A stretch of DNA of 64,000 nucleotides. Source: Pseudovirgaria hyperparasitica. Lineage: Eukaryota. Both the position numbers and the translations under genes were made by a program. Shown in pieces: positions 1 through 64,000 of the stretch; within the stretch, counting starts at the first letter, position 1; every line of letters starts with the position of its first letter. Below the pieces are notes generated by a model, which worked only from the letters and a program-made list of their open reading frames with translations, was not told where the DNA came from and made no database searches. The stretch lies in NCBI GenBank assembly GCA_010093815.1, contig ML996566.1. The stretch is one strand, 5' to 3'.

Positions 1-781
1 TGCCCTGACTTGTCCTGACTGGCTCTGACCGTCTACCTTGTCCCAATCCATCGCATCCCCGTCCTTACACTAATTACTACCTACTGTCACAACCTCCTGT
101 CGAACCTCCTCGCCCTCTCTCTCTCTCTCACCCTGTCCATTCATCCTCACTCTCTCTTCGACCTCACCCGCCCTTCCGCCCTCAATTCCATTCCGCAACA
201 CCTTCAATTCGACTCCCGCGCCGCTCATTATACCCCACCGTCGTTCTTTCGCTGGCAGGAAACAGGAAACAGGAAACAACCGTCCTTCTAATCGCTCAAC
301 CCGAAATCGCTCCCTTTTGTCACTCTCGACTTGACGCGCGAAATACCTACTATCCACATTCGTCCTCCTCATACCCTTCGAATCATACCTCTCGTCGCCA
401 TTTCATCCGATCCTTTTCGTCGGGAGATCCTTACCTACCCCAATTGTTATCTTCATTTCCTCCGACTCGAACGTTGACCCGATCGTGGTCGGAGAATTGC
501 TTGACAGGGCACGGCCGATGTATGGTCGTGATATGAAATAGATGGACTTTTGATACGGCTGCCGGATCCTGAACCAGCCTGCACTCTACTGCACTACTTT
601 CGCTGATACCCAGTCGATTTTCCTACCTCATACTCGAACATTTCTCTCCATCTATGATGTTCCATTCATGATACACAAGAGCTTGCCATCCCATTGAGAT
701 ACTAAAGATCCATCTAGCGTATCACACTCACTCTTCAATCAAAGTGCGCCCTTTGTTGGAGGTGTGTTCTTACACCAGACC

Positions 782-3031
782 ATGTCACTTCCGAAACCCC
801 AGACAGAGCTCAAGGGCCAGTGCTCAGTGGTATACCAAAATACGTTGTTCGTCTATTCGCCTGATGCTTTCCAGTCGATAGAGCTGTCAGAAGGAGCAGC
901 ATGGGCGTCTCTGGACAAGGGCACAAGCATCGCCGGAGCTCAATGTGTCAACGTTGTGTCTGCCGATAATCCTGACGCAGATGCGCTCTTCATAGTCGGA
1001 GGAAGGCCAATCGCAGAAGATATCATTACAGCATATCCCGGACTGCAGAGATACTCGTATAAGGATAAGAAGTGGGACTGGATACGGCCAGGAGATTGGG
1101 TCACCCAGAATCGACAGAACCATGGCGCCGCCTATCTGAACTCGACAAAGCAATTGCTAGTATACGCAGGCTCTCAGTCCGGCGATACTGGTCCATCCTC
1201 TGCCACCTTCCTAATATCTACGGAGCCTCCGTATGCGGTTTCGGCTACCAGCTCGTCTGCACCGCCCAGCGTGAATCCGATTCTTCTCCCTTGGAATGAT
1301 ACTACTACAATCGTCTTGGGCGGGAGTGAACAGAATAAAAATGTCTATACGTTCAGCTCTCCAGGTGGATGGCAAGAGCTTGGTGTCGATCTAGAGCAGG
1401 GTATCCACCAGGCGACTATGCAGACCACAGTCATTGCCGGTGACGATGGAAGCAAGGTGCTCGAAGTCTTTGATATGGGATCCACACCGAATGTTGTCAA
1501 ACGCGTCGTCCTGCTTGGCAAGGATGGCCAGGTCGCTCCTTTTGGACAAACAGTTGGCCCGCCACCGACAAGTCGGACGAAACGGCTAGATGTGAACAAT
1601 TGGCCGGAATACAACGCGACGTATGCGCCATCAACATCTCGTACCGGCTTTTCGGTTGCTTCTGCTCCGAATGGCTACGCGGTAATATCTGGCGGTAATG
1701 TTGATGATCCACTTTGCATCTTTGACCAACGACAGAATAGCTGGGTCAACGCGACTGCGCTATTTGCTGGTAGCCAAGTCATTGTTACTGGTGAACCTGA
1801 TCCGTCTACAACACCTACACCTTCTGCTATAGCAACTCCGACTTCGTCAGCCACCCCTTCGACGACTCCTGTAGTTGCGAGCGATGGCAAGGACCGAATG
1901 CTGACTGTACTTGGCGCCACTCTCGGCACTATCTTCGGAATCGCTGCTATTCTTCTCGTCATCCTGCTGCTGCTGCGATGGAAGCGACTGAAGAGGGAAC
2001 GCGCACAAGGAGACGACTATATCGAAAAAGAAGGACGATTAAGCTTTGCTGACCGCGGAGCTGACTTCATGAAAGAGGCTGGCATATCCAACAGAGATAG
2101 CCCGAGTGGCAGAAAGCCGTGGCAGACCTCTATGAATGGATCACATAGTTCCCTCGCGATTATCACAGGACGCGCTGGTCAAGGACATAAGCGAGCTCAA
2201 GGTAGTGATGCAAGCACCGCTGGACTGACCTTACACAAAGGTCCCTTGGGGTATAATGATGCCGTTGAGATGACAAGGATCAAAGAACATCCTTCCGACG
2301 ACGCGCTCCGCAAGGAGATTGGGGGTGGGATGCTCACACCAGCTGCTGCTAAATCTGCACCCAAACAAGGCCAACGTAGTTCTGGTTGGAGCAGATATTT
2401 CTCCGGAAATGAAGCCACCAACCTAGCCAATATGCGGACAGATCGATCGACATATGCTTCCGATCGCACAAGCGGCAATAGCGAGTCAAATTACACGAGT
2501 TCGCGGATTGGTAGCCAGCCCTTGCAACAGATCGCTCCGTTAGATGTCAAGTTCGAGAACCAACGCATCAGCCGCGTCGCGACCGGCAGTCCCACCCTTG
2601 GCCATTCGCACGAGGACTTGCATGGTCAACAGGCACAGCTAGCTAGGGCCAATTCATTGAATGGCTCTGTTTCAAGTCTGGGAGCCGACGACGACCATCA
2701 CGCTGAAGCGACGCAGGGATGGTCCCCTGTCCCTCCTTCGAACTGGCTTGATCGTCCCACGAGCAGTACATACACAGACAGCAACCGTGGAAGCGGCTTC
2801 CCCATCCAGGATGGCGCGTCATCATTCTACAACTCTGATTACTCCTCGTCAAGGAATGTCGACAGAGATACCATCAGCGACCTCTACGCTCGGCCTGCCA
2901 TACCAGTTGGTCGAGAAAGCACTGTGACAGTGTTCCCTCGAGGGACCCCGGCAACTCAGCAGAGTAGAGGTCCGAATGGCAAAACACAAGGCGACATGAG
3001 CTGGCTGAATCTCGGTGTCGGTAATCACTGA
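782..3031 (+). CDS. Single-pass membrane protein: Kelch/galactose-oxidase-like beta-propeller, S/T/P stalk, one TM helix, low-complexity cytoplasmic tail
   Basis: Uninterrupted ORF from first ATG 782. Kelch-like GG repeats (FIVGG, LVYAG, IVLGG, VISGG), TPTPS stalk, hydrophobic LTVLGATLGTIFGIAAILLVILLLL followed by RWKRLKR. Probable 5'UTR intron ~520-717. Confidence 0.8.
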   Translation: MSLPKPQTELKGQCSVVYQNTLFVYSPDAFQSIELSEGAAWASLDKGTSIAGAQCVNVVSADNPDADALFIVGGRPIAEDIITAYPGLQRYSYKDKKWDWIRPGDWVTQNRQNHGAAYLNSTKQLLVYAGSQSGDTGPSSATFLISTEPPYAVSATSSSAPPSVNPILLPWNDTTTIVLGGSEQNKNVYTFSSPGGWQELGVDLEQGIHQATMQTTVIAGDDGSKVLEVFDMGSTPNVVKRVVLLGKDGQVAPFGQTVGPPPTSRTKRLDVNNWPEYNATYAPSTSRTGFSVASAPNGYAVISGGNVDDPLCIFDQRQNSWVNATALFAGSQVIVTGEPDPSTTPTPSAIATPTSSATPSTTPVVASDGKDRMLTVLGATLGTIFGIAAILLVILLLLRWKRLKRERAQGDDYIEKEGRLSFADRGADFMKEAGISNRDSPSGRKPWQTSMNGSHSSLAIITGRAGQGHKRAQGSDASTAGLTLHKGPLGYNDAVEMTRIKEHPSDDALRKEIGGGMLTPAAAKSAPKQGQRSSGWSRYFSGNEATNLANMRTDRSTYASDRTSGNSESNYTSSRIGSQPLQQIAPLDVKFENQRISRVATGSPTLGHSHEDLHGQQAQLARANSLNGSVSSLGADDDHHAEATQGWSPVPPSNWLDRPTSSTYTDSNRGSGFPIQDGASSFYNSDYSSSRNVDRDTISDLYARPAIPVGRESTVTVFPRGTPATQQSRGPNGKTQGDMSWLNLGVGNH

Positions 3032-3740
3032 AGACAGACCTCTAGACCCTTCTGCCGATTCGTTATGAAACACATCGCGTGTGCACTTGTCGGCGTACCA
3101 TGATGACATTCGTTTTCTTTTATCTCGGTTGAAGATACCACCATGAAGCATTACGCACGTGTTCTATACCATTTGCGCTACGCGCATTCTTTTCCGGGCA
3201 CATCATCCATCACTTGCATGCATGTTTCCTGCTCCAAAGCAGCAGCGCTGGCGTCACGACCTCTTTTGTCTTTTGACCACTTTTTGATCTCCCTTTCCCC
3301 CAAACCCATCAGCCGCGCTGGTCCTGAGCATTTTCCACACCTCCACACCTCCACACCAATCATTTCCTCTTGGGTTTCTTTCTCTTTCTTCTTTTTCATG
3401 TTTCATATCCGGCGGCTCGAGCCCGTGTTGTGGTTGCATTGCAATTGCGTGTGCGATAGATATCTTTGTACTCTCAAAGGAGGGGCTTGCTTTGTTTCAT
3501 GTTGGTTGGTGCACAGACACACATCTTTTTTCCCCCTTTTTTTTTGCTTACAGCCGCAAAAAAGTGTTGGGCGTGCTGCTTCCTGGGGATATCGGTGGAG
3601 CGTACCGTCATGCATGCGTGCATGCATGCATCATCTTGTCTTCTGGCCCTGACTTGAACTGGTCTGGGACTAGACGGTGAGTGAGAGTGGGAAAGGAAGG
3701 CCTTTTGTGTCGAGGGAGAAGAAAAGGAGAAGGAAAGGAG

Positions 3741-3836
3741 AGGAGAGGATAGGATAGGACAGGATAGGATAGGACAGGATAGGACAAATGGTCTCTACCT
3801 CCTCCCAGTCACGTGGCTTGGCTTGGCTTGGCTTGG
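3741..3836. repeat. Pentamer microsatellites (AGGAT/AGGAC)n and (GGCTT)n
   Basis: Directly visible tandem pentamers. Confidence 0.9.
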
Positions 3837-3908
3837 TTTTTGCCTCCGCTGGCGACGGGTGGGTGCTAATATATAGTAATGACAGTGTCAAGACTTGAGA
3901 GTGAGAGA

Positions 3909-3934
3909 TTGTGTGTGTATGATTGTGTGTGTAT

Positions 3935-4012
<78 letters not shown>
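3909..4012. repeat. (TG)n microsatellite
   Basis: Long near-perfect TG run. Confidence 0.97.
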
Positions 4013-4015
<3 letters not shown>

Positions 4016-4254
4016 ATCTATGTATGTATGTGTGCCATGAGGTGAGAGGGTAAAGCAACAAAGTAAACAAGTCAAGACCACCGAAACATCTAAGTCCAAA
4101 ATCACACACAAAACATCCTAAAACATCTCTCTCTCCCCCCTCCCCCTAAAAATATCCATGGCTATGAATGAACGATGAAGCGTACCGACATACGCTTCTT
4201 CTTCTTCTTCCTGCCTTGTTCTTCCTGCTCTCTTCCCCACTGTATGCGTATATG

Positions 4255-4375
4255 CATATATGTATATATTTAGATAGATAGATAGAGAGGCATATATGTA
4301 TAGATAGGTATATATGTATAGATAGGTATATATGTATAGATAGTTATATATAGATAGTTATATATAAATATATAC
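4255..4375. repeat. AT-rich minisatellite, ~18-bp unit ATATATGTATAGATAGGT
   Basis: About three near-perfect copies plus degenerate copies. Confidence 0.85.
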
Positions 4376-5001
4376 CGCACACGCGCACGCTCCACACGTA
4401 CGCACACACGCATGCATGCACGGATACGCACGCATAGATATACACGTGCGCGTCGTGCGGGTTTGTCTAGGTTTGCGATCTTGTGCTGTGTGTGTGTGTG
4501 TATTTTGTATTGTTTATATTGGGTTTAAGAGGGAGATGTTGTAATTGGTAGGGCTGGGAGATTTTTGGGGGTGTGTGGGGAAGAGGGTGAGGGAGTGAGA
4601 GGGAGTGAGATTGAGGTGGTGAGGGCTTGAGAGGGAGTTGTTTAGATTGGTGTATCAAGGGGTTGGAATTGGATTTGTGCGGGGTTTGGAATGGATTTGG
4701 ATGTTTGGATGGAGCTGGAGGTTTGGGCGTGTTGAGTGCTATGCTTGCTGATTGGTGTGGGATCGATGCATTTCTTTTCTCTTTTGTTTTCCACAGGGGA
4801 AGGGGCAACAACGAAGGGTAGGACTTCAGTCAGTCATGAGGGAGCTTCGATTGAGCTTCGATAGAGGAGAGGAGAGGTCTGCTAGGGTGGTGGTGACGGA
4901 CGTGAAATCATAGTTGAGAAGTGTACATATCAGACATAAAACACCACTGATCGCAATCTATAATGCGCGATATCTATGCCTCGCACACGTACTCCTCCTC
5001 C

Positions 5002-8000
5002 CTACTCCTCCTGACGCGCAACCCAGTCCAGCACACGCCCGATATACGCCCTGCTGATCATACCACACTCCTCTGAGTCTGTCAAGTCTATCTTGTCAAT
5101 GCCATCACTAGACTGTTCATCAGGCACTGCTGTACCATCACCACCACCTCCCCTCCCCCCGACCCAATTCCCCCTCCACAGCGGAATCAAAGCCTTGGCC
5201 TGGTGATCTCCAGGCGCAGCGTCCAACCGCGCGAGCCAGATATGCGGGGGGATGAATTGCGTTTGTTGGGGGTGCTTCCTGGATGCTGCCCATTGTGTGA
5301 TCCAGGTTTGGATGTGGGACCAGGGGGTGTGTGTTGCGGGGTTGGTGTTTGAGATTGGGGTGATTGTTATGGCGGATTGAGATGCTGGTTGTGGTAGACT
5401 GTGCATTTCCGCAACGACGCGGCGCGCGGCCACATCGACGGGGAGCCAATCTACGGCTTTGAGATGTGCGGATGCGAGATCGGGGAGGGTAATGTTATCC
5501 TGTCCACTATCATCACTGCAGAGGTCGAGCTTGAGCTTAAGCCCGGCAGATAGCATCAGCGGCCACGCCTCACGCGCATTCCAGATCCCCGTCGTCGAGG
5601 CTCCGCTCAGCTGTCCGACGCGCAGGACCGAGACCGCGACTGCTGCACTGGAATTGCGAGAGAGGCTGTCCAGGACGCGCTCTGCGACCCATTTGCTCTG
5701 CGCGTAGCCTAGATCTGCTGCGTCGTGGGGGTGTGCTGAGATGGAGTGGTCTTGCTTTGTGTTGGCGGATGCGCGTGCGATGCTGGCGACTGAGGAGCAG
5801 AAGATGAGTCTTTTAGGTGGTAGACTTGGGTGTGATTGTGCAGCGCCGAGGAGGAGGAGGGTGTGCAGATTGACGACGCCCTCGAGTTGCGGCGCGAAGG
5901 ATTTGAGGGGCAGGGTGAAGTTGACGTCCCATGCGGCGTGGATGACGTGTGTTGTCTGAGAGACGAGTGAGGCGTAGGTTTCGGGCGAGAGGCCGAGGAG
6001 GGGGTGTTTGAGGTGGAAGGGGATGTATGTGATTTTGTCGAGTGCAGACTTGGGGAGGGTTTGGGCGAGGTGGTGGATGTTTAATGCGGCTTCGACGCGG
6101 CTTTGTGCGGTGGTTGTTTGTTTGGAGTGAGGGTTTGCGCTGGAGTCGCGGATGAGGAGGAATATGTTTGAGATGCTGGGGTCGGTGAGGAGGTGGTGGA
6201 GGATGTGGGTTCCTAGGAAGCCTGTGCTGCCAGTTAAGATCACTTTTGCTTTGCCTGGTTGTGAGGCTTCTGCTGTTGTATGGGTGTGTTTTGCAGCGTG
6301 CTCCAATAGCTGCGGTTGGAGAGCCATGTATTGGTCTACCATGGCCCGCATCTCGTCATCTTTGGTAGTTTGATTAGCATCCATCGAGCCAGTCTTCCCG
6401 GTACGTTCTAGCACGAAGTTGACCAAGGCATTGATTGATCCACATTCGTACACGACGCTCAGGGGTACCAGAGGCCGTATTCGAGCGGGAAGCATGCCGC
6501 AGATCTGTTTGCGAATGACAATGGACTTGGCAGAATCCATGCCAGCCTCGAACAGGTCCTGATCGGGGCTGAAATTGTCTGACTGGTGAAGGGCGCTGCA
6601 GACGAGATGTTTGATTTTCTCACGCATGTTGGCGGGATCTCCTGTCAAGCAGTCTGCACCATCGTCCTCGTGATCAGAGTTATAGATGCGATTGATCTCA
6701 GAACTAAATTCCGCAATGAATCCGCTTCGTATGACACCCCCTTTGCTGTTCTTGCGAACTCGACTATGTGCCGAAAAGGATAGGATGCATAAGTTTGTCT
6801 TCTCAAGCTTTGCATGAGACGGGCTCGACATGTTTACTTGCTGTATATGATGCCATATGTTTTCATGGGCATCGACGTCCTTGATTTTGTCCTGGCTTGC
6901 GGCCATGAAGATAATGGCTGCAGGAAATGGTCTGTCGTCGCCGATAACGATGGCATCTTCAATTATCTCGATACGACGAAGCGCTTGCTCAATGGGCGTC
7001 GGATCGAATTTCTTGCCAGTACTGAGTGTCAATTGTGCATCTGATCGACCAATATAGTTCCAAGCACCGTCGATTCCTTCGTGTGGTATGAACACATCAT
7101 GTGTATTGAAAGGTCGTCTTGCATGCGCTGCTACAGACACAAGCGGCCAGTTTTCCTCAACTATAAGTTCATGCCGACCATCGGCCATGCGTTGGAAGTT
7201 CAGTCCTTCCGAATTACGGCAGCGCAGTACGTGCCATCGTTTGTCATTCGCATAGTCACGCTGCGATGACAACAGAAATCCGCATTCAGAACTGCCAAAT
7301 CGACTGACGAGGTTGATACCTTCAGCCACGATCTTATCTCCAAGTTCTCGGGGCATTGCGGCACCACCGACGCCGACCGCACTCAAACGCCGAAGTCTAT
7401 CTTTCAACGCTGTCGATTCGACTATAGTCTCTAAGACGAAGGGAACGCATGATAGAAACTGAAGTTTGGTAGCGGGGAACCTTGGATGGGTTTCCGCTAT
7501 ACGATCAATGCCATCGATGCAAGATGAGATAATCTGTGAGGTGATGGGCATAGTGCGTTCTGGAAATATCCATAGTGGCGAGGCTGCACTCCATGAACGC
7601 AATAGATCCGCAATACCACCCGAGTATAGTGGGGTCGTGGTGAATGTACTGCTGCGTTGGTCTATATCACCACAGCCTTGTAGTCTGGGTAGCACACCTA
7701 CAGCTCCATGGTGAGTTGAAGGTATTAGCTTTGGAAGTCCGGTTGTGCCGGATGAGTGACGATAGAATGCGATTGATTCAGGGGGCTCAGATTGGTTTGC
7801 AGTCTTTTTTCCCGCAGTATGGAGTTCGCTTCTACAGACTGAGTCCAGTGATGGCCACGGCAATTCAAACTGCTTCACGCCTTCTCTTGTTCGGTCGTCA
7901 CTATCGTGGTGCTCCGAATTGGACGAATCCTTGGGCCTGTGACACAATGCCTCCGAGACCACACCTGCATGTTCACGGTCGAAACATATGGCAAATGACC

Positions 8001-8560
8001 TGCTCAGCTTGATCAAGTGCAATATGGCCTCCGGTGAATTTTGTGGCCTGATTCAGTCAATCGATGGAGATATATTAGGGTATAAGCTTGCTTACGAGAC
8101 GAGAAGTACCTCGTAGCCCGACCGGATGAACGCCAACCACGTGAGCAGAAACACAATTGAACTGGATGCTATGAGCGCAATGCACTGCTTCCCCTGTTGG
8201 TTCTGTCCAAACACATGGCGGAAATGCTGACTGAGTCGACAAGTTTGCTCATCCACTTCGGCAAAGGCTGCAATCTGAAGTCAGATAAGTTTATTGAAGG
8301 ACGCTCATTTTGAGCATACTCAACAGCTCCTCGACAAGCCCATCTTGTGAGTGTCCTGATGTCTTGTCTGGTGTGACACATCCCACAGCGAGGTGTCCAC
8401 CGTAGTTTTGGGCCAGGAACGATACAAACTCATCAATATTGTTGAATTGTGCATGTTCACTCACAAGGCCCTCTGGCGTCTGACGAATTCGTACTTCGTA
8501 ATTGCCCCTGTTATGTGCCAAGGCTTCTGAGAGCGTACACGTGAAATACGAGGGTATCAT
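5002..8560 (-). CDS. NRPS-like A-T-R enzyme (carboxylic acid reductase type)
   Basis: Exons 8560-8320, 8267-8096, 8047-5002 splice in frame (EELLT-FAEVD; VLLVS-PQNSPEAILHL). A domain: HSSGTTGLPK, FGSSECG, IGRSD, NSKG. T domain: LFEAGMDS. Terminal SDR reductase: ILTGSTGFLG, IHAAW, YAQSKWVAE, RVGQL. Confidence 0.93.
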
Positions 8561-9266
8561 TATTGCAGCGCGAGGTCTCGTGACATTGTCCTCTGGGGTC
8601 TAGCCAGCAGCAGCAGCAGTCAAGCATAAATCACTCATCTCGTCCAACATACGGGAAGAGCGGCATTAATTCATGTCGGGATAAATCGCAAAGGCAAAGC
8701 CTGTTGTCAATAAACAACGTGTTATCGCGCTGCCAGGTTCCGTGTCCACTTTCTTGCATACGATGATGACTTCGATCATGGCAATTTACATCATCATGAA
8801 GCATAAATGCCGTGTAATAACAAACCTAGCTCATGTAGTTTCGTGTTGTTTGGCTGAGAGTGATGAGACATAGTGGACGACGTCACGATATCGTGCCAAG
8901 AGGTGGTCGACTAGCCTGAGACAGTTAGAGTTTGGTCCCTATTCTCCGGGGGGATCCCTGTGGTCCATAACGCTCTGCAACGGTCAGATCTAGATCTCCG
9001 GCTTTGGAGAATCCTATGTTACGCTGCCCTAAGCGACAGCTCCATACTTTGCACGTCCATGCGGAAAATTTGTATCAACGGAAATGGTTCCGATGTCACA
9101 CAAACATGTGTCGAGTGTATTGCGTGAGATACCAAGGTTATTCATCACTAATTGACTTCGAGATCAGAAGAGGGTACATTTTGCCATTGTGCTGAATATA
9201 CTAGACGTCACTTAAGCTGATATACTAGTTGGTCTGTGCTTATGACTAACTACTCCACTTTCGGAC

Positions 9267-10715
9267 TTATGCTTGCACCGGCTGCAGTAATTTACTCTCA
9301 TTCATCAGATCACCATTCTCGTGGTGTGCGTCCTGCACAAGTGCCTTGTGACCGTTCGGGATTTTGCTTGACATGCCATTCGAGTGGCCGTTGGCAGAGC
9401 CGTTTGGTTGCCCTTTGCCGAGATTCTTGGGTGACACTACAGTTGGCTCACCAGTATCAGAAGCATCCACATATGCTTCGAGACCATCCCCACTGCGGGG
9501 AAAGCCTGCGGTATACTTCTTGTGGTCTTTCAGGACTCGCTGCAGATCTCCCACGGAAAACTCGTTCACGAACTGACATTGGCCCAGAGGACTAGGCACT
9601 GCAAGTCGTAGGGCACCATCCCGGGTCTTCAGGATTGCCTCCGTACCCTTCTCGATGGCTACATCATCGTACAACTGATGATCAATACTGAGACCTGCGC
9701 GGGAGAAAAGCGTAAGAATGCGTGTGTGATCCTCCTTGGAAAGCATGCCACGATCGTAAGCGAGAGTTGCTGTGTATGCCATGTCGATGCTGATCGCATG
9801 GCCGTGGCGAAGGGGTGGTTCAGGCTGAAGTTCGTGGAAAGGTGACCATCTGTTGTAATCAGCACAGTACCTTCGTAATCCCTATCGGAATACCTACGTA
9901 TGACCATACGCAATGACTCGGTCAAGCATAATCTCATGCAGATTGGGAGTCTCAAGTTTCAACATCTCGTAGATTGCATCGTAACAGATTTCGTCTGCAA
10001 CCTTGCGAACCTCGGGTCTGCTGCCCTCAAGACGCCCAAATTTGGTGTCGATGAGCTCCTCGCAGTATCTGTCGAGAGAATTAAAAGTCTTCAAGTCAGC
10101 GCAGGAGCTGATCTTAATAATCTCCGCAAAACCGTTCCGGACCTGCGCAATGGGAAGCGTCTTCAGAAAGCTGAAGTCAAGGAAAGTCCAGATCGGAGCA
10201 TGGTAAGCTCCAAGGCGATTCTTGTAGTTTCCGTAATTGACAGCAACTTTGATACTCACACTTGCATCAATCAGCCCAATGAGAGTAGTAGGCACGCGAA
10301 TAAAGTTGGTTGTGCGCCTGTAGCATGCGCAGGCAAATCCAGCGACGTCAGTCACTAGTCCACCTCCAACGACCAGGACAGGCTCTTTGCGGATGATGCC
10401 GAAATTGGTCATGGACTCGACAATCTTCAGAAGAGTCTCGATACTCTTGGCCTTTTCTCCCACAGCCATGGCATGAAATGTGACAGGAATGTTGTAGTGG
10501 TCGAAATATTTCTTGATCTCATCTGCGTAGAGCGCTTTCATATTCTCATCTAGAACAGTCAAGACGCGGCCCCATTTCTGGTAACATTCCGCGAGTTGTT
10601 TATTCTTGATGTCGAAAACACCCTCAACGAAAGCGAAATCGTAGTTTAGCTTCTCGTAGCCAGCAACGGAAAACCCATTGTCTGTTTTAGTGACAGAAGC
10701 TTGCATGTCTGACAT
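9267..10715 (-). CDS. mysA: Desmethyl-4-deoxygadusol synthase (DDGS, sedoheptulose-7-phosphate cyclase; MysA homologue)
   Basis: Exons 10715-9898 and 9849-9267 (48-bp intron 9850-9897). DHQS-fold motifs GGGLVTD, RVPTTLIG, KNRLGAYH; DDGS-type MLKLETPNLHE and LDRVIAYGHTWSP; metal-binding RHGHA. Confidence 0.95.
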
Positions 10716-11226
10716 GGTGAAAGTATCGATCGAAGTGAGGTGACTGGTAAGGGATGATTCAAGCTGACTGAGGGAAATGGAAACAGCGATTTTGCTGTAG
10801 ACGTGCAGATCTCAAAACCGACATGCGAGTCTGGTATCAGTAGCTTCAGCAAAGAGTGCGTGGAAAACTGAATGTCCAGAGGGCCATGGAGGAAGCACTC
10901 AATATATACGCCAGAATGGTTCCACGTGCAAAGGGGGGACGGGACGAAAAGCTAAGCTCGCTTTGGTGTCCACATGAAAACATGTCCGTGAAATGATGAG
11001 GTCTGCTAAAGAGAGGTCGATCATGCAATGAGTGACCCACTTGTGGCACAACAGTGACGTCCACGACATATGCTGATAGTGAGCCAAATACCGTGGTGCA
11101 TTTCGACATGCTGGTCGACTGGGGAACGCTCCGACTTAATTGTTGTTTAGAAAGCATTTGTCTCTCGATATTTCAAGATTCAGCACTACCATTCACATAA
11201 TATCCGTGTAAATGTCGACAGCCACC

Positions 11227-12122
11227 ATGGTGACCCAAGACTACAAGCAAAAGGAAGACATATGGGTAATGACTTTAGTGATGCATGCCAGAAATTTGCT
11301 GACGTGGTCTCCTAGTTCGACGACGGCCGAGAAGAGCGATTGCTTGAATATGTGAAAGAACATCTGGACCTGGCAGCTTCCAATAAGTCCGAAGAGGTCA
11401 TTCGTCTCATTGATGAGTTCGGCGTGAACCATCATTATATGATGAATGTCGGAGCTCGAAAGGGACGAATCGTCACTGAAGTCATCACGCAACGCAAGCC
11501 GAAGACAATGATAGAGCTTGGGAGTTATATTGGATATTCAACGGTGTTGTTCGCCGCGGCGATGCGGGATGCTGGAGGACAAGAATATATTTCATTTGAA
11601 CGCGAGCCTAAATTCGCACGCGTTGCGGCCGCGATGGTCGAACTAGCAGGACTGGCCAATCACGTACGATTTGTTATTGGTCCAAGCTCAAATGGTCTCG
11701 TGGAAGAGCATAAGGCTGGCCGCTTGAGTCAGGCCGATGTGGTCTTTCTAGATCACTACAAACCAGCATACGTCAAGGACTTGAAGATAATGGAGTCACT
11801 TGGGGTGATTCGAGTTAATACTGTCCTGGTAGCGGACAATGTTATTGAGCCAGGTAATCCGACCTACCTAGAGTACGTCAGGAGCACACCAGAGAAAAAG
11901 CAGCAGCGCTTAAAGGGGGAAGCAGCCACGTCAGATGATTCGATTGCATTCCCATCTCGCGCAGTTAATCAATATACTAAGGAGTATGCTACTGATAAGA
12001 CTGAGCTTCCAGGGCTACCAGGCATTGTTTACAAGAGTCGGATTGAGCACAGCCATGAGCCCACAGGAGTGCCAGATGGTATTGAGATAACCGTTTGCTT
12101 ATCATTACCAAGTCCGAATTAG
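11227..12122 (+). CDS. mysB: SAM-dependent O-methyltransferase, catechol-OMT type (MysB role)
   Basis: GCCACCATGG start at 11227; intron 11266-11315 gives MVTQDYKQKEDIWFDDGREE. Motifs MMNVG..KG, IELGSYIGYS, FLDHYK..Y, VADNV. Divergent from DDGS. Confidence 0.9.
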
Positions 12123-12167
12123 TATAGGGAAGGTACTCGATACAAAGATCTTTACCCTGCTCACTTG

Positions 12168-13667
12168 TCACGCTTTGAAGATTTTCGCCGTGCTAACATT
12201 GATCTCCTTCCACCTGAGCCCGCAATAAGTTGCCAAAATTAACTCCAAAGGCCAAAACAAATGATTGAGAACAAACCAGGGCAGTGGATCCCACCATACG
12301 AATGTTGGATCTCTCCAGGTGCACAAATTACGAATGGCGAGAAGTATCTGCTGAACAAGACTCGACCTATTCACATCAGCTGTACCAAACAGTAAACCCC
12401 ACAGAGATCCGGCGACCAGTACAACCAGATCATGGGCCATCCAGTAGTAGCCAGATTCTGATTCCGTTGTCGCATGCAATAATTGGCCAGCTGGAACGCG
12501 AGTCAAACATTCGAGGTACTTGTCCGCCAATTCCTGCTCGAGTCCCTCGAAGAGAACGGTGGCTGTATGGCATCTCGGATTGCATTCGATTGGGGCTAAT
12601 GTACCGATGAATCCATTCTCGGTCGATCGATAGCGGACGAGGAAATCGAAGCTCATGTGTCCGGTAATATCGCCGAGTCCGGAAGCGTAGTTAATGGTGA
12701 ATTCAAGCATCTTATTGTATAATACAGATTTTGTGTCCAACCGCTGGTAGTGCATGAGCACAGATGCACTTGGACACGCGGTGAATGCGCGAACTTCTCC
12801 TTTGATGATGAGTGCATGTGTGCAGTACTCTTCCCCACTATCAATGAACTCCTGCAGTATCCATTGACGGCCATTCGAGAAGTCCAGATTGCTCAAAGTC
12901 TGCTCAGCGTGTGCCTCATCCTGGAGACTGATAAGCGGAAGAGAGCCTCGACTGGCATCATCCATATTGGCGCTCTTGATCATATATCGTACGTCGAGCT
13001 CATCTTTAGTGGTTTTTCGCATCTTCTTAAGCAGAATCCGAATACCATTCAGACTGCTAAGTGCGTACCATTTAACATTGGCTAGCTTTAGCTCAGTGGT
13101 CTTCTTCATGAACTCGAACTTGTTGTCTAAGGTTGATACAGTCGATTCGTCGAATTGGAACACCTTGCATTTTGTCTTTCGCTCGATCGCGTTCGCCAAC
13201 ATTGCATCCTCTACCGCAGTTGCGACTCCAGAACAACTGATCCATAGATCTATGCGCTCGAAATTGACGATGTTGACAACCTGGGAGATGTAGGCCTCTA
13301 TGCCATATACGGCTGGATTCTTCAGAGCAAAAAACTTCCTGATGGACCTGGAAAACCTGCCACAGTAAATATTTCCGTGGCCATCATCAAAGTCACCCGC
13401 GACAATGTCACATCCGCCAAGGTACATCGTGCGCGCAAGGAAAAGGCCTTTGGCCATCTTGACGCCTGTAACCAAAATCCGAGGCTGAGATCCGCCAATG
13501 TTTCGAACATGTCTTCTTGGAGCCTGCCTAATATGTAGAGTTTGTAGTGCGATTGCGAACAGGGTGATGGTGCCACTAACGGGCAGGAATACACCGCTCA
13601 GGATGAGTATCAATATTGTACGACATGAGTGAAGAATGGTTGAGTCTCCGCACTTGAGGTCCATCAT
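12168..13667 (-). CDS. mysC: ATP-grasp ligase of mycosporine biosynthesis (MysC homologue)
   Basis: 499-aa intronless ORF. N-terminal hydrophobic helix, ILVTGVKMAKGLFLAR, GRFSRSI, WILQEFI, EYCTH, GHMSFDF, PIECNPR, C-terminal WDPLPW. Adjacent to DDGS and OMT. Confidence 0.92.
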   Translation of the reverse strand: MMDLKCGDSTILHSCRTILILILSGVFLPVSGTITLFAIALQTLHIRQAPRRHVRNIGGSQPRILVTGVKMAKGLFLARTMYLGGCDIVAGDFDDGHGNIYCGRFSRSIRKFFALKNPAVYGIEAYISQVVNIVNFERIDLWISCSGVATAVEDAMLANAIERKTKCKVFQFDESTVSTLDNKFEFMKKTTELKLANVKWYALSSLNGIRILLKKMRKTTKDELDVRYMIKSANMDDASRGSLPLISLQDEAHAEQTLSNLDFSNGRQWILQEFIDSGEEYCTHALIIKGEVRAFTACPSASVLMHYQRLDTKSVLYNKMLEFTINYASGLGDITGHMSFDFLVRYRSTENGFIGTLAPIECNPRCHTATVLFEGLEQELADKYLECLTRVPAGQLLHATTESESGYYWMAHDLVVLVAGSLWGLLFGTADVNRSSLVQQILLAIRNLCTWRDPTFVWWDPLPWFVLNHLFWPLELILATYCGLRWKEINVSTAKIFKA

Positions 13668-14085
13668 ATTTGGACAAAGGAGACTTTGGAGGTAAACACA
13701 CGATCATACCTTTCCTGACGATTGATCAAAAGTACTATGTCCTAAGACGTGCGCTACGAACCCTGTTTACTAGTTGGGGTGACAATGACCCAGACGATAG
13801 GAGTCAATTACGTCATGTTTGTCGAGTGCGACTTTCAGTGCTGGGATGCGATAGGAGATGCCGGAAGATTTGACAGGCAAATAATCACTCTTAGCCTCTA
13901 GGTTGTGGCGTCCTATGGATGGTGGTGATTAGCACGAGGAAGTTCAACGAAGAAGGTTCCATAGTAGCGCGTTAGCTTTGAGATGCTTGACGGTTTATTA
14001 GTGCCTCTAGTTCCTAGTTGGTAAAAGCTGCAGAGAAGAAGTTGATGAGAGAATGGAGCACTGCATGGATACTGAATTTTCAGCC

Positions 14086-14580
14086 ATCCGTATATCCATA
14101 GTTACATGGGAAAGCTTGGCGCCCGATGTTCGCCGTGTCACCAACACACACGATTTAGTATAATCGACATTTTTATCTATTACCGCCGTATAATACTTAT
14201 ATAGTACTAAATATTACTAAATATTAGTTCTATATAATTCTTATTATATCTCTATAGCCTTTATATTACTTTATATTATCTATAATACCTCTAAAACTAT
14301 AAAAAAAGAGTAGTTATATAGAGATATTCTTACGTCTAGCTAGATATATACCCCTATATTTAAAGGCGCTCTAGATAGATATAGGGGAGGTATTAGGGGT
14401 CTATAGTACTATATATTAGTTATACTACCTCTTTAATACTATACTATATAGTTATAGATACTATATAAGCGTAGTATAGTAGTAATAGATAAAAATATCG
14501 ATTATACTAAATCGTGCGTGTTGGTGACACGGGCGAACATCGGGCGCCAAGCTTTCCCATGTAACTATGGATATACGGAT
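14086..14580. mobile_element. Non-autonomous inverted-repeat element (MITE-like), RIP-degraded interior
   Basis: Terminal inverted repeats 14086-14183 and 14482-14580 (ATCCGTATATCCATAGTTACATGGGAAAGCTTGGCGCCCG...) differ by one indel and two transitions. Interior is very AT/TpA-rich and non-coding. Confidence 0.85.
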
Positions 14581-15187
14581 CCATAAGCGGGCCCGTGCGT
14601 ACACACCAAGGTCCAAGATTCGGATCTCACATCCGCATGAATCTCCTACGCCTCTGTCACCGGTAATGACAGCAAATCCTTTTGATACCAACTGAGGCTA
14701 TTAGATAGCCCTGTATCAATTCAAGGAGCTCATATGTGCGCGTCTGATCTGACCCAGTCCCAGTCTAAGCCCATGGACCCGCTATAGGCTATAGCTTGCT
14801 CTTTAGGCACATCTGCCTCTACGCAAAACGAACATTAGGATCAGTAAGCTCTGCACCGTTTCCATCGAAATTCAGAGCGATCGGTCGGCTCACGCAACAC
14901 GCGGCACACGTAATAACATGGCGTTTCGCTTTCTGTCGGTACTGATACTGGTAATTCCGAAGCCAGCTGCAATTCGCCTGAACATCGAAAAGTTTGCCGA
15001 ATTGCGTGATAGCCCCATTTTAAATCTGCTCACAATAGACAAATATAATACACCACAGGATGCCAAACAAGGATAACATTGCATTCCCTAGCTCTTCATC
15101 TGTCGTAAGTCACTCATAATCAACACTCTCCTCCAGGTCAGCTATATTATTATCGTCTACAGTATCTGGGCTCCGAGGACAGTCGCC

Positions 15188-16621
15188 ATGTCAACTACTT
15201 CCTTCGACAATACCGCCATATATCCCCAAAAGCTGTCGCTCTTTAGATCTGTACCTTTCCAGATCCTAGTAGCATGTGGAGTCTCATTCACGGCACCCGG
15301 AATGTGGGATGCTCTCGGTGGACTCGGTGCTGGAGGTGCTGCTGAACCATACGCAGTGTCTGCTGCCAATGCTCTCGTGTATGGTTTGTTTTCTGTTGTA
15401 TGCGTGGCTGCCGGAGCTATCAACAATCGTATCGACCTCAAATACGGACTCGCTTTAGGCGCTATCGGGTACCCACTGTATGGCGCAGGACTGTACACGA
15501 ACAGTACAGGCACCAACACATGGTTTCTGTTGTTTGGTAGCGCTCTTTGTGGAATTTCTGCTGGGTTCTTTTGGGCAGCTGAAGCAGCAATCATCATTGG
15601 ATATCCATCACCGTCGGACCGAGCATTCTATCTTGCAATCTGGCAAACAGCAAAGGCTGCTGGCCCCATAGTTGGCGGCGCTATCAATCTAGGGTTGAAT
15701 GCAAACAGGGAGACGGCAGGCTCCGTTTCGTCTTCTACCTACATCGTATTCATCGTCATAATGTGCCTCGGCTTGCCGATTGCGCTTATGCTCTCTCCAG
15801 CCCCAAAGGTTTGGAGAAAAGATGGGAGCAAGATAATCATACACAGAGCTCCTTCATGGGCAGCCGAGTTCAAGGGCATCGGGAATTTGTTAATCAGTCG
15901 GCGTATTCTGTTATTACTGCCGGCATTTTTCATTAGCTACTTCTACAACGGGTTCATGAGCACCTGGTTGACAACATACTTCACTGTCCGTGCTAGAGCC
16001 TTTTCAAGCTTCTTCACGAACTTTGCCGGAATATTCAGCTCTTTCATTATCGCAGCTCTGCTCGACAATCAAAGAATTCATATCAAGACACGAGCTCGCG
16101 TCGCATTCATCGCAATAGTAGCTATCCTCATTGGAACATGGATATGGGCAACAATTCTACAAAGGCAGAACTACGATACGTCAACCCCGCCGGTATTTGA
16201 CTGGTTCCAGGGAGGTTTCGGAAAAAGCTATGCCTTGATATTCTTCTGGCAATTTGGTGGACAAGCATTCCAGCAGTTCTTATATTGGCTTGTCGGGCAA
16301 TATGCGACGTCACTGTCGAGCTTAAGCCACCATACTGGTATACTCAGAGGTGTAGAAGCTCTAGGGCAGACTGTTGCTTGGGCGTAAGTGATGGAAAACA
16401 AAACAAATCCCTCGAGATTTCCAAGCTAATGGATGCTTTGCAGAATGCAATCGGAGGGTAATGCCAATCATTTCGTAAGTATCGGACTAAACTTTGGTAT
16501 CACGGTAGTATGTATCATTCCGACCTGGATTGTCCTTTCTGAGCTCGAGTACAGCCATGAAGGGACAGGGGATGATGGTCCCGGGGACTCAGGAATACTA
16601 AAAGATGCCGATGAGTCATGA
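15188..16621 (+). CDS. UNC-93-like (DUF895-type) MFS transporter
   Basis: Exons 15188-16383 and 16444-16621. Many TM helices; family motifs APGMWDALGGLGAGG, GISAGFFWAAEAAIIIGYP, IVGGAINLGLN. Confidence 0.87.
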
Positions 16622-17000
16622 CAAGGGCTGGGTAACTATATATTGTCTTTAAAGTTGTTATCTATCTTCCATCCTCACTGTATATGCCGAATGTATTTCT
16701 CGAAAGAATTTTCAACTCCGTTGAATACGGTCTCTGGTGACTTCTTGCTTTCGTCCTTTACTTCTCACTCAATTTTTTAGAATCGCAGAGCCGAATGTAA
16801 GCTTGAATCTACAGCCTAGCACCCGGATAGGTAGAACGGAAGCTAAGCACTTAGGTGCATGGATGCATATGCATGGCTTCGAGCTAACTTTCGACACATA
16901 AATGAGCCGTGACCTAATCACTGTCACTCTCAGCCTTCCGACTGTCGATTTAGAATCTTCCTAGTTTAATCATTGAGTCGATTATATATCGCCAGTAATC

Positions 17001-18054
17001 ATGAAAGGCTTCGAGCCACTTTACCAGGCCAGTAACCAGCCAACACCCAAAATCAACACACCAATAACACCACATCCAGCTAATCGCACATGCACAAGCG
17101 CAGACCACAGCTACCCAGCCCTTCAACCCATTTTCACTCCTACCCGGTCTCCTCACTCTCGCGCCTCTCTCAAACATCGCTCACCGTACTGCCATTCAAG
17201 GCGTCTCCCCACTCGACGCGTTGATCCTGGCCCCCGGCCTGCACCTTCAACAAACAGCCACCGAACTACATAAAGCTGAGTACCCAGCCTGCGCAGCTCT
17301 CACCACAGGCTATGTCTTCCGCGTCGAGAACCCCGCCACCGTCTTCTTCCTCCAACGCATCGGCCGCACCGGGCATCTGATTGACCTGGACGTCTCTGCG
17401 ACATCTCCTTCGCGGACCCTGCCGGCTTCTAGGAACGCAATCGCATCTCTGGCCTACTACGCCGCAGCAGGAGTCACTACCTATTCTGCGTACCGCCTCT
17501 ATGCGCTCAAAGATCCCTGGGCAATGGTGTTCCTGTCCAATCTCATCCTCACGCGGGTAGTCAACTTCGTCTCGTTGCGCCGGCGCTCGGAACTAGGCTG
17601 GTTCGGAGCGCCGGAACCAGGCGTACGGAGTGATATCCTTGTTCTACTCTCCCAGGACCGCTGGATTCGTATCCGTGGCGCGACAGATGATGTCAAAGGG
17701 CTGTTGTCTGGCACGTGGCTGAGGGAGCCCACGACTGGGGAGAAGTTCTTTGGCGCCGTTACGAAGTTGCTTGCGTATGCGAATGTAGCTGTTGCGGGTT
17801 ATGCTACGACGGCTGGCGTTGCCACGCTGATGTCTATGTTGCTTGTGAACGGCGGCTTGTTGGCGTTGGATGGGCTGCGAGACTGGCCGCTATGTATGTA
17901 TGGGAGAACAATGGGACAAGTTGGCGAGGCGAAGAGATATTTTCGGAGGAGAGATCTGGCGGAAGAGCTGATCAAGGAGACTGGACGAGACGATTGGGCT
18001 GTTGGCATGGGAATGATAGTCAAGAAGAACGAGACGGTACTAGTAACCATGTAG
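17001..18054 (+). CDS. Multi-pass membrane protein of unknown function
   Basis: ATG 17001 with intron from 17032 (acceptor at 17098 or 17110, both in frame) joins the 17221-18054 ORF. Hydrophobic segments and conserved-looking LDALILAPG.H.QQ and LLSQDRWIRIRG. Confidence 0.65.
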
Positions 18055-18752
18055 CGAGCTATGGCTAGCTGTATAAAACATATCGAATCATCGTCATGAT
18101 AATTTCGGTTGAAAATTTGATATCAGCATTCAAACTCTGATGAGGACCCACTGGCGCACAAAAGTGCTTACGTCCTATCCAGATCCTCTCCATTTCTTGT
18201 TGTACGACCTGCAGATCTCTAGGACTTCAGTTCGTCTATAGAGCTACTGTGTAGTTTGCATTTATACAGGTTGATGAAAAATGTTACTATATCATATCTT
18301 CAATAATGTGTATGAAGACCATATAAACTTTTCACGGCATATATCTGTAGAACAGAGACTAGAAAGCTGGTAAGTACTACTGGATGCTAATGGCACTGTA
18401 TGAGAAAAGAACAAAGTGCTCTCTTGGAAGTTGGCTTAGTTGTCGTTGTGCGCGAGGGATCGCTTGACATAGGAGGAACGATCTGATACTCCATATTAGC
18501 AGATTTGACATTGAAATAGCCGTATCACCGGTCTAAGCGGTTGACAATAAAGTGGCTCTCTGAAAGCTAACTCAATAGCTCGATGATACTGACTGAGTAG
18601 AAATTTGTGTGTCTGCAAAGTCAAGTGACCGGATAATGATATTGATGAATGATAGATAGACTGCCAGAACGCTCCAGGTCTCGAAATATCGAGTATTTAT
18701 CGCCCTTGAACCGAATTCGATGGAAGGACCACAGATTCTTGTATCCCTGGTG

Positions 18753-19652
18753 CTATCGAAGTCGGCTCTCGTGTTTCATCAGCAGCGAGCGTTGCAGCAC
18801 CGTGTTAGAACTTATAGCTCGATTGAAGTATATGTCCCCGGCCTTGAAGGGACCAATGCGACATCTGTCCGGGCTCCCTTCGAAGGCGGAGCGAACGATA
18901 TCTCTGACTTCTCCTATTCCATCAACGTCGATCATAAACACAGAATCCCAGGGTGTGTGGGTCCAGAGCAGCTCAAGAAGTTCGATGAACCTACGCTCCC
19001 ACTCATTGACACCTTTTTGCTGCTTGTTTTCGAATCCGACGACAGCGCGATCTGCATGTGGGTTGACGACGATCATGTCGATCCTCTTGACGTTAGTGAG
19101 TATCTTCTTTAGCCTCCAATTGGCCTCTCCACACTCAGTGCTAACAACGTCGTTTACATCAACAATGAAAAGTAGCCTCGTGATCCTCGGCCAGACCCCA
19201 GGTGTCATCCACAGTACAGGAATATCGCGATTCAATGAACTAAGCTTGAGGGAGAAAGGTCGGCAGTATAGGACGTCCAGAACCTCGTTGCTGATGCGCT
19301 TGTTCGTGCGCAGAATAGAAAGGCCACCTTTGCCACTGTCCTTAGGTTCACGATTCAGATGTACTTCCTCATATCGTGATCCAATGTCGCCGGCATCTAT
19401 GGAGTCGAGATTCGTCGCCAAGTGCGCCAGTAGATGTTCGTATATGAGGATCCGAAGTTCTAGCGACAATCGGAAGAGAGGGCATGTGGTATTGGTGTTC
19501 TTTGAAAGATTCTCGGATGTGACCGGTAACGCAAATTCCGAGACATACGAGGTCTTGCACGAGTCTGAGGGAGAAAGAAGATTGTGGGATAAGCCTGACA
19601 GCGAGCGTGAGGTGCTGAAGTGACGCTCAACGTGGAGACCCTGATGGAACAT
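18753..19652 (-). CDS. Hypothetical protein with F-box-like (2EXR-type) N-terminal motif
   Basis: PLFRLSLELRILIYEHLL and SILRTNKRISNEVLDVLY motifs. First ATG at 19652. Confidence 0.7.
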   Translation of the reverse strand: MFHQGLHVERHFSTSRSLSGLSHNLLSPSDSCKTSYVSEFALPVTSENLSKNTNTTCPLFRLSLELRILIYEHLLAHLATNLDSIDAGDIGSRYEEVHLNREPKDSGKGGLSILRTNKRISNEVLDVLYCRPFSLKLSSLNRDIPVLWMTPGVWPRITRLLFIVDVNDVVSTECGEANWRLKKILTNVKRIDMIVVNPHADRAVVGFENKQQKGVNEWERRFIELLELLWTHTPWDSVFMIDVDGIGEVRDIVRSAFEGSPDRCRIGPFKAGDIYFNRAISSNTVLQRSLLMKHESRLR

Positions 19653-21031
19653 CCTAGCGGGCTGGCGGCGATGGCGATGGCGATAGCGATGGTTGTGATG
19701 TAGTAATGTAGGCACGACGTTGATAACACTGGATTGCGTGAGGACAAATAGAGTCTGGGGATGCGAGCGGGGTAAAAGTAAGCGTTCCCTCTAGCGGTTG
19801 GAGGCTGGTGATATCTGCCTGAGGTGGTTGTTATGTATTTCAGCCACAGTACGTCCCGTATTAGTTAACAAGAACTCTGGTAGCACTGTACATCGATCAG
19901 AAAAATATTGGTAAGATGAAATGTTTGTTTCTGTGCCGTTACTACAGTGCGTAGATGTAAGGTGTTGTGATGCGCTCGAGGACCTCTCTGCTCAGTGCTC
20001 GTGGGATAGAGTTGGCACGTCTCTGGAAAATTCGCGTCTGATACGCCCGTGGCGGTTCAGATGTGCCCTTTTGTTTTGACTTTTTGCTGGGGCGAGATTG
20101 TGTGCCTGAGGCTGAAAGTTGAGAGGCCTTTTGTATTTTATGTAAAAGCTGGGGAATCATCGGTCACCGGGATTCAATAGACACTCTTATTCGGCTAGGC
20201 GATCGTAGGGGATCGAGAGTGATGAACGTCCGGATTCAGATTTGCCCTTCGGTATGTTGTTTCTCTTTTATTTTTTGGCTCCTGCTTCTATATTGGTGCC
20301 TGAGGCCGAAACTGCAAATGAGCACCTACCCTTTAGGTTTAGGTTGTCGTAGGGTATCGAGAGAGTATGACAAGACGCACTGGTAGACAGGATAGATAGC
20401 CTTATCTACCATATCCGCTCTCTGTTCTCGAGTAGATCCTATGGCAGAGTGCTGTCCTGATCCACATAACGGACGACCTCGAATACATTTTCTTGGAGCA
20501 GGGGTACATTCGATGCTTCTCTATGCCTAAGCCTGTAAGTTCGGAAGATTTGGGTTTTGTACAGATCTGAGATTTCGAAGCGTCCTGGAATTGGTCGTAT
20601 TCAATTCTATTCGGACCAGGAGATGACTGTAGACCTCCCATCGGAGTTTCTAGAGGCAGGAGTAGAGGATTATTACAAGGTCTTGTTGAATCGGAACTCC
20701 CCGCCTGACATATGTCATATGTTGCTCTCGACACTTCGGAGGAATTTCATGGAATAAAACAATGAGCCTATGTAGTGATTGTAAGTAGGAATACCGAATA
20801 CCTTCGCAGAGCCAGCGGTACAGAGGATAAGTTGCGGACAGCATTGGAAGTAGAGTCTTGATATAAACCGCATCTTTGTCTACCTGATAGGTAGTACTGA
20901 CTTTTCCATAAAATGTCCGGATTCACAATGCGTAAGCCAGTCGCATCGTATATGCATGTCATGGGAACCCAATCTCTTGATCCAATTGCTTTAACGGTAA
21001 TGTTGTGCAGGCATTACTTGTATAACATCGT

Positions 21032-22250
21032 TCATCGAACTATTGCGTCTCTAGAGGACACGATACAGCCAGCCTCGCAATCGGGAATCGTTGTGCTGTT
21101 GTAAACCAATTGAGCTACATCCCTCCCTGGCTCAGTGGCTGGATCGCTCGGGATCTGAAATATCTTCCCGTTGACGGGAGCAGTCACTGTTTCCAAAACA
21201 TCTCCCCAAGCATTGCGTACGATCGCCACTTCCTGCCCTGCTACGACATCGTCCATGAGTTGTACTAAAGTTTCGACGAATCCACCATACTTGCTGGGCA
21301 GAGAATGAAAGACGTTGCCAATGTACGTCTTGCTTAGGTCTGCAACATAAGGTGTAGTCCCGTTACCGGGAAGCATATTCAAATCAACCATCAGACGATC
21401 GATGAAGTCGCCGGCTCGCTTGATAAAGGGCTTGTACCACACCTTCGCTGCCCCGAGCTCCAGAGTAATCGCAGGCACACCGTACTCGACAAATGTGGTC
21501 TCAATACTGCCAGGTTCTCCTTGATCGATCTTTAAAACATCGGGCTGGGCCAGCTCTGCCATGCGCTGCACATATGGAGCGCGGACATCACTGTAAACCC
21601 ACATTGGCGCAGACGAGCCTGTGCTTGAAGTATGTATGTCGACAGCTACATCGACACTGGAGGTATTGCCCCAGAGATTGTTCCAGATAATGAATGCAAG
21701 TCCATCTGGACCACTCGACCCTTCATCCGGATCCTCGCCTGGGAATACACGATTGACATTGGTCAAAGTACCAGAGCCTGAGGCTGTGTAGTAGTTGCGT
21801 TGACTCAGGTAATTCCCAGTTGGATTTACTGTTGGTATTCCGATGACTACGCCACATGTTAGTGATTCGAAAGTAAAGGACCGATATACAGCTCATACCT
21901 GTGCCATTGAGATGTGGGACTATTTCCTCGAGCCGTACAAGTAGCTCTTGTGCAACACGTACAGGACTCAACTCATCACCATGAATCGACGCGGATATAG
22001 AGAGCTTCTTGCCCGTCTTCAAAGTTTCTGGGCCTCCGCGGGCGACGAACACTGGGAGTTGCATATCCCACCCACCACTCACACTGGGAACACGCAGATA
22101 GTAACGTGTGACGGCGTTGGATGGTACATCCTCAAGTGACAAATGAGTTATGACCTGTGCACCATGTAGGATATCGCCAGTGAAGTTCGTTTGCGCGAAA
22201 GCCAGTTGAACCGCGAATGAAAGCGCAAGCACCGTAAGGAAGCTCCGCAT
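21032..22250 (-). CDS. Secreted succinylglutamate desuccinylase/aspartoacylase-family (M14-like) zinc amidohydrolase
   Basis: Signal peptide MRSFLTVLALSFAVQLAFA. Intron 21847-21898 gives LNGTVIGIPTVNP. Zn motifs HGDE, NRVFPG, DIHT; catalytic TLELG; C-terminal barrel-sandwich-like domain. Confidence 0.88.
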
Positions 22251-22849
22251 GTTGAAGCAAGGCGTGGTTGCGAGGTTGGATGACGGGAAGGAAGCATCAT
22301 CACTTATAACCCCAAGCATCGTGGGTGAAAACTGGGCTTATCCGAGTTCAGCAGTCCAGCTGTCTCCACCGACATGCCTCTTTCGGTTATTCCCAGCTCT
22401 TATCAAGAAGACAACATCTTGGCGCACTTGGCGATCTACGTTCAAGATCGTGATCGCAAGCATTACGTTCAAAGGACTGGATGTCGCTCAATCACCGGTC
22501 ATAAAACAGCTGGAAAGACGCGACTCAGCTGATACATGTGCATGATCTCTGATGTACGAAGGAGGAAAGTCGTGATGTGATCGTGGCTATTTCTATACCT
22601 ATCTGAGCGCCATGACGCCAAGAAATCTAGAGTGGAGCAAACACGTACAGTACACGACACATACTTCTTGGCTCCATTGCGCCGCAGAACTTCAGTCATT
22701 TATTTCTCCTTCGTGACAATTCTGCACTCTTGTCCTATAGCCAGAAAGCTCATCGGTATCGATTACATGACCAATAATCCGCAAGATTGTAGATGCATTA
22801 CAGTCCATCTGAACACCGCTTCGCATCCACACGAGGCTAACTTGACGGT

Positions 22850-23635
22850 CTATGCCTCAACATCCTTGTAATAGACATCTCGTCTCGGCCAGGCGCACAT
22901 CTTCATAGCATGGTCCATCAATGTCCCTTTACCGCCCCAGGTCTCATCAGCAAACTCTGCCATTGCATCCAGACCGTTGAGTAAAGTTCCTGTCGTCCAT
23001 AGTTTTCCATCTCGATGGAAGCGTTTCCGAACCCAGGTCGTTTCAGGAGCCGTGGCCTCAAGTTGAGACAAAATCGGGAGCGGGCAAGTCGCCGTCTTAC
23101 CTTTGAGCAAGCCTGCCTGCATTGGGGTCATCATGCCTCCGCACACTGCGATGAAGGCGGAGCAGTCTGAGTATGCCTTCCTGATGAAATTCAATTCGGC
23201 CTCAGTGGGAGTATAGGCAAATTCACATGCGCCCATGACGACAATGTCCAATGGTGGACAGGTCTCAAAACTGTCCTGCTAGTACATCAATACACTACGC
23301 GAGCATATGATTGAGACGACTATACCGTGGCTTGGAGTGTCAAGTTGGGGGACAGCTTTCCAGCTCCACCGGTTTCATTTACCCAATGGATTTCTACTTC
23401 CAGGGCTTGAGCTTTGTGCTCATCAGAGTAAATTTCCTCCGGAAACTTTTCGACATTCTTCTTGTCGATACTCCCGAGCAGGTCCACCACTCCGATGTCG
23501 AGTAGTTCAGTCACGCTGCTACTCGTCAATAACGCACGGCCTAGTCGAACGGGGTTCGCACCTGTTCATAAGAACAACCCCGGCATGAATCTTCCGACCG
23601 GGCTTTGAAAGACTGAAGGTAGTGTGTTCCGACAT
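22850..23635 (-). CDS. DJ-1/PfpI family protein
   Basis: Spliced gene from ATG 23635. TELLD, CPPLDIVVMG, nucleophile VCGG, GLLKGKTAT, KLWTTG. Confidence 0.85.
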
Positions 23636-24115
23636 TTTGATCAAGTAAGATTCGTGAAAACTGTATAGCAGATGCTCTGGCCCATGTTAAACATGGTAGG
23701 AGGGAGCGTTGCAGCCTTTATATGCTAGGTCTCATGCAGACCGATCACAATCCCTGGAAAGCTGGATGCCTGATATTCCATCTCGAAAGCTGTGTGATCT
23801 GCTTGATCGGACGCAAATTTCTGAAATATTGAGGAAGTTGCTGGCCTCAGAGAGCCGGGACGGCATACAGGCTATGGCCCGGGCCCGTGGAATACGTTTT
23901 ATGGTGTGTTCCTTGGCATCACTCGGGAAGCTAACATCGCGTGAAACTGTGCCAAGAAGAACTTCCCAAATTGCAAACGCATATCGCCCTCAACCGGCTC
24001 ATAGCAGCCCACCGGACCGTGGCTGGACGCGGACAATATATCATGATGCTGCCGCCTTGCATTCTTGGACATCGTGTTGGTCCGGTAAACACTTTACGGA
24101 TTTAAAGGCTCTGTC

Positions 24116-26278
24116 ATGGAGCCGAGTCTGACTCCTGATGAAGAACGCCATGCTTCGCGTGTCTCAAAGGCATGCCAAAGATGCCGATCATTGAAGGCAC
24201 GATGCCTACCTAGTGACCAGGAAGGAATCTGTCAACGGTGGGTGCCCACAGACAACACAACATTCACCAATACTGAATGTAATCTCAGATGTTACAAGTC
24301 TAGGAGGGAATGTGTTTGGACTGATGCGCAGCAAAGAGTAAGAAAAGCGCGGGCGCCGTCGTGAGTGTCACCAGTCACAAGCCTACGGTTCTACTGTCGT
24401 CCCTCAATATTCACAATCCAGGCGAATTTCTCAAGTCGAACAAAAGATAGACGGCCTCGTGGCTCGCATCACCGAAAGGAATGTTGCCGAATATCCTTCC
24501 CCTGCAGCCACGTCCTCAGGTGAACCCTCGACACCTGCAGCTCTGCGTCCTGATCGCACTCCAGTTCTGCAAGCTTCTAGGACTTTGCGCCATGCTCGGA
24601 ATGAATCAGAGAATGATAAGGGATCCGAACCACCTATTTCCTTACCTGATCTATCCAATATGCACTCTTTTGGCATCAGTGCAGATGTGCCAAAGCCAAC
24701 GAACCCTCACGCAAAGATGCCCAGAAAGCAAGACGATCGGCTCAGACAGGGCATCCTCGCACATGCTGATGCAGAGATGCTCCTCGAGGAGTACCGGGCT
24801 ATGGCTCCTTCATTTCCTTTCGTTCCAGTCTCATCGAGTGTATCGATTGAGGACCTTCGATCGCAGAAGCCCATGTTGTTATTCGCAATCATGACTGCTG
24901 CTTCACGGAAGAACCGAGCTCTTCAGCAAGTATTGGAGAAGCGCTTTCGACAAGAAATTGCGCTTAGAACTATTGTGCAACCTGCGAAGGATATTACGCT
25001 CCTTCAGAGTATCCTCGTATACTTGGCTTGGTATGTTTCCCACAACTCAGCATTCGTCTCGGTATGCTGACAAGCCTAGGTACCATTACTACCTGGACTA
25101 TGCGCTGGAGAACGGCGCTACCATCCCACATCTATGCATGAGTCTTACAATAGAGCTACGTCTCGACCCGGGCTTCAGCGCACATATGCTTGGCGGGTCG
25201 AAGGGAATGCCACTCACGAAGAGCGGCGCTGAATTGCGAGAAGAACAGCGGACTCTACTTGGCTGCTACTTCCTGTGTTCTATGTGAGACATTTGATCGG
25301 CCTTTGCCATATGAGCATATCTGACCGACGTAGTATTGCAAGCGGCTACCAGCGGCCAAACACGTTCAAGCGTTCTCGGTATATGTTTGAAAGTGCCCAG
25401 GAGTTATCTGCAGACAAGGAGCTGGAGGCTGACCATCTACTCGCACCTCTCGTGGAATCACGCCATATAGACGACGAGATATACGCCGCGTTCCATGGAG
25501 AAACACCCCTTCCGAGTGATCAGATAGCCACCCAGGTATACGCCTGGCAAACAAAACTCCAAGCCTGGAAAACCGAGCTACAGCACACCAACCACAGACG
25601 TGCGTAGAAATACACACACCATCCTCCGCCCAATTTCAAAATACTGACTCTCACAATCCAGTCCTCAGCCTCACCATCCACCCCATCGAGGCAAACCTCT
25701 CCCTCGCCCTCCTCCACTCCCACTCCGACCCAACCCCAACCCTCCAAGCCTGCAAATCCCACCTCGACACACTCCTCTCCACACCCGCTGAATCCTACCC
25801 ACTCCTCTCCTACCCCGAATGGACCACCCTACCACACACCATCATGACGCTCGCAACGCTCTGCATCCCCAGCAGCACGCATCCCCCCGACTGGCTCGCC
25901 GCACAAGCCCACGACCGCGTGCGTCTCGACCTCTACCTCGAGGCTCTCTGCTTCAGAGCCCAGTCCTGCTCGGTCTACTGCCCGCCCGACAGGCCTGACG
26001 TCGACTACTGGGCCGCTCTCAAGACCGTGCTTGTTGCTGTCGGGCGCTGGTACAAGAAGATGGTGGACGCGGCCGGGGCGCGCGATGTGCCGTTTCGTTG
26101 TCCGGGCCGCTTTATGGCCGGGCGTGTGGCTGCGCGGGCGTCGTCGCAGCATGTGAATGCGGGTGATGCTCTTGCAGATACACACCCGGGTTTGAGTATG
26201 CACGACGCGGATCTCTTTGCGGATATGGATCTGTGGATCGACTCGGGGGATTTCCTAGGCCTTGGCGATGTAATTTAG
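24116..26278 (+). CDS. Zn(II)2Cys6 fungal transcription factor
   Basis: ACQRCRSLKARC..GICQR|CYKSRRECV, coiled-coil VEQKIDGLV, FPFVP and LLQSILVYLAW middle region. Several introns; divergent from the DJ-1 gene. Confidence 0.88.
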
Positions 26279-26399
26279 CAAGTCTGAGACGGAGACATAC
26301 TATCTCAGGCAGGGTGTGTGCAGTAATCAGTCGTAACAATCTTGGATATAAGGGAAAATCTATGAATCAAGAATACTATATATTGACCTTTGCGATATT

Positions 26400-26720
26400 C
26401 TTATACCGAGCTTGAGGAGGTTATCGATATATAGGAAAATAGTATATACATAATTTGTATCCTCAAGATACTTTCCTTAGACCTGACAGTCTACACTCTA
26501 TACATGTCGTACTAAGATACTCTAGGACCTAGCGTGTTACCTCCTATCTGGTAGAATACCACAAGTACTAATTAGTATTACTATTTCTTATGCACCAAGC
26601 ACTATAATGTATACCTCAATCTATAAATAAGACCCACATCCAAGTCCTAAAAATTATAGAGTATAACCCAGATTATAAAAACGATAACCAAGCTCTAGCT
26701 AGCTAGCTAATACATGAACT
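26400..26720. other. AT/TpA-rich RIP-like relic
   Basis: Abrupt AT-rich, TA-dinucleotide-rich non-coding stretch between convergent genes. Confidence 0.5.
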
Positions 26721-26738
26721 ATACAAAATCCACGCTCC

Positions 26739-27981
26739 TCAGGCCGCTGCACCCCCAACATCCCTCCTTAACACATCCAACAGCCTTCTCTCATCCACCA
26801 CCTCCTCCGCCTCACGCACGCTCCCATCTACTTGAGCGCCCCTATCCTCTGCCCCCGCAAACATCTCATCTGCCTCGCGCCGCACCTTTTCCAGCTGCTG
26901 CAAATAGTCGCTTTCCAGCACGTATCCGCTGGGAAGCGCGTCTGGTGGCTGTAGCAGTGCGTAGATGGTTGGATACTCGAGAATGGTACGGGACGCGAGG
27001 AGGGTGTGGAGGGTTGATGTGCGGTCGAGGGGGATCAGGATGGTGTCGGTGCCAAAGGTGTGCGGCCGGTGCAGGTAGAAGTGGTGGTGTTTGTCAGTCG
27101 AGACGGGTTTTTTCTGGGGCGCAGATGATGGCGTTCGTGTTTGTGCTTGCGATGTGGTGGTATTCGAGCCGTTGGTGTCTGTAGATGGCGAGTCTGAGAT
27201 TGCCGTCGAGTCCTGCGCGTCGTGCGGCTGCGGCTGGTCTTCATGTCTATTTTCAGCACACAGGCTTGATTCATCTGCTGCTCCGTCTACCTGTGCGAAG
27301 ACCTTCCTCCGCCGCTTTCGACTCTCCGGCTGCGGCGGTGCGCCATCCTCCCCGCGTGCACGCTTGTTCCGCAGCTCGCGAAAGTGCTGGAAATACGCCT
27401 CTGCCAGCGGTCTCGTGTCACGCACGTCATGATCCAGCGATTTCGAAGCATCATCATGCACCCACTCCACCGTCCAGATGAACACTCTATCCCTACCCAC
27501 CCACCACACATCAGCCACAACGCTCACCAGTAAAACGAGAACAAGAAACTCACTTCTTCACCCACCGCGTCCGATTCGCCCGCTGCCTCGCCATGCCCAC
27601 AGGCGCCTTATGCACCACCACGCGCGTCTCCGCTATCCTCTCCACAAACCTCTCTCCTCGCGCCTTCGCATTCGGTACTCCACTACTCGCCTTCGCCCTC
27701 TCCTCCCGTCTCCGGTCCACATCATCCTCCATCCGCCCAACACCCCTCTCGATTCCGGACAGGAAGTTGTAGTCGTGGTCCACGCCCGCCGGCGTGGCGA
27801 TCTTGCTGCGCGGTACAAAAGCGGTTGGGTCGCGCACGCCGGAGCACGTGGCGCGCTGCTTGTGTTTCTTGCAGCAGGGCAGCGAGCACGTGCGGGTGGC
27901 GCAGCGCGGACAGGTGTATTTGGGGATGCTGGTGTGGCAGATGGTGCAGAGATCGCTGAGTAGTGGTTCGGATGAGACCAT
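26739..27981 (-). CDS. BCD1: Box C/D snoRNA protein 1 (zf-HIT; Bcd1/ZNHIT6)
   Basis: CTIC..PKYTCPRC.TRTCSLPCCKKHK...CSGVRDP, DYNFLSGIER; intron ~27487-27553 then FIWTVEW; C-terminal TILEYPTIY. Confidence 0.9.
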
Positions 27982-29430
27982 GACTACTACAGTGCTGGAC
28001 TGCGAGCTGAGAGACGGATGTTTAATGTAAAGCGCGTTGATGGGTGGGCCGTTTGTGTGTTGCGCGCGCTGGGATTGGAGTCAATGCGAGAGATATAGGA
28101 CCCTGCGGATATTTTTTGAGTATATTAATGTTGTTGATAAACTGTTACAAAGGCGTGGATGTCAAAGGATAAAATTATATTGGGGCTTGACGTCACGTGG
28201 TGAAATCTCAGGGTTCATAGCGGACTCGATAGCTAGCGTGTTTTATGGGGTTAGTGGATCCGAGTCAATATACGCTAACCTGTTTCATACCCATCCCCCA
28301 TCGTAAACCAGATCCCAAGGTCATTATAACAACATGACATTAAAAAAAGAGCGATAACTGCATTTAGTATGTATCAGCAGCATATAGCGAACTTGCATAC
28401 GGATTAGCACATCCGTAGCCTCGACATCTAGCGCAAAGCCAGTCACAACAAGCAACGAACAATATTTCGCAGCACACAACTCGATATATATGGCACTTCC
28501 AAAGCAAAGCATGACTACTCTTCCGCTCTCCCTCTCTTCCTCTACCATTCGTGTCCTCTCCGACCTGGAAATTACAAAATCCCAAACATTCCATCTGAAA
28601 CAATACGCCGAAGTCTCAGCCCAACCAAAACTATCTCGCGTGTCCCCAAAACAAAGTCCGACTCAATCATCCTCGCGGCAAGTCAGAAAATCAGAATATT
28701 CCTACTTTCCTAGAAGGCCAAAAAAGACATAATCGCGTCCATCGGGTTGTGTGCGCCGCCGTGAGGCAGTTCCTATCTAGTCCTTGTTTCCCACTGCGAA
28801 AGAAAATCGTCCCCCTATCCGTCGCTAAGCCGATACAGCTACAAAGTCCCACTTCAGTTGCTGATTGTATTCCATTCCTCTCTCTTCAAGCCCCTCCGGC
28901 TCCGGGCTCAGACAAATTCGGCAGGTAGTTGTGTCAGATTGCGAACAAGATTGCACGAACTACCAATAACAAGCAAAGATCAGGACCAGAACTGTACAAG
29001 ATAGCTAAGGAAGATATAAAGGGCTTCGTAGAACGTAGTAAACCCCAAGAGTATAAACAATCTTGGTAGACTTTTGCGATCAGCCGGATCGGCTCGATCG
29101 GAGAGTTTCTTCGAATGTAAGAAGTTGCATTGACAGCCTTTATCCTGGTGGTCGAGCTGGATCTCCAGTTCTATTACTGGGTATCGAGAGTGTAGATGAA
29201 CGTGTTTGGTGGTATATGACGCATAGTTGAGAAAATCGGGCACGTGCTGAATCTGAGAATGCGACAGAAGACAAGTAACGCCCGCTCGCTAAATAGATCG
29301 ACGAAAGGGATGAAATGATTCCAGCGTAGAATTCGAAATGGTCATGAACAGTCGTTTCAGTAGTATGTGTCAAGATTGGAGAAGATCATATAATGTTAGT
29401 CGTCAGTAGACACATCGGACCAGAAATGTA

Positions 29431-32400
29431 TCAGATCATATTCGGGGGAGCAGCGCCCCATTGAAGGTAGTCAGGAGGCATGTTGGCTCGAATCTCTTTT
29501 GGCCCTCTGACGTAGCCAATGGAGGGCTGTTGCTGTTCCAGAGACTGACCGTGTGAGAATGCAGGGAGGAGTGGCTGTATGTCGCTGATACTCTCAGAGG
29601 AGGAGCTCTTCCCATGGGAAACGCTGCCCCGCCGGTGGAGATCCATGGGTGGGATGCTCTCGTAGGGAGAATGGTGATGAGGGTCGACAGGAGGCGACTT
29701 GTTCTGCGAGCGCGAGGCACTGCGCATACGTTCAGTCACTCCTCGAAGTCGACTGCCGATGCTTTCACTGACACTGCCACGACCACGTCGGTGACCATTG
29801 ACAGGGGACGTGGTTGTGACGGGAGCTTGAAGTACTGGAGGCGGTGGCGGTGGGATATCCGAAATAGGCATCACATTCCCATTCATCTCATCAATAGCAA
29901 TATTGATCACACCCGAGCCAAGTGTTGATGGCGAGTTGCTGTTTGGAAACATAGGCGGTGGAGGTGGAGGGGGTGGTGTGGAGAGATGGCGAAGCTCTGG
30001 AAGCATTGGCGGTGTGGTAGGTCCACCTTCAATGACAATAATTTGATTATCACCGCTAATGGTCTCGTCTATGCTGGCTCGAATGGTTGGGCTAATGCGA
30101 TTGGCATTAGCAATGGCCGCTGCAGCTCCACTGGAGATCCGGCGTGAATGGGGATTGCCAAATTGTGCACTGTAGTGGCCATGTGTGGGACTGTTCTTTT
30201 CGATAGGGGCAGACATAGTCAAGGTCCGAGACGGCGGCTTTGTCACAGGTTGACCGTATGTGGTTGAAGGCAGGAGTGGCGCCAGGTCGTCGCCGGGTAC
30301 AGCAGGCGGCTGCTCTCCAAGAGGGCTTCTTTGCATATTGCTTGGGATCTGGGGTACATCTGGAACATCTCGGTCCTGGTCTTGACTCATGTAACGAGGA
30401 TGCCGCATAGCCCTTGGAGTTGCGGGAAGGCCTATCGGTGTGGATGGAGTAGAGTGGCCGAATGTAGTCTTTGGAGGACCTTTGTACCGACCAGCAAACT
30501 CTGGTTCGGCTGTTTGACTTCGAGGTACCCGGTCAGCATAGGAGAAAGATGGAAGAGCAGAGGTTGGGCTATTTCCAAATTCATTGTTGCTGTTCGCGCG
30601 CTCCATGATAGGTCTTGCAAAATCTCCTGGCAAAGGAATCACAGGAGCGGATGGCCGGCGTGCCAAAGACAAACGCCGTTCTTCTAGCTCACGTTGAGCC
30701 TGCTCTTTCCTAGCTTGGACTGATGAATCAACAGTGAAGTCTGTAGTAAGCCTGGGCAATGCAGTAGTGCTGCTGTTCTTGAACGTCGTAGGAGGAAGTA
30801 TTCCATCTGGCGACGTTGGGGCAGTCTCACGACGTCGACTTTGCTCTCTTGTGCCTGGCCGACGGCTGGAGGATCGCTCTCGTGGTACTCGGCGGTCTGG
30901 CGATCTCTCTCTACGCGAACTGGTACCACGCTCGCCAGGTCGTTGGCTTCTGCTTCGCTGCCGTAGTCGTCTCTCGGTGTCCGCTACTGCACCGTCCTTT
31001 AAATCCTCTTCATCTTCACGATAGAATTGTGCCTGAGATGACATTGGTAGTGGCGAGGAGGGCGATCTTGCATGCGAGGTTTCCAGGATCAGCGTTCGGC
31101 CCCTTATATCACTAGGAGCCCCTCTATCGGTACTACGCTGTCTACTACGGTTACGGCTTGCAGTCCTACTCGATGCTTTGATTCGATCGGGCGATCTGGC
31201 TTTCCTAGACATTTTCGATGACGCTCGAACTGAGCTGGAATCAGCAGCTTTGCTGCGACTGCGCACGCGTCCAGTTCTCGAACTCTTCGACTCTGTTGGT
31301 GACGTGACCTTGTAATACTGCTCAGCATCGAATGTCTCAGCCTGCGACGAGAACAGATGCGCGTCGTCAGGAGACATTGACACTGGAGAAGATGGAGACC
31401 TCTTCGCAGGTTTGATGTACTTGACTCCTGCTGCTCGTCCGCGGGACTCGGAAGCTTGTCGACTGCGACTGGTTGGCTCACGGCTCGTACCGCGTTTCCG
31501 ACTTTCAGCCCGCTGCTGTCGAGCATGATGACTAGCCTCATCTAAGCTGCTGATATACTGATCAATGCTTCGGATCTTGGCACTTTTCAGACTTCCTCCC
31601 ATGCTGTGGCCAGTAAGTGGCGGGCTGGGTTCATTCGCGATGGATCGGACTGAAGAGGGATGAGCTTCCCTAATCACCATGTCACCCATATCTAGGTGCA
31701 AATCGCCTGGCTTTCTGCTGCGAGACCCATTTCTGGAGCGCGACTCCTGCAGAGCAGTGAACACACCGACAGCAGGAGATGGCAACGATGTCCCAGTACT
31801 GGCCGTAGATTTGGTGGGATCATAAGCAACAGCACTCAATAGAAATGGCTCCTTTGCGCTACTTGAAGCGCTCCGCCTGTGCAATGGAATCTCAATTTCG
31901 ATTCCCTTCTGGTTCTCAATTGCTGTCTGAGGGGTTTGTCGACGCGTTGGAGGCACGATTGGGGTAGGCTCTACAGAAGTGCTTCTGTCCACATCCGAAC
32001 GGGACGGGTAACGCTTTCGTCTGGTGTACGATCCGGGAGTGGCAGTGCGAGCGGAGGACGGCTCTCTCATGCCACGAGCTTGTCGAGCCCATGGTGTGGC
32101 ACCTCCGGGAGAGATGGCCGATTCAGCGATAGGTGTGATACCAAGGTTCATAGGTGTCATCTCATCAGTTGTAGATCGCTGTCCGGCGCCTCCGCCGGGA
32201 TTGAAGCTGGTGATAAGCTTAAGCGACGAGTTCTTCATGCGGCTTGGCATGCCTGCAGACGGTGGTGAGAGAGGAGGGCTAAGCTGGGATCCCAACACCG
32301 ACTCCTTCTGTGCATGAAATACAGCATCTTGAGCGGCAGGTGAGAACCATGGTTCCGCTGACTCCAAACTTGTGCACGAAAAGCAGCGGACTGCCAACTC

Positions 32401-34768
32401 TGGTTGCTTATGTGCAACCGCGACCTCACCCCATTTTCGAACCAGATAAGATTGTCGTTGCCAATCGTTGGGAAACATGAGGCATGTCAAGAGAACTGCT
32501 TCCAGGTAGTACCTACGAGACACATAGACCTCGATTGCATCGTTCTGTTCTCCAAGGCCAAGGAGGATCGCAGCGGCTGGATGGATATCCCCTTTCTCTA
32601 AGAGACGCTGAGTGAAAGCTTGACCGACCTTCTTCTGAGAATCTGCACCCATAGCGCTTAGGGCTAGTAGCATCCAGTCTGAAGAAGACATGGATTCAGA
32701 ACCGATCATAGATGCCATGATGTCTGAGCCATCGTCACCCAGCCACTTGGAAAGTAAAATCGCACTTGCGGATCCGGCCTTGTGACGTGCGACTAAAATC
32801 AGTTAGTAAGTACATCACCGAAAGCGAGCCATGGAGATCTTACGTTGATCACGAATCAGTGCCTCCACCGTGTCATCCCAGCCGAAGACGACAGATATCA
32901 TTTGCTGTCTCATTTCGTCCACTGTTCTCTCAGAGCTGTAGGTAGGCGTCTGGTATGGTACCTCCGATAAGCGTGCTTTCACAAATGGGAAGAGATCAAC
33001 ATGAGTTTGGGGCTCTTCCCGCATCTTTTGGTATTCTCTCCGGAGCGAGGAAGGTTTATACGCGGAAGATGAGGCAGCTGAAGAGGTAGATCTGATAGAT
33101 ATACTCTCGTGACCAGAACGCTTCGAAGAGCCTACAGAAAATATTGTTCCTGTGCTTTCACTCGAAGTGGCCGACAGTCTCGTCGATGAAGGCTTATCAT
33201 ACCTGTATCTCCTCCGAGCGCCACCTGACGATCTTGAACTCATTGACGCTCTGCTTGAGGTTGGACTAAGGGGCCCAACACGATCACGGCGCTCTTCTTC
33301 TAGCTGATCCATTTCTTGAGCTATCCTTTGGAGTGGTGACATTGTACCAGCTTCATTCTCACTACTCGTGGTATCACCATAGGGGGCCGATGCACCCGAA
33401 GTCTCCGATTGGCTTGACAGCTCTGAAGAGGTGTCCTGCGGAATCGGCGGCTGCTGCTGACGCGCCTTGAGCTCATCTATTGAGTTGGGCGGAGAAGGAG
33501 GCGTATTTGCGGGAACATGCTGTACATTCTGTACTAGTTGGGGAGTTCCGTTCGGATTAATGTCATATTGTTGTACCGTATGATTACGACCAAGCGTAAA
33601 CAACGTTGCTGTTGGTCCATAGTTTGTAATTCCCACTATATCAGGGATGGTAGGCACAGTGTCAAATGAGACTCTTTTCGTTCTGACATCCCACGCGTAT
33701 GTTTGGCTATGTTACGTCAGTTGCTTGTTGGCTTGTGGTCTGAGCGTCCCGCGCCCAGTGCCATGGTATGGAAGCCGCGCCGCAACGGGATCTAGGAGAG
33801 GAACTTACCCTTCGGAATACTGTACAATGCGCCCAGTCTTTGACCAGTTGAACCAAACAGGACCACTTTCTCGAACTTCGGTTTTGCAGAGAACGCGAAT
33901 TACACATGGAGGATCTCCTGCATGCGGAGCTTTAGGAACGCTCCAAACTCGTAAATCTCCATCCTGAGTCTGGGTCGCAAGCATCTCCGATTTCTGCCTA
34001 GATGATGATCCGTGCCAAGACAGGCCTATGATGGGTGATGGTGATCTCGGCGTGGTTAGTGTGTGCAGGATGGTAAAAGCGGGCTGAAGGGTGGCAATCA
34101 GGATTGATCCGTTGAGGTATCTAAAACAGTCAGCATCACACGGTGGTACTGCATAATCGTTGACTGATAGGCTTACCCGATAGCGAATGTACGGCAATCC
34201 GCGACCGGTGCCAAAGCAGTGATGGGGTCGAAAATAGTTCGCGCGGACACATGCTCTGACGTCGAGGGCTCAAAGAGTATAACGTTTCCTTGTGAATTGC
34301 CTTGTGGAATTATGAGTTTGAAGTCAAGGCTTTGAGGGGAGAATAGGTCTTACCGAATGCGACGTTGCCGTTACGCATCCATGCCGCCACCCGGATATGC
34401 TCATAGGAGGCGAACCGGGCCACTTCGTCGCCAGTCAAGAGGTCCCATACGATGGCTGTGTTTCCAGTATCGTAGCTCACGACCAAGCGGCCGGCGCCTC
34501 TCTCACTGATGTTGTCAACATATATCCACACGACGTCTTCACGGTGACCTGTGAATCTCCGCTCGATTGCCAATGTATCATGGTGGAGACAGAGGATTAC
34601 GTTTCTTTGGGCGTAGAGGAAGAAGGAAGCTGTCGCAGCGCTCGGTTCAAAGCCGACGTCGTCCTGCTTTGGCGTGATGCTCGGGGCAGGCGGAGGAATT
34701 AGATTTGCCGACTTGTTTGAGCTCCGCGAGGCCGAACGCTGTCGCGAGGACAGAGGAGCAGTCGACAT
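29431..34768 (-). CDS. Large WD40-repeat protein with helical (Gemin5-like TPR) region and long S/R/P-rich disordered tail
   Basis: Consecutive minus-strand ORF segments joined by canonical introns. WD signatures (GHREDV..IVWD, DLRVWSV); helical segment HPAAAILLGLGEQNDAIEVYV. Confidence 0.8.
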
Positions 34769-37700
34769 ATCGCCCGGATGATAGCAATTTTATTGAACTG
34801 TCAATCGGGCAACAGTCTTATGGCGAGGGGCATGAAGCCGTGGGGAGGAGATGGCAGTCCGGGAATAGGTCGACGCAGAAGAAGAAGAGGGGATGCCAGC
34901 GAATTCTAATGGAATACCTAGACCTAGTACAGTGAACCCTGGGCAGAGCGCTAGAGACAGGGGAGTTGTGGGTTGCGGAGTGAGGTCTCTCTTGGGGTCC
35001 CGTCAAACGGTACGGCGAATAGTAGGCGGTCTGGGTAAGCCCATAAATTGAGCACTGGGGTACCTGAGTAGAATGGGCACAAGCTGCATGCGCGCGTCCG
35101 GAGAAAATGAGAGGAAGCGAGTACAGAGTAAGAGAGCTGCAGGCGAGTACAAAGAGGAGTAGACGCGGAGGAGAAGGGTGTAGAAGAAAGCAATGGGAAA
35201 GGTAACGGTTGAAGCTCTGTCTGCTCAGGCTGGCGAACAGGGTCCTTGAGGCCGATGAGGTCGAATCAAGAGCCGGCGCTTAGAATGGCAGATCTAGTTT
35301 AAAAGGTGGACAGCCAGCCGCGGATGGCATTGGGGGAACGAGGCAGCATGACTACTGACTAGTCTAAGCCGAGCAGTGGGATTGGGATGATGCCGTCCGG
35401 CACCAGCAGAGATGAGGCGCTCAAACGGCCGGGGTTGCACGGCTCGAGTGAATCAAGCTTGTAGGACTGGCCAACAGTGGCTTGTACATGTGCTCTCGCA
35501 TGCGGTAAAGCGCGGTGGAATTATACAGGCCTTTTCGCCTAGCTCGGCCACACGGCGGAGGGGAATGATAGACGACAATGCGTGGCGAGTGGGAGCAGCG
35601 AATGAAAGCCGAGGCCAAGGTATAATGGTTAGATAATAGAACATTCATTCAATACACGCAGTAACCAGCAGTTGGAGAGAGGTCGCACAGACGAAGGTGC
35701 CTGCATCATCTTTACTGTGGGTTGTTAACGTGGAGTGGAGAGATATATTTGGGGGGGAGGGGGGGAGGGTAGGGGGTTAGGGAGGGATAACTAGGGTGGA
35801 AGTTAAGATGCAGCATGCATGATGGCAGTGAGAATAGCAATAGTAGCAGTAGCAGAGTGGCAGTGATAGAGAGACAGTGACATTTCATGTTAGTTTGTGG
35901 AGAGATTGTGTAGAGATAGACAAGCAGTAAGAAGATGTTAAAGTGTCAAAGGGCAGATAGTGCGTGTTTGGGCGTTTGGTGCTAGAGCAGCAGGACAAGC
36001 GCTCCGGCTCGCGATTGGGCGGATGCGCGTGCCTTCCCGAATCACACATTCACTTTCCAAGGCCCAATCACCAATCACCGTGCGCAGGTCCGTCCCGCAC
36101 AATGACAAGCATCCTTCGGCTCCATCGCGCCTTCCCTCTTCCGTCCGCCCTCCCACAGTCTCTTCTCTGATTGGCCAGATGTCCAACACCCGTCATTACA
36201 TACCAACCTAGCTATACCCTTTCATCATCATACCATTTTCGCACTTGAAGGCAAATCCCAAGCAATTTCCCACGAGGAACTGCTGCAAGTGTGCTGTGCC
36301 TCCCATAGTCTGAGCCTTGCTTTATTTATAGCCCATCGTAAAACAGTTCGATCAATCCAGGCACGCCAGCCTTAATCTCGATTCCTAACATCTCGTCGGT
36401 GGCGCCTCTAGATGCCAGATGCCGATACAAGAACTCACCATCTAACAAGATGGTGAGAGGTGTTCGGGTCTCACGGTGGTAAAATCATCAGGCCAAGTAT
36501 CGACATGTACCAGCACTGCACGGCGTCCCATCACTCAGCATTGTGATCCACTGCCTTCCATGCTCTCCAACACTCCAGTTGGCCGCCTGCAAACCGACCG
36601 CCAGTCTCACACATTGCTACTACGCATGCGCATGACGTCCCGCCAGTGTTGCGCGAGTTTTGACAGGCTGGGGTTCGACATGCTGAAATGCATCACTCGG
36701 CCATTCGGGCTGCTCTGTTCAACATTCGCTTGCGACCTCCTTGCACTCTGCTGCTTCGAGAATCCTGTGTCGGCATTGCGCAGGATCCATCGGTCACTTG
36801 ACCTGGCTCTTTGAGCGTCCTCGCAATGTGACTGGGCGTCGATGGCGATATGTTGATATTAGCACCGGATCAAAACACGAAAGCCCTGACCATCACCGTG
36901 TCACAGCTACATAAGTATATCCATCCAAGACTGTTGGGACAGCCACGACACGTGCCCTAATACTGGCCTTGCATCTTGCAGCATCCTCCACGTCGTGTGC
37001 ACGCCTTTTACTACTTCTAGCAACGCCTCGTTGCCTCGCTGTGGCAATGTTGGGCAGCTGCCAGAAATAGCTTCCTCAATAGTGCGGACAAAGCATCGTC
37101 AAGCTGCTCGTCAAGTAGACTGTACAACAAACGCTTAGATAGCTGCAGCATGCTGGTCGATTGGCCACGACATGTCCGACTCGTCCTGTCGGCGACTCAT
37201 GCAACCATCAGGTGAGAATATAGCAAGCTTTCACTTCGACCCTTGCACGAAGCACCGGACCCTGGACATATAAACCTAATCTGTATCTATCTCGACAATT
37301 TGCCGGTTCCTTATATTATACAGGACAGGACAGGACAGGACACAGGACAGGACCACTTCTTTTATTTGTCAAAGGACCCATACATAGTACAGTCATTGTT
37401 ACAATTTTGCTCTTTCAATTGCAAACGGCACCAGCACGAACTCCCGTCATCTTCACAATTCAATCACATCCTTCGTCACAGTCGAACCGAGAGCATGGCG
37501 CAGCAGTCCCTGCACTGCAGCTACTCATGCTTTCCCCTCACCATTTGAACAACACAGCATATCGACACCACGTCTCTGGTCCGAGTCCCACCATTCACAC
37601 ACGACCCAAGCCGCAGTTCACCGTCGTTTTTCCTCCCTCTTCTCCCCCGTAATCATCAATGTAACACTAAAATCCGAGCGGAACGCACGTTGCAGATCAT

Positions 37701-39399
37701 TGCGCTGGGTTGCGGGTGTTGCGCGCTTCCAGTACCATATTACTCTCCCTCGTCCCGTCCAACCGCCCGCAGGACCAACCGCACCAGCAAGGATATGCCC
37801 CCAAGGACAACACCTCTACGCCGCTGTCTTCTCCTTTCGCCCTGGTCAACCATTTTTATCACCTTCTCCTTCCCTCTCTCTCTCTCTCTTTCTCTCGCCG
37901 CGTCTGTCTCTATCTAAGCGCTGTCAATCAACAATTAACGCTGCCCAGATGACAGAACCGCGCAGCCCTGCAATACTGACGTCGCCTTCTCCAGTTATTT
38001 TTTTAAACTCCTTGTTGTAGTTTGCCTGAAACTGGCCTGCGCCTCGCCCGACTGCATGAGCATGAGCATGAACATGACTCATGAGCAAGGAAGAACCACG
38101 ACAGCAAACACAAAAGGGACGGTCCGCTATTTTCATTATTCTCGACAAGCCTGCGGCTGGTACCAGGAAAGTGCTCGAGTAAGTAGTTCGTGTGTGTGTG
38201 TTTTGCGCAGGTCGGTCTGCATCTGCATCTGCATCCGCATCCGTGTATATGTCTGTGTGTGTGTGTGATTGCGACCGCGCAAATCCGAATCACATCGTGA
38301 TCCATCCAGCCATCCCCCGCCATCTCGCTTACGCCAGCAGCACTAAACCCGTTGCTGGTCGACGTAATATGTATTTGACTTTTCGTTGCTGTCGATTCCT
38401 CATACCGTTACCGTTCGCGCGATCACCATCAATCCATTCCCGACTTTCATCCGCGCATCTGTCAACCGTTTAGCCCCATCTATTATGTCGCTGCTTCCCC
38501 CTCCAAGCCGTCCCGGGCTCGCTCTTTCCCCGTAGCGTCGCCGCTTCCCGCCAACTCACAACAATACAACCTACCGTTCCATAGAACCCTTCGCTTGTTT
38601 CGGCTGGATCCCCGTCTTACATCGTCACCTCACCACTGCCTTCCTTCTCTGGAGACCCTGTGTATATATTCTCCGATCTGAGCTGCTGGCAAGTGCGACC
38701 ACCGCGGACAATATATCCTAATGTAACAGTAGCAGTGCCCGTCGCGTCGCGTGGCGCGCGAAGACAGTGCTAAATTGAAAGAAAAAAAGCCTGTCATGGC
38801 CTTGGCAAGCCCATCCCTATTACCATGGGATGGATGATAAGCAGAGAAAACCAAGGCAAGGTAAGCAGACTAAGATAACTGTAATGAGTAAGTATGTAGT
38901 TGAGTCGTCGACACATACACACTCTCTCTCTCTCTCCGCGGCCCGCTCGCTGTCTAGCCCTAGCAGCCCCTCCCTTACCTGACCTGACCGTGTGCCCGGT
39001 TTTATCACACTTTCTCAATCACAGATAGCCGATATGATGTGATGGAGGCTTGTGATTGCGGTGTTTGGGCTGCATGTTCGTGGGTCGCGGTTGTGATGGT
39101 GGTGGTGGTGATCTTGGGTCATCATGGTGGTGGTGGTGCTACTGTATTTGGGTATTGCGGTGGGGGCGGGAACTCGGAGCTTCGTCGGTGGTGTGGTGTG
39201 GTGTAGATGGAGCTGGTAACTGTAGTGACAGGACATTGGTCTGGGGACACAGGTCCGGAGTTCAACCACGGCCGGGAGGACAGTAGAGTGTCCCGAGATT
39301 AATGTCCTGTTTAGTACTTACTGCAGGTAATATGGCTAGACTCGTATCGATCAGTCTGGCGATGCGTCTTTGTGACATGTTGGATACAGCACAGAAGAT

Positions 39400-40680
39400 C
39401 TTGGTCGCGGCAAGGATACTTACTGCCCATGATCGAATATTAAATTGTATATAAGTCTGTTTCTTAACATTTGCTCTATTGCTATATGTCTCTGTCTATG
39501 GATTTGGATCTATTATCTCTAGCCATCTTACATCATACTCTAGTGTTTGGTTAATACATGTTGACTATTATACGCATAGATATATACATTGTCATCTACG
39601 AGTCCTTGCATACGAATTGATATATTATAACGTCTTTGTCAGGTACCTTCACTATCTAGCACTTTATTGTTTCTTTACATAGGCATCTATTAGCGAAATA
39701 ATCTCATAACATAGAACATGGTAATTAAGCTATAGATCGTCTATATGTTTAGTTACATGGTAGTACCAAGATTGCTTTGCTTATCTAGGTAGTACTTCCT
39801 TGTTCTTACTAACTACTAAAGTATAGACTCCTTCGTTATACTAATAGTAGCATTATCGTAGTTGTACTCGCTACCTTATAGTCTTTACTTAATATGGAAA
39901 AAATTCCCATCGTTCGCTTTTACAACTCTAGTAGAGATTTTTAGGCATAGACACTTTTTCAAAGATAATTCTATTGTTTACCTCTCCGTAGAGCTACTTA
40001 AGTAAACGTTCGATACCTATACAGATAGATTTATACTATGAGATACGATAGACTAAAAGCGTTTCATCGGTACACGAAATGTCCCGATTGATGCCTTTAG
40101 GTATAGCTACACATAGCCTATATATAGGAGTTCGGTACAAAGCGCGGTAAAGTCTTACCCTTAATCAAGAGACACACGATACCGCTGTTGTATTTGGACT
40201 TTACGGAGCAGACATAATAACCAAATGGTTTGATATATGGTATATAGCTAAGCATTTTATAATCTTACTAAGTAGGCTACCTTAATACTATGAATACTAA
40301 ATAAGAATCTACTTGCGGAGTTATCAATCAGCTATTAGACTTTCTATATATGTAAGATATAAAGTTAGACTAGAGCACTTCTACTTATCTATTAGGGTAA
40401 GTCTAAGAAGAGCATACCTCTTATTCTTCTTGCTAGATAGGCGATCTAGTATATAGTGAGCGTTATAAAGTACATAAGCCAACGAAATCTATGCCGGTCA
40501 CCTAATATCTCTATACTTTCTGCTTAATTCTTCTTCTCTACCTTTAGATCTACTACATTTAACTCCTGTATCTCTGTGCCTCTATTGATATGTCTATCTT
40601 GTTCTCTTAGTAATCCATTTATAAGTGAGTGAGTATCTATGATCTACTAATAGACACACTTCCTAGTAGGTACAAAAGAA
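39400..40680 (-). pseudogene. RIP-mutated relic of an unidentified gene or transposon ORF
   Basis: AT/TpA-rich. One minus frame reads protein-like (YNEGVYTLVVSKNKEVLPR*AKQSWYYHVTKHIDDL*LNY) with stops mostly TAA/TAG, as expected from CAA/CAG C->T changes. Confidence 0.55.
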
Positions 40681-41406
40681 CGGAGACGTCTCATAGTCGA
40701 ATCAGTCAGTCTGTCCGTCACTCAACATTCCTTTAGTCCCTGATGAGACGTATAAGACTTCACAAACATTGAGATTTAGCTTGACGGCACGTATAATGCA
40801 GACTTATTGAAACTAGTGCGAAAATCTTCGTCTGGAGGGAAATACTTCACATGCAAGGACATTTTTGAGTTGATCTGCGTCTTTGCTTGACTGCATAGAG
40901 TGCTATGGCCCGTTTCTTAGAAGATAGTACGCTAGAGTGAATTACAAGCGGTGACGTTGAGACTGGCCGTGAGCAGTGGATGACGACATTGTTTGCGTCA
41001 GTAATCATACCGATCGCGGCAGAGCGAGATGGGGCGTTATTAGACGGTGAGGAAGGGGCAGGAGGGAGAAGATGTACCGTGTGTTGTGCTTGAGGATGAA
41101 GACATACGGTTGAAAATGAAGAGCGTACGCATGTGGTCCGCAAAGACTGAGATCAGTCCACGTGCGTGGAAGCACCTTTTCGGTGAATACCTTCGTCTTT
41201 GGTGCTTGAAGTCCCGCCCGCTGACCCCTCACATCTGGTAGACATTCTTCGATGCGCCTCTCTGGTCAGTGCATGCCCGTGCAAGTAAGGATGGAGGAGA
41301 TGGCAGGCAGATACAGTCCCCAGAGTACTTCTTCATGGTCAAATCGTTCGTTCTATCTAAACTTATTAACCGTACTAGCCAAGTCTCTCATTTGTAGCGA
41401 GTCGCG

Positions 41407-42237
41407 TCATGACTCTTGGGAAACGGCGACCTCAATCGCATCTAAGACCTGTGATGAAGTCTCAAAATGGCCCATCCAGCATTTTTCGATCACATCGCCA
41501 AGCATAATGTCAGCGGTAGGTGGGAAGATGTCTTGTCGAAAAAGAGCCTCGATAGAATCGCTGTCCTCAATATCTTCATACACCAGCGTACCAGTCGAGA
41601 TTTCATACAGCAGACTTCCAATAGCAAACGTTTCTGTAGCAGCGGTTACGTCCCATCGGTCTGCGACGTTCTGTTTCCAGTAACGGGACTCCGGGAGAAC
41701 GCTAGCTGACAGATCGCCCAGCGCAGACCCAGCAAAGTCGTGCAACAACAAAGACAGATCATCGGCAACAAGTATGTTTTTGGCACTCACGTCGCCTTGC
41801 AGGACACCCTTGGAATGGATATACACCAGGCTGCTCACGGCCGCTCTCGCCCAGCGCATCCTCATGGACGAATCAATCTCCCCCTTTCGCGTCCTCAGAT
41901 ACGTCCGGAGGCTTCCGTTCTTCATATAAGGGAATATAAGCCCTTCGGCGGAGATCTCGAGACAAGGCAGAATCCCTTCATGGGAGCCGAGATGCCGGTA
42001 TATTTCCGCCTCGCGCGATATAAGCATGGCTGAATCCTCTTCCAGGTATCTCATTCTCTCTGTCGTCTTTTCGTCACAGCCCTCGCAAGAGAACAATGAC
42101 GGAGATTTGAGCACGGTGCGGCCATCTTCGGACAGGTGGACTCTCGAATTACATCCTCGTTCTGGAAGATCTAGCCGATGAGTACCGGTGGGGCGAACCA
42201 CGATCGGTAGGCCTTTGTTCGATTGACCTATAGACAT
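41407..42237 (-). CDS. Intronless protein kinase-like protein (divergent fungal family)
   Basis: VLK, REAEIY..LG.H, YIHSKGVLQGDVSAKNILV, DFAGS, ETFAIGSLLYEISTG, IEKCW. First ATG at 42237. Confidence 0.85.
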   Translation of the reverse strand: MSIGQSNKGLPIVVRPTGTHRLDLPERGCNSRVHLSEDGRTVLKSPSLFSCEGCDEKTTERMRYLEEDSAMLISREAEIYRHLGSHEGILPCLEISAEGLIFPYMKNGSLRTYLRTRKGEIDSSMRMRWARAAVSSLVYIHSKGVLQGDVSAKNILVADDLSLLLHDFAGSALGDLSASVLPESRYWKQNVADRWDVTAATETFAIGSLLYEISTGTLVYEDIEDSDSIEALFRQDIFPPTADIMLGDVIEKCWMGHFETSSQVLDAIEVAVSQES

Positions 42238-42399
42238 TGTGGATGAAGGCGTTGAGGTACCTATTGATTTAGTACGTGGAAGTTGAATCCATAAAGCGTT
42301 GAACAAGTCTCAACAGGAAAGCCATACCACTTGATACGCCGCACTAATCCGCACTGAGTCTAGCGTAACAACTCCCTACTCAAGTATGTAATGATTTAA

Positions 42400-42850
42400 C
42401 GACCAAGAGACGGGCATACAATGACACATTGATACCGTCGCTATAAGACCTACCTGGACTAAGGTTATTTGTGGTACAGGATATTACCTAAACCATGATA
42501 TAGCTAGAAACAATTACTAGTAACATAATACTACTAGAGACAGACTACTCATAACATAATATTACTAGAAACAAGGTATCATTAAAAACACGTATTTACC
42601 AGAGATACAATAATGCTAAAAACACGCTGTTCTTAAGCCAAGGTCCCTGTAGTCTAGTAACACATATATATAGTTGTATGTAACCTCTTGATCGACGCCT
42701 AATCTGCATTACATCTAGTTGATACTTAAGGCTAACCCATCCGAAGAAGAAGTACAGATATAGGACTATTATTAGTTTCTGACCTTTTCATGCTATGGTA
42801 CATTTACTACTACGGCCACACTAGCCTAAGCTACAACAACGCATGACAAG
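42400..42850. other. AT-rich RIP-like relic with short internal repeats (TAACATAATA[C/T]TACTAGA[G/A]ACA)
   Basis: TpA-rich; repeated motif at ~42520 and ~42552. Confidence 0.5.
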
Positions 42851-42878
42851 TACCAACCCTATCGCAAGACTAATTCCA

Positions 42879-42906
42879 CCAACAACAACAACAACAACAA
42901 CAACAA
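42879..42906. repeat. (CAA)n microsatellite
   Basis: Directly visible. Confidence 0.9.
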
Positions 42907-43621
42907 TAAGATCAACCCAGAACCACCAACAGCCCTAACACATACAGAGTCGAAACCACCCCCGCAGGCAGCTACGACTTCGAATTCCTCATCTTTCAAA
43001 GCTTCATTTTAGTACAGCATATCACGTTCACACTTCACTACCACCCTCATGTCCTACTCCCCCTTAACCGCACGTACACAAACACCCTACCAATACAAAG
43101 TCCACCACCAACCCCACACATACTCTCAATACGAATCTGAGACCTTCCAGCCAAGGGTTATCATCTCAAGACCTTGCGTATCTCAAACGCCATACTAAAA
43201 CGAGAGCGGTAGATCTTATTCAGACAGATATCGACATTGGGTTGTACGTAGGATAGTAACCGACGACTTCTATTCTATCGTCATGCAAAACGCCATCTAA
43301 TTTCCCCATCTTCAAACATGTGTTTCAAAAGCTACGGAAAAGGACTGTTAGTGAGCGACGATGACACGATATAGGTAGGGGGAAATAATGCGAGAGAGTA
43401 AAACACAACCGGAAATCCAAACAACCCTCCAAAACACTCTCACGCACACAATAAATTACATACACTGCTATATTATAACAAGCCACCTTACCACCACCTG
43501 CCTTGACTACCATACCAGACCAGAACAATAAAACTCCTAGATTTTTCTCCGATAAACAACTTAGCACGAGAAGCAGCACCAGTCCAATGATCCCACCCTG
43601 AGTTAGTAACATACACATCCT

Positions 43622-43626
<5 letters not shown>

Positions 43627-43661
<35 letters not shown>
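43627..43661. repeat. (CA)n microsatellite
   Basis: Directly visible. Confidence 0.95.
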
Positions 43662-43665
<4 letters not shown>

Positions 43666-44041
43666 CTAGTAGAACCCCCCTTTTCGATCGAAAAAACAAC
43701 AACAACAACAATACCGATTCTCGACCTTTGGGACTCATGACCATCTAAATTCCAAAATAAAAGAAAATACGAAACGACGTAACCTCTCACGATAAATTGC
43801 AGAGAATTAACCCCCCCCCCCAAAAAAAAAAAAAGAAAGAAAGAATTATATTACCTCCAAATCTCTGCCCTCTAGCTCTACGCCCCCCAAATCCCGACTT
43901 CATCTAAGAACAAATATCCGATAACCCAAGCCAAAACATTCCACGTGTAGAAAGAACGGTAGTCAGCAGTCAGCAGTCAGTAGTCAAGTCGCAGCAGTAA
44001 GTATCCTTACCATCCAGACTTTTAGATTCCTAAATTTGTCA

Positions 44042-44135
44042 ATTCGCAGATTCGCAGGTTTAACAGATTCGCAGGTTTACAGATTCGCAGATTTACAGAT
44101 TCGCAGGTTTACAGATTCGCAAGTTTAACAGATTC
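44042..44135. repeat. Minisatellite, 16-17-bp unit ACAGATTCGCAGGTTT(A)
   Basis: About five head-to-tail copies, no spacers. Confidence 0.9.
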
Positions 44136-44807
44136 ATCAATCCACCCAATTAAACATGAAACGCATTCATCGCCAGACACGTTATATCACAGCGTTACAC
44201 CACATATATTATATCAATATCATCCCATCTACACACAACTCACCTACTCACCATCAACCTTTCAACATGCCCATACATACCTACCTACCTACCTCTCTAC
44301 CCATACATCAACCCCACCCATCCGAACCCACGCATCCATCACAATCTACGAGGGGAACAGTAGCCCTACTTTCAGACCGGTAAACCGTATACAGCAAGGC
44401 AGATTGCAAAGTGTACAATTACAGTCCAAGGGAGGAGGAGGCGGGGAACATTAGTCTGTGCTGTGGACACATTCTGCTGTCTGAATTGTGTCTGGATTGG
44501 CTTTGGCTTTGGAAAATGACTGGGTGGGTCGGTGGAAGGATATTGGGCTGCTGTTTGACATGGAAAGTAGGATAAAGTGATTGATAGATAGAGGCTACAA
44601 TGTTGCGAGGAGTTGGTGGAAAAATGTTGGAAGAATGGATATTGATTGAACTCATTCTGAGTTGGGGAAGAGGAAGATCGGTAACGTGTTAGTTCTACTT
44701 TCGATTATATTCTTCTGTTTCTATCTTCAAAAGGCTATAGATTGAACTGTTAGCTTACGAGGATTAATCGTACGATTCACATATATGGAAAGTGGTACGA
44801 GTTATTG

Positions 44808-44954
44808 CAGTTGGGTACCGGTGAAAGAAGTAAATGCTCTTTGCAGACGTTGGTCTTTTCAGCTGGGTACCGGTGAATAGAGTAATGCTGGTCGCAGAGT
44901 TTGGTCTTCCAGCTGGGTTCTGGTGAATAGAGGAATGCTGGTTGCAGAATTTGA
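44808..44954. repeat. Tandem repeat, ~50-bp unit x3 (CAGCTGGGTACCGGTGAATAGAGTAATGCT...)
   Basis: Copies start at 44808, 44860 and 44910. Confidence 0.85.
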
Positions 44955-47900
44955 TGAGCGGAGGGTACGTATGCACTCTGCAGCCTCAGTAATGGTGCTG
45001 AGATCTGAGTAAGTCAGGCGAGCTACGCACCACGCAGCGGACGGGAATCACACGTGAAACCTGCAACTGTCAATCACTGCATAAAAATCACCTGGAGGTA
45101 CCTGTCGATAGTCCTGCGTTCATCACACAAAGCGTGAGAATGGAACATCGATTGGTGCCCAAAACCATGAAAGTGATTGATGAACAGCAGCCCCATATTT
45201 CTGCAACGCAGGCGTCAGCGCAAAGCGTGGCCAGGCTCCAATAGGACTTCCAGGACTTGTCTAGATGAGGATCTTCAAGCTGAGGAGAGAACGTGTCGAC
45301 AAAGTTCCAGGTGATACGTACCAAAGACCTGGATGTATTGCATGGCCTGACCAACGGGCAAAAGTCGTTTCGGCCTCGTCACGAGTACAAATGCAGCCGC
45401 ACAACGTAGCTACTATGGGATCGGCGCATCGGGTAGCCGTCTGTTTTCCCACCTACACATGACAATGGACATGGTCTCAAGGTCGAGTGCTCGACTGCGC
45501 AAGTGTCGCTCGGTGCATCTTCCGAAGAGTCGTCTGCTGGGTACGGTCCTAATGATCTCTAATTCTTTACCCGATCATCTGAATGCGTTTTATATGATGA
45601 CAGGCTTCACACATCATTATATCCAGCATTCATGTCTGATTATGCGGGGTCTGAGGCTATCAGCCTGGTTCTGTATTAGCATGTCAACGACCAAGCCCAC
45701 CACTACTAGCCACGTGAAGAGGAGAACCAAGGCGCTGTGGGTACTTGTCGCTACCACAAATTGTTGTAGTGGTGCTTGATGACTTTGTGGCGAGGTTTGT
45801 GGCAGTGTTATGATATAATCCGTCCCGTGCGCGAACATCAAAAGTGAACGTGCACCGCCCATACCCCGAAATATGGTCACAGCATATTCCTGGAAGTCTG
45901 TGGCTTGTGGCTGTTGCCTCGCGTCGACGGCACCGGTCGAAGAGGTGTAAGCAGGCCTTGCCGCCGTGAATATATATCGGTAGCGTATATCGCGGCTAGG
46001 ACGGTCCTGAGTCTTAGCCAAAGAAGTCTACCGGCTTTGCCCCCATAACCTGAAAAGGACCTATGAGTCCCAAAGTGTAATCCAGACACTGGCATGCTCA
46101 CAACATCTTGACTGGAATTTATTCTTTGTCGCGGAGTGCTTCATCATACTCGTCTCGAGCTACGAAATGAACTGTTTCGAGTCAGAATACCGCCGAGTTC
46201 GAGCCGTTAAGGTTTTTGAGTTTGGGGGAAGCAGAAAGTGAGAATCGGTGGCTCTACGGCGAGGAAGGGCCGAGCCAGGTAGAGCTGAATGAGAAGAGAG
46301 AAGAATGCAAGTTTTTGACCCTGGCTGAACGATAGTTGTGTTCTTCGCATAACTCGCGCATAGGGGTTCGAAGGTTTGAAGTTGGAGGGTAGTGCTGTGG
46401 ACCCTGAACGCTGCCATGAACGGCCCGCAACGAATGAGAACGGTTCCCGCAAGGATTACCGTTAAAGTCATGGCTGAGGCTGGAAGTCGTACATTGGATG
46501 GCGTGACATGCCCGGCCGTGATGGCTAGCATTTTGGCCAATTGGGAGTGTAAAGGAACCAGAAACCCTTACATTTTCCAAATCCGAACCGACGCGATTCG
46601 TGCCGGCCATGCTGGAGATCGAGATGCGGAACATAGAACGATCATTGCACCGTAACGGGCCTATTCGATTCAACCCAGTTTACTCTCAATTGGACAACCA
46701 TACCCCAGTATACTGTGCTTGTAACCAGACAAACTAAGTAGACGTTGCGAGCTAAGGTATGAAAAGCAAGAGCACAGCAGGTGTGCTCTCGTGTCGAGTG
46801 ATTTGAGAGCACTGAGAGCGTGGAACGGGAGGACAGCCAGGCTGCAAAGTTCTCCGTCCGTCACTTCAACAGGTTTTCGGGAAATGATTAATTACCCCAC
46901 ATCTATGAACGCCACATCGAGCGCCAGTTGACGACTCCTAAGGACTGCGACCTATGTTGACTATATCGAGTCGAGGGTTGAAGCTCTTCGAAGTTTAGCT
47001 ATCCCAGGCGCGAACACATGCGAGTAGATGGACTCGCATGAAAAGATAGCGGCGGTAACGTGCCTTGCTACCGAGCGCGATTAGCTGAACAGCAACGGTG
47101 CATGAGCTCAGTCGATGTCATGTAGACAGCGCGAGAGACTCGTAGCATTCAAGTCGACGCTTCATCTTCAGACAGCGAGACGCGACGTCATTGTTTGCAC
47201 GTAATTGAAATGCTTCTTGACGGCAAGATGAAGCTTTATAGCGGAGGAAGAATGACAGCGAGCCCAGAACGGTGCTCGTCCGAGAGCTTAGGGATTTCCA
47301 AGTGTCAGCAGCACCAGAACCAAGCTCCTTCCCGAAAGTCCAAAGGCCACTGGTCGTGAATAGTATGCTCGGCGGTGGATCCGCGCTGACCGATTACCAG
47401 TGCATTGGAAGCTGAACCCAGTTCAGCGATCAACCAAGCATCATTTAGGACTCGTTTCTATAGCTTCGCTTACGCAGTCGCACTTGGTCGGGATGTCCCT
47501 TGAAGAAGTTAGGAGTCCGATAGGTTCGGCTCGAAAAGATGGACGAGCCGGGCAGGCCAGCGGAAGCGCTCCAGGAGCAAACGGTGGACCCTATTGGAGC
47601 ATGGAATTGGAAGATGGAGAATGCCGCATAGGCATGTTGCTTTGTGTAGGTAGGCAGTTCCGCCAGTACGTTGCGACCAACTGAGGAAGGTTTAGTCTCG
47701 GTGCAAGCGCAAGCCATCCTCTAGTCGGCCCGACAGGGACGTGTCAAGGGTGAGTGACGGCCAGCGTTTGACTGTGGCGGTTCTAGACTTTCATTAAGGG
47801 CTCCAGAATCGTGCGACAGGCGCAGCGTTAGAGGTTGAAGACGGCGCCATACGTTTTTGCGAGAACATATGACGCTCTGGCACTCTTCTGAACGAGTCTG

Positions 47901-50710
47901 TTAGCCACAACGTAATGATGTCAGTCTGAAGAAACTGCACCTAACGGAGCTTGAACCTCTGGGAGAGTTCTCCAGATTAGTTACGGTGTGTGAAGTTGGA
48001 GGGCTTGGGTGTGAATAGATGCAACTAGGTTCGACAGGTTTGCAGCTACTGCAGTTGGCTTGTCAAGCTGCTGTCAACTAACCAGGAGCGTTTTGGGATG
48101 TGGTGACGGCTCGTTGGCAAGGCGATAGACTTGTTTTTTTGACAGATTGTGTGATCAGGATGGGCTGAGTCACAGAGCAGCCGGGACGTGATAGCTTTAA
48201 TGATTAGGTACAACGAGGACGTCATAAGTCGGTGTTGGGTTGACGGAAGTTGGACGCGGCACTAATTAATTACAGTATTAGACGAGAGGTGACAACGGTC
48301 TGTACGGGCGGGCGGTCAAGTCAGGAGCACCCGCCACAGCTGCCCTGCATGAAAAGTTTCCAAATCGAGATATAGAGAGAGACATAGTGGATGAATATCG
48401 AATATGTTGAACAATCTCCAGGCTATCTCCTAGCTTTGAGACTGTTGGAAGGAGGCAGACAGAGGCAGACAGGCGAGTAAGATGGCAGTTGAGTGTCATT
48501 CAGCACGGGAGGAGTTGAGGGCTTGGCTGTGAGAATGAGAGAAACAATCTTCGATCGCATTGAACAGATCGGTGATGGGATGGACAGATAGCAGGTGACT
48601 GAATGGGGTGCGGCACAGGGGGGCCTCCAAGCCTCCAAGCCTCCAAGGCCTTCCAAGGGGTACCTCTGCCGCAGTGTCTTTTTGGGGGAGACGGGAAGTG
48701 ACGTCGTGGGCAGCAAGTTGAGGCAAGTTGGAGGATTCAGTTAGTAGGGTTAGTAGGGTAGGGAGAGGCAGAAGGGATTGAAGCAATAGGGAAAAGGCAT
48801 AGCTGAGCCTTATTGAGCATGGACTACTGTGGGGGATCGAACGTTTTGCAGGCTGATCGAGAATTCTTCGACAACGCTACTGTATGTGCCACGTTGGTGG
48901 TGCAGGGCAAATCCCATCTTCTGCCCCCCCGCCAGCCGCCGCCGAGCTCCTCCAAAGAAGAAGGGAGGGGGAGGGGGGGATTGGGGAGAGGAGAGAGACC
49001 ACCACGCGTGCTGTGGGCTGTGGCTGACGGCGGGGTGCTGCTGCTGCTGCTACTGCTGGCACAGTACGTACAGTGACAGTGAGCTGCGAGTGCTTAATAG
49101 CAATGCTAAACAAACAAACAGACAGACAGACAGACAGACCCTTTGCGAAACCCTGCCAGCCATCCATAATAATACATACTGTAATGGCCCTTGACAGTAG
49201 TAATTATTAGCACTGTAGTAGGTAATTACTGCTACCAGCTACTGTCGCTACTCCTGCTCCTGCTCCTGCTCCTGCGTACTGCTTGCTGCTTACCCTAACG
49301 TGCTGCTGGCTGCTGAGCTGCTGCTGAGTCCGCTCCAGTAACATCTGCCATACGCGCCTTGATATCTCCTGCTTTTTGTCCCTAGTTTGTGCTTGTTGGA
49401 GGCTTCGTCGACCTGACTGCGATGTGGTGGTAGTAGTGGCCGGTAACGTAACCGAGACGAGGATCGCGTCAGTCACTGACAGTCAGCCCGTGTGCAGCTT
49501 AATTAATTAGTCTTTTGATCTTTCGCCGCTCTTTTGAAACAGAACGGTGTTGTTTAATAGAAATTCTGGCCAGGCTGGCTTGCTGTCGCCTCAAACATCG
49601 TGCGCTAATACCGCCATGAGGATCTGCGGAGAATCCCGTGTGTAGTCCTCCAAAGTCGCTCCTTCAACACGCCAGCACGACAACTCTGATGCTTCTGATA
49701 AGAGGACAAGAGGATTCGAGATAGTCAGAAGATAAAAGAAACAACCAAACTTTCTTACCCTCTAGCTGATGTCTTGTGAGCTGCAAAGACAGCTGAGCAC
49801 ACCGAACTGATCTTACCCCGCGTACACAATCCTACAGAGCTGGCATCTCTATCGATCCAGGCGAGACATCCGATGCACCAGTAGTCATAATTACCCTTCA
49901 TACAGCAATGCACCTGTGAAAAGTGAATCATATTCAGGCAGTGTGAATAGGCTGCTGGGATTGCACTTCGGCAGATAAGATGCCCTCACCAGACACGAGC
50001 GGGAGACAGGGAGCTGCCTGAACTGCTGGAACTGCTGGAACTGTAAACAAGTCAAGTAAAACGCAGAGGGACAGCGTGCATGGTTCAAGCAAATCTGCTC
50101 CCCGGCAGGCTGCGGAAGACGTCTGAGGGGGCCTGTAACCTTGGTCTACCACGAGGAATAATGTTACTGTGCTTCATTGATTTCAACATTGGTACTTGGG
50201 ATTTCAGTAAATTCCGTGACGACATCCTATCAGCCTAGCGGAACATGTTCAACAAATATATCTCTTTTTGTTTTCCGCCTAGACACAACACCCCAACACC
50301 AAAAGTCGGGTTCACGATGGCACACAGAGATGGAGCCAGCTGGCTAGAGAGCCAGGCCAGCGATGCCATTCTCTACATAATTACTAGTAGCACGGTAGTA
50401 CAGTATACAGGAGTGACTGCTAAGAGTCATGGTGCCTGCTCAACGTTTGTTGTGTATCGACTTCTCAGAGAGGGGATGCCAAAGCAAAAGGGCACCAGGG
50501 TGGATTACCATGAACCGCCGAAGCAATCGAGGGGGGTGGCATTTGCCCGTGGGATTTGGCCATGGCATGAGGGAAAATGGCCTGCAGCGCTGCAGAAAAA
50601 GCATCCATCCTCCTATGCCGTATTCCGCTTTCCTGGCAATTCCAGACGATGGCGTTGGCTGCACGTACTCCGAGGAAAGTTTTTTGCCAAACACACAACC
50701 ACCCCCTCCC

Positions 50711-50720
50711 NNNNNNNNNN
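50711..50720. other. Assembly gap (10 N) within a poly-C tract
   Basis: nnnnnnnnnn. Confidence 1.
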
Positions 50721-51586
50721 TCCCCCCCCCTCCCCTGACACTTTCAAATGCTCTAGTCCTTGCTCAGCAAAAAATCCTCTGCAGCGAGTGGGTCGCGGTC
50801 TATCCCCAGTCGCAACCCTGTCTACCCTTGTTCCTGATCGAACCCGATTGCTGCTCATCGCTCTTACGCCCAGCGCAAAATGCACAGCAACCGCCTGCCA
50901 GGGCCGAGCAGGAAAATGCCCCCAGTCTGCGCAGTTCCAAACCATGCGAATATGTGGATGCAGTGGGACAATTATTACCTAGCTACCCTAATACCCCCAA
51001 TATACCACTAAAACCCTAACTTACTCTCTGCTCTCCCAAGCTGCCCGCCCAGCCGCATGTCGACATAAAGCTCTCCCACGTCCCCCGTTCGTGCTTGCCT
51101 ACCACCTGGGACCTACGTGAGAGTTGTCTGTTTGTGATCATTCCTTTTGATCAGTTTGTAAAGTTGCATACTACTTCTGACCATTCGCCTCTCCCATCAT
51201 ATTCCACAATACGCCTCTCTTATACCATTCCTACCAAACTGTGGTTCCACTGCCACCCGCCGCTACCGAGGGTTTCGACAGCATAACGTCACGAACTGGG
51301 TCGTTTCTACTTAGCTTCACACACACGACCAGCACAAAGTATTCGCACCTTTGCCTAGTCCAACACTGCTCTCATACACTTTATAAAGAGCGTCCCCAGC
51401 CTTGAAGCACTTGATTCTATTTCTATTTGGCCATATTCCACAACAAATACAACGACGAGCCTCCTCACCGTCCACCATTCATCAGCTAGATTGCGCCGGC
51501 TCAGCTTCGGGAAATAGCTCGGCGTCCGATCGCACGCACCTCGTCCATCCAACCTGTGAGAGCTCCTTCGTCTTTTGCCCACCGCC

Positions 51587-52600
51587 ATGGATGCGAAAGA
51601 CTCCAACGGCCGTCGAATTTCTCTCTTGAACGCCGACGACACAACATTGCCAAACCGACAGTCTTTCGCCAACACTCGACATTCATCTTACTCGTCGCAA
51701 GGCTCTGCACAATCCTACCAACAGTACACCTTATCGTCCAGCAGCGTGACACGCCTGTCATCCTTCCAGTCGGGCTACTCATCCCCCTGCTCATCTCCGC
51801 AAACGCCGTCTCTAGTTCGCAGCCGCTCATCAGACTCTACGGCAGACATGCAGACTCCCTCGCCCATCACACCTGAATTTGGCTATCTCGATTCTTTGAA
51901 TGCACACCCACAAGCCTACTCGGATTCCACCGCCTACTTCAACAAGGACCTGCCTCAGTATATACCACAACAGCCTCCAACATTGAGTCAGACCTACATG
52001 CAAAGCACGCCTGCTCAGCCAGCCTATTACGCCCAACCTCCTGCCGAGAACAAGTCTGCTCCAGCACAAAAGTCCAAAAAGAATCAGTATCCATGTCCTG
52101 TTGCGAAGCAGTACAACTGCAGTGACCATTTCACCACCTCCGGACATGCTGCTCGCCACGCCAAGAAACACACTGGGAAAAAGGACGCGATGTGCCCTGA
52201 GTGCAACAAAGCGTTCACTCGCAAGGACAACATGGAGCAGCATCGTCGTACCCACTTGAATGGCAGGAGCACCACCAAAGGCACTGCTGTCGAAGACCGT
52301 TCTAGGAAGGTCGTCAAGCAACAGAACATGAAGAGACCAAAGCCTGCACCTCTCCAGGCTGCGCAACCTGTGCAACAAGTGGTTGTTGATCCTGCTCTCC
52401 CTCAGCTACCCATCAGCCCAACAGCCAATTTTCCGATGGCGTCTCAAGTGCATATGGATCCTTATCAACAACATTACATGCCGAGTCACACGTACCCGGA
52501 TCCATCACAATGTGCCATAAATCCAATGTCCATGTCGACCTCTTTCGGCCTGGATACTCTCGCCGCTGCGGCTGCGATTGACAAGCGTGACAGCGAGTAA
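51587..52600 (+). CDS. Two-finger C2H2 transcription factor, Nrg1/CSP-1-like repressor family
   Basis: ACCGCCATGG start. YPCPVAKQYNCSDHFTTSGHAARHAKKHTG and CPECNKAFTRKDNMEQHRRTH; FTTSGHxARH is the Nrg1-family finger. N-terminal ISLLN and C-terminal LDTLAAAA short motifs. Confidence 0.9.
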   Translation: MDAKDSNGRRISLLNADDTTLPNRQSFANTRHSSYSSQGSAQSYQQYTLSSSSVTRLSSFQSGYSSPCSSPQTPSLVRSRSSDSTADMQTPSPITPEFGYLDSLNAHPQAYSDSTAYFNKDLPQYIPQQPPTLSQTYMQSTPAQPAYYAQPPAENKSAPAQKSKKNQYPCPVAKQYNCSDHFTTSGHAARHAKKHTGKKDAMCPECNKAFTRKDNMEQHRRTHLNGRSTTKGTAVEDRSRKVVKQQNMKRPKPAPLQAAQPVQQVVVDPALPQLPISPTANFPMASQVHMDPYQQHYMPSHTYPDPSQCAINPMSMSTSFGLDTLAAAAAIDKRDSE

Positions 52601-55600
52601 CATGATACTTTAGCAGACATGATGGAATCAGATGGCTGTGATGCTACGAGTTTTCTATCCGTTTTTCTGTTGTTGCGCACTTCACGTAATATAGACGCAT
52701 GTCCTCACGGCTCTCCACTGTTATATACTCGCTAGCCGGGCACATCGACACTCTTCTTGTACGACAGCCCGCAAGAAGACGGTGTAGTGTCAAAATTCAG
52801 AACAGGGTTCTGTCACTTTCTTGTTATCTACGATACCCATATTCGGCGTTCCGGTCGAAGTTTCGCATCTGTTCTAGGAAGGCTGGGAAAAAGCATACCG
52901 GTCACAATGTATCTCAAATTCGGAATTGGCCAACGGGATCCAGCGTTGCGATTGCTTGCTATCGCGCGGGTTCGATTCTGTCGCACGGGTGGTTGGATTT
53001 ATGAATATTGATACCCGTGAATCGGCAGTATGGCAAATGCCATCTGCGAAGCACACCGGAATTGTTCTATTTTTTTTGCATACTGTAACTTCCTATTCAT
53101 ATACGCGGTCAACGGGTACACAACTCAGTAAACAATATTCTCCAAACTTAGGAACTACGTCTGCTTCAAAAGTCCTGAACTCTATGTGATATGAACCTTT
53201 GCAGAAACTCGCCAGCACGACGCAACACATCGACTCGTGAACCAACGAGACATAATTGTGCGGGGATACCTGGAAGCTGATCCAATAGGTCCTTGATTCA
53301 ATACTGCACACCTATCATACTGACATACACACGATATACCTGTTGTCGGTGTGCTGAACAGCCGTGCGTAGACATGTAAGCGGGTAATTATTGCAGACGT
53401 CATAGGCGTTTAACTTTTGAATTTGCCCGACGACGCACATTGAATCGCCGATACGACCGGTCATGTTGCATTATGTGAAATGAAGCCTTTCGCGGGACAA
53501 CAGCAGAGTTTGATTCGTGTTTTGTGTTGCTCACATTACCTGCGAGATGTGAGCTTCAGCTTGATTGAATCCTCAAATCCCCAGCCAAAGGAGGACCCTG
53601 AGAGGGGTAGCGTCTCAGGTCTCGTTCGATTTTCCTGACCGGCTAGCCAATCAAGAAAGAACCGTTCACTGCCCACTTGCCGCGTTTGTGCTGGTTGGCT
53701 GGGAAAGAAGCTTTAACTTTAATGTTCCCTACTCCGCATCTCTCTTCACATTTCTTTCCCCCCTCCACCTGGCCAGACCTTCCTTGTGTGCTAGCTAGCA
53801 GCGTGTAGTCCCTCGCGATGTTATTCGTGGACGGCTTGACCGGTCTGGTGTCTGGACTTTGGACCCCTCTCATCTTCGTCTGTTGTCTACTGTACGCGGG
53901 TGTTCACTAACGGCTCGTTTTCCACGCCAGCAGTATACAACGGAACACGTAGAGCTGAAGTCAAGTACGCGTCATTCATTTGATCGAGAGCTCTGAGCCT
54001 GACCCCGCACGACCACGTCCAACATCCCCCTCTCGAGCATCAAATCACATTACCTGCTACTGGCGCATCGCGTCCAAGGTGGAACGTTTCCGCTCCATAG
54101 AAACGATGCAACGAGGTTGGCCGGCAACCCTGTCGAAGACCTGATGCGCTTCTGAATATTACCTGGCGTCTTCAGGACCGATCTAAGTACATATTTGCCC
54201 TAGATCGAAGTGGTGCGTCTTGCACGAACCGTTTAAGGGGGGGAGATCCCGGCACCAAGGGTACGCGTGATTTTCGACATCCCAGGCAGTTCGTCCGATG
54301 CTATCGAATGATAGTATGCGGCCAGCGGGCGTTAAAGGGCTTAGAGCTTCCGCCAATATTCTATGGGGATTTACGATGCTCAATCGACGATGAGCTGCTC
54401 CTCCAGCCTTCTCCTGCTCTGTGCCGAACGTAGAAAATGATGTCGAAGGACAGTTTCCGCAGCAAGATTTGGATATACCCTCGGTTCCCGGGTACACGTC
54501 ACTGGCAGGCTCACGCTCCCAACAGCCAGCCAGGGATGTGTGTGCCCGGTCGCAACGTGAGCGCGCACTGATCAGAACGCAGCACTCAACACCAAGCTAC
54601 TCTCACGATCTTTCGGCCTGTCAATAAAGCTGCAGACATCGAAAGAACGCTCATATTGCTATTTTGAGCCTCAATGGACCCTGCTTCACGCCCTGTGCGC
54701 AAAGTCGCGCAGCCTGTTGACATTGGACCGTTGTGGACAGCGCTGATCTCGTGACTGCGATGGACCGTGAGGGTCTTTTGCCCCACACCACGAGTCGCAA
54801 AGATCGGTGATCGCAAATGTTAAATCTCGATGCCAACTCCCATGATCGCCTCAAGATTCCCCTTGTGGTCAAAAACCGTATCGTCAGTGCGCATGCATGC
54901 ATGATGACTACTGCATCGCTGCTTGCTGACTACTGTAATACCAATCTACAGCCTTTCTACCTGACAGATCCCCCCTACGTCTTTGCGACGCCCTGCCACG
55001 TTGACAAGCGGCATCCCTGGAAGACTCCCAGATCCTAATCTTGTTACCGCGTCGTCCTGGTTTCTGATCATAATACCCTGGTCTGTTTCGCGCGTTATCG
55101 GTCGTAAAAACAAATGTCATTGTCACAAGAAGAGCTGTGCATTTTAGATCGTGGTCACGGACTCGCAGCGAGACTTGACTGCTCCTGACCTTTCATCTCA
55201 TTCTGCCGCCCATCTCACGGGCTCTTCAACACCAGATCCACAGCCACTTTTCGATCTGACGATGCAGTCTTGGTGTTCCGTGCCCAGGCGGACCTGCTAA
55301 ACACCCACACCTGCCTCCTGGTGAGACATGCAGATGCGGTAAAGCCGCCCCTTGGGTTCCTAATACGCTCTATCTACTGTATACCTGTTTTCTTCTACCT
55401 ACTTTTTGCGACCTGGTCTGCAATCACGATCGGTCCATTTGTCCCGTCTTTGCAAATGCGCGATCCACGATGACCCTCAAGGCGGCAGTGCTAGGGCATC
55501 AGGTCAGACTATGCATTCAACAAAGACTTATTTTCTTACCTCTATCATGAACTTTGATTTCCGTTCTTATCAGTCCTCGCAAGCATTTTCACAAATGACG

Positions 55601-57033
55601 TCAGTGCATAGGTACCAGCCCTGGTGGCTAGACAACATGCAGGACAGCGGGCCTCTCATAGCAGGGTCCACCAGGCCCTCCCTCCCATGCCCATCGACAC
55701 AAGTCATGAACGCTGTTTCATCAGTCTCGTCCTCTCCTAGCATGGAATCTTCGGCCGACCTCAGGATTTCCTAATTAGTTAGCATTAACACCCACGTCTT
55801 AACCTGCTTCAAGACAGCCTCACTATCCCAGGAGCCAGGCCGGGACACGCAGACCTGAGACAACAACGAACACACACCATCCATCCATAGTAGCAAGGCA
55901 TGTTTCACACGCATCCCGTCCCATCCCACACATACACCCCCGCGGGACCTGCTAAAGTTCATCCACGACAACCACCAACACACAAACACGATTCACGATC
56001 TCGCACATCATCAAGACAGGTAAGTAAGTCAGTCGCATGACAACGCCCACCAGCACCACCACCAGCCCAGCATAAATCCCCCAAGATCTCGCCTCACCAG
56101 CTCTGATCTCCCATGCAAAAAATAATCCCGCCATCCATAGACCCCCCTCCCTCCCCCCAAAGAAATCTGCCACATCTCCGAGTCCGCGCACCCGCGTGCC
56201 TGCCTAAGCAAGGCGCCTGCCGTTGCGCGGCAAGCGGCAGTTCTTTTTTTCTTTTCTTCTCGATGCCGATCGAATATCATGCGTGATCTCCGTCTTGCTG
56301 CATATGCTAGCTGCAACGCACGAGCACCTGAGCACACGCGCGCGTGCGTGCGCCCGCCCGCATATATGTCCTGCGGTCGGTCGTGGTCTGTATGGGGAAT
56401 TTTTTTTAATATGGCTACTACGTCATACTCGGTGCATGGGGTTATGATGACGATGATGGGATTGTCTTCGGGGGATTTATGCGGGTGTGTGTGTACATTG
56501 TGGCTGGGCGGGATGGGTTTGAATGAATGAGTGAGTTGAGGCCGTTGCTGGGGGGAGCTTGAGGTATTCGGGGATTTTATGTCGTGCTGCTGTGGCGTTC
56601 GTTGGTAGTATTATATCATGAAGGTGTGGTTCAGGGTTCTTTGCGTGGACCTGGTGTTATGGACATGGTACGGTGTTGAGGAAGAAGAAAGCTTGTGTTT
56701 GCATGATCATCATCGATCTGAACCGCCAGGCAGGGAGGAGGAAGGGATATGGATTGTTTGCTTTTCGTAGTATGGCGTTGGGTGGCTTTGGGCGCGATGC
56801 TGAGGTGGGTTGCTTTGAGCTGGGATGGGAGTAATGTGATGTGTTATATGTAGAGGTAGTTGGGACTTTTGACTGGTTCTGCGATATTCATGCTGAAGTA
56901 TTTGGGGAGGGGATTCAGTTTATACTGTTTGTCTGATCCAGATTAAGCGTTCAAGATTCCCAATAATTATCTGAGCTGGCCACACGACGGCAGCGTCTCC
57001 AACCCCCATCAAGCAACGAGGTCTGATCTGCTC

Positions 57034-57041
57034 TAATATAA
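57034..57041 (+). promoter_or_regulatory. TATA-like element ~29 bp upstream of the 5S gene
   Basis: TAATATAA at the position typical of dispersed fungal 5S genes. Confidence 0.55.
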
Positions 57042-57064
57042 TCTCATTTTTGCAGACTTCAAGC

Positions 57065-57183
57065 ACATTCGGCCATACCAACCAGAAAGCAAGCGGTCCC
57101 GTTCGCTCCCGCCTATTTAAGTTGGTTAGGGGTGGATTAGTAGTTAGGTGGGTGACCACTAGCGAATACCCACTGCTGAATGT
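57065..57183 (+). rRNA. Dispersed 5S rRNA gene
   Basis: 119 nt. Terminal helix ACATTCGGC/GCTGAATGT; conserved CCATA, CCCGTTCGCT, TAGTAGT, GCGAATAC; followed by a T-rich Pol III terminator. Confidence 0.95.
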
Positions 57184-57472
57184 TTTGTATTTTTGCTTGA
57201 TTGAACTGGAATCTGTTTGCTTAATCATCCGCCCAAGTGTATTATATATCTTCATGTTATTATTATATACGGTCTGTTTCGTCAAAAGTGCAATGTGAGG
57301 TTCATGATATGTTATATTGTTTGTTTCACAGTGAAATACATGTGTGGTATCTGGACTACTTTCGAGGCAGGATGTTTATCCTGCTGCGCGTCCACTGACA
57401 GACCTTGACGCCGTGAGATGCAATGTCCCCCCAATAACTCCAACATCAATCACGATTTGAGATTCTCTTGCT

Positions 57473-58765
57473 TTACGCCCGTCCACCGGCATTGACCTGG
57501 CTCATGAAACGCTCGAAACTGACGTCCTCCTCCATCAGGTCATCCTGATCACCGCCTCTCAAGGCCTGCATGTACCGCTGCTGTAACCCGTCCTGCGTGC
57601 CAGCCCCTCCAAAGTCCTCGTCTTCCTCATCGTCGTCATCATCATCATCAACGCGACCTGCGTGAAACTCATTCAAGTCCTCCTCCTCGTCCTCTGCCTC
57701 ACTGACCGTCTCCGGCTCCTCCTTGGAAGGCGGGCCAGTCCGCGTCTTCTTCCCCTTGCCAGCCTCCGTCACATTCATATCCCGCATCAGTCTATCGAGA
57801 TCCCGCTGCCGGCGCTCCTCCTTATCCCTGCCCTTCTGCGCCATCCGCCGCTCCAGCTCGGGCTTGTAGTCGCGCAGAAACTCCTCCTTCTTCGTCTCCA
57901 CGGCCGCAAAAAACCCGTCGATCCCGTCGCCCGTCATGCTGCTCACGCCCACCACAGACAGGTGCTTGTAGAACTCCTCAAGCACCATCCCCATACTACT
58001 CAGCAGACTGCCCATATACCCGCTTCCCCCACCGCCGAGCGCATCGTTGCCCTCCGCGCCGCCAAACGTGCCCGCGTCTTCCTCGCTGCGCAGCGCCCGC
58101 TGAAAGGCCTCCCAGTCGCCCATCCACGTCGCCGCGAAGCCGGCGTCCGCGATGTCGGTCTTGTTGAACACGAGGATCATGGGCAGCTTCGTCTTGTACA
58201 GGATCGAGACGGCATACAGCATGTTGCTCATGAAGGTGCTCGTTGCCGTCGTGCGCGGCGTGTCAATTACGTATGCGATCACGGTCGGGAAACTGCTTGC
58301 CAGCGCATTCAGCAGGATGTCCCCGCTTGCGCTCCACACAAACACTTCTATCTGACCCGGCGTGTCGACGAGGATGTGGCGGATGCGAGGTGTTGTGACG
58401 GTGGCGGTGGCGGGCGCGGTGCGCTTCTCCAGCAGCGCGAGGATCTGGTCGATCTTGGTGCTGAAGAGGTTGAGCGAGGTGAGGATGCCGCCGTTGGGCC
58501 CGAGGTTGTACTGCGCCATTACCTCCTTGTAGTTTACCGAGTCGCGGATGTCGATGTTGCTGTCGAAGGGGACGTTGAGGACGGCGGGGTCGAGGTTGAC
58601 GACGTAGGGGGCCTGCTTTTTGGAGTGGAGGTGCGCGTTGATGCGTTGCATGAAGGTTGTTTTGCCGGAGCCGGCCATGCCTACGCAGACTATTGCCACG
58701 GGGGAGTCGGTGGTGTGAGGGGTGGTGGTTGAGGGCGTGGGGTTTGGGGGGGTGGAGGTGGCCAT
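57473..58765 (-). CDS. NPA3: GPN-loop GTPase 1 (Npa3/GPN1)
   Basis: [43 protein letters not shown]; acidic C-terminal tail. Confidence 0.96.
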
Positions 58766-59101
58766 GATGGGGAGAGAGAGAGAAGCTCTTGCGAGCGTGA
58801 GGTATGTTGGGAAGCTCTCACGATGGATTTGTAGGTGTGGTTTTGTATCCGGTTCTGTGTCCTTTGGCAGTTCGAGTCCGTTTGGTGTAGCGTTGTTGGA
58901 GTTGTCGCGACATCACAAGCAAGGCCCCTCAGATCGACACATGAAGTTGACTTTTTGCGCACGGACGTCGGCGAAGCAGCCGGAGGAGAGCAGCCAGCCA
59001 GCCAGCCAACTTTAGCGTCCGAAGCTTAGCTCCCTCCCATCCGCGAACGTGATTTCAAGCTTGCATCAACCAACAAATTCCGCCAGAGCACACAAGACGC
59101 A

Positions 59102-61336
59102 ATGGGCTTGGACGACTTTGAAAAGGAGCTGGCCGAGAGCAAAGCGAAAGAGTCGCATTCGCATCGGAAACGCGACAGGAGCCGGAGTAGGGACAGACAT
59201 CACCATCGCTCAAAGGTTTGTATACCAAAACACGCTGCTGAGATTGCAGAGGTTGACAGATGGATAGCATGATGACAAGCATCGGCACAGCCATAAGCAC
59301 CGTTCGTCCCGGAGAGAGAGTTCTCGCGACCGTGACGGCGACTCCAAGCACCGACACAAGCGTTCGCGACGCGATGACGACAATAAACCATCTCACAAGG
59401 ATCGCGAAGCCTCCGACACGTTGATAGCAGCGCCACAAGAGCCTCTCGATGACGAGGAAGACGAGTGGGTAGAGAAGGAGGTAGCGCCACCCCCAGACGA
59501 CGATATCCTAGACCAACAGCTCGAGGAATACGCAACGAAGGATTTAAAGCGCGATGCCTGGATGGAAGCCCCCTCATCACTGGACGTAGACTACGTACAC
59601 AAGAGGAAGAAAGAGGAGGCGAAGCCGCACAGGATCCAAGCCACGCAAAACGACTACAACCTCAAGGTCCATAAAAACGAGCTCAACAGCTTCCTGAAGA
59701 ATGTTGGAGAATTCAAGAAGGCAAACGATCTTGCGGAAGAGCCCGCGCAGCACGAAATAGACTATACATTTGGGGACTCCGGGTCACAGTGGCGTATGAC
59801 GAAGCTCAAGGCGGTGTATCGGAAAGCGAAGGAGACTGATCAGCCATTGGAGGAGGTTGCGCTGGAGCGATACGAAGACCTGCGCGCGTTTGACGATGCG
59901 AGGGAAGAAGAGATAGAGCTGGACCGTCGGAATATGTACGGAAGAGATTATGTCGGGAAAGAGAAGCCCAGTGGAGAACTGTTCCAGGAGCGAAAGATGA
60001 ATATGGGCATTCGAAGAGAACCAAGACCTTCCGAGCAACTGGATGTGGGGGACTTACCGCAAGGTCAGATTGTCCCCGAACAAGCAGCGCCGGTGAATAC
60101 GGCTATACTCGATCAGACAGCTTTGAACAAGCTCAAGGCCCAAATGATGAAGGCGAAGCTTCGTGGTGCGGAGAATGCAGTTCGGCTGGAACAAGAATAT
60201 AACGATGCTGTCGCTGCTGCTGCGGCAAATCCCAGAGAGTCCGATGTCGTTGTTCTGGGTGCCATGGACAATCGGATGCTAACAGGAGGTCGAAAGGGCG
60301 AGGTGACAGCAGTGCAAAACAAGAGGGGCAGAGAGCGCGGTACTGTTGTTGAGAACGAGGATATGAGTATAGAAGACATGGTCAGACAAGAGAGACGGAC
60401 GAGGAACCAAGCAGGTAGAGAAGGCATGGCGCTCGCGGAAAGGATAGCCAAGGATGGCAAGTTTGACGTAAGTAAACCTAAACCTCCATATTGGATAGCC
60501 ACTCACAAGTGCTGCAGAACGATCTCGACTACATGGACGAGAATGCCGAGAAGCTTGCGAAGCGCGTGGCCAAGTCGGAAATCAACCTTCGAAACATGGC
60601 CATCAACGACTTCCAAAAGATGAACCGCATCCTCGACTCGTGTATCCTCTGCCACCATGAGGATACCAATAAGCCCCCTGTCGCGCCCATCGTCTCTCTG
60701 GGTACCCGCGTCTACCTTACCCTTGCCACAGAACCCGAGCTTACTGAAGGTGGCTCCGTCATTGTACCGATCCAACATCGTACCAATCTCCTAGAGTGCG
60801 ACGACGATGAATGGGAAGAGATTCGCAACTTCATGAAGTGCCTTACCCGCATGTACCACGATCAGGGGCGCGAGGTACTCTTCTACGAAAACGCCGTCGC
60901 GCCTCAGCGCAGGAAACACGCAGCCATGATGGCCGTTCCGATTCCATACTCCCTCGGCGATACCGCCCCGGCATTCTTCAAGGAGGCTATGCTCACAGCA
61001 GATGACGAGTGGTCTCAGCACAAGAAGATTATCGATACACTAAAGCGTTCGAGGGAGGGAATGGGCCGAGTGGCGTTCCGCAGAAGCATTGCGAAAGAGA
61101 TGCCTTACTTCCATGTCTGGTTCGAGCTGGACGGCGGCATGGGACACGTGGTGGAGAACGAAGCTAGATGGCCAAAGGGCGACTTGTTCGCGCGGGAGAT
61201 TATCGGCGGCATGGTCGATGCTGCCCCGGATGTCATCAAGAGACAAGGCCGCTGGAGCCGAGAGGATCGGCGGGTGGAACCGTTCAGGAAGAGGTGGAGG
61301 AAATTCGACTGGACGAGAGTTTTGACAGACGGATAA
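59102..61336 (+). CDS. cwf19: Pre-mRNA splicing factor Cwf19 / CWF19L2 (CwfJ C-terminal domains)
   Basis: Exons 59102-59215, 59268-60467, 60518-61336 splice in frame. KRDAWM, GDSGSQWRM, C..C, IVPIQH, EWEEIRNFMK, WSQHKK, PYFHVWF, FDWT. Confidence 0.93.
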
Positions 61337-61775
61337 GGAGTCAGTTAATGTGATGATAATTGTGCCGCAGACTGCCCGCCATATTGATCGTATCCGCCAC
61401 CCTCAATCCCAGATCCTATTCACTCATGTTGTGCTAGTTCACTTTGTTTAGAGATAACATTATGTGACGGTGGGAAGTGAAGGCTTTGAGTTGGTCGCCT
61501 AAGTTCTTGTTATAAAGTCTTCTTATTCCTCGAAAATACTTGACTGTGGTTTTCACGCACCTTCTACAGCTTTACCCGGCAGGCAATAATAGCCTTTGAG
61601 AACATTGACTTGAACAGACCAATATAGCAGACAACCAACTACACAAGCTCAACAGCCCTGTCAACGCCTTCTCGCCCTCCCAGATTCGATCCCTACTCCT
61701 GCGATCCACACCCCGGCCTCACCTTCCTCCACACACAACTTCCTCCCCACACTTAACAAAGCAACCACCATCAAC

Positions 61776-62388
61776 ATGTTCTCCCCACACAAACAGAAGC
61801 AGATCATCCTCAAGCCCATGCCACGCATCCTCCAAATCAGACTCATGTCAAACACCGGCAGCACCCGCTACGCCTACCTCCCCGAAACCGCGCCCCTGAG
61901 CGAGCTCATGGAGGCCTGGTGCACCGAAACCAGCACCGTGCCCGCCTGGACATGTTTCTTCCACGGCCGCCTCAACACACTGCTCGCGTACAACCAGACC
62001 GCTGCTTCGGTAAGACATCATTCTTTCTCTCCATCCATCCTGAGCCTTTCCCCCAGCACTAGCTTTTTTTTTTTTTTTTTTTTTTTAATTCCCCACGAGA
62101 AGCAGAAAAACTAACCCCACCCCCCGTGTGCCCGCACAGGCGCGACTCTGCGATCTAGACACGGTGAAAGTGGACGTCAACCAGGCGTACGATGGCCTGC
62201 GCGGCCAGTGGGCGTATGCGAATGGGTTTTTTGAGAGGTGGTGGTGTGCGGAGCAGGGGTTGGGGGAGGAGGCTCGGCGGGCGCCGGTTTCGGAGGATAT
62301 GCTTGTTGCGCGGGAGATGATGGCTAGGGAGATGGCTGTGAGGTCGAGGAGGGGGGTGGCGCGGTCGGAGGAGTGGTTGTGGGTTTGA
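61776..62388 (+). CDS. Small protein with one divergent SUMO/ubiquitin-like domain and a C-terminal extension
   Basis: Intron 62010-62139 (phase 0) gives ..PLSELMEAWC..FFHG..NQTAAS|ARLCDLDTVKV, matching the SUMO-like L..LM.A[FYW]C and T....[LM].D.D.[IV].V pattern. Confidence 0.6.
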
Positions 62389-63046
62389 TGGTTTCTGGAG
62401 AGGGGGGTTGGGGTTGGGGATGTGCTGCGCATTGGTATGGAGTAGGGTTGGGTATGGGGGTTTGGGATAGGATTAAGGGGGTATGGATGAGGAACAGGGT
62501 GGGTGTTGGGACATGGGTTCGTCGTAGCCTGACGTTTTGGGTTTATTCGTAGGCGGTTCATGGCTGTGAAATGCTAAATGACACAGAGCATGTCCTACGT
62601 GATGCGCAATGTTGGTTGTGGTTTGTGAAATTTGCCAGTGGGATCCTCGGTCAACGTCGATGAGGATGGCTATGGACTGCCGGGTGAGTTGAGCATAAGG
62701 AGTTATAATTCAAGTGGTTTGTAGTGTGAGTCGGCAAGAGTAGTGATTCAAGTTGACGCTGTTCAAGCACTGTTGCGAGGCAAAACAGACGTTTCTGGAC
62801 ACCGATTTGAAAAGGGATATAGCTTTCACTTGATAACTAAGTTGAACAGCACGGTCATGCTTTCATCATAGCCCAACACTAGACATGCCATGTTACTTTT
62901 CTTGAACAGTACTGTTGTAGTCTTTCACCATCTGAGAGGAACTATATATAACAGGCACCGCCCATAGCAATCACAGTTCTTACACCTTCCACTACACACC
63001 ACCTACCACTACACACCACATACCACTTGACCTCTAACAATTCATC

Positions 63047-63718
63047 ATGGCTGAGCCAAAAGCAATCTCGATCGCGGTCAGCGGCCCCCACAACGAGATC
63101 GTCACCTGGAACAACATCCCTTTCCAGAAGATCCTCCAGAGATTCTGCGCCGAGCAAAACAAGACCTTCTCCGAACTGAGCTTCGAACTCGACGGCAAAA
63201 CAATCCATGGCCACGAGACACCTGCAGACGTAAGTTTAACCTCCATGACACTGATCCCGCGAGGAGACTTTTGGTGACCAATATATTATCTGAGTAGTTC
63301 GGCATGGAAGACTATGACACCATAAAAGTGCTTCCACACCTCGACATGGAAATCGAAACGTGCGAACAAGCCAAGCCCGAACCACTCGATGGTATCGCAG
63401 ACGACGCCCAGCCCGAACCGGTCAAGAAACCATCTCCGTATGCAAAGCTATATGTTGTAACCGACACGCTTGAGGCCCAGGAGACTGTACTTGAGATGCG
63501 TCTTACAGACAGTGCGAGACTGCTTTACGACGAGATGTATGCTGCCGAAGGGTATGAACCTACGCAATGGATCTATTACCTGGGAAATCAAATGCTGGAT
63601 GGGAGCCGCACGCTGGCCAGCGTAAGTATCCACCATTCAGATATGGAAAAGGGTCCTGCTGACATGGTCTTAGTATGGAGTTACCAATGGCTCTACTATT
63701 ATGGCTGAGCCCCAATAG
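63047..63718 (+). CDS. Tandem two-domain SUMO/ubiquitin-like protein lacking a C-terminal GG
   Basis: Introns 63230-63297 and 63622-63673 (both phase 0). Domain 1: FQKILQRFC..FELDGKTI..HETPAD|FGMEDYDTIKV. Domain 2: YYLGNQMLDGSRTLAS|YGVTNGSTI. Stop at 63716-63718. Confidence 0.75.
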
Positions 63719-64000
63719 ATAGATGATGGATTGGAACGACCGGGTGTGGTCGTGGCATGGGCCTGTTTCTCATCATCATTGCTGTAGACAGTACTTATCT
63801 TTGAATTAGACATTTGGTCAAAGCTGCCATCTCTTGATTGATTCACTTTGTACTGTCCCGCCCAGTGCTTCACTTGCGCAAGTTCACCACACACCCCCTC
63901 TCTTACCAGACCACTTCAAATCTCGCAAGTCGTTCGTCCAAACCTTCCATCTCTCCCTCTCCCTTCCCACTCCACAAAAACGCCTCGACCCACGACGACT

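Follow-up and report, generated by a model that had tools for sequence, protein, structure and literature searches.

The window, a 64,000-nucleotide stretch of contig ML996566.1 from Pseudovirgaria hyperparasitica (GenBank assembly GCA_010093815.1), contains at positions 5002–16621 what we take, with moderate confidence, to be a four-gene mycosporine cluster and an unrelated adjoining transporter gene, an NRPS-like A-T-R enzyme contributing the carboxyl-reducing step. The five contiguous genes of the original prediction are all present and intact, with no internal stops and with GT-AG introns in the gene models derived from the sequence. On the minus strand, the A-T-R gene (carboxylic-acid-reductase-like; 8560–5002) has three exons (8560–8320, 8267–8096 and 8047–5002) and encodes 1152 amino acids (aa), and the gene for demethyl-4-deoxygadusol synthase (DDGS; 10715–9267; 466 aa) is interrupted by a single intron (9897–9850). 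The MysB-like O-methyltransferase (OMT) gene is on the plus strand (11212–12122; 286 aa), both its intron (11266–11315) and its start codon being predicted, and its stop codon is 45 bp from that of the intronless, minus-strand gene for an ATP-grasp ligase of the fungal mycosporine type (13667–12168; 499 aa). The gene for an UNC-93-like MFS transporter is on the plus strand (15188–16621; intron 16384–16443; 457 aa). The ATP-grasp and MFS genes diverge from each other, and the space separating them holds a 495-bp MITE-like element (14086–14580), overlooked in the original prediction, whose terminal inverted repeats are long and whose core is AT-rich and RIP-like; it is no part of the pathway.

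The gene models are supported by public contigs (two runs, representing at most one sample), in which both A-T-R introns and the introns of the DDGS and MFS genes are spliced out, and by database proteins of 100% identity and the same size for A-T-R (P0001; 1152 aa), ATP-grasp (P0121; 499 aa) and MFS (P0241; 457 aa), the first and last of which are P. hyperparasitica proteins by database name. A second splice donor in the A-T-R gene, also overlooked previously, shifts the reading frame; in run X1, a single contig over intron 2 uses an alternative donor, with which the protein ends at 157 aa. Pfam searches identify AMP-binding, PP-binding and NAD_binding_4 domains in the A-T-R protein, DHQ_synthase in DDGS, Methyltransf_3 in OMT, and MFS_1 and UNC-93 in the transporter; the ATP-grasp protein has no Pfam match.

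The DDGS/OMT/ATP-grasp core is the known fungal mycosporine cluster: all three enzyme types are recognizable and adjacent, which bears out the core pathway as originally proposed, and it almost certainly makes a mycosporine. DDGS and OMT enzymes are established to produce 4-deoxygadusol from sedoheptulose-7-phosphate, to which the ATP-grasp ligase adds an amino acid via the amino group of the latter; by family membership, the enzymes encoded here would do the same. The best PDB match to DDGS exon 1 is 5TPR (315 bits), which we take to be the Anabaena DDGS, followed by 4P53 (157 bits), presumably an EEVS, with DHQS below 100 bits, and the gene is assigned on these sequence scores to the DDGS type rather than to DHQS or EEVS. 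A second DDGS match in the genome lies inside a 1601-aa frame and has 31% identity; one copy each of DDGS, of this ATP-grasp and of this A-T-R family was found, and the search of the genome brought up no further member of the last. Aligning the ATP-grasp protein with the PDB by sequence gave nothing significant, and it was a fold search alone, using a predicted model (pLDDT 88), that retrieved ATP-grasp ligases (best match RizA; E-value 9e-13). Relatives of the OMT adjoin DDGS and ATP-grasp in many metagenome loci. Neither a glycosyltransferase nor a MysD-type gene was found among 12 ORFs scanned (positions 698–23278), in agreement with what had been claimed. A shinorine-type MAA cluster, having either MysD or an A-T-TE MysE as second ligase, was considered and set aside: the A-T-R protein ends in NAD_binding_4 rather than a thioesterase, and no D-Ala-D-Ala ligase is present among the same 12 ORFs.

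In the A-T-R protein, the A3, A5, A7 and A10 motifs, the T-domain serine and the GxxGxxG and YxxxK motifs of the R domain are intact and near-invariant among the 119 relatives listed, the key residues being Ser643 in the T domain, Gly744, Gly747 and Gly750 in GxxGxxG, and Tyr919 and Lys923 in YxxxK. The architecture, T-domain serine and R-domain motifs are those of a carboxylic acid reductase (CAR; EC 1.2.1.30), and a PDB sequence search ranks R domains and bacterial CARs highest. At two positions, both mapped by motif, the A domain does not follow the CAR signature: the PxxH histidine, essential in NcCAR (His237), is replaced by Ser280, and the LxxGEK hinge glutamate, also essential (Glu433), by Lys483. 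Among the relatives listed, the histidine is present in 98 of 98 from the main lineage and in 6 of 20 aligned close relatives; lysine occupies the hinge site in 118 of 119, and is therefore a family trait and not a sign of decay. A fold search with a predicted model (pTM 0.59) found general adenylation-domain matches, giving no substrate clue. The A4 motif, PLY(H/S/T)GG, is acyl/aryl-ligase-like, and its glycine presumably stands at the site of the amino-binding aspartate in amino-acid-activating domains. These A4 features argue against the A-T-R enzyme acting first, on a free amino acid, with the ATP-grasp ligase then joining the resulting amino-alcohol to 4-deoxygadusol, as does the listing of acid forms, e.g. 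mycosporine-glutamine, from fungi. Such an order would fit the same linkage data (see below), and the ligase is drawn as incorporating glutaminol in the scheme of PMC10057719, but we regard it as improbable. Separately, a chimeric origin of the A-T-R gene (GC3 of 0.64 in the T-R part versus 0.47) was rejected, as all domains are nearest on average to the same subclade.

Gene neighbourhoods suggest that the A-T-R enzyme probably belongs to the mycosporine pathway. It is encoded at most 10 kb from ATP-grasp in 5 of 80 metagenome ATP-grasp loci or, when these are collapsed to 48 groups at 90% identity, in three groups (L005; L057; and L070, L071 and L073). Additionally, a search started from A-T-R yielded a single locus, L088, with the gene beside the core; it comes from a prokaryote collection, and its reading as a bacterial homologue was rejected because its genes are split by introns, so that we regard it as a fungal contig binned with bacteria. 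The A-T-R gene occupies three different positions among the linked loci, and the order DDGS then A-T-R on one strand is common to the window, L057 and L088. For named genomes, the sole basis for linkage is contigs of identical size (exact bp), an indirect sign of a single contig that says nothing of adjacency: with 119 relatives listed for each of A-T-R and ATP-grasp, 10 sizes coincide between the two sets, against ~0.2 expected. Among these, 9 of the 14 close A-T-R relatives on contigs of at least 15 kb share an exact contig size with an ATP-grasp relative, whereas in the main lineage just one of the 63 A-T-Rs located on long contigs pairs with an ATP-grasp contig among the matches listed, at a distance of 83 locus tags. 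The identities of A-T-R and ATP-grasp correlate over 11 linked pairs (rho 0.82); since kin share history, this alone is no proof of joint function. Thus, of the two genes that had been expected to recur beside DDGS clusters elsewhere, the A-T-R gene does so, in several independent lineages.

The MFS gene does not: it has no match in any of the 80 metagenome loci and is absent from L088, leaving its proposed role as product transporter devoid of conserved linkage to the core. Its relatives, 77–88% identical, come from other, widespread fungi. Among the relatives listed, no contig size is shared by MFS and A-T-R, and the one shared by MFS and ATP-grasp (4905 bp) is within chance (~0.2 expected). 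Moreover, the slot held by MFS in the window is taken in sister loci by an aldo-keto reductase, which lies directly upstream of ATP-grasp in L001, L002, L003 and L005, and in the last of these between A-T-R and ATP-grasp. The MFS gene is probably a neighbour, and its membership of the cluster is unlikely. The original model has all five genes forming a self-contained unit, with the MFS protein moving the product; it draws on the adjacent, intact, spliced and divergently oriented MFS gene, and on the 4905-bp coincidence. As a five-gene unit, it fails because the transporter is a conserved, widespread gene found in none of the 80 loci; as a self-contained one, because neither a PPTase nor an aldehyde reductase is present in the locus. 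The window contains no orthologue of the sister-locus aldo-keto reductase, and the best match in the genome (51%; contig C7) is doubtful as one. Synteny already goes most of the way to refuting this model, which we now consider very unlikely.

Fungal mycosporines are typically amino-alcohol forms (glutaminol, glutamicol and serinol), and it is the necessary reduction of the carboxyl group that we would, on balance, ascribe to the A-T-R enzyme. It would adenylate the mycosporine-amino acid at its free carboxyl group, carry it as a phosphopantetheine thioester and reduce it with NADPH to the aldehyde; the last step to the alcohol may then fall to the R domain or to an aldo-keto reductase, which is part of the cluster in sister loci but unlinked here. 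The predicted product is an amino-alcohol mycosporine; that it would be mono-substituted, and near 310 nm, follows from known chemistry. In the literature searched, we found no test of an A-T-R as the amino-alcohol-forming enzyme, and no enzyme assigned to this step in fungi. However, the underlying assumption that an amino-alcohol is out of reach of the three core enzymes is contradicted on its face by section 2.3 of PMC10057719, where the three Phaffia genes expressed in Saccharomyces cerevisiae, with no A-T-R added, gave an HPLC peak co-migrating with mycosporine-glutaminol (retention time and spectrum). The A-T-R might thus be linked yet dispensable for the amino-alcohol, with host enzymes supplying the step and the A-T-R making another derivative or using another acid. 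This would be in keeping with its departure from the CAR signature, and with its presence near only two of nine well-flanked groups (those with all core genes and 4.5 kb or more of sequence on each side), the other seven lacking it. Nevertheless, the yeast peak is given without MS or NMR identification in the main text of PMC10057719, the linkage recurs in different positions and lineages, sister loci contain the aldo-keto reductase, and members of the A-T-R family are retained in lichen and other fungi even when not linked to the core; we therefore judge dispensability to be the less likely explanation, and favour a carboxyl-reducing role.

The A-T-R and ATP-grasp trees contain a matching divergent clade, present in scattered fungi including powdery mildews, with the ATP-grasp relatives of Xylariales falling outside it. 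Codon composition gives no sign of recent transfer, as the GC3 of the cluster genes (0.47–0.64) is within the range of their neighbours (0.45–0.82). It is tempting to speculate, though only tentatively, that the A-T-R family, with the aldo-keto reductase, is the missing amino-alcohol enzyme of ascomycetes, and that this locus represents a separate form of the cluster, moved by horizontal transfer and shared by powdery mildews, scattered Dothideomycetes, some lichen fungi and a mycoparasite, in which changes to the adenylation pocket lead to a different mycosporine. The divergent clade predicts mycosporine synthesis in powdery mildews. The four-gene cluster and its five-gene sister with the aldo-keto reductase make the amino-alcohol step experimentally accessible; if our reading is correct, it would provide a function for a widespread orphan NRPS-like family, and could broaden the set of natural sunscreens that yeast can be made to produce. 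Clusters from fungi are reportedly presented by Balskus and Walsh (2010) and Miyamoto (2014); a reductase may already be mentioned there, in which case the proposal would be less novel.

Four known systems come closest to the locus. The Phaffia rhodozyma MYC cluster comprises the same three core enzymes (DDGS, OMT and ATPG), with the glucosylation gene outside the cluster, and a mono-substituted mycosporine is likewise expected; it is a three-gene cluster of a basidiomycete, with no A-T-R described in the sections concerned (PMC10057719), whereas here a fourth gene is present in an ascomycete. In Hypoxylaceae, two clades of four NRPS-like gene clusters are similarly assigned to mycosporine-like compounds, although the passages concerned give no function for the NRPS-like enzyme (PMC8403587). 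The shinorine cluster of Anabaena variabilis (mysABC and MysE) also combines DDGS, OMT and ATP-grasp with an NRPS-like gene, but MysE is an A-T-TE enzyme that adds a second amino acid (PMC10666671), whereas the last domain here is a reductase. Finally, Neurospora NcCAR shares the A-T-R architecture, and its T-domain serine, R-domain tyrosine and lysine, and A5, A7 and A8 residues are kept here; it differs at the PxxH histidine, serine in this protein, and at the hinge glutamate, replaced by lysine in nearly the whole A-T-R family listed (PMC5826065).

All five genes are present and intact where they had been predicted, as judged from models built from the sequence: spliced models of the NRPS-like A-T-R enzyme (8560-5002, minus strand; 1152 residues), the demethyl-4-deoxygadusol synthase (DDGS; 10715-9267, minus strand; 466 residues), the O-methyltransferase (OMT; 11212-12122, plus strand; 286 residues, first exon predicted) and the UNC-93-like transporter (MFS; 15188-16621, plus strand; 457 residues), together with the ATP-grasp ligase (13667-12168, minus strand; 499 residues). 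For three of the five there are database proteins of equal length and 100% identity, two of these three being labelled Pseudovirgaria hyperparasitica. Contigs from two public runs (one sample at most) lack both introns of the A-T-R and the single introns of DDGS and the MFS, and, therefore, these three genes are transcribed and spliced, the contigs being evidence of splicing, not of expression level or co-regulation. A-T-R intron 2 has two splice donors on the minus strand, at 8095 and 8109: in the contig from run X2 the intron is 48 nt long and in frame; in that from run X1 it is 62 nt long, with the donor 14 bases upstream, out of frame and with a stop after 157 residues.

Exon 1 of DDGS scores 315 bits against PDB 5TPR, 157 against 4P53 and <100 against dehydroquinate synthases. 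A Pfam search of the ligase gave no match; the fold of its model (pLDDT 88) matches ATP-grasp enzymes, the top one being the L-amino acid ligase RizA. Among the best candidates scored in the genome, DDGS, this type of ligase and the A-T-R family are each represented by a single copy, all at the locus, and there are three further OMT relatives (33-48%).

The original prediction had linked both the A-T-R and the MFS to the core of DDGS, OMT and ligase; comparison with other loci upholds the former but not the latter. A scan of metagenome contigs with a ligase alignment confirmed 147 relatives, from which 80 loci, most of them short, were kept (48 groups at 90% identity). An A-T-R is present in five of the 80 (L005, L057, L070, L071 and L073), and, among the nine groups in which the core is complete and flanked on both sides by 4.5 kb or more, it is present in two and absent from seven. 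In L088, the sole locus found from the A-T-R side, ligase, OMT, DDGS and A-T-R are consecutive. The 1.18-Mb contig bearing L088 is filed in an alphaproteobacterial genome bin, yet its four-gene fungal cluster is intron-split; contamination is probable. The A-T-R occupies three different positions, and the window shares with L057 and L088 the order DDGS then A-T-R on one strand. L057 (1-6619) holds A-T-R, DDGS and ATP-grasp genes; the 2 kb that separate its DDGS from its ligase contain no OMT match.

Contig sizes provide a further, indirect sign of linkage, albeit not proof of adjacency. Between the best 119 A-T-R and best 119 ligase relatives, 10 pairs lie on contigs of exactly equal size, against ~0.2 expected from the density of near misses. 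Nine of these involve the 22 closest A-T-Rs, of which 9/14 on contigs of at least 15 kb (one of the 14 was later placed in the main lineage) and 0/8 on shorter ones have an equal-size ligase contig; five of the nine matched contigs are 16-68 kb, and the names Tothia and Amniculicola appear among the A-T-R as well as the ligase partners. In the tenth pair, from Agyrium, A-T-R and ligase are 83 locus tags apart. We infer an old four-gene unit, often broken up while its genes stay in the genome.

The MFS, proposed to move the product, does not hold its place: it has no match in any of the 80 ligase loci or in L088, where an amino-acid permease of another family adjoins the cluster. Its best 119 relatives are 77-88% identical and belong to numerous Pleosporales, Xylariales, Colletotrichum and Fusarium, unlike the A-T-R and ligase, whose best matches reach only 47-60%. 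In a comparison of the best 120 of its 999 relatives, equal-size contigs number none with A-T-R relatives and one (4905 bases, within chance) with ligase relatives. We read the MFS as a neighbour of the cluster. Between the divergent ligase and MFS genes lies a 495-bp MITE-like element (14086-14580) with a 49-bp perfect terminal inverted repeat, which continues further with mismatches, and a RIP-like core of 24% GC lacking CpA/TpG; six other copies examined are 484-496 bp long and 72-99.8% identical, and its end has 40 scored matches across the genome. On the other side, a spliced gene with no Pfam family (17001-18054, plus strand) adjoins the MFS and has no match in the 80 loci.

Nor is the proposed self-containment of the unit supported. 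In the four loci that have both the ligase closest to that of the window and upstream DNA, an aldo-keto reductase gene lies directly upstream of the ligase (L005:8488-9558, plus strand; L001:105-1154; L002:720-1769; L003:37-588), in L005 between A-T-R and ligase; it was not found in the other 76 of the 80 loci. The enzyme is of the type expected to convert aldehyde to alcohol, and is a candidate for that step. The window lacks a gene of this type, the best match in the genome (51%) being on another contig.

Motifs A3, A5, A7, A8 and A10 of the A-T-R are intact, as are Ser643 and the motifs of the reductase domain, and the top PDB sequence matches are reductase domains and bacterial carboxylic acid reductases (CARs). 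NcCAR depends on five essential residues, including His237 and Glu433 (PMC5826065); the A-T-R keeps three, with Ser280 and Lys483 mapping to these two positions. Lys replaces Glu433 in 118 of the 119 best-listed relatives, whereas His237 is retained in 98/98 main-lineage sequences and 6/20 aligned close relatives. By sequence, then, the enzyme is CAR-like in build but fails the CAR signature, and its divergent clade may take another substrate. Adenylation domains that activate amino acids carry an amino-binding Asp; the A-T-R motif lacks it, which would favour reduction after ligation. That the A-T-R performs the carboxyl reduction is a good and rather probable hypothesis, backed by synteny and the sister-locus aldo-keto reductase. 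One relative (P0114; 1411 residues) has PF01501, a glycosyltransferase family, ahead of the A-T-R domains, through fusion or a gene-calling merger; this layout may bear on glucosylated mycosporines.

In A-T-R trees (44/120 rows, with a separate careful tree of 18 named rows), the window, Tothia, Amniculicola, Golovinomyces, Erysiphe and a lichen subgroup split from the main lineage with 100/100 support; that lineage holds their taxonomic kin Venturia, Pleosporales and Oculimacula. Constraining Tothia with Venturia, a group picked after seeing an earlier tree, was rejected (p-AU 0.0006), and a ligase tree (76 rows, FastTree) recovers the same clade. Over 11 linked pairs, A-T-R and ligase identities correlate (rho 0.82), a relation that is also expected from kinship by itself. 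Horizontal transfer and old paralogy with loss both fit the clade's origin; the composition of the cluster gives no sign of recent transfer. Third-position GC is 0.64 in the T-R part of the gene (5005-6660) versus 0.47 in the A part; domain-by-domain identity gives no sign of a different origin for the T-R part. The proteins of the powdery mildews Golovinomyces and Erysiphe (P0004, P0005, P0019, P0123, P0132, P0138 and P0140) are clade members for A-T-R and ATP-grasp, on short contigs.

An assignment of the amino-alcohol step was not found in the accessible portions of PMC6891770, PMC10666671, PMC10384724, PMC3360786, PMC3252866, PMC13157890, PMC4974774, PMC3083659, PMC4426668 and bioRxiv 10.1101/2025.07.21.665953; the idea may already be in print, as the search was mostly without subscription papers. 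NRPS-like clusters of Hypoxylaceae have already been assigned to mycosporine-like compounds, with no enzyme role given in the text available (PMC8403587). What speaks most strongly against a need for the A-T-R is that the three Phaffia genes in S. cerevisiae yielded a peak co-migrating with mycosporine-glutaminol, assigned by retention time and spectrum, with neither MS nor NMR mentioned in the main text (PMC10057719). The same source describes fungal mycosporine clusters as three genes; the present locus is a cluster of this known kind in a new form, with four genes, not five.
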